DNA of 38,564 bases, from the NCBI GenBank assembly GCA_043779265.1, contig JAYWEM010000106.1, positions 1 through 38,564 on the forward strand. Reading direction: 5' to 3'. Under the pieces are notes generated by a model, which did no database searches, was not told the DNA's origin, and saw only the letters and a program-made list of their open reading frames with translations. Source of the DNA: a bacterium. GTDB lineage: Bacteria > Eisenbacteria > RBG-16-71-46. Shown one piece after another: positions 1 to 38,564 of the stretch (positions are counted from its first letter, which is position 1; every line of letters starts with the position of its first letter). Made by a program: the position numbers and the translations under genes.

Positions 1-1125
1 GCGGCGGCGGTGATCAACACGTCGGCGGACCGCAATGAACACACGATGACGGCGGCCGGCACCTGGACGGTCGTGTTGATGGACAACCTCATGAACGACA
101 CCGGCACCTACTCGCTCGGTTACCTCAACGTGACGGTCGGGCCGTTCACCGATGCCGGCGACTTGGACGGCGGGTCGATCGTGTCGAACGAGGTCCGCAG
201 CGGCAGCTCGAGCGGGCCGGGGGACTTCGACGGCTACCAGATCGTCGCGGCGGCGAACGACCGGTTGATCGTGACCGGCGTGGCGGTCGGCGGAGCGGGG
301 TACAACACGAACATCGTGCTCTACCCGCCGGGCGGTGGCGTGAGCACGGCGCAGACCTTCACCGGCGATCGCCTGGACTTCCAACTCACTGCGACCGGCA
401 CATGGACGATCGTGATCGAGGACAACGGCGTGGACACGCCGGGCAGCTTCAGCATCGGCGTGCTCAATGCGACCGGGGGGCCGCTCAACACGAACGGGGA
501 TGTCGGGTCGATCGTCGCCGGAACTCCGGTGACCGCAGCCATCGACCCGATCGCGGACATCGATGGATACGCGTTCTATGGAGTCAGCGGCGAGACCGCC
601 AACATCACGGCCACGACGCTGACGGGAACGCTGGATACGCGGATCCTGCTCTACCCGCCCAATGGCGGCGCTCCGTTGGTCAACACAACGGCGGACAACG
701 TCATCCAGCCGCTCTCGGTCACCGGCAACTACCGGATCGTCATCGAGGACAGCAACGATCTCAAGATCGGGACCTACCGGCTCACGCTCACGGGGGCGGG
801 CGGCACGGTCGACGTGCCGGAGACGCCCTTCGAGATCCCGGGCGGTCGCCGGGCGTTGCTGATGCCTGCAGCGCCGAGTCCATTCCGCGAGTCCACTCGC
901 CTGGCGTTCCATCTGCGCCGCGAGACGCGCGTGAGCCTGCGGGTCTTCGACACCAGTGGGGCACTGGTCCGCACGTTGGTGCAGGGTCCGCTCGCCGCGG
1001 GTCGACACGAGGCCGCATGGGACGGACGCGATCAGCGAGGCGGCGCGGTCGCCACCGGCGCCTACTACCTGCAGCTCGTCGCGGACGGCGAGACCTCCAA
1101 GCGGAAGCTCATCCGGATCCACTGA
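1..1125 (+). CDS. 5'-truncated secreted/surface protein with tandem PPC-like beta-sandwich repeats and a C-terminal FlgD Ig-like (T9SS-CTD-like) domain
   Basis: Frame open from base 1. Repeated units (D.DGY...I..T....LYPPGGG; TAAGTWTVV/TATGTWTIV/SVTGNYRIV). C-terminus PSPFRESTRLAF...VFDTSGALVRTL...WDGRDQRG..VATGAYYLQL is typical of FlgD_ig/secretion tail domains. Confidence 0.75.
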   Translation, partial: AAAVINTSADRNEHTMTAAGTWTVVLMDNLMNDTGTYSLGYLNVTVGPFTDAGDLDGGSIVSNEVRSGSSSGPGDFDGYQIVAAANDRLIVTGVAVGGAGYNTNIVLYPPGGGVSTAQTFTGDRLDFQLTATGTWTIVIEDNGVDTPGSFSIGVLNATGGPLNTNGDVGSIVAGTPVTAAIDPIADIDGYAFYGVSGETANITATTLTGTLDTRILLYPPNGGAPLVNTTADNVIQPLSVTGNYRIVIEDSNDLKIGTYRLTLTGAGGTVDVPETPFEIPGGRRALLMPAAPSPFRESTRLAFHLRRETRVSLRVFDTSGALVRTLVQGPLAAGRHEAAWDGRDQRGGAVATGAYYLQLVADGETSKRKLIRIH

Positions 1126-1215
1126 GAGAGGCGCAGGGGCACTGGGCGTGGCGCTCTGCCGCGCTCGTCGCTCGGGCGGCGACCCTCGCATGGCGTGCAC
1201 GCTACCGTGCACGCC

Positions 1216-2220
1216 ATGCGCACTCTCATCGCCCTGCTGACGCTGCTGCTCGCCGGAGCGCCCACCGCGGCTCTGGCCTCCGGACCCGTCGCCCCCTCTG
1301 CCGCACTCGCCAAGCTGCGAGCCGATGCCGATTCGCTTCGGCCACTCGTTCGATCGAGCCTGGCGCAGGGCTTCCTCTGGGCGACGGTGGGCCTAAGCCC
1401 CAAGTCGGCTCGCACGGTGTGGCGTGACTCCTCGCGCACGACGTGGTGGAACGATCGCGATGCGCGTGCGCTGCCGGACTCCGTTCTCTCCCGGCTCATC
1501 TCGCGCCCGCTCGACGAGACCTACTTCTGGAACACGCGCTACGGCTCGCCACTCGCCTATGCGCGGGCGCTCGAGGTTGCCGCTGCCCACGGCTTCACGA
1601 CGTTCGTGGACAAGCGAGTCGCCGATTTCGGCTGCGGCATGGTGGGGCAGCTTCAGCTGATGGCCTCGCTCGGAGCGGATGCGGTGGGGATCGACGTCGA
1701 TGCCTCGCTGCGCGCGCTCTACAGCGAGCCCGGTGATCTGGGCAAGATGGGCCGCGGGCGTGTGCGATTGGCGATCGGGCAGTGGCCGGCCGATGAATCC
1801 GTGCGGAGCGAGGTGGGCGAGGGCCTCGACCTGTTCCTCTCCAAGAACACGCTCAAGAATGGCTACCTGCATCCGGCAGAACCGGTCGAGCCGCGCATGC
1901 GGGTGCACCTCGGCGTCAGCGACAGCGCGTTCGTCGCGCAACTCGCTCGCAGCGTCAGGCGAGGCGGGCTGGTCGTGATCTACAACCTGTCGCCCGCGCC
2001 CGCGCCGCCCGGCAAGCCCTACATCCCGTGGGCCGACGGCCGCTGCCCGTTCCCGCGCGAGATGTGGGAGGCGAGTGGCTTCGAGGTGCTCACGTTCGAT
2101 GAGGACGATGGCCCGGCGGCCCGCGCCATGGGCCATGCACTCGGCTGGGATGCGGGCGAGTCGGGCATGAAGCTCGAGACCGACCTCTTCGCGCTCACGA
2201 GTGTGTTCCGACGGCGCTGA
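1216..2220 (+). CDS. Signal-peptide-bearing protein with a class I SAM-methyltransferase-like fold
   Basis: ATG at 1216 begins the signal peptide MRTLIALLTLLLAGAPTAALA. Motif I-like VADFGCG and motif II-like AVGIDVD. Confidence 0.55.
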   Translation: MRTLIALLTLLLAGAPTAALASGPVAPSAALAKLRADADSLRPLVRSSLAQGFLWATVGLSPKSARTVWRDSSRTTWWNDRDARALPDSVLSRLISRPLDETYFWNTRYGSPLAYARALEVAAAHGFTTFVDKRVADFGCGMVGQLQLMASLGADAVGIDVDASLRALYSEPGDLGKMGRGRVRLAIGQWPADESVRSEVGEGLDLFLSKNTLKNGYLHPAEPVEPRMRVHLGVSDSAFVAQLARSVRRGGLVVIYNLSPAPAPPGKPYIPWADGRCPFPREMWEASGFEVLTFDEDDGPAARAMGHALGWDAGESGMKLETDLFALTSVFRRR

Positions 2221-2241
2221 GCCTCGTCGGTTGCGCCTCGT

Positions 2242-3123
2242 TCACTTCCGAGGTGGCGCGCCCGGCATCACCATGTGCAGCGCCAGTTCCCAGCGCCTGG
2301 TCTCGCCCTGGCGCCAGATGTTCACGTACCAGCTCGAGTCGACTCCGGCCTCGCTCGTGGTGACGAACGAGCCGTAAGTGTAGCCGAGGTCACCGGACTC
2401 CGAGATGAACTGCGCGTTCGACATCATACGCGGCGTCTCGGCTCTCGCGGCGAGTGAGTCGTGCGCCGCGAGGATGCCGGCGACCCGTGGCATGCCGGGG
2501 CGCAGCAGGATCAATCGCTCGGCCCCGTGCTGACGCACGGCGTCGGCGGTGCTGCCGGCGGCCGCGCTCTTGGCGAGCTCGTCATCGGCCCGCCAGAGGG
2601 ATTCGCGGCGAGCGAGCGGCCCGGCACCGGTGCGGGCTCTCGGCGGCAGTGTGCTCAGGGTCGGCTCGACCGAGCGCTCGATCCGCTCATGCGAGATGCC
2701 GCCATCGATCACCACGAGCCAGTGGCCGGTCGTGTCGCGCCGCCACACGCTCACGCACTCGCCTCGCGCGTCGATCGTGCTCTGCGTGCTGTCGCTCTTG
2801 AACGTCCACGGCCCGGTGGTCCAGCCGAGATCTCCGCTCGCGCTGATCTCGGCATGCCATGGCTCCCACGCGAGCAGCACGGCCGAGGCGGGAGCGGCTT
2901 CGAACCACGCCCTGCCGAGTAGCGGCCCCGGGCGGAAAAGGATCGCACGCGCGGCCAGGTGGTCGAGGAATGCAGCGCGCATGCCCGAGGCGGCCGCGGC
3001 GCGCGCGAAGGCTCGTTCGTGCTCGACCAGCACCTGCGCCGAGTGCGACGGCGCCTGCGCCGAAGTGGGGCAAGCGGCGAGCAGGCCGCACAGCAGCGCT
3101 GCGAGTGCATGCATCCGGGTCAT
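2242..3123 (-). CDS. Exported protein with two NTF2-like/DUF4440 (ketosteroid isomerase-like) domains
   Basis: Signal peptide ending TSA-QAP. Duplicated motifs ISASGDLGWTTG / ISESGDLGYTYG and VSVWRR / VNIWRQ. Confidence 0.7.
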   Translation of the reverse strand: MTRMHALAALLCGLLAACPTSAQAPSHSAQVLVEHERAFARAAAASGMRAAFLDHLAARAILFRPGPLLGRAWFEAAPASAVLLAWEPWHAEISASGDLGWTTGPWTFKSDSTQSTIDARGECVSVWRRDTTGHWLVVIDGGISHERIERSVEPTLSTLPPRARTGAGPLARRESLWRADDELAKSAAAGSTADAVRQHGAERLILLRPGMPRVAGILAAHDSLAARAETPRMMSNAQFISESGDLGYTYGSFVTTSEAGVDSSWYVNIWRQGETRRWELALHMVMPGAPPRK

Positions 3124-3357
3124 CAAGGGCTCCACCGGTCGAAGGGACGGGGTCGGCGGCCGATCGACTGCGGGCGGTCGTCCATCGGAGAGAGCATCAC
3201 GTCTCTATAGACGGCATCCGGGCCGCCCGTTCGCATCCGCTGACGAGCGCGGGCGCTGGCGGTTCGGATGCGGAATCAGGAATGCCGCATTCCATGTGCA
3301 GAACGCAACGGGGCTATTGCATCGTTGATGCAGGTGGCCAGTAGCGGCAGGAACTCC

Positions 3358-3385
3358 TCAAGTCCCCGGCACTTCCAGCCGAGAA
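3358..3385 (+). promoter_or_regulatory. Candidate sigma28 (FliA/WhiG-type) promoter upstream of the hybrid kinase
   Basis: TCAAG-N15-GCCGAGAA against consensus TAAA/TCAAG-N15-GCCGATAA, 50 bp before the ATG at 3435. Confidence 0.4.
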
Positions 3386-3434
3386 CTTGCGAGGCCATCG
3401 GTCCCCTGGTCTCTCTCGCCCCCCCCCGAGGAAC

Positions 3435-5762
3435 ATGCTCCGCTCCATCGTGCGTTACCTGCAGAGGAACCGCCCACGTCTGGTGGAGGCGGTCGCGACC
3501 CCGCTTCGACGTGCGCTGGGGGAGTCGGTGGCGCTGGCCGAAAGCGAGGCGCTGCTGCACGCGCTGCGGCAGGCGTTCCGAACGGGTCGCTCCGACGGCT
3601 TCCTCGATGAGCTCAAGCAGGCCTCCGCACGCTGGAGCGCGCGCGGCGTCGACCAGGTCGAGTGCATCGAGGCGATGCTGGAACTGGTGCGCGGAACCCC
3701 CTCGGGCACGAGCGGAGTCGATGTGACCGCCATCTCCAGTGTTCTCGATGCGATCCCGGGGCCAGTGGCCCACCTCGATACGCGCGGCAGGGTCGTGGTC
3801 GCGAATCGTGCGTTCACTCGCGTCACGGGCGAGTACGATCAGGCGCTTCCGGGCACGCCCATCCAGGATCTGCTGACGCCGGAGTCGAATGAAGTCGTGA
3901 GTGCGATCCTCGCGCCGGAGGTCGTCGCCAAGGGGATGCTGCCCCTGGGCCACGTGCGGCTGTCCTGCGACCCGGAATCCGAATGGCTCGCCGTGGCCAT
4001 CCCGTTCGCGATCACCGGCCGCGCCGAGGGCTCGCTGCTGGCGCTCTCCAATGACCTGTCGGCCCTTGGCACCGAGGCGAGCATCGCTTCGCTGTTGGCG
4101 CGAGAGAAGCGGCAGAGCGAGAAGTTCGCCGCGCTCCTCACCGTCAGCCATGCGGTCGCCAACTCACTCGAGCTCGACACCATCCTCATGACCATCGCCA
4201 AGCTCGTTCGTCAGGTGATCCAGACGGATGAGTGCACGGTGTTCCTTTTCGATGAAAAGGAGCAGTTGCTGCGTCCCGTCGTGTGTGACGCGCAGTCATT
4301 CGTCAGCGAGATGATGGCGGTTCGGCTCAAACTCGGCGAGGGCATCACCGGCATGGTGGCGCAGACCGGCCGCGGCGAGATCGTCCACGACGCCGAAGCG
4401 GACCCGCGCGCCGTCACCGTTCCCGGCACGCCGGCCGAGCAGACGGCGCTCCTCTGCGTGCCGCTGCTCTCGCGCGACCAGGTGATGGGCGTCATCACGC
4501 TCACACGCATCGGCGATCGCAGCTTCCACGACGAGGATCTCGAGCTGGCGACGCTGTTCGCCGGGCAGTGCGCTTCGGCGATCGCCAACGCGAGGCTGTT
4601 CGAGGACATGAAGACCGCCTACGACCAGCTCAACTCGACGCAGTCGCAGCTGGTGCAGTCGGCCAAGCTGAATGCACTGGGCGAGATGGCCGGCGGTGTC
4701 GCACACGACTTCAACAACATCCTCGCGGCCATCCTCGGACGCACGCAGTTGCTCGCGAGTCAGCTCGCCGACCCGGACGTGCGCCGCCAGCTGGCGGTGA
4801 TCGAGCAGGCGGCGATCGATGGTGCGCAGACCGTGCGGCGAGTGCAGGAGTTCACGCGCGTTCGCGCCGATGAGCGCTTCAAGACGCTCGACCTCAATCA
4901 GGTGCTGCTGGATGTGATCGAACTGACGCGGCCGGCGTGGGAGGCGAGTGCCAAGCGTCGCGGGATCGTCATCGATGTGCATCTCGAACTGACGGCCTCG
5001 CGTCTGATCGCCGGCAACGACTCCGAACTGCGCGAGGTGTTCACGAATCTCATGCTGAACGCGGTCGACGCCATGCCGCGCGGTGGCGACCTGTGGGTGG
5101 CCTCCGAGAACGGCAGCGAGGTCGTGCGGGTGCAGGTTCGCGATTCGGGCAGCGGCATGGACCCCGAGACCCGCTCGCGCATCTTCGATCCGTTCTTCAC
5201 CACCAAGGATGTCAAGGGCACCGGCCTCGGGCTCTCGGTCGCCTACGGCATCGTGTCGCGGCATCGTGGTCACATCGGCGTGGAGAGCGAGTTGGGTGTG
5301 GGAACGGTGTTCACGCTTGACTTCCCGATCGGCGAGGTGGATCAGGAGTTCGGTCCGCCCGAGCAGGTCGGGCCGATTCCGTCACAGCGCGTGCTGGTGG
5401 TGGATGACGAACCCTCCGTGCTGCACGTGCTCGTCGATCTGCTCACGGCCATGGGGCACGAGGTGACGCCGGCGTTGGGCGGCCCCGCCGGACTCGAAGC
5501 GCTCTCGCGGCAGTCCTTCGACGTCGTGTTCTCCGACCTCGGCATGCCCGAAGTGAACGGCTGGGACCTCGCGGCCTCGTGCAAGCGCATGCACCCGAGG
5601 TGCGCGGTCGTCCTCGTCACGGGCTGGGGCTTCCAGCTCGAAGAGGACGCCGCGGTCTCTCGCGGCATCGACCGCGTCCTGCCCAAGCCGTTCTCGTGGG
5701 AGGACGTCGAGGGGGCACTGCGGCAGGTGACGAGCGGCACGCCGGGGATGCGCGCCGCCTGA
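3435..5762 (+). CDS. Cytoplasmic hybrid sensor histidine kinase (N-terminal helical domain-PAS-GAF-HisKA-HATPase-REC)
   Basis: GAGG RBS before ATG 3435. H-box GVAHDFNNIL, N-box NLMLNAVDAM, FDPFFTTK, GTGLGL; receiver VLVVDDE...FSDLGMP...PKPF; GAF LGEGITGMVA...LLCVPL. Confidence 0.93.
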   Translation: MLRSIVRYLQRNRPRLVEAVATPLRRALGESVALAESEALLHALRQAFRTGRSDGFLDELKQASARWSARGVDQVECIEAMLELVRGTPSGTSGVDVTAISSVLDAIPGPVAHLDTRGRVVVANRAFTRVTGEYDQALPGTPIQDLLTPESNEVVSAILAPEVVAKGMLPLGHVRLSCDPESEWLAVAIPFAITGRAEGSLLALSNDLSALGTEASIASLLAREKRQSEKFAALLTVSHAVANSLELDTILMTIAKLVRQVIQTDECTVFLFDEKEQLLRPVVCDAQSFVSEMMAVRLKLGEGITGMVAQTGRGEIVHDAEADPRAVTVPGTPAEQTALLCVPLLSRDQVMGVITLTRIGDRSFHDEDLELATLFAGQCASAIANARLFEDMKTAYDQLNSTQSQLVQSAKLNALGEMAGGVAHDFNNILAAILGRTQLLASQLADPDVRRQLAVIEQAAIDGAQTVRRVQEFTRVRADERFKTLDLNQVLLDVIELTRPAWEASAKRRGIVIDVHLELTASRLIAGNDSELREVFTNLMLNAVDAMPRGGDLWVASENGSEVVRVQVRDSGSGMDPETRSRIFDPFFTTKDVKGTGLGLSVAYGIVSRHRGHIGVESELGVGTVFTLDFPIGEVDQEFGPPEQVGPIPSQRVLVVDDEPSVLHVLVDLLTAMGHEVTPALGGPAGLEALSRQSFDVVFSDLGMPEVNGWDLAASCKRMHPRCAVVLVTGWGFQLEEDAAVSRGIDRVLPKPFSWEDVEGALRQVTSGTPGMRAA

Positions 5763-5763
5763 A

Positions 5764-6384
5764 TCAGGGCTCAGCCGTCGCGATGTAGCGCATGAGTTGG
5801 TGCGCCTCGTCGTTGGGCAGCCCCAGGCCGAGCAGAGCGACACGGGCGATGCCCTCGGGACTGATCAGCACCCAGCCCGGAATCGGCGTGCGCGTCACCT
5901 CTTCCCACAGCCCGTAGAGCGCGGTGACCTCGGCCGTCGGATCGGCCAACGCCAGCAGCGGGCTCTGGTCGGTGCCGCGGTAGCGCCTGATCGTCTGCGC
6001 CTTCTCGACCCAAACGGCCACCAGATGGATCTTCTCGGCGGCGAGCAGCGAGGCGAGCGAGTCGAGGCTGGCGATGGACTCACGTCGGCCAGCAAAGACG
6101 AGTGCGACCCAGCCGCCTCGCATCGCGGACAACTTGTGGCCGACGCCATTGCCATCCTCGAGCGTGAAGTCGGGGACGCGCTCACCGATCGCGAGATGGG
6201 CGACGCTACTGCCGCGAGAGGCGGGCGAGGACGCCCGGTTGGCATCCTTGGGGGTCACGGCCGGGCCCGCACGCTTGGCGCCGATCTGGGCGAAGGACGG
6301 GCTCACCGAGAGGATCGCGGCGAGCACGGCGAGCCACATCCAGAGCACTGCGGCGGGCAGCGGGGACGAGAGCCTGTGCAGCAT
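5764..6384 (-). CDS. Exported redoxin/AhpC-TSA-fold protein lacking all cysteines
   Basis: GAGGAGG RBS and signal peptide. IGERVPDFTLEDGNG..HKLSAMRG.WVALVF, LADPTAEVTALYG and WVLISPEG match the redoxin scaffold. Confidence 0.7.
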   Translation of the reverse strand: MLHRLSSPLPAAVLWMWLAVLAAILSVSPSFAQIGAKRAGPAVTPKDANRASSPASRGSSVAHLAIGERVPDFTLEDGNGVGHKLSAMRGGWVALVFAGRRESIASLDSLASLLAAEKIHLVAVWVEKAQTIRRYRGTDQSPLLALADPTAEVTALYGLWEEVTRTPIPGWVLISPEGIARVALLGLGLPNDEAHQLMRYIATAEP

Positions 6385-6475
6385 GACGGCACCTCCTCAA
6401 TGAGCCGGGCCCTTGCGGGCCCCGCACCGTGGGGCGCGTCGACTCTCTTCCTCGGGGGGAGTGAGGCGGCGTCCC

Positions 6476-7477
6476 CTAACTTTTCGCCGGTGCCGCGGCC
6501 ACGGCGTCGCGCAGCGCGCGGAGGTTGCCCTCCGGCGTGCGTGGCGACATGGAGCAGCCCGGCGCCACCATCCATCGTCGCCCACCGGTCTCGGTGAGCG
6601 AGCGACGGTATCGATCCAGCACTCGCGTCGGCTCGGCATCCTGGAGCGAACCCTCATGGTCGATGCCACCCATGGCGGCTCCCTTCAGTCGTGCCAGCCC
6701 CTCGGCGAGTGAGGGGTTGTCCGGTGATGAGGAATCCCAGGAGAAGGCTCCGACCGGATAGTCGGCGAATTCGAACAGCAGCGCATCACCCTTGCACACG
6801 TGCACCGTGTGGAACGGTGAGTCACCGGCCGCCTCGAGCAGGCGGAGGTCGTATGGCCGTGACCACCGATCCAGCGAGTCCCGATCCATGAACGACCGGC
6901 TTCCCCAGTCCACCGTGCCGAGATAGATGCCGTCGGCGCCGGCCTCGCGATAGGCTCGCACGACCCGCTCGAACGTGCGCGTCACCGCTTCGAGCGCATG
7001 ACGGACGAGTTCGGGATGCGTCTTCAACTGATCGCGCAGAGCGGTCGGCGGTTCGGTCAACTCGGCGAGGATCGCGAGTGGCGTGAACACGGTCTGCAGC
7101 AGCGGGACCTCGCGCGGCAGCCTCGCACGCAGCAGACGAACCGCCTCGATCTGCTCGCCGAGTGCGCCTTCGTCGTGCGCCACTTCGTCGATCCGCTTCC
7201 AATCCTCGGGCGCGTGCACCGGATGGGCCGCGAGTCGCGGCTTCTCGCCGGGCACACCCGGGTAGTCGTAGCGCACACCCCAGGGCTCGACGTGATAGTG
7301 CTTGCGCGGGTTCAGCTTGACCCAGTCCCAGCCGAAGCGCTCCCAGCGCTCCATCGTGTGATCGACCAGTTCGGCCGCAGTCGACTCGCGGTGGTACACG
7401 TGCCCCCAGAAGCTCACGGGGGGACGATCCACCTCCTCGCCGCGAAGCGCGGCCAGCACCCGGTCCCGGCTCGTCAT
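6476..7477 (-). CDS. Uroporphyrinogen decarboxylase (URO-D)-family protein, probably not true HemE
   Basis: MTSRDRVLAALRGEEVDRPPVS start, AGADGI, HVCKG and VAPGCS motifs of URO-D-like proteins. The RQAGR motif of HemE is absent. Confidence 0.8.
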   Translation of the reverse strand: MTSRDRVLAALRGEEVDRPPVSFWGHVYHRESTAAELVDHTMERWERFGWDWVKLNPRKHYHVEPWGVRYDYPGVPGEKPRLAAHPVHAPEDWKRIDEVAHDEGALGEQIEAVRLLRARLPREVPLLQTVFTPLAILAELTEPPTALRDQLKTHPELVRHALEAVTRTFERVVRAYREAGADGIYLGTVDWGSRSFMDRDSLDRWSRPYDLRLLEAAGDSPFHTVHVCKGDALLFEFADYPVGAFSWDSSSPDNPSLAEGLARLKGAAMGGIDHEGSLQDAEPTRVLDRYRRSLTETGGRRWMVAPGCSMSPRTPEGNLRALRDAVAAAPAKS

Positions 7478-7544
7478 GTCAGAAGGCTGCGCCCCGATGA
7501 GGCGGGGGTCAAGCGTGGAAGCGCCCTGCGAGTAAGATGTTCGG

Positions 7545-8114
7545 ATGCATCGGCTTCAGGGCGCCGCCCTGCTCTCACTGCTCGTGCTGTCGGGATGCAC
7601 ACCGTCGCAGGAGCGCGGTTCGCATCGGGCTTCGCCCACCGAGCTGCCGCTCGAGATGCTCGCGGACTCCGCTGCCATGCTCAGCATGCCGGCGGCGCCG
7701 TGGCCGTATGAGCCCCGCGTCCGCGCGACGATCGAGCACCTGGCCCCGTCTCGCTCGGCGCTCGATCCGGCTTCGCCCGATGCTCCGCCACTTCCGCCCG
7801 GCGTCGGCGTCCAGGAGGAGCGAGGCGGGGGCTTCGAGTTCGACGACGACCTCCACCCGCCGATCCCGAAGGGCGCGGCGCCGTTCGTCGTGACCGGACG
7901 CAGCGGCGGCTGGGTCGCGCTCGATGTGCGAGTGGGCGAACAGGGCGAGGTCACCGATGCCGAGTGGCATGACTCCTCGTCAGCGGACTCGGTGCAGGTG
8001 GCGGCCGCCATCATCGCGGCGTTCTCGATGCGGTTCCATCCCGCCATCCAGCGCGGCCGAGCGGTGGCCGTGTGGGCGAGACAGCGATTCGAGATCGCTC
8101 CGACTCGTCGCTGA
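7545..8114 (+). CDS. Lipoprotein with a C-terminal TonB-like domain
   Basis: Lipobox LVLSG-C and Pro-rich linker. G.VALDVRVGEQGEV....AAIIAAFSMRFHPAIQRGRAVAVW...F matches TonB_C. Confidence 0.7.
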   Translation: MHRLQGAALLSLLVLSGCTPSQERGSHRASPTELPLEMLADSAAMLSMPAAPWPYEPRVRATIEHLAPSRSALDPASPDAPPLPPGVGVQEERGGGFEFDDDLHPPIPKGAAPFVVTGRSGGWVALDVRVGEQGEVTDAEWHDSSSADSVQVAAAIIAAFSMRFHPAIQRGRAVAVWARQRFEIAPTRR

Positions 8115-9023
8115 TCAGTCCGCGGCGGCGCGCTTGAGGACCCGCCTCGTACGCGTGATGTCGAATCCCTCGCTGCGATAGAGCGAGAGCGCCCGCTCGT
8201 TCTCGCCATCGACGATCAGCGTGACCGGCGCCTGCGAGTTCGCCTCGAGCCACGCGACGCCCCAGCGCAGCAGCGCTCGCCCCAGTCCGATGCCGCGCGC
8301 CGCGCGTGTGGTGCCGAGCACGCCGATCTCACCTCGCGCCGGGTAGAGCTCGCAGCGGCAGAAGCCGACCGGCTCGCTCCCTCGGTAGGCCACCGCCAGG
8401 CCGTCGGCCGGGAACTCGGGCGACGAGACGATGCGGCGCGCGTCGTCGATCGTCGATGCGACGTAGCGCCAATGGTCGATGAACGAACCGTTGTGCGAGT
8501 CGTTCCAGTCTCGGATCATCTCCTCGCTGCGATCGAAGACGCGAAGCGTGATGCCATCCGGCCACGTCGGCTCGGGGACGGCGCCGCGCGGGCGCTCCAT
8601 CATCCAGAACCACCGTTCGTGCTCGAACGAGAGCGACGATGCGAAGGCCTCGCCCTCGTCGGAGGGCAGCCACAGGCTGCCCATCTTCTCCATCTTGCCG
8701 CGCGAAGCGACGGTCGAGAGCACGCTGTTCACGATCGCCGTCCCGATGCCGCGCCGACGGTGGCTCGGGTGGACCGCCACGCGCATCATCGCCCATGGGG
8801 CCTCGCCGCTGCCGAGGAGCCAGCTGAACCCGAAGCCCACCAGCGTCTCGCCGTCGAAGGCGAGTCGGATCGTGTCCGAGGGCAGGTGCGAGTCGGCCAG
8901 CTTGTGCTCGAGCCCGTTGGCCCCGAGGAAGACCTCGAACTGAGGCGCGATGGAGGGCTCGGCGAGCAGGGCGCGCCAAGCTTCGAGGTGAGACGATTCG
9001 TAGGGGCGCAGGTCGATGGGCAT
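8115..9023 (-). CDS. Tandem GNAT-family N-acetyltransferase (MshD-like architecture)
   Basis: Two acetyl-CoA motifs: VHPSHRRRGIG and ARGIGLGRALL...NERALSLYRSEGF. Confidence 0.85.
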   Translation of the reverse strand: MPIDLRPYESSHLEAWRALLAEPSIAPQFEVFLGANGLEHKLADSHLPSDTIRLAFDGETLVGFGFSWLLGSGEAPWAMMRVAVHPSHRRRGIGTAIVNSVLSTVASRGKMEKMGSLWLPSDEGEAFASSLSFEHERWFWMMERPRGAVPEPTWPDGITLRVFDRSEEMIRDWNDSHNGSFIDHWRYVASTIDDARRIVSSPEFPADGLAVAYRGSEPVGFCRCELYPARGEIGVLGTTRAARGIGLGRALLRWGVAWLEANSQAPVTLIVDGENERALSLYRSEGFDITRTRRVLKRAAAD

Positions 9024-9116
9024 GGGGGCTCGACGCTAGTCGGGCGACGCGGCGAGTGTCAATGTCCGGCCAGCCTCCATTGCGCCTGCTCGGCACGCCC
9101 GTCTAGGGTGCAGCCC

Positions 9117-10118
9117 ATGCCTGCCGCCCCTTTCGCCTTCGTGCCGCTTCGTGAGCGGGTCGCGCGCTTCGCCGGACGTCGCCTGTTGGTGCTGGGCGAT
9201 CTGATGCTCGATCACTACCTGTGGGGCCGCAGCGATCGCATCTCGCCCGAGGCGCCGGTGCCGGTCGTGGAGGTGGAGCGCGAGACGAGTTCGCTGGGCG
9301 GCGCGGGAAATGTCGCCGCCAACTTGCGAGCGCTCGGGGCCGAACCGGTGTTGGTGGGCGTCGTCGGGCAGGATCCGCGCGCGCAGCAGTTGTTCGACGC
9401 GTTCTCGGCCCGCGGCGTCGACACGCGCGCCATCGTGCGCGACGCGTTGCGCCCGACCACGATCAAGACGCGCGTCATCGCGCACTCCCAACAGGTCGTG
9501 CGAGCGGACTGGGAGTCCCGCGCCGATGTGACGGGGGAGGCCCTGTCGCAGCTGCTCGAGGCGCTGGAGCGCGAGTTGTCGCGCTGTGAGGCGCTGATCA
9601 TCAGCGACTATGGCAAGGGTGTGATCACCGGCGCCACACTCGAGAAGGCGATCGGCCTGGCGCGGGCGCAGGGCATCCCGGTGGCGGTCGATCCCAAGGA
9701 GTCGCACATCGACGCTTATCGCGGCGTCAGCATCGTGACCCCCAACAGCCAGGAGGCCGGCTGGGTGATGGGGCAGCGCATCATCGACGAGGCGAGCCTG
9801 ATGACCGTGGGCTGGGGACTGCAGAAGCGACTGGACCTCGAATGCGCGCTGATCACGAGAGGCGCCGAGGGGATGAGCCTGTTCGAGCGCTCCGGGCGCT
9901 ACACGCACCTGCCGACCGTCGCACGCGAGGTGTTCGACGTGACGGGGGCGGGCGATACCGTGGTGAGTGTCGTGGCGCTGGCGCTGGCGGCCGGCGCCGA
10001 TTACCCGGAGGCCTGCTACCTCGCCAACCACGCCGCCGGCGTGGTGATCCGCGAAGTCGGCACCGCGACCTGCGCCCCCGACCAACTCGAGCGCTCGCTC
10101 GGCGAGTCGCTGGCGTGA
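9117..10118 (+). CDS. rfaE1: D-glycero-beta-D-manno-heptose-7-phosphate kinase (RfaE domain I / HldA)
   Basis: GDLMLDHYLWG..DRISPEAPVPV, GGAGNVAANL, ISDYGKG, DVTGAGDTV. Start placed at ATG 9117; the longer ORF overlaps the GNAT gene on the other strand. Confidence 0.93.
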   Translation: MPAAPFAFVPLRERVARFAGRRLLVLGDLMLDHYLWGRSDRISPEAPVPVVEVERETSSLGGAGNVAANLRALGAEPVLVGVVGQDPRAQQLFDAFSARGVDTRAIVRDALRPTTIKTRVIAHSQQVVRADWESRADVTGEALSQLLEALERELSRCEALIISDYGKGVITGATLEKAIGLARAQGIPVAVDPKESHIDAYRGVSIVTPNSQEAGWVMGQRIIDEASLMTVGWGLQKRLDLECALITRGAEGMSLFERSGRYTHLPTVAREVFDVTGAGDTVVSVVALALAAGADYPEACYLANHAAGVVIREVGTATCAPDQLERSLGESLA

Positions 10119-10612
10119 GCGATCAGCCGACGGACGTGCTGCCCGCCGAGGCGAGCGCCCGGCTCGCTGCATGGCGGGCACGCGGAGAGTCGATCGTGTT
10201 CACGAACGGTGTCTACGATCTGCTGCATCGCGGCCACACCGAGTACCTCGAGGATGCGCGTGCGCTCGGGGACCGTCTCGTCGTCGGCATCAACTCGGAC
10301 GCCTCGGTCCAGCGCCTGAAGGGTCCGAGCCGGCCGATCGTCGGCGAGGGCGATCGTCGCGCGCTGATCGCGGCGCTCGCGTGCGTCGATCTGGTGATCG
10401 CGTTCGAGGACGACACGCCGCTGCGACTCATCGAAGCGGTCGAGCCGGATGTGCTCGCCAAGGGTGCGGACTATTCGATCGAGCAGATCGTCGGACGCGA
10501 CCAAGTCGAGTCGCGCGGTGGACGCGTCGTGCGCATCCCACTGCGCGAGGGCTTGAGCAGCTCGTTACTCATCGATCGCATTCGAGCGGGCAAGAGCGCA
10601 CTCGATCGCTGA
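10115..10612 (+). CDS. rfaE2: D-glycero-beta-D-manno-heptose-1-phosphate adenylyltransferase (RfaE domain II / HldC)
   Basis: GTGA overlap with the previous stop. FTNGVYDLLHRGH, GINSDASVQRLKGPSRP, FEDDTP, KGADY. Confidence 0.93.
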   Translation: MSDQPTDVLPAEASARLAAWRARGESIVFTNGVYDLLHRGHTEYLEDARALGDRLVVGINSDASVQRLKGPSRPIVGEGDRRALIAALACVDLVIAFEDDTPLRLIEAVEPDVLAKGADYSIEQIVGRDQVESRGGRVVRIPLREGLSSSLLIDRIRAGKSALDR

Positions 10613-10712
10613 AGCATCGGAAAGTGCTGGACGCCGCCACGGACAGCGCGTCACAATGGACGCTCACGATCCTTCCAGAGCGGCGCCCCCCAGTCGCAGG
10701 TCATGAGGCTCC

Positions 10713-11276
10713 ATGACGCCTGACGACTCCGCGCCAGTTTCCGCTGCGCTGTCCGTGGCGCCCGATCATTCCGCTCTCCTTCCGCTCATCTACGCCGAAC
10801 TGAGACGGATCGCAGCGCACTACATGAAGAGCGAGAAGCACAAGACGCTCCATCCAACCGAACTGGTGCACGAGGCGTATCTCAGGCTCGTTTCCGGCTG
10901 CCCACGGCTCGTGCAGGACAAGGTGCACGTCCTCGCGCTGATGGCGACCGTGATGCGCCAGGTGCTGGTCGACCGCGCGCGGGCCCGCAAGGCGGAGAAG
11001 CGGGGCGGCGACGCGCTGCGGGTCACGCTCTCCGAGTCCCTTCCGAGCCGCGGCAACCAGGAGGACGTCATCGATCTCGAGCGCGCGCTTCAGCGCCTCC
11101 ATGTCGAGGACTCGCGATCGGCCAATGCGTTCGTCCTGAGCGAGTACGGCGGCCTGACGCATATCGAGATCGGGACGCTTCTGGGCGTGAGCGAGCGCAC
11201 GATCCGCGGCGAACTCTTACATGCGCGAACCTGGCTGCATCGCCAGCTCGCAGAGCCTCAGAAAGGCGGCGCCTGA
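10713..11276 (+). CDS. ECF sigma factor of the TIGR02999 (Ser/Thr-kinase-associated) type
   Basis: LLPLIYAELRRIA, TLHPTELVHEAYLRL, MRQVLVDRARARKAEKRGG, EIGTLLGVSERTI...ARTWL. Confidence 0.9.
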   Translation: MTPDDSAPVSAALSVAPDHSALLPLIYAELRRIAAHYMKSEKHKTLHPTELVHEAYLRLVSGCPRLVQDKVHVLALMATVMRQVLVDRARARKAEKRGGDALRVTLSESLPSRGNQEDVIDLERALQRLHVEDSRSANAFVLSEYGGLTHIEIGTLLGVSERTIRGELLHARTWLHRQLAEPQKGGA

Positions 11277-13774
11277 GGATAGTGGAGTTTGTAGGGAATC
11301 GCCTGATCGGACGTGTGACTGGCCTGCATGTCGGCGAAGATCCGTTCCAGTCGCGAGTCCCCGGCGCGCGGGATCAAACGATGGATCTGTTCCCGGAGCG
11401 AGCGCAGCCGGACGCCGAACACGGGCGCCGGGTCGATGGCGGCGAGCCGCAAGTCGATTCGATAGCGCAGCAGGAGCCCTTGGAGCGCGATGCGAGGCGC
11501 ACGGCGGTCATCGATGCGAGCGGAGAGCGCATCGAGGATCCGCGTCGCGTCGGAAAATCGCGAAGAGTCGCGTTCGATGCACGCGATATCCGCGAGCACC
11601 GCGGCTCGCGAGAGCTCGAGCAGCGCGCGGTCCATCGGCATGAGGCGCATATCGGCGCGCTCCTTCACGTCGAGCGATGCTTCGGCTCGCGCGAGCGCCT
11701 CCCGCGCGACCGTTGGGTCCTCCGTGTTCCATGCCGCCAGACGCTCAGCGTCGGCAAGCGCGCAGGCCGAGTGGACCACGGTCGAATAGCCGGGCATCTG
11801 GCTGCGGATCATCCTCGCCTCCCCGAGCACGAGTCGCGCGGTGTCGAGGTGGGCTGCGGCCCCGAGTGCAGCCGCCCATAGGTGGGCCATCCCCCATTCG
11901 TGGAGCAGCGCCGCGCGTGAACTCCCGTCACCTCGGATGTCGAGGTGGCGAGTGGCGAGTGTCAGTAGGCGAAGGCCCGACATCAGCTCATCCGGCGGGC
12001 TCGTCGCGTCGAAGCGATTCTGAACGGCGAGCTCGACACGATTCGCGCCGATTCCGCCTCGCCAATGCGCCAGCGACAGCGAATCCACCGCATCAGTGGC
12101 CGCCTCGAGATCCACGATCCCGGGCAACGCGATTCGAGCGCCTTCCTCCCGGATCCGCCCGGCTCGCTCGAGTGTCGCGGTCCGATCGATGATGCGAGCG
12201 CGGTCCTCCAGAGCCATCGCCGCCGCTCCATGGCCGAGCGTCGGTGGCTCGGAGTAGAGGACGCCCAGGAAGCCCACGGTGTCCGGCATCGCAGCGCGTT
12301 TCCAGGAACGCGCCGCCAGCGTGCTCGAGAGCCAGACATCCGCCGCGCGTTCGAGGCCGACGGGGTCGTACTCGCGCTCGGCGATCAGGTAGCGCGCCTC
12401 GCCCTCGCGGAAGCGCTGGAAAGCGAGGACCTGGGCATGCCAAGGCTGGCGCTGGACTGTCTCGAGCAGAGCGCCGGCATTCACGCTGAGCGCGAGCGCC
12501 TCTTGGAGTCCTTCGTTCGTGCGCGTGTTGGCATGCAGTCGCACCATCGCGCTGTCGATATCGGTGCGGATGCGGACGAACTGCCGGTCCGGTTGCACCG
12601 CACCGAGCAGATGATCCCAGGCGGTGGGCGGACGCCTCGACACCGAGAGGAAGATGCCGATCAACACGCCGAGCGAGATCAGTCCCAGCCAGACCGGCAC
12701 GGGGAGCCTCGACCAGAGCGTCGGTGTGCGCCGCGGGCGGGCCAGAGGCTTGCGACCCTCGAGGATCCGCCGGAAGTCGGCGGCGAGAACGGCCGCTGAC
12801 TCAGTGCGATCCGCCGGGTCCTTGGCAAGTGCGGCCTCGAGCACGCGTTGCAAGGGGCCTCGGACCCGAGCCGGGAGCTCGAGCAGGGGAAGTGGCGGCT
12901 TGGTCATCACCGCAACGAGCGCGCGGTGAACGGAGTCCTCGGGGACTTCGAACGGCAGCCGGCCCGTCAACAGTTCGCACGTCAGCACGGCGAGCGCGTG
13001 GACATCGGACCTCGGTCCGATGCTGTCGGGGCGGGCGTCGGCCTGCTCGGGGCTCATGTAGCGGATCGTTCCGACGAGAACGCCCACCGTCGTCATGATG
13101 GTGGTCGCGCGCACATCGCTCTCGGCGAGTCGCGCCACGCCGAAGTCGAGCACGACGGGCTGGCCGTCCGGACGCACCAGGATGTTCTCGGGCTTCAAGT
13201 CGCGATGGACGATGCCCTTGTCGTGGGCGTGCTGGACCGCATCGCAGATCCTGGCCATCAACTCCAGCCGCTCGTCGATCGAGCGCTCGTGGCTGGCCCA
13301 GCGGCGCAGGTCCTCACCTTCGATCCGATCCATGGCGAGCCACGGCCGGTCGTGTCCGCCCACATTCTCCACGCCGGTCGCGACGAATCGCGCGATGCCG
13401 GGGTGATCCAGCCGCCGCTGGGCCTCGGCCTCGCGACGGAAGCGGGCGAGCAGAGAGGGGGAGAGCCAGCCCTCTCGAAGCAGCTTGAGCGCCACTTCGG
13501 GCTCACCCGGGCGGGCGGCCAACAGCACGACGCCCATCCCGCCTCGGCCCAACTCCTGCCGGACGACGTAGCCCGAGACCACCTTGGGCAAGGGCGCGCC
13601 CTCGTCGGCGGCGAGGCTCGCGGCGATCTGGGAATGGGAGGCGAGCAGCGCCGAGATCTCGGCCTCGACCTCGGGCAAGCCCTCGGTCTGGGCACGGAGG
13701 AACTCCGCGCGAGCATCCTCGGGAAGCTCGAGCACCTGCAGGAACAAGGACTTGGCGAGGTCGTAATGGCCCAG
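11258..13774 (-). CDS. Membrane Hanks-type Ser/Thr protein kinase with a C-terminal helical (TPR-like) extracytoplasmic region
   Basis: LGRGGMGVV, VALK, HRDLKPEN, DFG, GTIRYMSPEQ; TM segment VPVWLGLISLGVLIGIFLSV. Start uncertain: CTG at 13774 with GGAGG 7 nt upstream, or TTG at 13747. Confidence 0.9.
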   Translation of the reverse strand: MGHYDLAKSLFLQVLELPEDARAEFLRAQTEGLPEVEAEISALLASHSQIAASLAADEGAPLPKVVSGYVVRQELGRGGMGVVLLAARPGEPEVALKLLREGWLSPSLLARFRREAEAQRRLDHPGIARFVATGVENVGGHDRPWLAMDRIEGEDLRRWASHERSIDERLELMARICDAVQHAHDKGIVHRDLKPENILVRPDGQPVVLDFGVARLAESDVRATTIMTTVGVLVGTIRYMSPEQADARPDSIGPRSDVHALAVLTCELLTGRLPFEVPEDSVHRALVAVMTKPPLPLLELPARVRGPLQRVLEAALAKDPADRTESAAVLAADFRRILEGRKPLARPRRTPTLWSRLPVPVWLGLISLGVLIGIFLSVSRRPPTAWDHLLGAVQPDRQFVRIRTDIDSAMVRLHANTRTNEGLQEALALSVNAGALLETVQRQPWHAQVLAFQRFREGEARYLIAEREYDPVGLERAADVWLSSTLAARSWKRAAMPDTVGFLGVLYSEPPTLGHGAAAMALEDRARIIDRTATLERAGRIREEGARIALPGIVDLEAATDAVDSLSLAHWRGGIGANRVELAVQNRFDATSPPDELMSGLRLLTLATRHLDIRGDGSSRAALLHEWGMAHLWAAALGAAAHLDTARLVLGEARMIRSQMPGYSTVVHSACALADAERLAAWNTEDPTVAREALARAEASLDVKERADMRLMPMDRALLELSRAAVLADIACIERDSSRFSDATRILDALSARIDDRRAPRIALQGLLLRYRIDLRLAAIDPAPVFGVRLRSLREQIHRLIPRAGDSRLERIFADMQASHTSDQAIPYKLHYPQAPPF

Positions 13775-14042
13775 CGGTCGGCCTCCGGCGGGACGGGATC
13801 GGCCGAGACGGTATCACGAGAAGCGCACGACGTGAGGGGGGCCTTGCCGGTTCGACGCCAGGATTCCGCTTGTCCGGAGTAGAGGGCGTCACGGAGTCCG
13901 AGCATGGGGGACTTCTCTGACCGGTGGGGTGTCGTGGTAGCCGCCCCCCCGACTGTGCGGCGTGCGGCCCGGGTTCGCTCGCGGGTCTCGCGCTGTCATC
14001 CGGCCGTCGTCCGGGGTTCCGCCCGCTTCGGGGGAAGCGACG

Positions 14043-14076
14043 GAGCTCCCGGTTCGGCGGCCGGGCTCTTTTTTTT
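14043..14076 (+). terminator. Intrinsic terminator (GC hairpin plus 8 T) upstream of the aldehyde dehydrogenase, with no + strand CDS directly before it
   Basis: GAGC-TC-CCGGT-TCGGCG-GCCGG-GCTC followed by TTTTTTTT at 14069-14076. Confidence 0.6.
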
Positions 14077-14253
14077 CAAGGGTGCTCCTCGAGGACTAGG
14101 GCATCCGACAGCCCCTGGGCCCTCGCTTGCCGCTCTCCGCGGTCCCCCCTTACTGTCCGTCGTCCTTTCTCGATGGGGCCTCTTCTCTCTTCCCGCATGC
14201 GTGCCGCGAGATCCGCGAACGTCGCGTCGGCCCCCGATTCCACGGAGACGGCC

Positions 14254-15735
14254 ATGTCCACCTTCCAGAACTACATCGGCGGCAAGTGGGTCCCTGCTCG
14301 TTCCGGGCGGACCCGGAGCAACATCAACCCGGCGACCGGCGAGCTGATCGGCGAGTTCCCCGACTCCGGCCCCGAGGATGTCGCGGCTGCGGCCGAGGCC
14401 GCTCGAGCGGCCCAGCGAGCATGGGCTCTGACGCCTGCGCCCAAACGTGGTGAGCTGCTCTATCAGTTGGCCGCACGCATCGCCGAGCAGAAGGAGTCGC
14501 TCGCCCGTGACGCGACGCGCGAGATGGGCAAGATCCTCATCGAGACGCGCGGCGATGTTCAAGAGGGCGTGGACATGGCCTACCTTGCGGCAGGCGAGGG
14601 TCGGCGCATGCACGGCTTCACCACTCCGAGCGAGATGCCGGACAAATGGGCGATGTCGATTCGAGTTCCCGTGGGCGTCGTCGGTGTCATCACCGCGTGG
14701 AACTTCCCGTTCGCCGTGCCGACCTGGAAGATCTTCCCGGCGCTGCTCTCAGGCAACACGGTCGTGTTCAAACCGTCCGAGGAGACGCCGCACATGGGCT
14801 GGCACCTGGCGCGTCTGTTCGAGGAAGTCGGCCTGCCGCCCGGCGTATTCAATGTCGTGCACGGCACCGGTGCCGAAGTCGGCTGGCCGATCGTGCAACA
14901 TCCGCTCATCGACGTGATCTCGTTCACCGGCTCCAATCCGGTCGGCAATCAGATCGCCACCGAGGGCGCGCGGCTCGGCAAGCGCGTGTCGCTCGAGATG
15001 GGCGGCAAGAACGGCGTGATCGTGCTCGATGATGCCGATGTCTCGCTCGCGGCCACCGCGATCGCGTGGGGCGCGTTCGGTACGACCGGCCAGCGCTGCA
15101 CCGCAACGAGCCGCGTGATCGTTCAGGAGAAGGTGCACGACGAGCTGCTCTCGCTGGTCGTCCAGCGGGCGCAGGCGCTCAAGCTCGGCGACGGGCTCGA
15201 GGAGAGCGTCCAGATGGGCCCGGTGGTGAACGCACGTCAGTTGGAGCGCATCGCGGGCTACATGAAGGTCGGAACGGGCGAGGGCGCCTCGGTCGCGACC
15301 GGTGGTGCCCGCGCGCAGGGCGGAGCGCTCGACAAGGGCTTCTTCTTCCAGCCGACGGTGTTCACCGGCGTCCGCCCGACGATGCGCGTCGCGCAGGAGG
15401 AGATCTTCGGTCCGGTCGTCGGATTCGTGAAGGTGAAGAACCTCGACGAGGCGATCGCGGTCAACAACGACACGCCCTTCGGCCTGTCCTCGAGCATCTT
15501 CACGCGTGACGTCCGCAATGCCTTCATCGGCATGCGCGACCTCGCCAGCGGCATCGTCTACGTGAATCACGGCACCACCGGAGCCGAGACGCACCTGCCG
15601 TTCGGTGGCACCCGCGGCACCGGCAATGGGCACCGCGAGGCGGGACACACGATGCTCGACGCTTTCACCGATTGGAAGAGCCTCTACATCGATTTCAGCG
15701 GTCGACTGCAGCGGGCTCAGATCGACAACAACTGA
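14254..15735 (+). CDS. NAD(P)-dependent aldehyde dehydrogenase
   Basis: GGAG RBS; MSTFQNYIGGKW start; ITAWNFP, KPSE, FTGS, catalytic LEMGGKN and GQRCTA, EEIFGP. Confidence 0.95.
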   Translation: MSTFQNYIGGKWVPARSGRTRSNINPATGELIGEFPDSGPEDVAAAAEAARAAQRAWALTPAPKRGELLYQLAARIAEQKESLARDATREMGKILIETRGDVQEGVDMAYLAAGEGRRMHGFTTPSEMPDKWAMSIRVPVGVVGVITAWNFPFAVPTWKIFPALLSGNTVVFKPSEETPHMGWHLARLFEEVGLPPGVFNVVHGTGAEVGWPIVQHPLIDVISFTGSNPVGNQIATEGARLGKRVSLEMGGKNGVIVLDDADVSLAATAIAWGAFGTTGQRCTATSRVIVQEKVHDELLSLVVQRAQALKLGDGLEESVQMGPVVNARQLERIAGYMKVGTGEGASVATGGARAQGGALDKGFFFQPTVFTGVRPTMRVAQEEIFGPVVGFVKVKNLDEAIAVNNDTPFGLSSSIFTRDVRNAFIGMRDLASGIVYVNHGTTGAETHLPFGGTRGTGNGHREAGHTMLDAFTDWKSLYIDFSGRLQRAQIDNN

Positions 15736-15755
15736 GGCGAGCCGAAACGGAATCG

Positions 15756-15783
15756 CGATGGCCCCGCTCAGGCGGGGCCATCG
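15756..15783. terminator. Hairpin between convergent genes, probable terminator
   Basis: CGATGGCCCCGC-TCAG-GCGGGGCCATCG, a perfect 12-bp stem followed by TCGTTTC. Confidence 0.7.
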
Positions 15784-15802
15784 TCGTTTCGGCGGCGGGC
15801 GC

Positions 15803-16582
15803 TCAGCGAGCGCGGATCTTGAGCTGGCCCCACGAGGACGGAGGGCGCTTGTTCACGGCGTCCGCCACGACGCGCAGTGGTCCCATGGCGATCGCCCGCG
15901 GCGCATAGGGTCCGGGGCACGATTCGGCATCACAATCCGACAGTACGAGAGAGATCGACTCGGTATCCGAGAAGTCGAATCCGTCGTGAGTCGTGAAGTC
16001 CGAGAGCGCGAAGGTGGGATCGCCCGGTGAGTCGAGGGTTCGAGTGAGATCGGCGAAAGGCGCTCCAGCGGGTCCGTTCTGCGAGCGCAGGACGAAGTAG
16101 GCGATCAGCGGCTGCGAAGGGGAGAGGGCGCCCGTGACCGAGAAGCGGAAGGCCGACACGCCGCGAGCCACCAGGTCGAGGTCCCAGTCAACCGCCGCGC
16201 GAGAGAACTCCACCTCGAGTCCCATGGCGGAGGGCCCCTCGCCCGAGAACTCCAGTTGGCCGCCCGCGTCCGCTACTCGCGCGTGGGCCGGTGTGTCCTC
16301 CGAATCGCAGAAGGTGCGAACCGAGCGACGCGCGCCCCCGAGCGCAAGCGCGAAGCCGTCCTGGATGGCACCGCATTCAGCGACGACGATCTCGCCAGGT
16401 GGACAGCTGATCCCGTCGCAAAAGGGACCCGAGAACACGACTCGAGGTGTGGTCGCCGGCAGGCACTCGTTCGGCGGCAGGGAAATCGCCCAACTCTCGA
16501 ACACCACTTCCGCCGCAGCCTGAGTGGCCACCGGAAGATCGAGCAGGGCGAGGACACTCAGAATCGCTGGGATGGCACGCAT
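15803..16582 (-). CDS. Secreted Cys-containing hypothetical protein with a C-terminal SSWGQLKIRAR motif
   Basis: GGAGG RBS before ATG 16582. Signal peptide MRAIPAILSVLALLDLPVATQAAA. Ends VVADAVNKRPPSSWGQLKIRAR. Confidence 0.7.
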   Translation of the reverse strand: MRAIPAILSVLALLDLPVATQAAAEVVFESWAISLPPNECLPATTPRVVFSGPFCDGISCPPGEIVVAECGAIQDGFALALGGARRSVRTFCDSEDTPAHARVADAGGQLEFSGEGPSAMGLEVEFSRAAVDWDLDLVARGVSAFRFSVTGALSPSQPLIAYFVLRSQNGPAGAPFADLTRTLDSPGDPTFALSDFTTHDGFDFSDTESISLVLSDCDAESCPGPYAPRAIAMGPLRVVADAVNKRPPSSWGQLKIRAR

Positions 16583-16705
16583 GAGGACCTCCACATCGGG
16601 GCCCCGATCGGGATCGTCCGATCGGCCCGCGCTGGGAATCATCCTCCCGCTTCCAGGGGGACCGCCATGGGTTTCTTGCAAGGTGGGTTGGAGGGTGCTC
16701 CCTGC

Positions 16706-16734
16706 TTGCCTGCGGCGCAGGTGTCCCGTAGCTT
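16706..16734 (+). promoter_or_regulatory. Candidate sigma70 promoter for sucCD-ndk
   Basis: TTGCCT-N17-TAGCTT about 85 bp upstream of sucC. Confidence 0.4.
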
Positions 16735-16818
16735 TCCCGGTTCTTCTCATCACCCCCGAGCCATCTTCCCCGAGCGCCCTCGCGCGATTCCCGCCCCTCC
16801 GGATCCACGGGAGACCCC

Positions 16819-17958
16819 ATGAACCTGCATGAGTACCAAGGCAAGGAATTGTTCGCGCGCTACGGGATCCCCGTGCTGCCGGGGCAGGTCGCCGGGACGC
16901 CCGAGGAGGCGCGCGATATCGCCGCTTCGATCGGCGGACTCGTCGTCATCAAGGCGCAGGTTCAGGCGGGCGGACGTGGCAAGGCCGGTGGCGTGAAGCT
17001 GGCGAGCACGCCCGAGGAGGCGTTCGAGAAGGCCCAGGCGATCCTCACGCTGACGATCAAGGGCCTGCCGGTGCACAAGGTGCTCGTGACCCAGGCGGCT
17101 GACATCGCCAAGGAGTACTACCTCTCGATCGTGATGGACCGCGAGAAGAAGGCGCCGCTCATCATGTTCTCGACCGAAGGCGGAGTCGACATCGAGGAAG
17201 TGGCGCACTCCACCCCCGAGAAGATCGTGAAGCAGCACATCCCGCTCGACGGATTGCGGCCGTACCAGGCGCGCAACCTGATGGCGAAGGCGTTCCCCGA
17301 CTTCAAGCAGGCGCAGCAGGCAGCCGCTGTGTTGATGGGTCTCTACCGTGCGTTCATGGACGGGGACTGCACGCTGGTCGAGATCAATCCGCTGGCGGTG
17401 ACGCCCGAAGGGAAGGTCGTCGCGCTCGATGCCAAGGTCGTGCTGGATGAGAACGCCGAGTACCGGCACCGCGACTGGAAGAGCTGGCGCGACCCGGCCG
17501 AGGAGACCGCGGGCGAGCGGCTCGCCCGTGAGAAGGGGCTGTCCTACGTCAAGCTCGAGGGGGACATCGGCTGCATCGTCAACGGCGCCGGGCTGGCCAT
17601 GGCGACGATGGACCTGATCAAGCACCACGGCGGCGATCCGGCCAACTTCCTCGACATCGGCGGCTCGTCGAATCCCGAGAAGGTCACGGCGGCGCTGCGC
17701 ATCATCACCGGCGACGGCAACGTCCGCGCGATCCTGTTCAACATCTTCGGCGGGATCACGCGCTGCGATGACGTGGCCAACGGCATCGTCGCCGCGCTCA
17801 AGGAATCCCCGTTCTCGGTGCCGCTCGTGATCCGACTGACGGGCACCAACGAGGTCAAGGCCCGCGAGATCCTCGCGGCCAACGGACTGTCGGCGACGAC
17901 CAGCATGGACGAGGCGGTGCAGATGGTGATCGCTCGTGCTCAGGAGGTGACGGCGTGA
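16819..17958 (+). CDS. sucC: Succinyl-CoA synthetase beta subunit
   Basis: [57 protein letters not shown]. Confidence 0.98.
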
Positions 17959-19064
17959 GCATCCTGATCGACAAGAACACGCGTCTCATCGTGCAGGGCA
18001 TCACGGGACGTGACGGCGCCTTCCACACGCAGCAGATGGTGGCCTACGGCACGAACGTGGTGGCCGGCGTCACGCCCGGCAAGGGCGGCGAGAAGGTGCA
18101 TGGCGTGCCCGTGTTCGATTCCGTGGCCGAGGCGATCGAGGCCACGAAGGCCAACGCATCGGTCATCTACGTGCCCGCACCGTTCGCAGCCGATGCCATC
18201 CACGAGGCTGCCGATGCGGGGATCTCGCTCATCGTCTGCATCACGGAGGGGCTGCCGGTCCGCGATACGCTGACCGCATTCCACAAGGTCCTCGCGCTGC
18301 GGGGCGAGTCGAATCCGCTGGGTCGTCCGCGTCTCATCGGCCCCAACTGCCCGGGACTCATCACCCCCGGCCAGGCCAAGGTCGGCATCCTGCCCGGCCA
18401 CATCGTGACGCCCGGACCGATCGGCGTCGTCAGCAAGAGCGGTACGCTGACCTACGAGGTGGTCAAGCAGCTGACCGACCGCGGGATGGGGCAGACGACC
18501 TGCATCGGCATCGGCGGCGACCCCGTGATCGGAACCGACTTCATCGACGCCCTCAGCCTGTTCGAGGCCGATCCGAAGACCGAGGCGATCGTGCTGATGG
18601 GCGAGATCGGCGGCAACGCCGAGGAACTGGCCGCCCAATTCATCAAGCGGCATGTGAAGAAGCCGGTTGTGGCGTTCGTGGCGGGGCAGACCGCTCCTGC
18701 CGGCAAGCGCATGGGGCACGCCGGTGCGATCATCTCGGGTGGCACCGGGACGGCTGCCGAGAAGATGGCGGCGTTCGAGGCGGCTGGTGTTCCGGTCGCG
18801 CGCATCCCCTCGGAGATCCCAGGACTCATCGCCGAGCTGCTGCAGCGCCGCCGCGTCCGTCGCAAGGCGACTGCGGCCGCACCCAAGCGCAAGGCCGTGG
18901 CATCGAAGGCCAAGCCGGCTCCGGCGAAGAAGAAGGCTCCTGCCAGGAAGGTCGCCCGCAAGTCGGTCGCGGCCAGCAGGCAGGTGAAGGCGGGCAAGGC
19001 GAGTCGCACGCGCCCGGTGAGCCGCAAAGTGACGAAGAAGGCGGCGAAGAAGCGCCGCTCGTAG
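17955..19064 (+). CDS. sucD: Succinyl-CoA synthetase alpha subunit with a 73-aa Lys/Arg/Ala-rich C-terminal tail
   Basis: GTGA overlap with suc[42 protein letters not shown] (phospho-His). Confidence 0.97.
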
Positions 19065-19158
19065 AAGCCTCGCGCGACCGGTCGGCCGACCCCTCGGCCC
19101 GGGCGCGCGAACACAGCAGCCGCGTCGGGCCATGTCCCGCGCAGAAGGAGGAAACACC

Positions 19159-19581
19159 GTGGCAGTCGAGCGCACGCTGTTCATCGTCAAGCCGGACGCC
19201 GCCGAGCGGAACCTGGTGGGCAAGATCCTCGCGCACGTCGAGGATAAGGGTTTCCAGATCACCGAGGCCCGCTACGCGCGGCTGACGCGTGAGCAGTGCC
19301 AGGAGTTCTACTCCGAACATGCCGGTCGGCCGTTCTTCAACGATCTGGTGGACTTCATGACCTCGAACCCGGTCATGCTGTGCTGTCTGCAGCGTGAGGC
19401 GGCTGTCGCCACCCTGCGCGAAGTCATCGGGGCCACCGATCCGGCTCAGGCGGCCGAGGGCACGATTCGCAAGATATACGCTAAGTCCAAGGGCGCCAAC
19501 TCCGTACACGCTTCCGACAGCGTTGCTTCGGCCGAGCGCGAGGTGAAGCTGTTCTTCGGAGTCGCTGCTCTCAGCCATTGA
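19159..19581 (+). CDS. ndk: Nucleoside diphosphate kinase
   Basis: AGGAGG RBS before GTG 19159. ERTLFIVKPDA, RPFF, GATDP, GTIR, NSVHASDS. Confidence 0.97.
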   Translation: MAVERTLFIVKPDAAERNLVGKILAHVEDKGFQITEARYARLTREQCQEFYSEHAGRPFFNDLVDFMTSNPVMLCCLQREAAVATLREVIGATDPAQAAEGTIRKIYAKSKGANSVHASDSVASAEREVKLFFGVAALSH

Positions 19582-19645
19582 TGACCGCTCGGATCCCGGG
19601 AGGGCGGGGGCCATCCTCGACCCGACGGGGACCGGTCTCGGCATC

Positions 19646-19675
19646 TGGACTCAAGTTCTCAGCCTGTGCTAGCTT
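19646..19675 (+). promoter_or_regulatory. Candidate extended -10 sigma70 promoter for the yceD-rpmF-plsX-fab operon
   Basis: TGGACT-N18-TAGCTT with TG immediately upstream of the -10; same -10 hexamer as the sucC candidate. Confidence 0.35.
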
Positions 19676-19720
19676 GCGGCGGTTCCGCGGGTCGGCTCCA
19701 GGCCGACTCGTGGTGTATTG

Positions 19721-20230
19721 ATGAACGAATTCATCCTCGATGTGACCACCATCCGACCCAATCTCGATCGGGTGGAGTCTGAGGCGCCTGCCCGTGAGAT
19801 CGGCTTGCCCGATGCGGATTGGCCCGGCATCGTCCGTGGCTCATTCCGAGTCGATCGATCCGGTGACACGGTTTCGGTGCGCGGGAAAGTGGTTTCGGAG
19901 GCACAATTCGATTGCGTGCGCTGCCTGCGCCCGTTCCGTCTCGAGTTGAGCAGCGAGATCTCGTTTCTCGCTGAACGTTCAGGGAAGTCAGCGCGTGACG
20001 AGCAGCGAGAGCTCGAGCGCGATTCCATCATGTTGTTCCATGACGGGCGGCGGTTGGACCTGCGCGATTCCGTGCGGGAGGCGCTGCTGCTCGAGTTACC
20101 CATCTCTCCACATTGTCGGGAGGATTGCCGGGGGTTGTGCCCGAAGTGCGGTTTGGACCGCAACGAGGGCCCTTGCGCCTGCGAGTCCGCGGAAGCCCGC
20201 GGCCCCGAAGGCGCCCCGGAGATCCAGTAG
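19721..20230 (+). CDS. yceD: YceD/DUF177 family protein
   Basis: CVRCL...LDL...REALLLELP...CREDCRGLCPKCG; canonical position before rpmF. Confidence 0.9.
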   Translation: MNEFILDVTTIRPNLDRVESEAPAREIGLPDADWPGIVRGSFRVDRSGDTVSVRGKVVSEAQFDCVRCLRPFRLELSSEISFLAERSGKSARDEQRELERDSIMLFHDGRRLDLRDSVREALLLELPISPHCREDCRGLCPKCGLDRNEGPCACESAEARGPEGAPEIQ

Positions 20231-20248
20231 CCCAGGAGGTCAGTCGTC

Positions 20249-20431
20249 ATGGCAGTTCCGAAGCGGAGGCACACGTCGACGCGCGGCAAGAAGCGCCGCA
20301 CGCACTGGAAGCTGCAGAAGCCCGGTCTCAACAATTGCGGGCACTGCGGAGCCCCTCGCCAGCCGCACCGTATCTGCCCGTCCTGCGGTTACTACGGGAA
20401 TGAGGAGATCGTCGCGCCGCGCGAGGAGTAG
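20249..20431 (+). CDS. rpmF: 50S ribosomal protein L32 (Zn-ribbon, C+ form)
   Basis: AGGAGG RBS; MAVPKRR...KRRTHWK, CGHCG...PHRICPSCGYY. Confidence 0.97.
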   Translation: MAVPKRRHTSTRGKKRRTHWKLQKPGLNNCGHCGAPRQPHRICPSCGYYGNEEIVAPREE

Positions 20432-20449
20432 CGGCCGGCCGACCAACCC

Positions 20450-21472
20450 ATGCCCTCTGTCCCGCGCATCGGGATTGATGCGATGGGAGGCGACTTCGGT
20501 CCACTGCCTGTGGCCGAAGGCGCGCGACTCGCGTTCCGCGAGTGGCGCGACCGCTTCCACCTGACCCTGGTCGGCGATGAAGCCGAGATCCGCCAGGCGC
20601 TCACGCGTGCCCACGCAGATGACCTGGGCATCGAGGTCGTGCATGCCGCGGGCAAAGTCGCGATGGGCGAGAAGGCCACCTCGGTGGCGCGTCGCCGCGA
20701 CACGTCCCTCGGCGTGCTGACGCAGCTCCACAAGGAGCAGAAGCTGGACGCCATCTTCAGCGCCGGCAATACGGGCGCTGTGGTCGCGACCGCGCTGCTC
20801 GGGCTGGGGCGCCTCGAGGGCGTCTCTCGCCCCGCGCTCGCGGCGCTCTTCCCGAATCCCGGCAATGGCACGATCGTGCTCGACGTCGGTGCGAACTCGG
20901 ATGTGAAGGCTCCTTACCTCGTGCAGTTCGCGCACATGGGTGCGTGCTACGCGCGCTATCTGCTCGGGTGCGAGAATCCGCGAGTCGGGCTGTTGTCGAT
21001 CGGCGAGGAGGAGAGCAAGGGCAACGCGCTCGTCCAGGAGGCGCAGCCGCTCCTCAAGCAGGCGCGCCACCTCGACTTCGTGGGCAACGCCGAAGGTCGC
21101 GACATCTTCAAGGGCGGCTTCGATGTGATCGTGACCGACGGCTTCACCGGCAATGTCGTGCTCAAGACCGCCGAGGGCGTCGCCACGTTCCTCGGTCGCG
21201 CCGTGAAGGACCAGGTGAAGCGCGATCCGCTCGCCCTGTTCGGCGCCCTGTTCCTGCGTCCGGCGCTGGGTCGGCTGCGCGCCAAGATCGATTGGGAGGA
21301 GTACGGTGCAGCACCCCTGCTGGGCGTCAATGGGGTGTGCTTCATCGGCCATGGCTCGAGTGGTCCGCGGGCCTTCCGGAGCGCGATCGGCACCCTGTGC
21401 ACGTTCGTCGAGAAGAAGGTCAACCAGCACATCCGTGAGGAGATCCAAGCGGACCATGTCACCGCAGCCTGA
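20450..21472 (+). CDS. plsX: Phosphate acyltransferase PlsX
   Basis: IGIDAMGGDFGP, SAGNTGA, RPAL, LDVGAN, IGEEESKG, VTDGFTGN, GAAPLLG, GHGSS. Confidence 0.97.
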   Translation: MPSVPRIGIDAMGGDFGPLPVAEGARLAFREWRDRFHLTLVGDEAEIRQALTRAHADDLGIEVVHAAGKVAMGEKATSVARRRDTSLGVLTQLHKEQKLDAIFSAGNTGAVVATALLGLGRLEGVSRPALAALFPNPGNGTIVLDVGANSDVKAPYLVQFAHMGACYARYLLGCENPRVGLLSIGEEESKGNALVQEAQPLLKQARHLDFVGNAEGRDIFKGGFDVIVTDGFTGNVVLKTAEGVATFLGRAVKDQVKRDPLALFGALFLRPALGRLRAKIDWEEYGAAPLLGVNGVCFIGHGSSGPRAFRSAIGTLCTFVEKKVNQHIREEIQADHVTAA

Positions 21473-22523
21473 CGTCATCCGAGGGGTCACCATCGCCGGC
21501 ACCGGTCGCTATGTTCCGGAGCGGGTGCTGACGAACCATGATCTCGCCCAGCTGGTCGAGACGTCCGACGAGTGGATCGTCGAGCGCACCGGTATCCGGC
21601 AGCGCCACATCGCCGCGCCCGACCAGGCCAGTTCCGACCTCGCTCTGATCGCCTGCCAGCGTGCCCTCGACATGGCGGGCCTCGAGCCCACGCAGGTCGA
21701 TCAGATCATCCTGGCCACGACGACGCCCGATCGCATCCTGCCGTCGTGCGCCTGCACGCTGCAGCAGAAGTTGGGCGCAAAACGGGCTGCCGCCTACGAC
21801 ATGTTCGCCGCGTGCACCGGGTTCGTCTTCGGACTGGGGCAGGCGCGTGGACTGATCGGCGCCGGCGTCGCGGACACGGTGCTCGTCATCGGCGTCGAGA
21901 CGCTGTCGCGCATCGTCGACTACACCGACCGCAACATCTGCGTCCTGTTCGGCGACGGCGCCGGAGCAGCGGTGCTTCGAGCAGCACCGCCCGGCGAGGG
22001 ACTGCATGCGATCGACATGCACAGTGACGGAGAACTGGGCGAAGTGCTCGAGGTGCCCTCGGGCATCTCACGCAACCCGGCGACGTCCGAGACGGTGGCC
22101 GGTCGCGAGCACTTCATCCGCATGCAGGGCAAGAAGCTCTTCCCGTTCGCGGTGCGCAGCATGGTCGAGTCACTCGGCATCTGCCTCGAGCGCAGCGGGT
22201 GGGGCGCGGACGATCTCGATCTGTTCATCCCGCACCAGGCGAACCTCCGCATCATCGATGGCGTGCGCGAGCGCTTGTCGCTCGACCCGTCCAAGTGCGT
22301 GGTGAACATCGAGCGTTATGGCAACACGTCCTCGGCCTCGATCCCCATCGCGCTCGACGAAGTGGTTCGTGCTGGGCGGTTGCGCAAGGGGCAGAAGCTC
22401 GGTCTCGCCGCTTTCGGAGGCGGCGCCACCTGGGGCGCCGCCACCATGACGTGGACCCTTCCGCTCGAAGTGAGCACGCGAGTCGCCGAACCCGCCACCG
22501 CGGTTCGCGAGGTGAGCGCGTGA
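21456..22523 (+). CDS. fabH: Beta-ketoacyl-ACP synthase III
   Basis: TSDEWIVERTGI, AACTGF (catalytic Cys), LFGDGAGA, PHQAN, YGNTSSAS, FGGG.TW. Confidence 0.97.
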   Translation: MSPQPDVIRGVTIAGTGRYVPERVLTNHDLAQLVETSDEWIVERTGIRQRHIAAPDQASSDLALIACQRALDMAGLEPTQVDQIILATTTPDRILPSCACTLQQKLGAKRAAAYDMFAACTGFVFGLGQARGLIGAGVADTVLVIGVETLSRIVDYTDRNICVLFGDGAGAAVLRAAPPGEGLHAIDMHSDGELGEVLEVPSGISRNPATSETVAGREHFIRMQGKKLFPFAVRSMVESLGICLERSGWGADDLDLFIPHQANLRIIDGVRERLSLDPSKCVVNIERYGNTSSASIPIALDEVVRAGRLRKGQKLGLAAFGGGATWGAATMTWTLPLEVSTRVAEPATAVREVSA

Positions 22524-23470
22524 GACTCGCCTTCCTCTTCCCCGGGCAGGGCGCCCAGCAGGTGGGCATGGGGCAGTCGCTGGCCGAGGCATCCCCGATC
22601 GCCCGTGAGGCGTTCGAGACCGCCGACCGCGTGCTCGGCACGCCGCTCTCTCGCGTGTGTTGGGAAGGGCCTGCCGAGGACCTCAAGAAGTCGGTGAACA
22701 CGCAGCCCGCGCTGCTCACTCACAGCATCGCCGCGTTCCGACTCGTCGAGGCTGCGGGGATCACGCCGTCGTTCGTCGCGGGCCACAGTCTCGGCGAGTA
22801 CTCCGCGTGTGTGGCCGCAGGTGCCATGAGCTTCGAGGACGCGTTGCTGGTGACCCGGCGGCGAGGCGAACTCATGTTCCAGGCGGGCCTCGATCGCCCG
22901 GGTGCGATGGCCGCGATCCTCGGTCTCTCGGCGTTCGACGTCGAGGCGGCCTGTGCCGAGGCAGCGGATACGGGCATCGTCCGCGCCGCCAACTTGAACG
23001 CCCCGGGGCAGGTCGTGATCTCGGGTGAGCCCGCGGCGGTCGAACGCGCCAGCGAACTCGCCAAGGCCAAGGGGGCCAAGCGGGCCATCCGCCTCGAGGT
23101 GAGTGGCGCGTTCCACTCACCGCTGATGGCGCCCGCGTCCGAAGGCCTGCGCGAGGCACTCGCCGGTGTCCGGATGCAGGATGCGCGTTGTCCGATCATC
23201 TCGAATGCGTGGGCCAAGCCGGTCCAGAAGGCCGAGGAGGTGCGCTCGGCGCTCGAGGCGCAGTTGCTCTCATCGGTGCGTTGGGAGGAGAGCATGCGCT
23301 GGCTGCTCGGCCAGAGCCCCGAGGGATTCGTCGAACTCGGCACCGGCAAGGTGCTGCGAGGGCTCCTGCGGACCATCGACAAGGATGCGCCGAGTTGGAA
23401 CGTCGAGGATCCCGAGAGTCTCGGAGTGACGCTCGCCGCACTGGCACCGACCGTCGGGAGGAACGCATGA
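22520..23470 (+). CDS. fabD: Malonyl-CoA:ACP transacylase
   Basis: GTGA overlap. AFLFPGQGAQ, TQPAL, GHSLGEY, VSGAFHS. Confidence 0.97.
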   Translation: MRLAFLFPGQGAQQVGMGQSLAEASPIAREAFETADRVLGTPLSRVCWEGPAEDLKKSVNTQPALLTHSIAAFRLVEAAGITPSFVAGHSLGEYSACVAAGAMSFEDALLVTRRRGELMFQAGLDRPGAMAAILGLSAFDVEAACAEAADTGIVRAANLNAPGQVVISGEPAAVERASELAKAKGAKRAIRLEVSGAFHSPLMAPASEGLREALAGVRMQDARCPIISNAWAKPVQKAEEVRSALEAQLLSSVRWEESMRWLLGQSPEGFVELGTGKVLRGLLRTIDKDAPSWNVEDPESLGVTLAALAPTVGRNA

Positions 23471-24249
23471 CCGAGGTCCGCACGCAGATCGCATCCTCGC
23501 TCGATCGCGAACTCGCCGGACAGGTCGCCTTCGTCACGGGCGGCGCCACGGGAATCGGACTCGCGATCTCGCGAGTGCTGGCCTCCCGAGGCGCCAACGT
23601 CGCCATCTTCAATCGCAATCAGGAGCGCGCTGAGCAGGCGGTGCAGTCGATCCGCGACAATGGTGGGACCGCGCAGGCGTTCGCGGCCGACATCGCGCAG
23701 ACGACATCCGTCGATGCCGCCTTCGAAGCCGCGATCTCGGCGCTCGGCCGCGTCGACATCCTCATCAACAACGCCGGGCTGACACGCGACGGGCTGTTCA
23801 TGCGCATGACCGACGCGCAGTGGCAGGAAGTGCTCGACACCAACCTGACGGGCGCCTTCCGCTGCACCCGCTCCGTGGCGCGAACCATGCTCAAAGCGCG
23901 CTCGGGACGTATCGTCAATCTGTCCTCGGTCGTCGGATTGATGGGGAACGCCGGGCAGGCCAACTACGCGGCCTCCAAGGCCGGATTGATCGGTCTCACC
24001 AAGTCGCTGGCGCGTGAGTTCGCGTCGCGCTCGGTGACCGTGAACGCCGTGTGCCCCGGATTCATCGAAACGGAAATGACCGCGCAGCTGCCTGAGGCGG
24101 CGCGGAAGGAGTTGCTCGCGAAGATCCCGCTCAGTCGGCTGGGTGGCCCGGACGAAGTCGCCGAGGTGGTCGCGTTCCTCGCGTCCCCACGTGCGGCCTA
24201 CGTCACCGGTCAGACCTGGACCGTCGACGGCGGGATGGTGATGGAGTAA
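23467..24249 (+). CDS. fabG: 3-oxoacyl-ACP reductase
   Basis: ATGA overlap. TGGATGIG, NNAGLTRD, GNAGQANYAASK, PGFIETEM. Confidence 0.97.
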   Translation: MTEVRTQIASSLDRELAGQVAFVTGGATGIGLAISRVLASRGANVAIFNRNQERAEQAVQSIRDNGGTAQAFAADIAQTTSVDAAFEAAISALGRVDILINNAGLTRDGLFMRMTDAQWQEVLDTNLTGAFRCTRSVARTMLKARSGRIVNLSSVVGLMGNAGQANYAASKAGLIGLTKSLAREFASRSVTVNAVCPGFIETEMTAQLPEAARKELLAKIPLSRLGGPDEVAEVVAFLASPRAAYVTGQTWTVDGGMVME

Positions 24250-24306
24250 GTCCCTGCGTGCCGGGGCCCGCGCGGCTGCCGGTGCGGACAAGGAGGTGAA
24301 CGGAAC

Positions 24307-24549
24307 ATGGGTGCCTACAACGAAGAACGTTTCAAGGAGATCATCGCCAAGGAGCTCGAGGTTGACGTGAAGCAGGTCAACCCCGATGCCAAGTTCATGG
24401 AGGACCTCGGTGCGGACTCGCTCGATGTGGTCGAGCTGGTCATGGCCCTCGAGGAGGAGTTCGGTGTGGACATTCCCGACGAGGATGCGGACAAGCTGAA
24501 GACCGTCGGCGATGCCATGAAGTACCTGCAGGAGCACGCGAGCGCCTGA
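24307..24549 (+). CDS. acpP: Acyl carrier protein
   Basis: [33 protein letters not shown]. Confidence 0.98.
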
Positions 24550-24578
24550 GCGCGCGGACTCCGACGGCGCAGCGTCCT

Positions 24579-24617
24579 CCGCGCCGTCCGGCCCGACCGA
24601 GGGACCGGACGGCGCGG
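24579..24617 (+). other. Strong intergenic stem-loop between acpP and fabF (no U-tract)
   Basis: CCGCGCCGTCCGG-CCC-GACCGA-GGG-A-CCGGACGGCGCGG: 13-bp plus 3-bp stem. Confidence 0.6.
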
Positions 24618-24661
24618 TGCGGCCGCGCGCCGGCACTGAAGATCACGGAGATGACCGTCGA

Positions 24662-25909
24662 ATGAGTGAGACTCGAGAGCGGGTGTTCATCACGGGCGCG
24701 GGCGTTCTATCGCCGGTGGGGAACAACCTGGAAGACAGTTGGAAGAACCTGGTCGCGGGAGTCTCCGGGGCCGGGCCGATCACGCGTTTCGATGCGAGCG
24801 AGTACGACACCCGCTTCGCCTGCGAGGTGAAGGACTTCTCGTTCGAAGGCGTGCTCGAACGCAAGGAGGCGAAGCGGATGGATCGCTTCGTCCAGTTCGC
24901 CGTCGTCGCCAGCCACGAGGCTGTGAAGCACTCCGGCATCGACCTGGCCGCGACCGACCTCGACCGTTTCGGTGTGATCATCGGGTCGGGCATCGGCGGA
25001 ATGGAGACGTTCGAGGAGCAGCATCGCAACCTCCTCGAGAAGGGGCATCGACGCGTCAGCCCGTTCTTCATCCCGATGATGATCTCCGACATGGCGGCGG
25101 GACAGGTGTCGATCAGTTTCGGCCTGCGCGGCCCGAACTTCGCCACCGTTTCGGCCTGCGCCTCCGGCGCACATGCGATCGGCGAGGCGCTGCGACTCCT
25201 GCGCGCCGGCGATGCCGACGTGTTCCTTGCGGGCGGTGCCGAGGCCACGATCACGCCGATGGCCGTCTCGGGCTTCGGCAACATGCGCGCCCTCTCGACG
25301 CGCAACGATGACCCGCTTCGCGCCAGTCGGCCTTTCGATCGCACGCGCGACGGCTTCGTTGTCGGTGAGGGCGCCGGCATCGTCGTGCTGGAGACCGAGT
25401 CGCACGCCCGTCGCCGCGGAGCGACGCTGATCGCCGAACTCGTCGGCTACGGCGCGTCCGGAGACGCGTTCCACATGACGTCGCCCTGTGCCGACGGCGA
25501 TGGTGCCGCGCGTGCCATGCGGCGAGCGCTGCAGGACGGTGGGTTGGCCCCGGAGCAGATCGGCTACATCAACTCCCATGGCACCTCGACCCCGACCGGC
25601 GATCCCATCGAGGTCACGGCCGTGAAGACGGTGTTCGGCGAGCATGCGAAGCGCTTGATGATGGGCTCGACCAAGTCGATGACCGGGCATCTGCTCGGGG
25701 CTGCCGGCGGGCTCGAGGCCATCATCACGGCACTCACGCTGGAACGCGGCGTCGTTCCGCCCACGGTCCATCTGGACGAGCCGGATCCCGCCTGTGACCT
25801 CGACTTCATCCCGGGCGAGGCGCGGTCGGTGCGACTGGAGGCGGCCCTGTCGAACTCATTCGGATTCGGCGGTCACAACGTGACGCTCGCCCTGAAGGCG
25901 GTCCGATGA
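24662..25909 (+). CDS. fabF: Beta-ketoacyl-ACP synthase II
   Basis: RVFITG.G, MDRFVQF, SACASG (Cys), HGTST, KSMTGHLLGA, SNSFGFGGHN. Confidence 0.97.
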   Translation: MSETRERVFITGAGVLSPVGNNLEDSWKNLVAGVSGAGPITRFDASEYDTRFACEVKDFSFEGVLERKEAKRMDRFVQFAVVASHEAVKHSGIDLAATDLDRFGVIIGSGIGGMETFEEQHRNLLEKGHRRVSPFFIPMMISDMAAGQVSISFGLRGPNFATVSACASGAHAIGEALRLLRAGDADVFLAGGAEATITPMAVSGFGNMRALSTRNDDPLRASRPFDRTRDGFVVGEGAGIVVLETESHARRRGATLIAELVGYGASGDAFHMTSPCADGDGAARAMRRALQDGGLAPEQIGYINSHGTSTPTGDPIEVTAVKTVFGEHAKRLMMGSTKSMTGHLLGAAGGLEAIITALTLERGVVPPTVHLDEPDPACDLDFIPGEARSVRLEAALSNSFGFGGHNVTLALKAVR

Positions 25910-27441
25910 GCACACGCGCTCGCCGTCGCGGCGGGCGTGGACGCCGACGCACTCCGCATGCTGCGCCCCCGCCCCGCCCCACCTTCTGGCAGAAGGTGCT
26001 CGCGTTCTTCGGCGCGAAGCGCAAGTCGAGCGCCGGGCGGCTGAAGCGGGGCCCCGATGCGGCTGATGTCCAGGAGAGTCGCGTGTTCCGGGAGTTCTCG
26101 AATCAGTTCGGGATCCCGTTCAAGGATATCGCGCTGTTGAAGCTCGCCCTGACCCATCGCTCCTACCTGAGTGTCACCGGTCAGAGCGCGCGCGAGTCGA
26201 ACGAGCGCCTCGAGTTCCTCGGTGACTCCGTGCTGGGCCTGGTCACGAGCGAGTTCCTGTACCGGCGGCACCCGGACGAGCATGAAGGGCACCTGACCAA
26301 GGTGAAGTCCCTGCTCGTCTCCAAGGCGATCCTGTCGCGCCGCGCGCTCAAGATGGGGTTGGGGCGCTACGTCCTGATGAGTCGCAGCGAGGTCGAATCG
26401 GGCGGGCGTCAGAGGCTCAGCATCATCGCCGACGCGTTCGAATCCGTCCTCGGCGCGATCTACCTGGACCAGGGTTTCGAGGTCGCTCGCCGATTCATCC
26501 ACGAGCATCTGCTCACGGATGCGGATGACATCGTCGCGGACAAACGACACACGAACTACAAGAGCCACCTTCAGGAGTATGTGCAGAGCACGTACCGCAC
26601 GCATCCCGTCTATCGCATCCGGAGCGAGTACGGCCCGGACCACTCCAAGTACTTCATGGTCGAGGTCATGGTCGGCCGCCGCATGCTGGGCGAGGGCCGT
26701 GGCCACAACAAGAAGGAAGCCGAACAGGCCGCGGCGCGCGACGCCATCGAGCGCGTGACCGAGCTCCGCCGCGGAGCCAGCGAAGGACGCCGGGACGAGC
26801 ACGACCCTGTCGAGGAGCGCGAGCCCGAGGATCTCGACGACTCACCACCGTCTCCTTCTGAGGAGGACGAGCATGAGTCGGGTGATGACTCGCGAGGCAG
26901 CCGGCGCAGACGTGGCGGCCGTGGTCGCTCGCGGCGCGAACGCGGCTCGGAGCGTCATGGAAGTGGCGCTGGACGCGGTGACGAGGAGGCTGAGTGCGAG
27001 CTCGAACTGGCCGAGGAGGCGGAGGCTCGCGGCGAAGTCCCCGTCGAGCCTTCGGCTCGCGAGGACGATGAGCACGAGCCGGTGGCTCGGCCTGACGACC
27101 CGGACGCCGAACTGGATGAGCCGGTCGAGGGGTTCGTGGCGCGGCGGAGGCCCGAGGCCGAGGAGCCTGCGATCATGGCGTTGCCCGCTCGATCGTTCGG
27201 GCGCGGTCGTCGCGCCGGGCGAACCGCGGCCCCGACTCAGGCCCCCGAGCCCTCGGCGGCCGAGGAGGAGCGCCACGTCGACCCCTTCGCCCTTGCCGAG
27301 GTCGCAGCGGAAGCAGCCAGCGAACCCGCCGAGCCTGCCGAGAGAGATGCTGACAAGGAGGCGCTCATCGATGAGATGGAGCGCGCCATGGAGAACTTCG
27401 GCAGGCGCTCGAGTTCGACGCGGAGACGACGCAGCCGCTGA
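25906..27441 (+). CDS. rnc: Ribonuclease III with an N-terminal Arg-rich/amphipathic extension and a ~225-aa charged low-complexity C-terminal tail
   Basis: ATGA overlap with fabF. ALTHRS, NERLEFLGDSVL, ADAFESVLGAIYLDQG; dsRBD NYKSHLQE...KKEAEQAAA. Confidence 0.93.
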   Translation: MSTRARRRGGRGRRRTPHAAPPPRPTFWQKVLAFFGAKRKSSAGRLKRGPDAADVQESRVFREFSNQFGIPFKDIALLKLALTHRSYLSVTGQSARESNERLEFLGDSVLGLVTSEFLYRRHPDEHEGHLTKVKSLLVSKAILSRRALKMGLGRYVLMSRSEVESGGRQRLSIIADAFESVLGAIYLDQGFEVARRFIHEHLLTDADDIVADKRHTNYKSHLQEYVQSTYRTHPVYRIRSEYGPDHSKYFMVEVMVGRRMLGEGRGHNKKEAEQAAARDAIERVTELRRGASEGRRDEHDPVEEREPEDLDDSPPSPSEEDEHESGDDSRGSRRRRGGRGRSRRERGSERHGSGAGRGDEEAECELELAEEAEARGEVPVEPSAREDDEHEPVARPDDPDAELDEPVEGFVARRRPEAEEPAIMALPARSFGRGRRAGRTAAPTQAPEPSAAEEERHVDPFALAEVAAEAASEPAEPAERDADKEALIDEMERAMENFGRRSSSTRRRRSR

Positions 27442-27485
27442 GCGGCTCTCCGAGCGAGTCCGCCTCGGAGCAGGCGTCTCGGCAT

Positions 27486-27667
27486 AAGCAGAACGGGGGA
27501 CCGTTTCCGGTCCCCCGCTCGCAAGCTGCCGCCACATACGATCAGGACATGGCCCCTCGGAACTTTCCTTGCCCTTTCACATAGTGGCGACAGTCCGATA
27601 GCGCCCGAAGGCGCGTCATGATCATCGTCACGTCAGTCCGATACGTCTTCTGCATCATCCCGACAGG
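27486..27667 (-). ncRNA. Putative sigma54-dependent structured small RNA (~180 nt)
   Basis: Bounded by a -24/-12 promoter (27678-27694) and a GAAA-capped hairpin (27491-27520). Contains a cUUCGg hairpin (27601-27614) and a long stem (27584-27593 with 27526-27535). Ends approximate. Confidence 0.55.
27491..27520 (-). terminator. Terminator-like hairpin between rnc and the minus-strand transcript
   Basis: Minus strand GAGCGGGGGACCG-GAAA-CGGTCCCCCGTTC followed by TGCTTAT (weak U-tract). Confidence 0.65.
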
Positions 27668-27677
27668 CAAACACCTC

Positions 27678-27694
27678 TGCATGTGGTGTGCCAG
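27678..27694 (-). promoter_or_regulatory. sigma54 (-24/-12) promoter
   Basis: Minus strand CTGGCACACCACATGCA = TGGCAC-N5-ATGCA with exact GG-N10-GC spacing (consensus TGGCAC-N5-TTGC). Confidence 0.7.
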
Positions 27695-27894
27695 TCCGAG
27701 TGGCGTGCCCGGTTTTCAGTTCGAACGTTGCGATATAACGCTTTAGCGATGTCCACGCATGTGAAGCATGGATTCGTGGTCAGATCCATCCGGACAAGAT
27801 GTCCGCTTCGATCGAGTCGTTGCGATTACGCCATGTCGCAACTGCAAGCAGTCGTTGAAATTAGCTGCGGTGGACGCATCGACTGGCGCAAAGG

Positions 27895-29295
27895 TCAGAA
27901 TGTCCCATCTGCAGGCTCATCCGACGAGACCTCGGCCGCGAAACGTTGGAGCGTCTTGCGCGAGATGCCGAGGACCTTGGCCGCCTCGCTCTGGTTGCCC
28001 TTCGCGTGCTCGAGCACGCGTCGGATGTAGCGGTCGCGCCAGATCTTGAGCGTCGGCAGCTCGGCGTCCTCGATCGACGGACTCGCGGTGCCGAGGTCGG
28101 AGGGCGACCCCACCAGGCGCAGCATCTCGGTCGTCACGGCGCCTGCGCCGGAACTGGCGAGCTGCGCGGCGCGCTGCATGACGTTCTCCAATTCCCGGAC
28201 ATTGCCCTTCCAACGGTGCACAAGGAGGGCTTCCATCGCCGATGGAGCGATGCGCGGGGGGATCTCGCGCCCGAGGCGGCGCGAGTAACGCGCCAGGAAG
28301 AACCTCGCGAGGCTGGGGATGTCCCCCTGCCGCTCCCGCAGCGGGGGCAGCGTGATCTCGACGACCGCGACGCGGAAGAAGAGGTCCTCGCGGAATGTCC
28401 GGTCGACGACCATCTGGCGGAGGTTGCGGTTCGTTGCGCAGATCAGGCGCACATCGACCGGGATCTCCTCGTTGGCTCCGACGCGCTTGACGCGCTGTTC
28501 CTGGAGCACGCGTAGCAGCTTGGCCTGCACGGGCAGCTCGAGTTCGCCGATCTCGTCGAGGAAGAGGCTCCCGCCCGAGGCCTGCTCGAACAAGCCGACG
28601 CGATCCTGCTGGGCCCCCGTAAAGGCGCCACGCATATGCCCGAACAGCTCGCTCTCGGCGAGCCCGCGTACGATCGAGGCGACATTGGAGACGACGAACG
28701 GCATCGCCTTTCGAGCACTCTGCTCGTGGATCATGCGCGCCACGAGTTCCTTACCGGTGCCATTCTCACCCAGCACCAGCGCACTCGCGTCGCCTCTCGC
28801 GTAACGGCTGACATCCTTGAACGTCTGCAGCATCGCCTTCGAGCTGCCGACGATCTCACGGAGGCCGTGAGTGGCGACCTCGCTCGGATCGGGCCAGTCG
28901 ATCTCCTCCTCGGGTTCGCGCATCACCCGGTGTGCTTCGATGGCCTGTTTCAGCAGCAGTCCGAGTTCGATGCGGTCGACTGGCTTGCTGAGGTAGTCGT
29001 AGGCACCTTTCGTCATCGCGCTCATGGCATCGGGGATGTTGGCGTCCCCGGTGATCAGCACGACCGGGACGTCGCCTCGACGCTCACGAAGTCGACTCAA
29101 CAGGTCGAAACCGCCCAGGCCCCGCATCTTGACGTCCGAGAGCACCACATCGAAGTGGCGCTGATCGAACTTCTCGAGCGCTTCCTCGACGCTATGGGCC
29201 TCGTCGGTCAGGTGACCGAACGTGCGCGTCATGGCGGCAAGCGCACGGGCGACGATCTCCTGATCATCGACCACGAGTACCGAGGTGGAGGGCAT
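27895..29295 (-). CDS. NtrC-family sigma54-dependent response regulator (REC-AAA+-Fis HTH)
   Basis: VLVVDDQ, VVLSDVKM, GAYDYLSKP, GENGTGKE, ESELFGH..GAFTGA, FLDEIGE, FREDLFFR, WKGNVRELEN, GNQSEAAKVLGISRKTL. Start placed at ATG 29295. Confidence 0.96.
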   Translation of the reverse strand: MPSTSVLVVDDQEIVARALAAMTRTFGHLTDEAHSVEEALEKFDQRHFDVVLSDVKMRGLGGFDLLSRLRERRGDVPVVLITGDANIPDAMSAMTKGAYDYLSKPVDRIELGLLLKQAIEAHRVMREPEEEIDWPDPSEVATHGLREIVGSSKAMLQTFKDVSRYARGDASALVLGENGTGKELVARMIHEQSARKAMPFVVSNVASIVRGLAESELFGHMRGAFTGAQQDRVGLFEQASGGSLFLDEIGELELPVQAKLLRVLQEQRVKRVGANEEIPVDVRLICATNRNLRQMVVDRTFREDLFFRVAVVEITLPPLRERQGDIPSLARFFLARYSRRLGREIPPRIAPSAMEALLVHRWKGNVRELENVMQRAAQLASSGAGAVTTEMLRLVGSPSDLGTASPSIEDAELPTLKIWRDRYIRRVLEHAKGNQSEAAKVLGISRKTLQRFAAEVSSDEPADGTF

Positions 29296-29370
29296 ACCGA
29301 GGGCTCCTGTCGGTGGGGTTGTGGGACATGTAACACGCTGGAGAACCTGCATGCTAGGCTCACCCCTCAC

Positions 29371-31035
29371 ATGAAGCCCACCCTGCTGCTTTTCCTGCTG
29401 CTGGCCGTGGCTCCCGTGACTCCCTGCGCTGGCTCGCCCCCCGAGCGGGAGGGGCCGCGGGAGGAGACGATCCGGCACTACCTCGCGGGTCGTTGGCTGG
29501 AGCGCGCGGGGGATCGTGATGGCGCCCTTGCCGAGTATTCGCGGGCCCTGGCCGCCACTCCGGACGACGCTGGGGTCCTGTTGCGCCTGGCCGAGCTCTC
29601 GACCCACGACGGTCAGCCCCTGCGTACGATCGACTATGCCGATCGGGTTCTGGCGATCGACAGTTCGGCCGCACGAGCCCATTGGCTGCGCGGTGCCGCG
29701 CTTTTCCAGTTGAGGCGGACCGAGGAGGCCTACCTCGCGCTGGAGCGGGCGGCCATCCACGGCGCCGACCAGCCCGAGATCCTCAGGACCCTCGCCCGGG
29801 TCGCCGAGTCTCTCTCCCGGACGGAGCGCGTGGCGCAAGTCTATGCGCAGATCTCCGGCGTCGAGCCCGAAGATGCCGAGGCTTGGTTCCAGCGCGCCGC
29901 CTCCGAGGCGCGACTCGGCCGATTCGCTCTCGCCGACTCACTGCTCGCTCGCTCGCTCGTGCTCGATCCGATCCGCCCGGGCGCGATCTTCCTTCGGGCA
30001 TGGGTGCACGAGAATCTCGGGCGGCTCGAGTCCTCCATCGCCGACTACCGGCAGCACTTGCAGGTGCACGTGCAGGACGATCCGACGAGGCGGCGCGTCG
30101 TGATGCTGCTCGCGCGTTCCGGCCGGATGGAGGAGGCGCTCTCGGCGGCGCGTGAGGTGGCGGAGGCCTCACCCCTTGATCCCGAGGCGTTGGTCGTGCT
30201 CGCCGATCTCGCGTACGCGAAGGGCCGTACGCGAGATGGGGCCGACGCGCTTCGCCGGATGCGAGGCACGGCACCCGACGACCCGCGACTTGTCGCGCGC
30301 AGCATCGGCGTGCTGGCGCGGCATCAGCGTCGACGAGAGGGGATCGAATTGGCGGATGCCTGGGTGAGGCGGCAGAAAGCCGAGCCGGATGCCCTGCTGC
30401 TGGCTGCTCGCGCTCATGCCGCCCTCGGGGATGCCGCGGGCGCCGCGACGCTGGCTCGACGTGCCGCGAAGGCGAGCCCCGATTCCCTCTCGATTCGCCG
30501 ACTGCTGGCGCGCGTCCTCGAGGAGGCCGGCCGGCCGGAGGAGGCCGAGGCGGAGTTCCGCTCACTGCGCCAGCGCTGGCCTACGGATATCGGCGTGCTC
30601 CTGGACCTGGGATCGCTGCGCGAGCGACGTGGCGACCTCGATGGCGCCGTCGGGGCCGGTCGGGAGGCGCTCACCTTGCGGCCCGAGGCGCATGAAGCGC
30701 AGAACTTCCTCGGCTATCTGCTCGCCGATCGCGGCCGCGACCTCGAACAGGCGCTGGCGCTGATCCGCAGCGCCCTCGAGGCCGACCCGGACAATGGCGC
30801 GTACGTGGATTCGTATGGCTGGGTGCTGTTCCGACTCGGCCGCCTCGAGGAAGCGCGCGTCCAGCTCGAACGCGCGCTCGCGCTGACGGGTGGCGATCCG
30901 GTCATCCACGAGCATCTGGGTGACGTGTACACCGCCCTGAGCCTCGCCGAGCGGGCGCGCGAGCAGTACCAGTTGAGCCTCGCTGCCGACTCCGGCAATG
31001 CCCGGGTGCGCGCCAAGCTGCAGGGGGCGCGGTGA
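29371..31035 (+). CDS. Exported tetratricopeptide-repeat protein
   Basis: Signal peptide MKPTLLLFLLLAVAP; many TPR units; conserved tail NFLGYLLADRG...DPDNGAYVDSYGWVLFRLG...DPVIHEHLGDVY. Confidence 0.88.
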   Translation: MKPTLLLFLLLAVAPVTPCAGSPPEREGPREETIRHYLAGRWLERAGDRDGALAEYSRALAATPDDAGVLLRLAELSTHDGQPLRTIDYADRVLAIDSSAARAHWLRGAALFQLRRTEEAYLALERAAIHGADQPEILRTLARVAESLSRTERVAQVYAQISGVEPEDAEAWFQRAASEARLGRFALADSLLARSLVLDPIRPGAIFLRAWVHENLGRLESSIADYRQHLQVHVQDDPTRRRVVMLLARSGRMEEALSAAREVAEASPLDPEALVVLADLAYAKGRTRDGADALRRMRGTAPDDPRLVARSIGVLARHQRRREGIELADAWVRRQKAEPDALLLAARAHAALGDAAGAATLARRAAKASPDSLSIRRLLARVLEEAGRPEEAEAEFRSLRQRWPTDIGVLLDLGSLRERRGDLDGAVGAGREALTLRPEAHEAQNFLGYLLADRGRDLEQALALIRSALEADPDNGAYVDSYGWVLFRLGRLEEARVQLERALALTGGDPVIHEHLGDVYTALSLAERAREQYQLSLAADSGNARVRAKLQGAR

Positions 31036-31097
31036 CGCGGATCGGCCAGGTCGTTGTGCGGGAGGGGTTTGTCGCTGGCCGACCGCTCCTCGGCGCG

Positions 31098-31125
31098 GGA
31101 ACCCGCCGACCGGTCCGGGGTATTA
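31098..31125 (+). promoter_or_regulatory. Candidate autoregulatory ECF promoter
   Basis: GGAACC-N16-GTATTA about 18 bp upstream of the ECF sigma ATG; fits the AAC/-35 and GT/-10 pattern of ECF promoters. Confidence 0.45.
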
Positions 31126-31143
31126 CAAGAGTGAGGCCGCCCC

Positions 31144-31770
31144 ATGGCTCCGGATCGTGAACCCCAGCTGCCCGCTCCACTGAGCCTCAGCGATGAGGAT
31201 CTCATGGCGAGGGTGGCGGAGGACGATGAGCGCGCGTTCCGCGAGCTCGTCAGTCGATTCCAGGGCCGTTTGGGCAGCCTCGTCCGCCGCATCCTCAATG
31301 ACAGCGAGGCGGTGGACGACCTGACCCAGGAAGTGTTCGTTCGCATCTTCGTCCATCGACGCAACTACCGCCGCGGTTCGAAGTTCTCGACCTGGGCGTT
31401 CACGATCGCCGCGAATCTCGCGAAGAACGAGATCCGACGTCGCGTGCGCCGCCGCAACTGGTTCTCGTTGGACGCGCTGACCGATATCTATCACGACAGC
31501 ATGCCGCAGCTCGCAGACCGCACCGAGACCCGTGAGCACACGCTCGAACGAGAGCAGCTCCAGGGCGAGGTGGGGAAGGCCATCGCCACGTTGCCGGAGA
31601 CGTTCCGGCTGGCCCTGGTCCTGCGGGACATCGAAGGGTTGTCCTACGAGGAGATCGCAGAAGTGCTCGGCGTTCCGGGCGGCACGGTGAGATCACGCAT
31701 CAACCGCGCCCGCTCGATGCTCGAGCACAGACTCCAACCACTGCTACCCGAACGGGATGGTGCATCATGA
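31144..31770 (+). CDS. ECF sigma factor (RpoE/SigW-like)
   Basis: DDLTQEVFVRIF, KFSTWAFTIA.NLAKN, LRDIEGLSYEEIAEVLGVPGGTVRSRINRAR. Confidence 0.94.
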   Translation: MAPDREPQLPAPLSLSDEDLMARVAEDDERAFRELVSRFQGRLGSLVRRILNDSEAVDDLTQEVFVRIFVHRRNYRRGSKFSTWAFTIAANLAKNEIRRRVRRRNWFSLDALTDIYHDSMPQLADRTETREHTLEREQLQGEVGKAIATLPETFRLALVLRDIEGLSYEEIAEVLGVPGGTVRSRINRARSMLEHRLQPLLPERDGAS

Positions 31771-32369
31771 GAAGCTGTCCGCAGGCACGCCATCTTTTCA
31801 GTGCCTACTGGGACGACGAGATCACGCAGGGCGAGCGCGACTGGCTCGACTCGCATCTCGCCGGTTGTGAGGGCTGCCGCGCCTCGTACAATCGGTATGC
31901 GCAGACACTCGAGGCGGTGGGCACGCTTCCGCGGCCCGAGATGGCCGTGGATCTGGCGGAGCGCGCGCTCGGCGAGGCGAAGCGCCGTCAGCGCGTGCCG
32001 GATGTGCTCGCGCAACCACAGCGCCCGACCTGGCAGCCGGTCGCGGCCGCAGCGAGTCTGGCGCTCGTCGCGCTGACCAGCATGATGCTTCTTCGCGCTC
32101 CGGGACCCTCGTCGTCTTCCGTGGCGCTCGAGAGGCCGGTCGAGCAGCCGAGGCTCGTCTCGGTCGACATACCCATGGGCTCGAGCCTCACGACTCCGGA
32201 GTCGGACGCTCATCGGGGAGTCGTCTCGAGTTCGGCATCCGACAGCTTGTTCGATCACACCGCGGACGTGGAGTTCATCCTCGATCCGGTCACGCTCCGC
32301 CGCGGCCGTGCCCACACGGCCCGTCTTCCCGACGGCGTCCAGGGTGAGCAGGCGCTGATCTCGTTCTGA
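31767..32369 (+). CDS. Zinc-finger (zf-HC2/ZAS) transmembrane anti-sigma factor
   Basis: ATGA overlap. C...SAYWDDE...HLAGCEGC (HxxxCxxC); TM VAAAASLALVALTSMMLL. Confidence 0.88.
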   Translation: MRSCPQARHLFSAYWDDEITQGERDWLDSHLAGCEGCRASYNRYAQTLEAVGTLPRPEMAVDLAERALGEAKRRQRVPDVLAQPQRPTWQPVAAAASLALVALTSMMLLRAPGPSSSSVALERPVEQPRLVSVDIPMGSSLTTPESDAHRGVVSSSASDSLFDHTADVEFILDPVTLRRGRAHTARLPDGVQGEQALISF

Positions 32370-32383
32370 CCGCAGGGGGTGGC

Positions 32384-33628
32384 TTGAGGCGACGCACGAA
32401 CGCGCACTTGGCGCTCATCGCCCGCTTCCTCACGGGAGCGGGCCGTGGCGTAAGCGTGCTGGCGCTCCTGCTGGGCTCGCTCCTCATTTCGGTCGAGCCG
32501 ATCCGGGCCCAGGGCGCACTGTCGGCGATCGAGACGGACGTCGATCGGATCGCCCGGCGAACGCGGCCGAGCATCGTCACGGTGTTCGCGCAGCGACAGG
32601 TCACCACCACGGAGGCCGGCCGAACGACGCAGACCCGCACACACAGCCGAGTCGGCAGTGGCGTCGCGATCGAGCGCTCCGAGATCCTGACCACCGCGAG
32701 CGTCGTGCTCGGCGCCGAGCGCATCTTCGTGCGCACCGACAACGGGCTCCAAGTCGAAGCGAGATTGGCTGCGCTCGATCCCGTGTTCAACGTGGCGCTG
32801 CTCGAAGTCGTCGATCTCCAGCTCCCGGCGCTGCGGCTCGCCAGTCGCCCGCCTCAGCTGGGCGACTGGATCATCGCGCTGGGATCGAGCTATCGCGCCG
32901 CCCCGACGCAGTCGGTCGGAACCGTGGCCTATCGTTTTCAGGAGCCGCGAACCAGCCTGCTGCAGCTGACCAACGAGGTCTATCCGGGCAACAGCGGCGG
33001 TGCTGCGCTCAACTCGCGCGGCGAACTGGTCGGCCTCGTGCAAGGTGAGCTGGGAACGCCCGAGGCGCCCGGCCAGGCGCGCGCCGAGCGACGACCGGGC
33101 GGCATGAGCTTCGTGATCCCGATCGAGGACCTGCTGCCCGTCTATCGCTCGTTCAAGTCCGAGGGTCGATCGCGCCACGGTTTGTTCGGAGTCTCGACTC
33201 GGGCCGCGTTCGTGGACTCCGAGAGTCAGCCCGGAACGCGCATCCCGATCGGGGCTCTCGTCGAATCGGTGGCCCCCGGCGGTCCGGCCGCCAAGCTCGG
33301 GCTGCGCAAGGGGGACCTCATCGTCGCGTTCGACGGCGAGCGCGTCGAGTACCCGGAGCAGTTGGCGCGTTGGGTCTCGCAGACCGCGCCGGGCACGTCC
33401 GTTCGAATCGTCTGGGTTCGAGATGAGTTACAGAAGGAGGGGCGAGTCACGTTGGGCGAGTCACCCGAGACCATCCCGAGTTGGATGTTCCCCGAGGGAC
33501 TCCCGAAGGCCGATGTCCGCCCCGTCGCGACGGCATCGCCTCGTCGCATCGCCGAGATCGAGGATCAGATCCGCCGTCTCTCGAGCGAACTGCAGCGGCT
33601 GAAGGGCCCCGCCGACTCGTCGCGCTGA
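32384..33628 (+). CDS. HtrA/DegP-like trypsin-fold protein with one PDZ domain and a C-terminal coiled coil; catalytic His and Asp substituted
   Basis: PSIVTV, GSGVAI, ILTTASVV, DPVFNVALL, PGNSGG; PDZ VAPGGPAAKLGLRKGDLIVAFDG. Start uncertain. Confidence 0.85.
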   Translation: MRRRTNAHLALIARFLTGAGRGVSVLALLLGSLLISVEPIRAQGALSAIETDVDRIARRTRPSIVTVFAQRQVTTTEAGRTTQTRTHSRVGSGVAIERSEILTTASVVLGAERIFVRTDNGLQVEARLAALDPVFNVALLEVVDLQLPALRLASRPPQLGDWIIALGSSYRAAPTQSVGTVAYRFQEPRTSLLQLTNEVYPGNSGGAALNSRGELVGLVQGELGTPEAPGQARAERRPGGMSFVIPIEDLLPVYRSFKSEGRSRHGLFGVSTRAAFVDSESQPGTRIPIGALVESVAPGGPAAKLGLRKGDLIVAFDGERVEYPEQLARWVSQTAPGTSVRIVWVRDELQKEGRVTLGESPETIPSWMFPEGLPKADVRPVATASPRRIAEIEDQIRRLSSELQRLKGPADSSR

Positions 33629-33652
33629 GCGCCTTCCAGTAGGGTGCGCCGC

Positions 33653-34759
33653 ATGGTCCGCGACCTGAACCTCACCGTCCCCGGGAATCCTGGCCGCTCG
33701 CGCATCCGATTCGCATCGGGCGGTCTCGAGCGACTCGGCGAGTTCGTCCAACTGACGACGCGCGCGAAGCAGGTCGTGATGGTCGCTGACTCGCGTGTCG
33801 CCAAGTTGCATGGGCGCGCCGCGATGCGGGGCCTGCTGCGAGTCGGCGTCCGCGCCACGCTCGTCTCGGTGCCCTCGGGTGAGCGCAGCAAGTCACCGGA
33901 GCGTCTGACTCGGCTGTGGAGCGCGTTCGCCGCCGAAACACTGGGGCGTGATGGCGCCGTCGTCGCGCTCGGGGGCGGCATGGCGCTCGATCTGGCCGGA
34001 TTCGCGGCGGCCACGTGGCTCCGCGGCATCCCATGGGTCGCCGTCCCGACCACCGTGCTGGCGCAGGTGGATGCCAGCGTCGGCGGCAAGACCGCGGTCG
34101 ACCTGGCGGCGGGCAAGAACCTCGCGGGGGCCTTCCATCAGCCGAGCGGCGTTCTGATGGATACCGAACTGCTCGCGACGCTTCCGGCGAGACAGCGGCG
34201 CGCTGGCCTCGCCGAGGTGCTCAAGATGGGCTTCGCCTGTGATGCGCCGCTCTTCCGGCTCTGTGAGCGCCTCGCCGAACCCCTCGATGCCGGTGACGAG
34301 GCAGCACTGGGTGAGGTCATCCTCCGCTCGGTGCGCGTCAAAGCCCGCATCGTGCGCTCGGATGAACGTGAACGTGAAGGCGGGCCCCGTACTGCGCTCA
34401 ACTTCGGCCACACGGTGGGCCATGCGCTCGAGCACACGCTCGGCTATCGCACGCTGCTTCACGGCGAGGCCGTGGCGCTGGGCATGCGGGTCGCGGCCTC
34501 GCTGTCGGTCCGCGCGGCGGGTCTCGACGCCGGTTCGCGCGTGCGGCTGGAGGCCATGCTCGACCTGTTCCGGCTTCCGGTGCTCATCCCGGGCGCACGA
34601 GCGAGTCGCTTGATCTCGGCGATGGATCAGGACAAGAAACGCGCGAATGGCCGCGTGCGCTGGGTCTTGACCCCCTCTATAGGCACTGCTACGGTCCCGC
34701 GCACCTTGGATGTCTCGCTCGTGCGCTCCGCGCTGCATGAAGCGGGTGCGCGTGTCTGA
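33653..34759 (+). CDS. aroB: 3-dehydroquinate synthase
   Basis: GERSKS, ALGGG..LDLAGF, PTTVLAQVDASVGGKT, KNLAGAFHQP, AEVLK, LNFGHTVGHALE, HGEAV. Confidence 0.95.
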   Translation: MVRDLNLTVPGNPGRSRIRFASGGLERLGEFVQLTTRAKQVVMVADSRVAKLHGRAAMRGLLRVGVRATLVSVPSGERSKSPERLTRLWSAFAAETLGRDGAVVALGGGMALDLAGFAAATWLRGIPWVAVPTTVLAQVDASVGGKTAVDLAAGKNLAGAFHQPSGVLMDTELLATLPARQRRAGLAEVLKMGFACDAPLFRLCERLAEPLDAGDEAALGEVILRSVRVKARIVRSDEREREGGPRTALNFGHTVGHALEHTLGYRTLLHGEAVALGMRVAASLSVRAAGLDAGSRVRLEAMLDLFRLPVLIPGARASRLISAMDQDKKRANGRVRWVLTPSIGTATVPRTLDVSLVRSALHEAGARV

Positions 34760-34787
34760 CGGATCCTCGAGGCGGGTCGGAGAACTC

Positions 34788-35228
34788 ATGCGAGTCCTCG
34801 TCTTGAATGGTCCCAATCTGCACGCGCTCGGGAGCCGCGAGCCGGAGATCTACGGTCGCGATACCCTGACGGACATCGAGTCCTCGCTTGAGGAGCTCGC
34901 TCGAGAACTCGGGTTCGATCTCGAGTTCCTCCAGAGTGACCACGAGGGGGTCCTGATCGACGCGCTCTACGGGGCTCGCGGACGATGTCATGGCGTCTTG
35001 ATCAACCCGGGTGGCCTCACCCACACCAGCGTCGCATTGCGGGACGCGGTGCGAGGGGCGGGGCTGCCGACTATCGAGGTGCATGTGTCCAATCCGATGA
35101 CCCGAGAGGGCTTCCGCCACCGCTCGCTCGTGTCCGGCGTCGCCCTGGGTGTGATCCAGGGGTTCGGCGCAGACAGCTATCGACTCGCCCTGCGGGGCCT
35201 CGCCGGACAGCTGATCCATGCCGGCTAA
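34788..35228 (+). CDS. aroQ: Type II 3-dehydroquinate dehydratase
   Basis: [51 protein letters not shown]. Confidence 0.96.
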
Positions 35229-35787
35229 GCGCAAGGCCGCCAAGAAACGCGCTTCCAGCGTGAAGCCCGCCTCCCCGGCTGCCGAAACCACGGCTGGTGC
35301 GTCGGCGGGTGGGTTCGAGATCCGCGAGCTGCGTCAGCTCATCCGACTCGTCCAGCGCACCGGCATCGGCGAACTCGAGTTGTCCTCGGGGGATCGGTCG
35401 GTGCGCATCTCCGCGACTCCGTCGGGACCAGCGACCTGGGCGAGCATGCCCATGGCCGCTTCGGCTCCTGCGGCGTCCGCTCTCACGGCCGCGGCTGCAG
35501 CGTCCGAGGCGAGTGCGACGGCACCCGCGGCTGCGCCCGAGGCGAACCTGAAGGCGATCACCTCGCCGATGGTGGGTACCTTCTATCGAACGCCCGCGCC
35601 GGATGCCGACCCCTTCGCTGAGGTCGGTGACGTCGTGGAGGTCGGGCAGACGGTCTGCATCATCGAGGCCATGAAGTTGATGAACGAGATCGAATCGGAT
35701 CTCACGGGCCGCGTGGTGAAGATCCTCGTCGAGAACGCCCAGCCTGTGGAGTTCGGTCAGAAGCTCTTTCTCATCGAGCCGGTCTGA
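35218..35787 (+). CDS. accB: Biotin carboxyl carrier protein of acetyl-CoA carboxylase, with a basic N-terminal extension
   Basis: [23 protein letters not shown] (biotinylated Lys), Ala/Pro linker. Confidence 0.96.
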
Positions 35788-35848
35788 CGCGCCGGCCCCG
35801 ACACGGTGTCGCGGCTGAACGGTCCCGCGCCCGCCACGAGAGGTCGAC

Positions 35849-37045
35849 ATGAACATCCGCAACGTGCTCGAGAAGATGATCGCCGCGCGTGGCAGCGACC
35901 TGCATCTGAAGGCGGGAACGCCGCCGGTCGTTCGCGTCGATGGTGTGCTCTACACGCTTGATGAGCCCGCGCCGACGTCGCAGGAACTGCGCGAGGTCTC
36001 GAATCAGCTCCTCAACGAGGAGCAGCGACAGTTCTTCTCGTCGCACCATGAGATCGACTTCGCGTTCGGCGTCTCGGGCCTTGCCCGATTCCGCGCCAAC
36101 GTGTTCATGCAACGAGGCACGCCCGCGTTCGCGCTGCGGCACGTGCCCGTCGAGGTCCCGACGCTCGATGATCTCGGGCTGCCGCCCTGCGTCCGTGAGT
36201 TGGCGTTCTCACCGCGCGGACTGATCCTCGTGACGGGCCGCACCGGCTCGGGCAAGTCGACGACGCTGGCGGCGATGGTGGACACCATCAATCGCACGAC
36301 GACGCGCAACGTGATCACGATCGAGGACCCGATCGAGTTCCTGCATCGTGACCGACTGTCGTTCATCCACCAGCGCGAGGTCGGACTCGACACCGAGTCC
36401 TTCCACGCGGGACTGCGCTACGTCCTGCGCCAGGATCCGGACATCATCCTGGTCGGCGAGATCCGTAATCTCGAGACGATGAGCACCGCTTTGATGGCGG
36501 CGGACACGGGACACCTCGTGATGTCGACGCTCCACACGACCGACGTCGTTCAGAGCATCCAGCGCATCATCTCGTTCTACCCTCCGCACCAGCACGACGA
36601 GATCCGCATGTCGCTGGCCGCCAATCTGCGCGCCGTGGTCTCGCAGCGCCTGATCCCGAGGCGCGATGGTGCCGGCCGAGTCCCGTCGGTCGAGGTCATG
36701 GTCAGCACCCCCACCGTGCGCGAGTACATCCTGGATCAGGATAAGATCCCCCTGCTCCACACGCTCATCTCCGAGGGCGTGACGCAGTACGGCATGCAGA
36801 CCTTCGACCAATCGGTGCTGGCCCTGCTTCGCGAGGGGCTGATCACCGAGGAGGAGGCCCTGCGCAACTGCAATAATCCGAACGAGCTCAGCCTCAAGCT
36901 CAAGGGCATCTCGGCCACATCCGATCGCACGTGGCAGGCTGTGGAGTCCCCCTCGTCGGACGAGCCGCAGTCGGCTCCGGCGACCAGGGGTGGCCCCGGC
37001 GGCGGCCGCGGCGAAGCACGGCCGGACTGGATGTCCAAGGAGTGA
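35849..37045 (+). CDS. pilT: PilT/PilU-family type IV pilus retraction ATPase
   Basis: [74 protein letters not shown]. Confidence 0.92.
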
Positions 37046-37108
37046 GGGACGCGTCGGCGAATGCCGGCACACCCAGCTGAGCGGAACCCGAAGGCACCCC
37101 TGCCGCCT

Positions 37109-38473
37109 ATGTTCCGCAAAGTCCTGATCGCCAATCGCGGCGAGATCGCGCTGCGCGTCATCCGTGCCTGCCGGGAACTCGACATCGCAACCGTCGCCGT
37201 GTTCAGCGAGGCGGATCGCGAGAGTCTGCACGTGCGTCTGGCCGACGAGTCCGTCTGCATCGGCCCTCCCGCGCCCGCCCAGTCGTACAACTACATCGCC
37301 CGCCTGATCTCGGCGGCTGAGGTCACGGGCGCCGACGCCATCCATCCCGGCTACGGCTTCCTCTCCGAGAACGCCCACTTCGTCGAAGTGTGCGAATCCT
37401 GCGGCTTCACGTTCATCGGCCCGACCCCCGAGATGATCCGCCGCATGGGCGATAAGTCCGAGGCCAAGCGCACCATGAAGGCGGCGGGTATCCCGCTCGT
37501 GCCCGGCAGCGAAGGCGAGATCTCCACTGTCGACGAGGCGGTTTCGATCGCCCGGGACATCGACTTCCCGGTCATCGTCAAAGCCTCTGCCGGGGGCGGT
37601 GGTCGCGGTATGCGCATCGCCTGGGATGAGCGCCAGCTGCGAGTCGGCTTCGGCATTGCGAAGGCCGAGGCGGGCGCTGCGTTCAACAACGACGCCGTCT
37701 ATCTCGAGAAGTACATCGTGAAGCCGCGCCATATCGAGTTCCAGCTGTTCGGCGACGGGCAGGGCAACGTCGTGCATCTCGGCGAGCGCGAATGCTCGGT
37801 CCAGCGCAATCACCAGAAGTTGATCGAGGAGGCGCTCAGTTCCTGTCTGAGCCCCGAGCAGCGAGCCGAGATGGGCGGCATCGCCGCGCGCGGTGCGGCG
37901 GCGATCGGCTATCGCAATGCGGGCACCATGGAGTTCCTCTACGACCAGGATGGCCGCTTCTATTTCATGGAGATGAACACGCGCATCCAGGTGGAGCACC
38001 CGGTCACCGAGGAGGTCACCGGTATCGATCTGGTGAAAGAGCAGATCCGCGTCGCGGCCGGCGAGCCGATGAGCTTCAAGCAGGAGGACATCAAGTTCAG
38101 CGGCCATGCGATCGAGTGCCGGATCAACGCTGAGGACTTCGAGCACGGATTCCGCCCGAGTCCCGGACAGGTGACCTACTGGTACAAGCCGGGTGGTCCC
38201 GGTATCCGAGTCGATAGCCATGTCTACGCCGGCTATCGCATCCCGCCCTTCTACGACTCGATGATCGGCAAGCTGATCGCGGTCGGGAAGAATCGCCAGG
38301 AGGCGCTGCGACGCATGGAGATCGCGCTCGAGGAGATGATCGTGGAGGGCATCAAGACCACGATCCCGTTCCACCTCCTCGCGCTCGCCCATCCTCGCTT
38401 CCGCGCCGGCGACATCGACACGCGATTCGTCGAGGATCTGTTCAAGGAGCGCGCGGCCGCAGCGACCCCATGA
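37109..38473 (+). CDS. accC: Biotin carboxylase subunit of acetyl-CoA carboxylase
   Basis: [63 protein letters not shown]. Confidence 0.97.
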
Positions 38474-38564
38474 CCGCGGGTTCGCTGCGCGTCTCGCTCG
38501 TGCCGCCGCGCGGTACGATCCCCGCGCGGCCACAGACGACCGCGGTGGTCATCGATGTCCTGCG
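38470..38564 (+). CDS. 3'-truncated 2-phosphosulfolactate phosphatase (ComB)-family protein
   Basis: ATGA overlap with the accC stop. Translates [31 protein letters not shown](R); AVVIDVLR is the ComB N-terminal signature. Confidence 0.65.

Follow-up and report, generated by a model that had tools for sequence, protein, structure and literature searches.

A class-1 RNase III with a predicted membrane-anchor helix and a long charged tail in Candidatus Eisenbacteria

What does a bacterial RNase III do with an amphipathic helix ahead of its nuclease domain and a long charged tail behind it? The site at which bacterial RNA is cut is known for the machines of RNase E, RNase Y and RNase J; to our knowledge, these three enzymes, and not RNase III, have a known role as organizers of RNA degradosomes or condensates. 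Reports on the location of RNase III conflict (PMC8708148). A search of the main texts of mostly open-access literature turned up no description of a bacterial RNase III with such a tail or helix. We analyzed such a protein in a window of 38,564 nucleotides (the whole stretch of DNA under study) from an uncultured member of Candidatus Eisenbacteria, and compared it with the family to which it belongs, a sister family and more distant relatives. The reading that we tentatively favor, although we hold it to be somewhat short of probable, is a membrane-tethered RNase III whose charged tail binds RNA and joins RNA-protein foci.

The rnc gene and its start within fabF

The gene and its catalytic core comprise the following features.

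24617..25909, + strand: fabF (beta-ketoacyl-ACP synthase II), the TGA stop of which overlaps the rnc ATG (ATGA); ORF list, Pfam, junction
25792..25797, + strand: position inside fabF at which the family starts rnc; this genome has CTG there, and then an in-frame TGA
25906..27441, + strand: rnc, 511-residue RNase III with an N-terminal extension and a C-terminal tail; ORF list, Pfam, NCBIfam
26128..26520, + strand: RNase III catalytic domain with E103, D107, D176 and E179 (PF14622, E = 3.5e-37)
26557..26751, + strand: dsRNA-binding domain (PF00035, E = 3e-15)

The earlier note had described an oversized RNase III of 511 residues, and every motif that it quoted is present in the ORF at 25906-27441. 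A Pfam search of the product places the RNase III domain at residues 75-205 and the dsRBD at residues 218-282, i.e. the class-1 architecture of a single RNase III domain followed by a single dsRBD, with the signature ERLEFLGD; in the same search, neither tandem RNase III domains of the Drosha/Dicer type nor the RNase E/G catalytic domain (PF10150) was found in this protein, and the RNase E/G of the genome is encoded by a separate gene. The score against the NCBIfam equivalog TIGR02191 was 247.7 bits (cut-off 166.25). E103, D107, D176 and E179, which we take to be the four acidic catalytic residues, are invariant among 21 aligned sequences and align to the solved RNase III 1o0w. By domain content and alignment, the core is that of an ordinary class-1 RNase III with its catalytic residues intact. 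The AlphaFold2 model consists of an isolated helix at residues 27-35 (block pLDDT 75), a folded core at 50-294 and a region of pLDDT <50 across nearly all of 299-511, except for a helix at 481-496.

A missed stop, a frameshift or a wrong start could lengthen a protein in this way, given that the source sequence was assembled from a metagenome and that one relative (L188) has an in-frame stop ahead of its core. However, the identical architecture is present in 45 complete genes and in 114 of 120 database homologues, and the head M-x-x-R-A-R-R-R begins three close homologues as well; already refuted by this conservation, an artefact is extremely improbable. In particular, read-through or a frame error as the source of the tail was ruled out, all 40 complete family genes having an in-frame tail of 207-376 residues with the same end motif.

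When comparing fabF-rnc junctions, an in-frame open ATG at the internal fabF site was observed in 42/43 family loci and 7/7 sister-family loci, compared to 1/20 in other Eisenbacteria; rnc begins ~115 nt inside fabF in 42 of the 43 family loci. In the window genome, this internal start has been lost, because the CTG is followed by an in-frame TGA. The codon preceding a conserved Cys ends in A in 42/43 loci, over seven amino acids, whereas A-ending codons make up 2-35% of the codons for those seven amino acids elsewhere in fabF; the upstream ATG is therefore preferred, and two alternatives that the junction had suggested, initiation at a non-canonical GTA/CTA codon and fusion through a frameshift where fabF stops, were dropped in its favor. 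The N-terminal extension arose by recruitment of fabF and intergenic sequence; with its start codon lying inside fabF, it is a well-supported example of a new protein segment created by a long same-strand overlap. A scan for sigma-70 promoters and terminators in 24200-28100 returned none.

The interval 27471-27693, beyond the end of the gene, contains an unlisted RNA that shows covariation, reads toward rnc and has a sigma-54-type promoter in front of it.

27471..27599, − strand: conserved structured RNA (covarying), convergent with rnc and separate from the protein
27679..27693, − strand: sigma-54-type promoter motif ahead of this RNA, in 15/15 RNA-holding genomes

The RNA contains a long hairpin (27526-27593) and a terminator-like hairpin (27494-27517), and the expectation for the promoter motif is 0.002 per 190 nt. 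No Rfam family was found for the RNA, and a pattern scan of metagenome contigs gave 0 exact matches.

The N-terminal extension and its helix

Two elements stand out in the extension.

25921..25950, + strand: Arg/Gly block RRRGGRGRRR (R7, G9 and R11 invariant in 21 aligned sequences)
25981..26013, + strand: amphipathic helix TFWQKVLAFFG, predicted membrane anchor (model helix 27-35, moment, conservation)

The segment TFWQKVLAFFG has a hydrophobic moment of 0.56, in the top 2.1% of 11-mers among the gene calls made for this genome, and a mean hydrophobicity of 0.90; 197 of 2000 shuffles of residues 1-56 match it. By itself, the window helix appears to be a modest signal, and it is conservation that carries the case. 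With the threshold fixed at an 11-mer moment of at least 0.55 and a hydrophobicity of at least 0.4, the test was passed by 39/42 family, 7/7 sister-family and 21/29 Bacteroidota extensions (shuffle means 1.6, 0.3 and 2.4, respectively). Among the 26 loci of other Eisenbacteria, of which L166, L168 and L179 were unparsable, 8/22 passed this strict test, a count lowered in part by start-trimming errors, and 21/23 passed a laxer test with no null. The one non-FCB gene to pass (L107) did so through a parsing error where its contig ends; this control is narrow because it consists mostly of Lachnospiraceae and Clostridia.

The helix is kept in orthologues across the family and the sister family, as the earlier proposal needed, and is spread over Eisenbacteria and Bacteroidota. 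The caution attached to that proposal, that N-terminal amphipathic extensions may be common in FCB RNase III, is borne out by the counts for the family and for Bacteroidota against shuffle values of about 2. Occurring throughout FCB, the predicted helix predates the tail, the two appendages having different histories. A helix of the membrane-anchor type on RNase III in most of the sampled Bacteroidota makes the question of location testable in culturable species.

The alignment and the AlphaFold2 models place the helix outside the RNase III fold, on a linker whose length varies. An acidic residue occurs inside the helix in only 4 of 47 sequences, and the median net charge of the flanks is +4; in RNase E helix swaps, a helix without acidic residues and basic flanks were required for membrane binding (PMC13657362). 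Sister-family helices, e.g. KGFMGWLKRLFG, resemble the MinD anchor KGFLKRLFGG (PMC5471200). The helix would probably insert in the inner membrane, where an RNase III dimer would gain avidity from its two copies.

The predicted disordered tail

The tail and its motifs are as follows.

26788..27438, + strand: 217-residue predicted disordered tail of acidic and Arg/Gly blocks (pLDDT <50, blockiness z 4.2)
26902..26928, + strand: Arg/Gly block RRRRGGRGR (pattern in 30/40 family tails)
27265..27288, + strand: EERHVDPF, remnant of the family's longer acidic motif EEVGRPEGPLEERHVDP (DP[FY]-type pattern in 30/40 tails)
27367..27399, + strand: sub-clade helix IDEMERAMENF (13/40 tails; model helix 481-496; alignment)
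27397..27438, + strand: terminal [FYW]GR[RK] and Arg-rich end, candidate partner- or RNA-binding motif (40/40 tails)

The low-complexity, charge-patterned and presumably disordered character that had been ascribed to the tail was supported by pLDDT values <50 and by a charge blockiness of z = 4.2 versus shuffles; no Pfam or NCBIfam family matched in it. Blockiness exceeded z = 2 in 30/40 family tails, the other 10 not being blocky, compared to 0/5 sister-family tails, in which the charges are mixed (z −2.1 to −4.3) and a [FYW]GR motif is all that is common to the two families. A long tail is confined to this pair of related families, where all complete genes have one (40/40 and 5/5; the phylogeny is a quick, unrooted tree with no clade test) and its length is 207-442 residues. 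Elsewhere, tails do not exceed 92 residues among 21 other Eisenbacteria measured automatically (a further one, L175, reaches 194), 42 residues among 24 Bacteroidota or 35 residues among 36 non-FCB genes.

Conservation of the tail motifs in orthologues, on which the earlier reading also depended, was observed within the family, most completely for the terminal motif, which recurs in 113/120 database homologues. The patterns were written after viewing the alignment and kin are non-independent, so that shuffle contrasts overstate. The GRP part of the EEVGRPEGPLEERHVDP acidic motif is present in 26/40 family tails and missing in the window tail. A helical island previously read in DPFALAEVAA did not hold up: the model has 3 helical residues there, and the conserved part is HVDPF only. 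The window tail combines a long, predicted disordered region of opposite-charge blocks with conserved short motifs inside that region, both of which are marks of degradosome and BR-body proteins; charge blockiness is a property needed for Caulobacter BR-bodies (10.1101/272286).

The acidic motif, 39 residues long, is well conserved in the family. In a genome search, it matched in 17 genomes, always at rnc, with one extra weak match (E 0.006), and among 1.84 billion representatives there were 60 matches, 56 of them ending in the same terminal motif; in the 23 matches scanned, no other Pfam family was found. A tail motif borrowed from another protein was not found in these motif searches of genomes and of the 1.84 billion representatives. 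The ESM Atlas returned leads <0.9 only, including a RhlB cluster and a PNPase_C cluster.

This near-exclusive association with RNase III tails speaks for self-regulation, in which the helix would pack against the dimer or some soluble partner while the acidic motif, by mimicking RNA, would restrain the enzyme until it is displaced; E. coli RNase III has also been reported as diffuse in imaging (PMC8708148). However, folding of the acidic motif onto the core was not seen in either AlphaFold2 model (block pLDDT 44-55 in relative L018 and <50 in the window protein), the linker of the helix varies in length, and the sub-clade of the window gene has lost most of the motif. We consider self-regulation unlikely.

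Alternatively, the tail could be mostly low-complexity coding sequence accreted neutrally in a GC-rich lineage, with motifs that matter little on a plain RNase III. The wide range of tail lengths, tandem repeats in several tails, a tail codon score near zero and the demonstrable origin of the N-terminal extension from fabF and intergenic sequence are all compatible with accretion. Yet the tail has been lost in 0 of 45 complete genes, motif order is kept, and the terminal motif persists throughout the family tails and in nearly all homologues; low-order stretches of at least 100 residues are rare in this genome (13/2685 called genes), and the window tail has the highest charge fraction among the 45 stretches listed. 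Neutral accretion is accordingly quite improbable.

RNA-decay partners and comparison with known systems

RNase E/G ends 90-102 residues past the Zn-link, with no tail (28/28 complete genes). The check proposed earlier, whether this enzyme lacks a disordered region of its own, thus came out in favor for this lineage, but it does not discriminate: families f2 and f5, with a tail-less RNase III, have an RNase E/G just as short, so that nothing was replaced. Given also that membrane-bound RNase Y is present in the window genome and in 23/24 family genomes, replacement of a lost RNase E tail by the RNase III tail is unsupported. RNase Y above the cut-off was found in 0/10, and also 0/5, in the sister family, and RNase J was not found in 41/41 genomes; with RNase E/G tail-less, no known scaffold is left in the sister family.

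Arg-rich disordered ends are present in other RNA factors of the lineage. PNPase has an Arg/Asp tail of 38-50 residues in 19/19 complete family genes vs. 12-19 residues in 9/9 outsiders, and a second Rho with an Arg-rich head occurs in 25/25 family, 8/10 sister-family and 0/6 other genomes; each of these co-gains is a single evolutionary event. Such gains in the same lineage fit one scaffold and a shared RNP compartment equally well. For the PNPase core with the last 87 tail residues, the predicted-complex score was 0.53, a weak pass (best of 3 controls, 0.01; one of three runs, 0.00), with runs agreeing in at least 3% of contacts and a partner pLDDT of at least 33. In the benchmark, scores up to 0.60 were reached by 18/157 solved complexes and by both of the passing mismatches (2/215), and a pass at this level is rated as wrong in more cases than not, except where the interaction was already likely. 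RNase R was not found in the window genome but is present in 24/24 family genomes, which makes an assembly gap likelier than a loss; loss of RNase R as a tail partner was rejected.

These data bear on the possibility that RNase III is a dedicated membrane degradosome scaffold, the tail motifs of which recruit PNPase, RNase G and a helicase in the manner of the RNase E C-terminal half. The tail-less RNase E/G, the missing RNase J, the absence of RNase Y above cut-off in the sister family and the weak PNPase prediction favor it, and the terminal Arg-rich motif recalls the PNPase-binding nonapeptide RRRRRRSSA of cyanobacterial RNase E (PMC3964918). However, that nonapeptide needs its SSA end (PMC3964918), which is not conserved in these tails, RNase E/G is as short where RNase III is tail-less, RNase Y is retained in nearly all family genomes, and motif sets vary among sub-clades and families although PNPase is 59-83% identical. 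A dedicated scaffold is thus unlikely. Of the scaffold reading in the earlier note, the conserved helix and tail motifs, the disorder and the tail-less RNase E/G stand; the greater age of the helix, the presence of RNase Y and the unblocky sister-family tails weigh against it. The broadest version, in which RNase III of this Eisenbacteria branch is a membrane-anchored degradosome or condensate organizer and RNase III throughout FCB, including culturable Bacteroidota, is membrane-bound via an unrecognized N-terminal helix, is likewise improbable. If true, tailed RNase III would bring the known scaffold types of bacterial RNA-decay bodies to four, and would do so in lineages with tail-less RNase E, without detected RNase J and, in one family, without detected RNase Y.

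Under the favored reading of a membrane-tethered enzyme, RNase III would be one member of the foci and not necessarily their organizer. It would cut dsRNA at the membrane and hand the fragments to nearby exonucleases. The chances seem even that the Arg/Gly blocks bind RNA and that clustering is promoted by the blocky charge in concert with the Arg-rich ends of PNPase and the second Rho; docking of the short conserved motifs onto a partner protein, for which PNPase is the best candidate, is rather doubtful. Against the favored reading, in E. coli the best-known job of RNase III, pre-rRNA cutting, is tied to the nucleoid, the location being disputed (PMC8708148).

Compared to known class-1 RNase III (Rnc; TIGR02191; solved 1o0w, 2a11 and 7r97), the window protein has the same domain and dsRBD, ERLEFLGD and four acidic residues, but adds ~50 N-terminal residues (~90 in relatives), the helix and the 217-residue tail; solved bacterial chains comprise 170-252 residues. 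In MinD, the sequence that targets the membrane is likewise a short, basic amphipathic helix whose last residues are LFG(G), with a near-identical pattern in the sister family, but the likeness is one of composition only, and the helix is C-terminal in MinD and internal or N-terminal here. Drosha, also an RNase III family enzyme with added regions, has Pro-rich and Arg/Ser-rich N-terminal regions for localization and substrate targeting (PMC8708148), but is eukaryotic with two RNase III domains, whereas the window protein has one and its long region is C-terminal. Atypical Rho (types 2 and 2d), with its disordered Arg-rich additions, is another housekeeping RNA enzyme whose charged disordered region is lineage-specific, and phase separation has been shown for B. 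thetaiotaomicron Rho (PMC11347177); it is a different enzyme without a membrane helix, although a second Rho with an Arg-rich disordered addition co-occurs with the long RNase III tail. The layout is otherwise known from the C-terminal half of RNase E, as in the membrane degradosome of E. coli and Pseudomonas, Caulobacter BR-bodies and the cyanobacterial C4 motif, which shares the amphipathic helix, Arg-rich blocks, blocky charge, short motifs in disorder and an Arg-rich terminus (PMC13657362, 10.1101/272286, PMC3964918). In contrast to RNase E, the protein described here has no RNase E catalytic domain or homology, and its helix precedes the nuclease and predates the tail.

Enzyme core and C-terminal tail

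In the window, rnc comes after a fatty-acid operon of yceD, plsX, fabH, fabD, fabG, acpP and fabF (gene names taken from Pfam matches), and re-translation of its open reading frame gave the 511 aa exactly as quoted in the earlier note. The RNase III domain spans residues 75-205 and the dsRBD residues 218-282 (Pfam); against the RNase III equivalog the protein scores 247.7, above the cut-off of 166.25, and E103, D107, D176 and E179, invariant across 21 aligned family members, match up with a solved RNase III in the alignment. The protein belongs to class-1 RNase III and is not an RNase E. It is the sole match in the genome, and its closest named relatives are Candidatus Eisenbacteria. AlphaFold2 gives a folded core at residues 50-294, a free helix at 27-35 and a second helix at 481-496, with low confidence for all other residues. 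Elsewhere in the window, the succinyl-CoA ligase alpha subunit (17955-19064) carries a Lys/Ala/Arg-rich, histone-like C-terminal tail of ~80 residues.

Tail length, counted as residues past the KKEAEQ motif of the dsRBD, is 207-376 in all 40 complete genes (43 loci) of the window's own Eisenbacteria family, f1, and 374-442 in 5/5 complete genes of the sister family, f3; it is 12-92 elsewhere in Eisenbacteria (n = 21), 11-42 in 24 of 30 Bacteroidota loci and 11-35 in 36 of 37 non-FCB loci. On a quick, preliminary tree of the cores, f1 groups with f3 (SH-aLRT 99). One outsider, from Eisenbacteria family f10 (L175), has a 194-residue tail with a RRRRRRGGRGRR Arg/Gly block as in the long tails; tails of two other f10 genes (L178, L182) measure 79-84 residues. 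All three combine the RRRRRRGGRGRR block with PWAASRL as terminal motif, and these shorter tails may have been gained independently or at an earlier time.

The earlier note had proposed conservation of the tail motifs in orthologues as a check, and the motifs do recur: a terminal [FYW]GR[RK] motif is present in 40/40 f1 tails, an Arg/Gly block and DP[FY] in 30/40 each, E[VIL]GRP[ED] in 26/40 (the window tail is without it) and IxE[MI]ExA in 13/40 (window tail included), with shuffle means below 0.3 for patterns that were picked only once the alignment had been viewed. Among database homologues, 114/120 have a tail of at least 100 residues and 113/120 the terminal motif. Charge is blocky in 30/40 f1 tails (window z 4.2) and mixed, not blocky, in 5/5 f3 tails, which retain [FYW]GR and have their own RYRxAE motif (5/5). 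A search for the acidic tail motif beyond RNase III, in genomes and databases, matched RNase III tails only. By a crude script of our own, low-order stretches of at least 100 residues occur in 13 of 2685 genes called in the window's genome; that of rnc is the third longest and has the highest charge of the 45 listed genes. Neutral accretion of the tail appears quite improbable and ranks below a membrane-tethered, clustering role. The tailed RNase III is a real, conserved variant of a known enzyme, apparently unpublished (a literature search for the tailed, helix-bearing architecture found nothing), the function of which we infer.

N-terminal helix and a start codon inside fabF

Taken alone, the window's helix is weak evidence, being equalled by 197/2000 shuffles, but its conservation is strong. 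At one fixed threshold, with L188 and L213 excluded, such a helix was found in 39/42 f1 extensions (vs. 1.6 in shuffles and 5.0 in random N-termini of the window's genome), 7/7 f3 extensions (vs. 0.3 and 0.8) and 21/29 Bacteroidota extensions (L206-L235; vs. 2.4 and 2.0). The phylum of G134, a Kapaibacterium, we take to be Bacteroidota. Most of the sampled Bacteroidota loci adjoin fabF, and our literature search found no paper on their RNase III helix. In most other Eisenbacteria, the helix directly follows the start (8/22 by a strict test, 21/23 by a lax one); in the non-FCB sample, the extension is nearly absent (at least 11 residues in 3/36). Thus, as the earlier note had cautioned, the helix is common in FCB RNase III; it is a trait of the FCB group and predates the tail. 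Its flanks are basic and acidic residues are rare within it, features that matter for RNase E anchoring according to a helix-swap study (PMC13657362); it also resembles the MinD anchor sequence as printed (PMC5471200). At one locus (L188, G079:C103), an in-frame TGA, an assembly error or a pseudogene, lies between helix and catalytic domain where relatives have Cys.

The fabF stop is in one shared register at 43/43 f1 loci, and an ATG, GTG or TTG between it and the helix was scored in only 9/43. An in-frame open ATG inside fabF was found 112-118 nt upstream at 42/43 f1 loci and 118-127 nt upstream at 7/7 f3 loci (together 49/50, 112-127 nt; L002-L030, L186-L205), and in 1/20 other Eisenbacteria, 20/20 of which have a start past the fabF stop. 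This ATG is built by an A-ending codon, for seven different amino acids, just before a conserved Cys; A-ending codons are otherwise rare (Gln 28/204, Thr 39/735, Ala 119/1722). Therefore, the relatives' protein most likely starts with ~38 residues overprinted on fabF. Its Arg/Gly head would have been recruited from sequence upstream of the old start. The internal start is often missed by gene callers: only 11/120 database homologues begin there. The exception is the window, where the stretch 25792-25909 has CTG TGA at the internal site and an ATG overlapping the fabF stop as ATGA; this genome has lost the internal ATG and uses the overlap. The coordinates 25906..27441 assigned to rnc earlier are correct here, and three close homologues begin in the same way.

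A structured element convergent with rnc

27471-27693, minus strand (opposite to rnc, downstream of it): conserved, covarying, structured non-coding element

The element lies at most 700 nt from the rnc stop at 23/41 f1 loci, 0/5 f3 loci and 0/17 others. It folds into a long hairpin of irregular shape, in which CGAGGGGCC is invariant, then a terminator-like hairpin, and does so better on the minus strand (z -6.9 vs. -3.9). Changes on both sides occur in 18/35 pairs (0/500 shuffles; 3-12 in slid controls), in a structure derived from the same alignment as was tested. A model from the 23 copies matches in 15/41 genomes (L285-L299); every one belongs to f1, and two had not been picked up before. 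A sigma-54-type motif precedes the element in 15/15 genomes, against an expectation of 0.002 per 190 nt. In 13/15, the gene immediately upstream encodes an NtrC-type regulator (27895-29295 in the window). An Rfam search gave zero matches. The element is likely a new sigma-54-dependent small RNA with the layout of Pxr (PMC10217877) and GlmY (PMC3045617, PMC6075780). We treat it as separate from the tail because its distribution does not track the tail motifs; one may speculate that RNase III cuts its hairpin, or a duplex formed where it overlaps rnc read-through.

RNA-decay enzymes and candidate roles of the tail

In the window's genome, the RNase G-like protein is ~516 aa long and has no tail, and RNase Y has a hydrophobic stretch at its N-terminus. 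The genome also has PNPase, two Rho genes and DEAD-box helicases, which are short. The lack of an IDR on RNase E/G, another point raised earlier, holds here and equally in three f2 genomes and one f5 genome (other Eisenbacteria) with short RNase III: the protein ends 90-102 residues past the Zn-link in 28/28 complete genes (30 read). RNase R/II, present in 24/24 family genomes, was not found in the window's genome, probably an assembly gap. RNase J was not found in any of 41 genomes. RNase Y occurs in 23/24 other f1 genomes and 6/6 outsiders, and scored above cut-off in 0/10 f3 genomes (G026, G028, G030-G037). With RNase Y and RNase J not found and RNase E/G tail-less, these f3 genomes therefore appear, from gene content, to have no known degradosome scaffold. 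A dedicated scaffold role for RNase III is unlikely and ranks below membrane-tethered clustering.

An Arg/Asp tail on PNPase is confined to f1 (19 complete genes vs. 9 outsiders without; one cut, one unparsed); it consists of 38-50 Gly/Arg/Asp residues with RRR at the end (L254-L274; G000:C111:12423-14468, L163, in the window's genome). A second Rho without N-terminal domains, of a kind already described (PMC11347177), is found in 25/25 f1, 8/10 f3 and 0/6 other genomes (G000:C125:7891-8739, L161, in the window's genome; further loci L275-L284), with an Arg-rich, disordered head in all 11 loci read, one apparently frameshifted. Its range is that of the long RNase III tail. The lineage has thus acquired disordered, charged regions on three of its RNA enzymes. 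This pattern suits a shared RNA-protein compartment; the co-occurrence is weak evidence because every gain counts as a single event.

In cyanobacteria, RNase E binds PNPase by a terminal RRRRRRSSA (PMC3964918, PMC10989914); for this reason, the PNPase core of the window's genome was folded with the last 87 residues of the window RNase III. The prediction scored 0.53 vs. 0.01 for the best control, with one run at 0.00; runs agree on at least 3% of contacts, and partner pLDDT is at least 33. The mark was reached by 116/157 solved and 2/215 mismatched pairs, and scores of at most 0.60 include only 18 of the solved pairs, yet both of these mismatches. The model weakly suggests that the tail end contacts PNPase and moved our estimate little. 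Self-regulation of the enzyme by its appendages is unlikely and stands below the reading we tentatively rank first: RNase III would be tethered to the membrane, its tail binding RNA and clustering with other decay enzymes.

The available text of an RNase III review (PMC8708148) leaves degradosome, extension, disorder and Bacteroides unmentioned, and terms the localisation of the E. coli enzyme contradictory. In Caulobacter, BR-bodies are described as driven by blocky charge (10.1101/272286), and the window protein would work like the C-terminal half of RNase E by analogy only.

Follow-up and report, generated by a model that had tools for sequence, protein, structure and literature searches.

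Comparative evidence for a rod-shaped non-coding RNA gene beside an NtrC-family activator in one family of Candidatus Eisenbacteria

What is encoded in the gap between the convergent genes for RNase III (rnc) and an NtrC-family σ54 activator on a contig of Candidatus Eisenbacteria, and what might a product of this gap do for the cell? Within the window, i.e. the whole 38,564-nucleotide stretch of DNA analysed, the original prediction had placed a -24/-12 box, a UUCG hairpin, a long stem, a direct repeat and a GAAA-capped hairpin on the minus strand of this gap, all of which are indeed found at these places, and had read them as a structured minus-strand RNA under a σ54 promoter. Comparison with relatives of the source genome bears this out, as promoter, stems and terminator are conserved and covarying, and lends good support to a minus-strand, rod-shaped non-coding RNA gene in one Ca. 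Eisenbacteria family. To judge from its sequences, the Eisenbacteria RNA constitutes a real and apparently undescribed family, which combines a known regulatory layout with an unrelated RNA body.

Structure, conservation and distribution of the predicted RNA

The predicted transcript comprises ~180 nt in the source genome and 109-247 nt across the family (68 elements). While the length originally proposed is thereby retained, comparison points to the 3' ~105 nt, namely rod and terminator, as the conserved and presumably functional unit, and not to the whole ~180 nt. The preceding 5' leader varies between 6 and 145 nt in 68 homologs and is hence regarded as dispensable. Its UUCG hairpin occupies positions 27614-27601 (minus strand), and the two copies of its 10-nt repeat lie at 27643-27634 and 27600-27591 (minus strand; shuffling p about 0.016). 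This repeat occurs in just one of 68 predicted homolog transcripts, that of the source genome, where it seems to stem from 43 nt of the 5' arm having been duplicated locally. Moreover, GGA triplets average 3.76 per predicted transcript as compared to 3.59 in shuffles and are thus not enriched. With the repeat confined to one genome, the leader variable and GGA unenriched, the idea of a protein sponge acting via repeats or GGA triplets fails. The coordinates of all features are compiled in Table 1.

Table 1. Features of the locus, numbered along the window
Feature	Positions	Strand	Remarks
rnc (RNase III), convergent neighbour	25906..27441	+	profile match; locus marker outside the cassette
Terminator-like hairpin	27486..27520	-	GAAA-capped stem 27520-27491; U-tail weak in source genome
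Conserved core, rod-like hairpin	27526..27593	-	~24 bp-equivalents, sequence-conserved basal helix; covariation
Near-invariant apex CCGAGGGGCC	27551..27560	-	exact in 40/41 distinct genome copies
Variable 5' leader with 10-nt repeat and UUCG hairpin	27594..27667	-	not conserved
σ54 -24/-12 promoter	27679..27693	-	predicted +1 at 27667
IHF-like site YAA-N4-TTR	27736..27745	-	52 bp upstream of -24 box
Proximal enhancer, perfect GACA-N3-TGTC	27793..27803	-	110 bp upstream of -24 box
Distal enhancer, GACA-N3-TGTC type with one mismatch	27894..27904	-	211 bp upstream of -24 box
NtrC-family σ54 activator	27895..29295	-	receiver, AAA+ with GAFTGA (translation), Fis-type HTH (domain matches)

Folding of a 191-nt region of the source genome is markedly more stable than that of its shuffles (z -4.9). 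The core reaches -31.5 kcal/mol (z -4.3) on the minus strand versus -17.4 kcal/mol (z -1.7) on the plus strand, while the leader folds at about chance level (z -1.7). The minus strand is taken as the coding strand because the G-U pairs as well as the GNRA and UUCG loops work on it; in the terminator, the loops read on this strand are of the GNRA type in 47 and of the UUCG type in four of 73 sequences. These 73 distinct sequences comprise genome copies and metagenome loci. In their alignment over rod and terminator, which was fitted to a covariance model and includes rows from related kin, 95% of cells are paired, and two-sided changes are seen at 22-23 of the 35 pairs, a degree of covariation exceeding all 500 shuffles and every slid control. 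In the terminator, ten of 11 pairs changed on both sides and 99.5% of cells are paired. The basal stem of the rod (arms 27593-27584 and 27535-27526, minus strand) is extended by two inner helices, and its interchange of U-G and U-A pairs fits an RNA rather than a DNA site. Rod length ranges from 62 to 68 nt, with 64-66 nt in 63 of 73 sequences, and stays fixed while the sequence of the internal loop drifts.

At the apex, invariance was counted in genome copies only, since the metagenome rows had been chosen by the 10-mer itself; the covariance model had been trained on 21 of the copies. In the preferred apex fold, which is favoured in 62 of 64 distinct cores, a GG/CC helix is stacked on the rod, followed by an A-rich bulge and a CC[GAGG]GG cap. 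Indels at the bulged base fit this fold, in which the invariant apex is mostly paired (pair probability 0.77 versus 0.19). An alternative fold forms a GGW/WCC hairpin that frees AGGGGCC, with A-U to U-A changes in four of 73 sequences and C-G to U-G changes in 14. The alignment is compatible with both folds.

The covariance model detects the RNA in 43 of 89 family genomes and never more than once per genome, which marks it as a single-copy element. Among near-complete family genomes 26 of 44 are positive, and 16 of 28 genera are represented. No copy was detected in 111 genomes of other families in a class sample and in 91 genomes of a phylum sample, both being a shallow first look with 26 candidates scored per genome, so that weak homologs outside the family could have been missed; a 150-candidate scan of five negative genomes likewise yielded no RNA. 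A pattern search of metagenomes retrieved 43 further loci, 42 of which score with the covariance model. Out of 36 genome-wide pattern hits, 16, from Streptomyces and others, have no 5' arm and were discarded as matches due to chance. Another hit, titled Saccharimonadaceae, is identical in element sequence to a hit from a family genome and falls among the family members on the rnc tree.

The novelty that the original prediction had linked to an Rfam search is sustained by the lack of any family match: at the gathering score none was obtained across the window, and the RNA region itself gave just two chance matches (E 0.37 and 3.6). The literature searched on Eisenbacteria noncoding or small RNA and σ54 yielded no description of the RNA. 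Among the matches listed for the apex 10-mer none was relevant by title, and those listed for σ54-dependent sRNAs and enhancers did not describe the RNA.

Promoter architecture and the activator-RNA cassette

Of the 69 elements with sufficient upstream sequence, 65 have a -24/-12 box no more than 200 nt from the core, as compared to 2.5% of shuffles, the pattern having been loosened at one position after one case had been seen. Further upstream, comparison of the homologs revealed two palindromic enhancer sites of the consensus GSGACA-N3-TGTCSC, neither of which was part of the original prediction. The proximal site lies 95-140 bp upstream of the -24/-12 box in 52 of 65 homologs and the distal one 185-228 bp upstream in 56 of 65, whereas such sites occur in 1.3% of shuffles, motif and windows being drawn from the same data. 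Within these windows the distances amount to about 110-125 and 190-215 bp, with tight bunching at 110-125 and 210-215 bp. The distal site overlaps the stop codon of the activator gene. An IHF-like site is present in 29 of 65 homologs, in 27 of them at 48-54 bp, and in 2.7% of shuffles. In the source genome, both enhancers accompany only one of 431 -24/-12 motifs, namely that of the RNA locus, and the longer enhancer pattern has nine other intergenic matches, none of which is accompanied by a -24/-12 box at a distance of up to 260 bp. The source-genome IHF-like site partially matches the IHF consensus quoted in PMC3045617, and the succession of enhancer, IHF site and σ54 promoter is a standard one, as described there for glmY, although the enhancer motif differs. 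The TGTCGC/GCGACA half-site of the DNA enhancer recurs in the basal helix of the RNA (27593-27586), either by coincidence or as a possible sign that the RNA feeds back on its activator.

The adjacent activator scores below every named NCBIfam equivalog cut-off shown. It is likely to be the dedicated activator of the RNA, and is assumed to bind the enhancers because of its co-occurrence with the element; rpoN is present in the source genome. No sensor kinase gene flanks the activator, whose neighbours are rnc and a divergent TPR gene. Of the two-component control originally envisaged, the receiver domain thus stands, while the kinase gene beside it does not, so that such control is suggested by the receiver only. 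The rnc ORF encodes 511 aa, of which residues 65-283 are spanned by the RNase III match while the remainder forms a long charged tail. On the other side, the block divergent from the activator (29260-33628, plus strand) is conserved with or without the cassette; it presumably encodes a TPR protein, an ECF sigma factor, an anti-sigma factor and an HtrA-like protease, resembling an envelope-stress operon.

Where enough flanking DNA is available, the 42 distinct genome elements have the activator on their upstream side in 38 of 39 cases and rnc on their downstream side in 38 of 38. For comparison, 40 regions of genomes lacking the RNA were examined; rnc, which these genomes retain without the cassette, served as anchor for 39 of the regions. 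In all 24 family loci that span the interval from rnc to the TPR gene, activator and RNA are both absent, and the same is true for three spanning loci from other families; the best covariance-model hit among these 27 loci has an E-value of 0.3. Of the remaining 13 regions, five were too short, seven contain rnc without TPR gene or activator, and one is not an rnc locus. The joint absence of activator and RNA indicates one cassette located between rnc and the TPR gene. On a quick rnc tree the cassette label changes ten times, at least three of these changes being forced by strong branches, which fits an ancestral cassette that was lost repeatedly. Since activator and RNA are kept or lost together, the RNA is likely the sole output of this signalling switch.

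The best activator hit was followed in 20 negative genomes, where 18 proved to be paralogs and two to be orthologous loci (G001 and G011). In G001, the contig end cuts the RNA just past an intact promoter. The G011 locus (L105, ~1750-1890, minus strand) features the activator, both enhancers and a diverged rod missed by the model, but no clear -24/-12 box, and may possibly have switched to another sigma factor. In this diverged copy, rod and cap are the same and one apex change preserves a G-U pair. A switch of glmZ to another sigma factor in some enterobacteria is reported in PMC3045617. Conversely, G012 (L098) has kept RNA, promoter and enhancers, while its activator is reduced to an HTH-like remnant ~260-620 nt upstream of the core, so that the cassette is possibly caught in decay. 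The RNA of G012 carries the sole change of the apex 10-mer among 41 genome copies. A candidate for a relocated activator in G012 was dismissed as its HTH differs.

Relation to known regulatory RNAs

The foreseen layout of activator gene, σ54 promoter and sRNA is matched by pxrR-pxr of Myxococcus xanthus, where the gene of an NtrC-like activator is also located immediately upstream (PMC5684412). PMC5684412, PMC5568312 and PMC11928866 describe a ~260-bp spacer with enhancer and σ54 promoter, as in Eisenbacteria, and a clade-restricted RNA of ~108 nt that co-evolves with its activator, like the Eisenbacteria RNA; the direct targets of Pxr are described there as still to be characterized. On the other hand, Pxr folds into a triple stem-loop, whereas the Eisenbacteria RNA consists of one long rod and a terminator and gave no Rfam match at E up to 10. 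Furthermore, the kinase gene pxrK resides beside pxrR, whereas no cognate kinase gene accompanies the Eisenbacteria activator, and the phyla differ.

GlmY of Enterobacteriaceae, which is controlled by GlrR/GlrK (QseF/QseE), likewise possesses a σ54 promoter, palindromic activator sites more than 100 bp upstream and IHF sites (PMC3045617), and its action as a structured RNA decoy for a protein (PMC7073468) is the model preferred here for the Eisenbacteria RNA. However, GlrR sites read TGTC-N10-GACA in place of GACA-N3-TGTC, and the GlrR gene is situated downstream of glmY, in contrast to the upstream position of the Eisenbacteria activator gene. Membership of the GlmY/GlmZ family was rejected, as there is no Rfam match, no RapZ in the source genome and no TGTC-N10-GACA site. 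A further case of such wiring is provided by the gene order cbrB-crcZ. In Pseudomonadaceae, CrcZ is a σ54-dependent sRNA under the two-component activator system CbrA/CbrB (PMC6292655); its six A-rich motifs sequester Hfq-Crc, whereas the Eisenbacteria RNA is a compact hairpin. Affiliation with CrcZ/CrcY was discarded because Hfq was not found in the source genome (92% complete), repeats are not conserved and no Rfam match exists.

Other RNA classes were likewise considered and rejected. A sponge of the CsrB/RsmZ type is contradicted by a mean of 1.4 ANGGA motifs per predicted transcript, the one conserved site being paired. The RNA resembles 6S RNA (RF00013) in forming a long irregular rod, and its apical CCGAG..GCC run bears a faint likeness to the latter; nonetheless, it has no RF00013 match even at E 10 and neither a closing stem nor a central bubble. 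The true 6S RNA resides elsewhere in the source genome (L121 1501-1692, G000:C103) with 45.3 bits, just below the Rfam gathering score, and is flanked by what we take to be zapA-like and rny-like genes. A tmRNA was also found elsewhere. Finally, a Y RNA is at odds with the lack of Ro60 (TROVE family) in all five RNA-positive genomes searched and of any Rfam match.

Taken together, a σ54 promoter, a terminated unit, activator sites, an intact bEBP and rpoN are all found, which suggests that the RNA belongs to the class of σ54-dependent, bEBP-driven sRNAs. It shares the wiring of pxrR-pxr, GlrR-glmY and CbrB-crcZ and is a member of none of these by sequence, structure or partner.

Possible mode of action and significance

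The RNA is proposed to be, most likely, a trans-acting small RNA and the dedicated output of an orphan NtrC-family activator. In this model, an unlinked kinase would phosphorylate the activator, with kinase, signal and phosphorylation being postulated. The phosphorylated activator would then bind to the two GSGACA-N3-TGTCSC sites, while IHF would bend the DNA, and σ54 polymerase would start near 27667 and stop at the hairpin near 27490, yielding ~180 nt. Activator, two sites, IHF, σ54-dependent start and hairpin stop are, taken together, considered highly probable on comparative grounds, with the activator remnant of G012 and the absence of a clear -24/-12 box in G011 speaking against this model.

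As judged by conservation, the 64-66-nt rod would be the working unit. Recognised by both its shape and its sequence, it could sequester or recruit a protein, in a GlmY-like manner and not as an Hfq-type pairing RNA; recognition by this protein would rely on two elements set at a constant spacing, namely the invariant CC[GAGG]GG cap and the conserved basal helix. This role as protein-binding decoy or adaptor is tentatively favoured, at slightly less than even chances. It is suggested by the fixed rod length, the sequence-conserved basal helix and the mostly paired invariant cap, as well as by the lack of Hfq in the source genome, of ProQ in five of five RNA-positive genomes and of any shared complementary mRNA site in shallow target searches, which covered exact motifs close to start codons and used gene calls across the entire genome in a single case. 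On the other hand, pairing seeds, too, are classically recognised by an invariant stretch that does not covary, here 10 nt long, and there is some support for the alternative apex fold, in which AGGGGCC is freed.

The main rival, although rather unlikely, is a chaperone-independent base-pairing sRNA with the SD-like, G-rich apex GAGGGGCC as seed. Pairing would nucleate at the GAGG loop, whereupon the apex would flip into the alternative GGW/WCC hairpin, and the targets would be C-rich anti-SD stretches, either in leaders (activation) or beside start codons (repression), of many lineage-specific mRNAs. Such a function agrees with the invariance of the 10-mer and the compatibility of the alignment with both folds, and seed complements upstream of GAGG..ATG are more frequent in the 43 RNA-positive (0.83/Mb) than in 24 verified negative genomes (0.48/Mb). 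However, a permuted control motif is also elevated in the positives (2.46 versus 1.99 per Mb), and the seed-to-control odds ratio amounts to 1.38 (p 0.13) with kin that are not independent. The 32 SD-proximal sites in 30 loci precede non-orthologous genes save for one clear and one weak pair, and most of the seed is engaged in base pairs when the apex adopts its preferred fold. Perfect complements of the 10-mer are missing from the translation-initiation regions of the source genome as delimited by rough gene calls. Within rnc, a complement occurs equally often whether the RNA is present (17 of 32) or absent (11 of 26), and the rnc catalytic-motif complement was discarded as a target, being a codon effect. 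As a separate observation, a gene at L246 1532-1828 (G000:C1) encodes a protein of 99 aa whose flagellar rod C-terminal match is weak (E 3e-4); within the leader of this gene, a stretch complementary to the seed could pair with the gene's own SD.

The protein-ligand reading has to be weighed further against the idea that the rod serves RNase III as a substrate or decoy, or that, as with Pxr, a shorter active RNA is released from it by processing, which is deemed improbable. With ~24 bp-equivalents and an internal loop, the rod is geometrically compatible with an RNase III substrate; its length is fixed, its basal sequence conserved, and the RNA is convergent with rnc in 38 of 38 loci. Yet this synteny reflects one inherited, ancestral locus and is thus not independent evidence for a link to RNase III, and rnc is unchanged where the cassette is missing. 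Moreover, the upper helix comprises only 6-8 bp, and the invariant apex would be left unexplained. Stepwise processing of Pxr by RNase D from longer forms is described in PMC10217877.

Two further proposals invoke CsrA. In the first, with a distinctly low probability, the RNA would act as a two-state switch in a Hfq-less lineage that couples RNA pairing to protein capture via one 65-nt rod: the resting apex would conceal both the SD-like seed and a CA-N-GGA site for CsrA, once anti-SD RNA, in mRNA leaders or at the 3' end of 16S rRNA in free 30S subunits, had paired with the GAGG loop, the apex would flip, and the flipped apex would alter CsrA access, the rod being the only output of the σ54 activator. 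The second, which is quite doubtful, regards the RNA as a single-site CsrA antagonist via CA-N-GGA at the 5' flank of the apex. Of the two regulators considered in the original prediction, csrA is present (83 of 89 family genomes) and Hfq, as stated above, was not found; fliW was not found in the source genome. ANGGA occupies a fixed site in 58 of 73 cores, in 49 as CACGGA, and the C-G and A-U pairs flanking CA-N-GGA resemble CsrA/RsmE sites. Nevertheless, there is one site only, its GG is paired in both folds, and it is lost in 15 of 73 cores, where the change of GGA to GGU is matched by UCC to ACC, a compensation that argues for structure rather than for CsrA. GGA, as mentioned, is without enrichment, and csrA is equally present in RNA-negative genomes.

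Elsewhere in the source genome, an intergenic region (G000:C89:2150-2300, plus strand) harbours seven ANGGA motifs in 150 nt, the highest number among 1726 intergenic strands scanned, and is a candidate for a CsrA-bound leader or a CsrB-like RNA; five such motifs occur at G000:C49:4562-4740. At L049 1501-1978 (G000:C18), csrA is followed by a small ORF without Pfam match, which we presume to be FlgM-like, and by a sensor-kinase-like ORF.

It is very unlikely that no free RNA is made and that the element is instead a DNA element or a part of the activator or rnc mRNA, as a structure in the 3' UTR or a double terminator. Its position between two convergent genes would suit such a role, but a promoter, enhancers and an IHF-like site of its own precede it at constant distances, its polarity is that of the minus strand, as seen from its G-U pairs and GNRA/UUCG loops, and it outlived the activator ORF in G012. 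A small-peptide mRNA is hardly credible, for although a 38-codon ORF runs through the element in the predicted transcript of the source genome, its start codon lies in the non-conserved leader, single-base indels separate the cores (62-68 nt), and changes track base pairs.

The wiring of activator, σ54 promoter and sRNA has already been described in Proteobacteria and myxobacteria, with the body of the Eisenbacteria RNA being unrelated. Since Hfq, RapZ, ProQ and Ro60 were not found in the genomes searched for each of them, the RNA probably uses a partner or mode outside those systems. Beyond the original prediction, the two palindromic enhancers and the activator-RNA cassette are new, and the repeated joint loss of this cassette provides a natural contrast set of 43 positive versus 24 verified negative genomes for finding the partner. 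A barely studied phylum thereby gains an RNA family without Rfam or literature match, together with its promoter, enhancer motif and putative cognate activator, and with all three in hand the circuit could be rebuilt in a laboratory host although the organism is uncultured.
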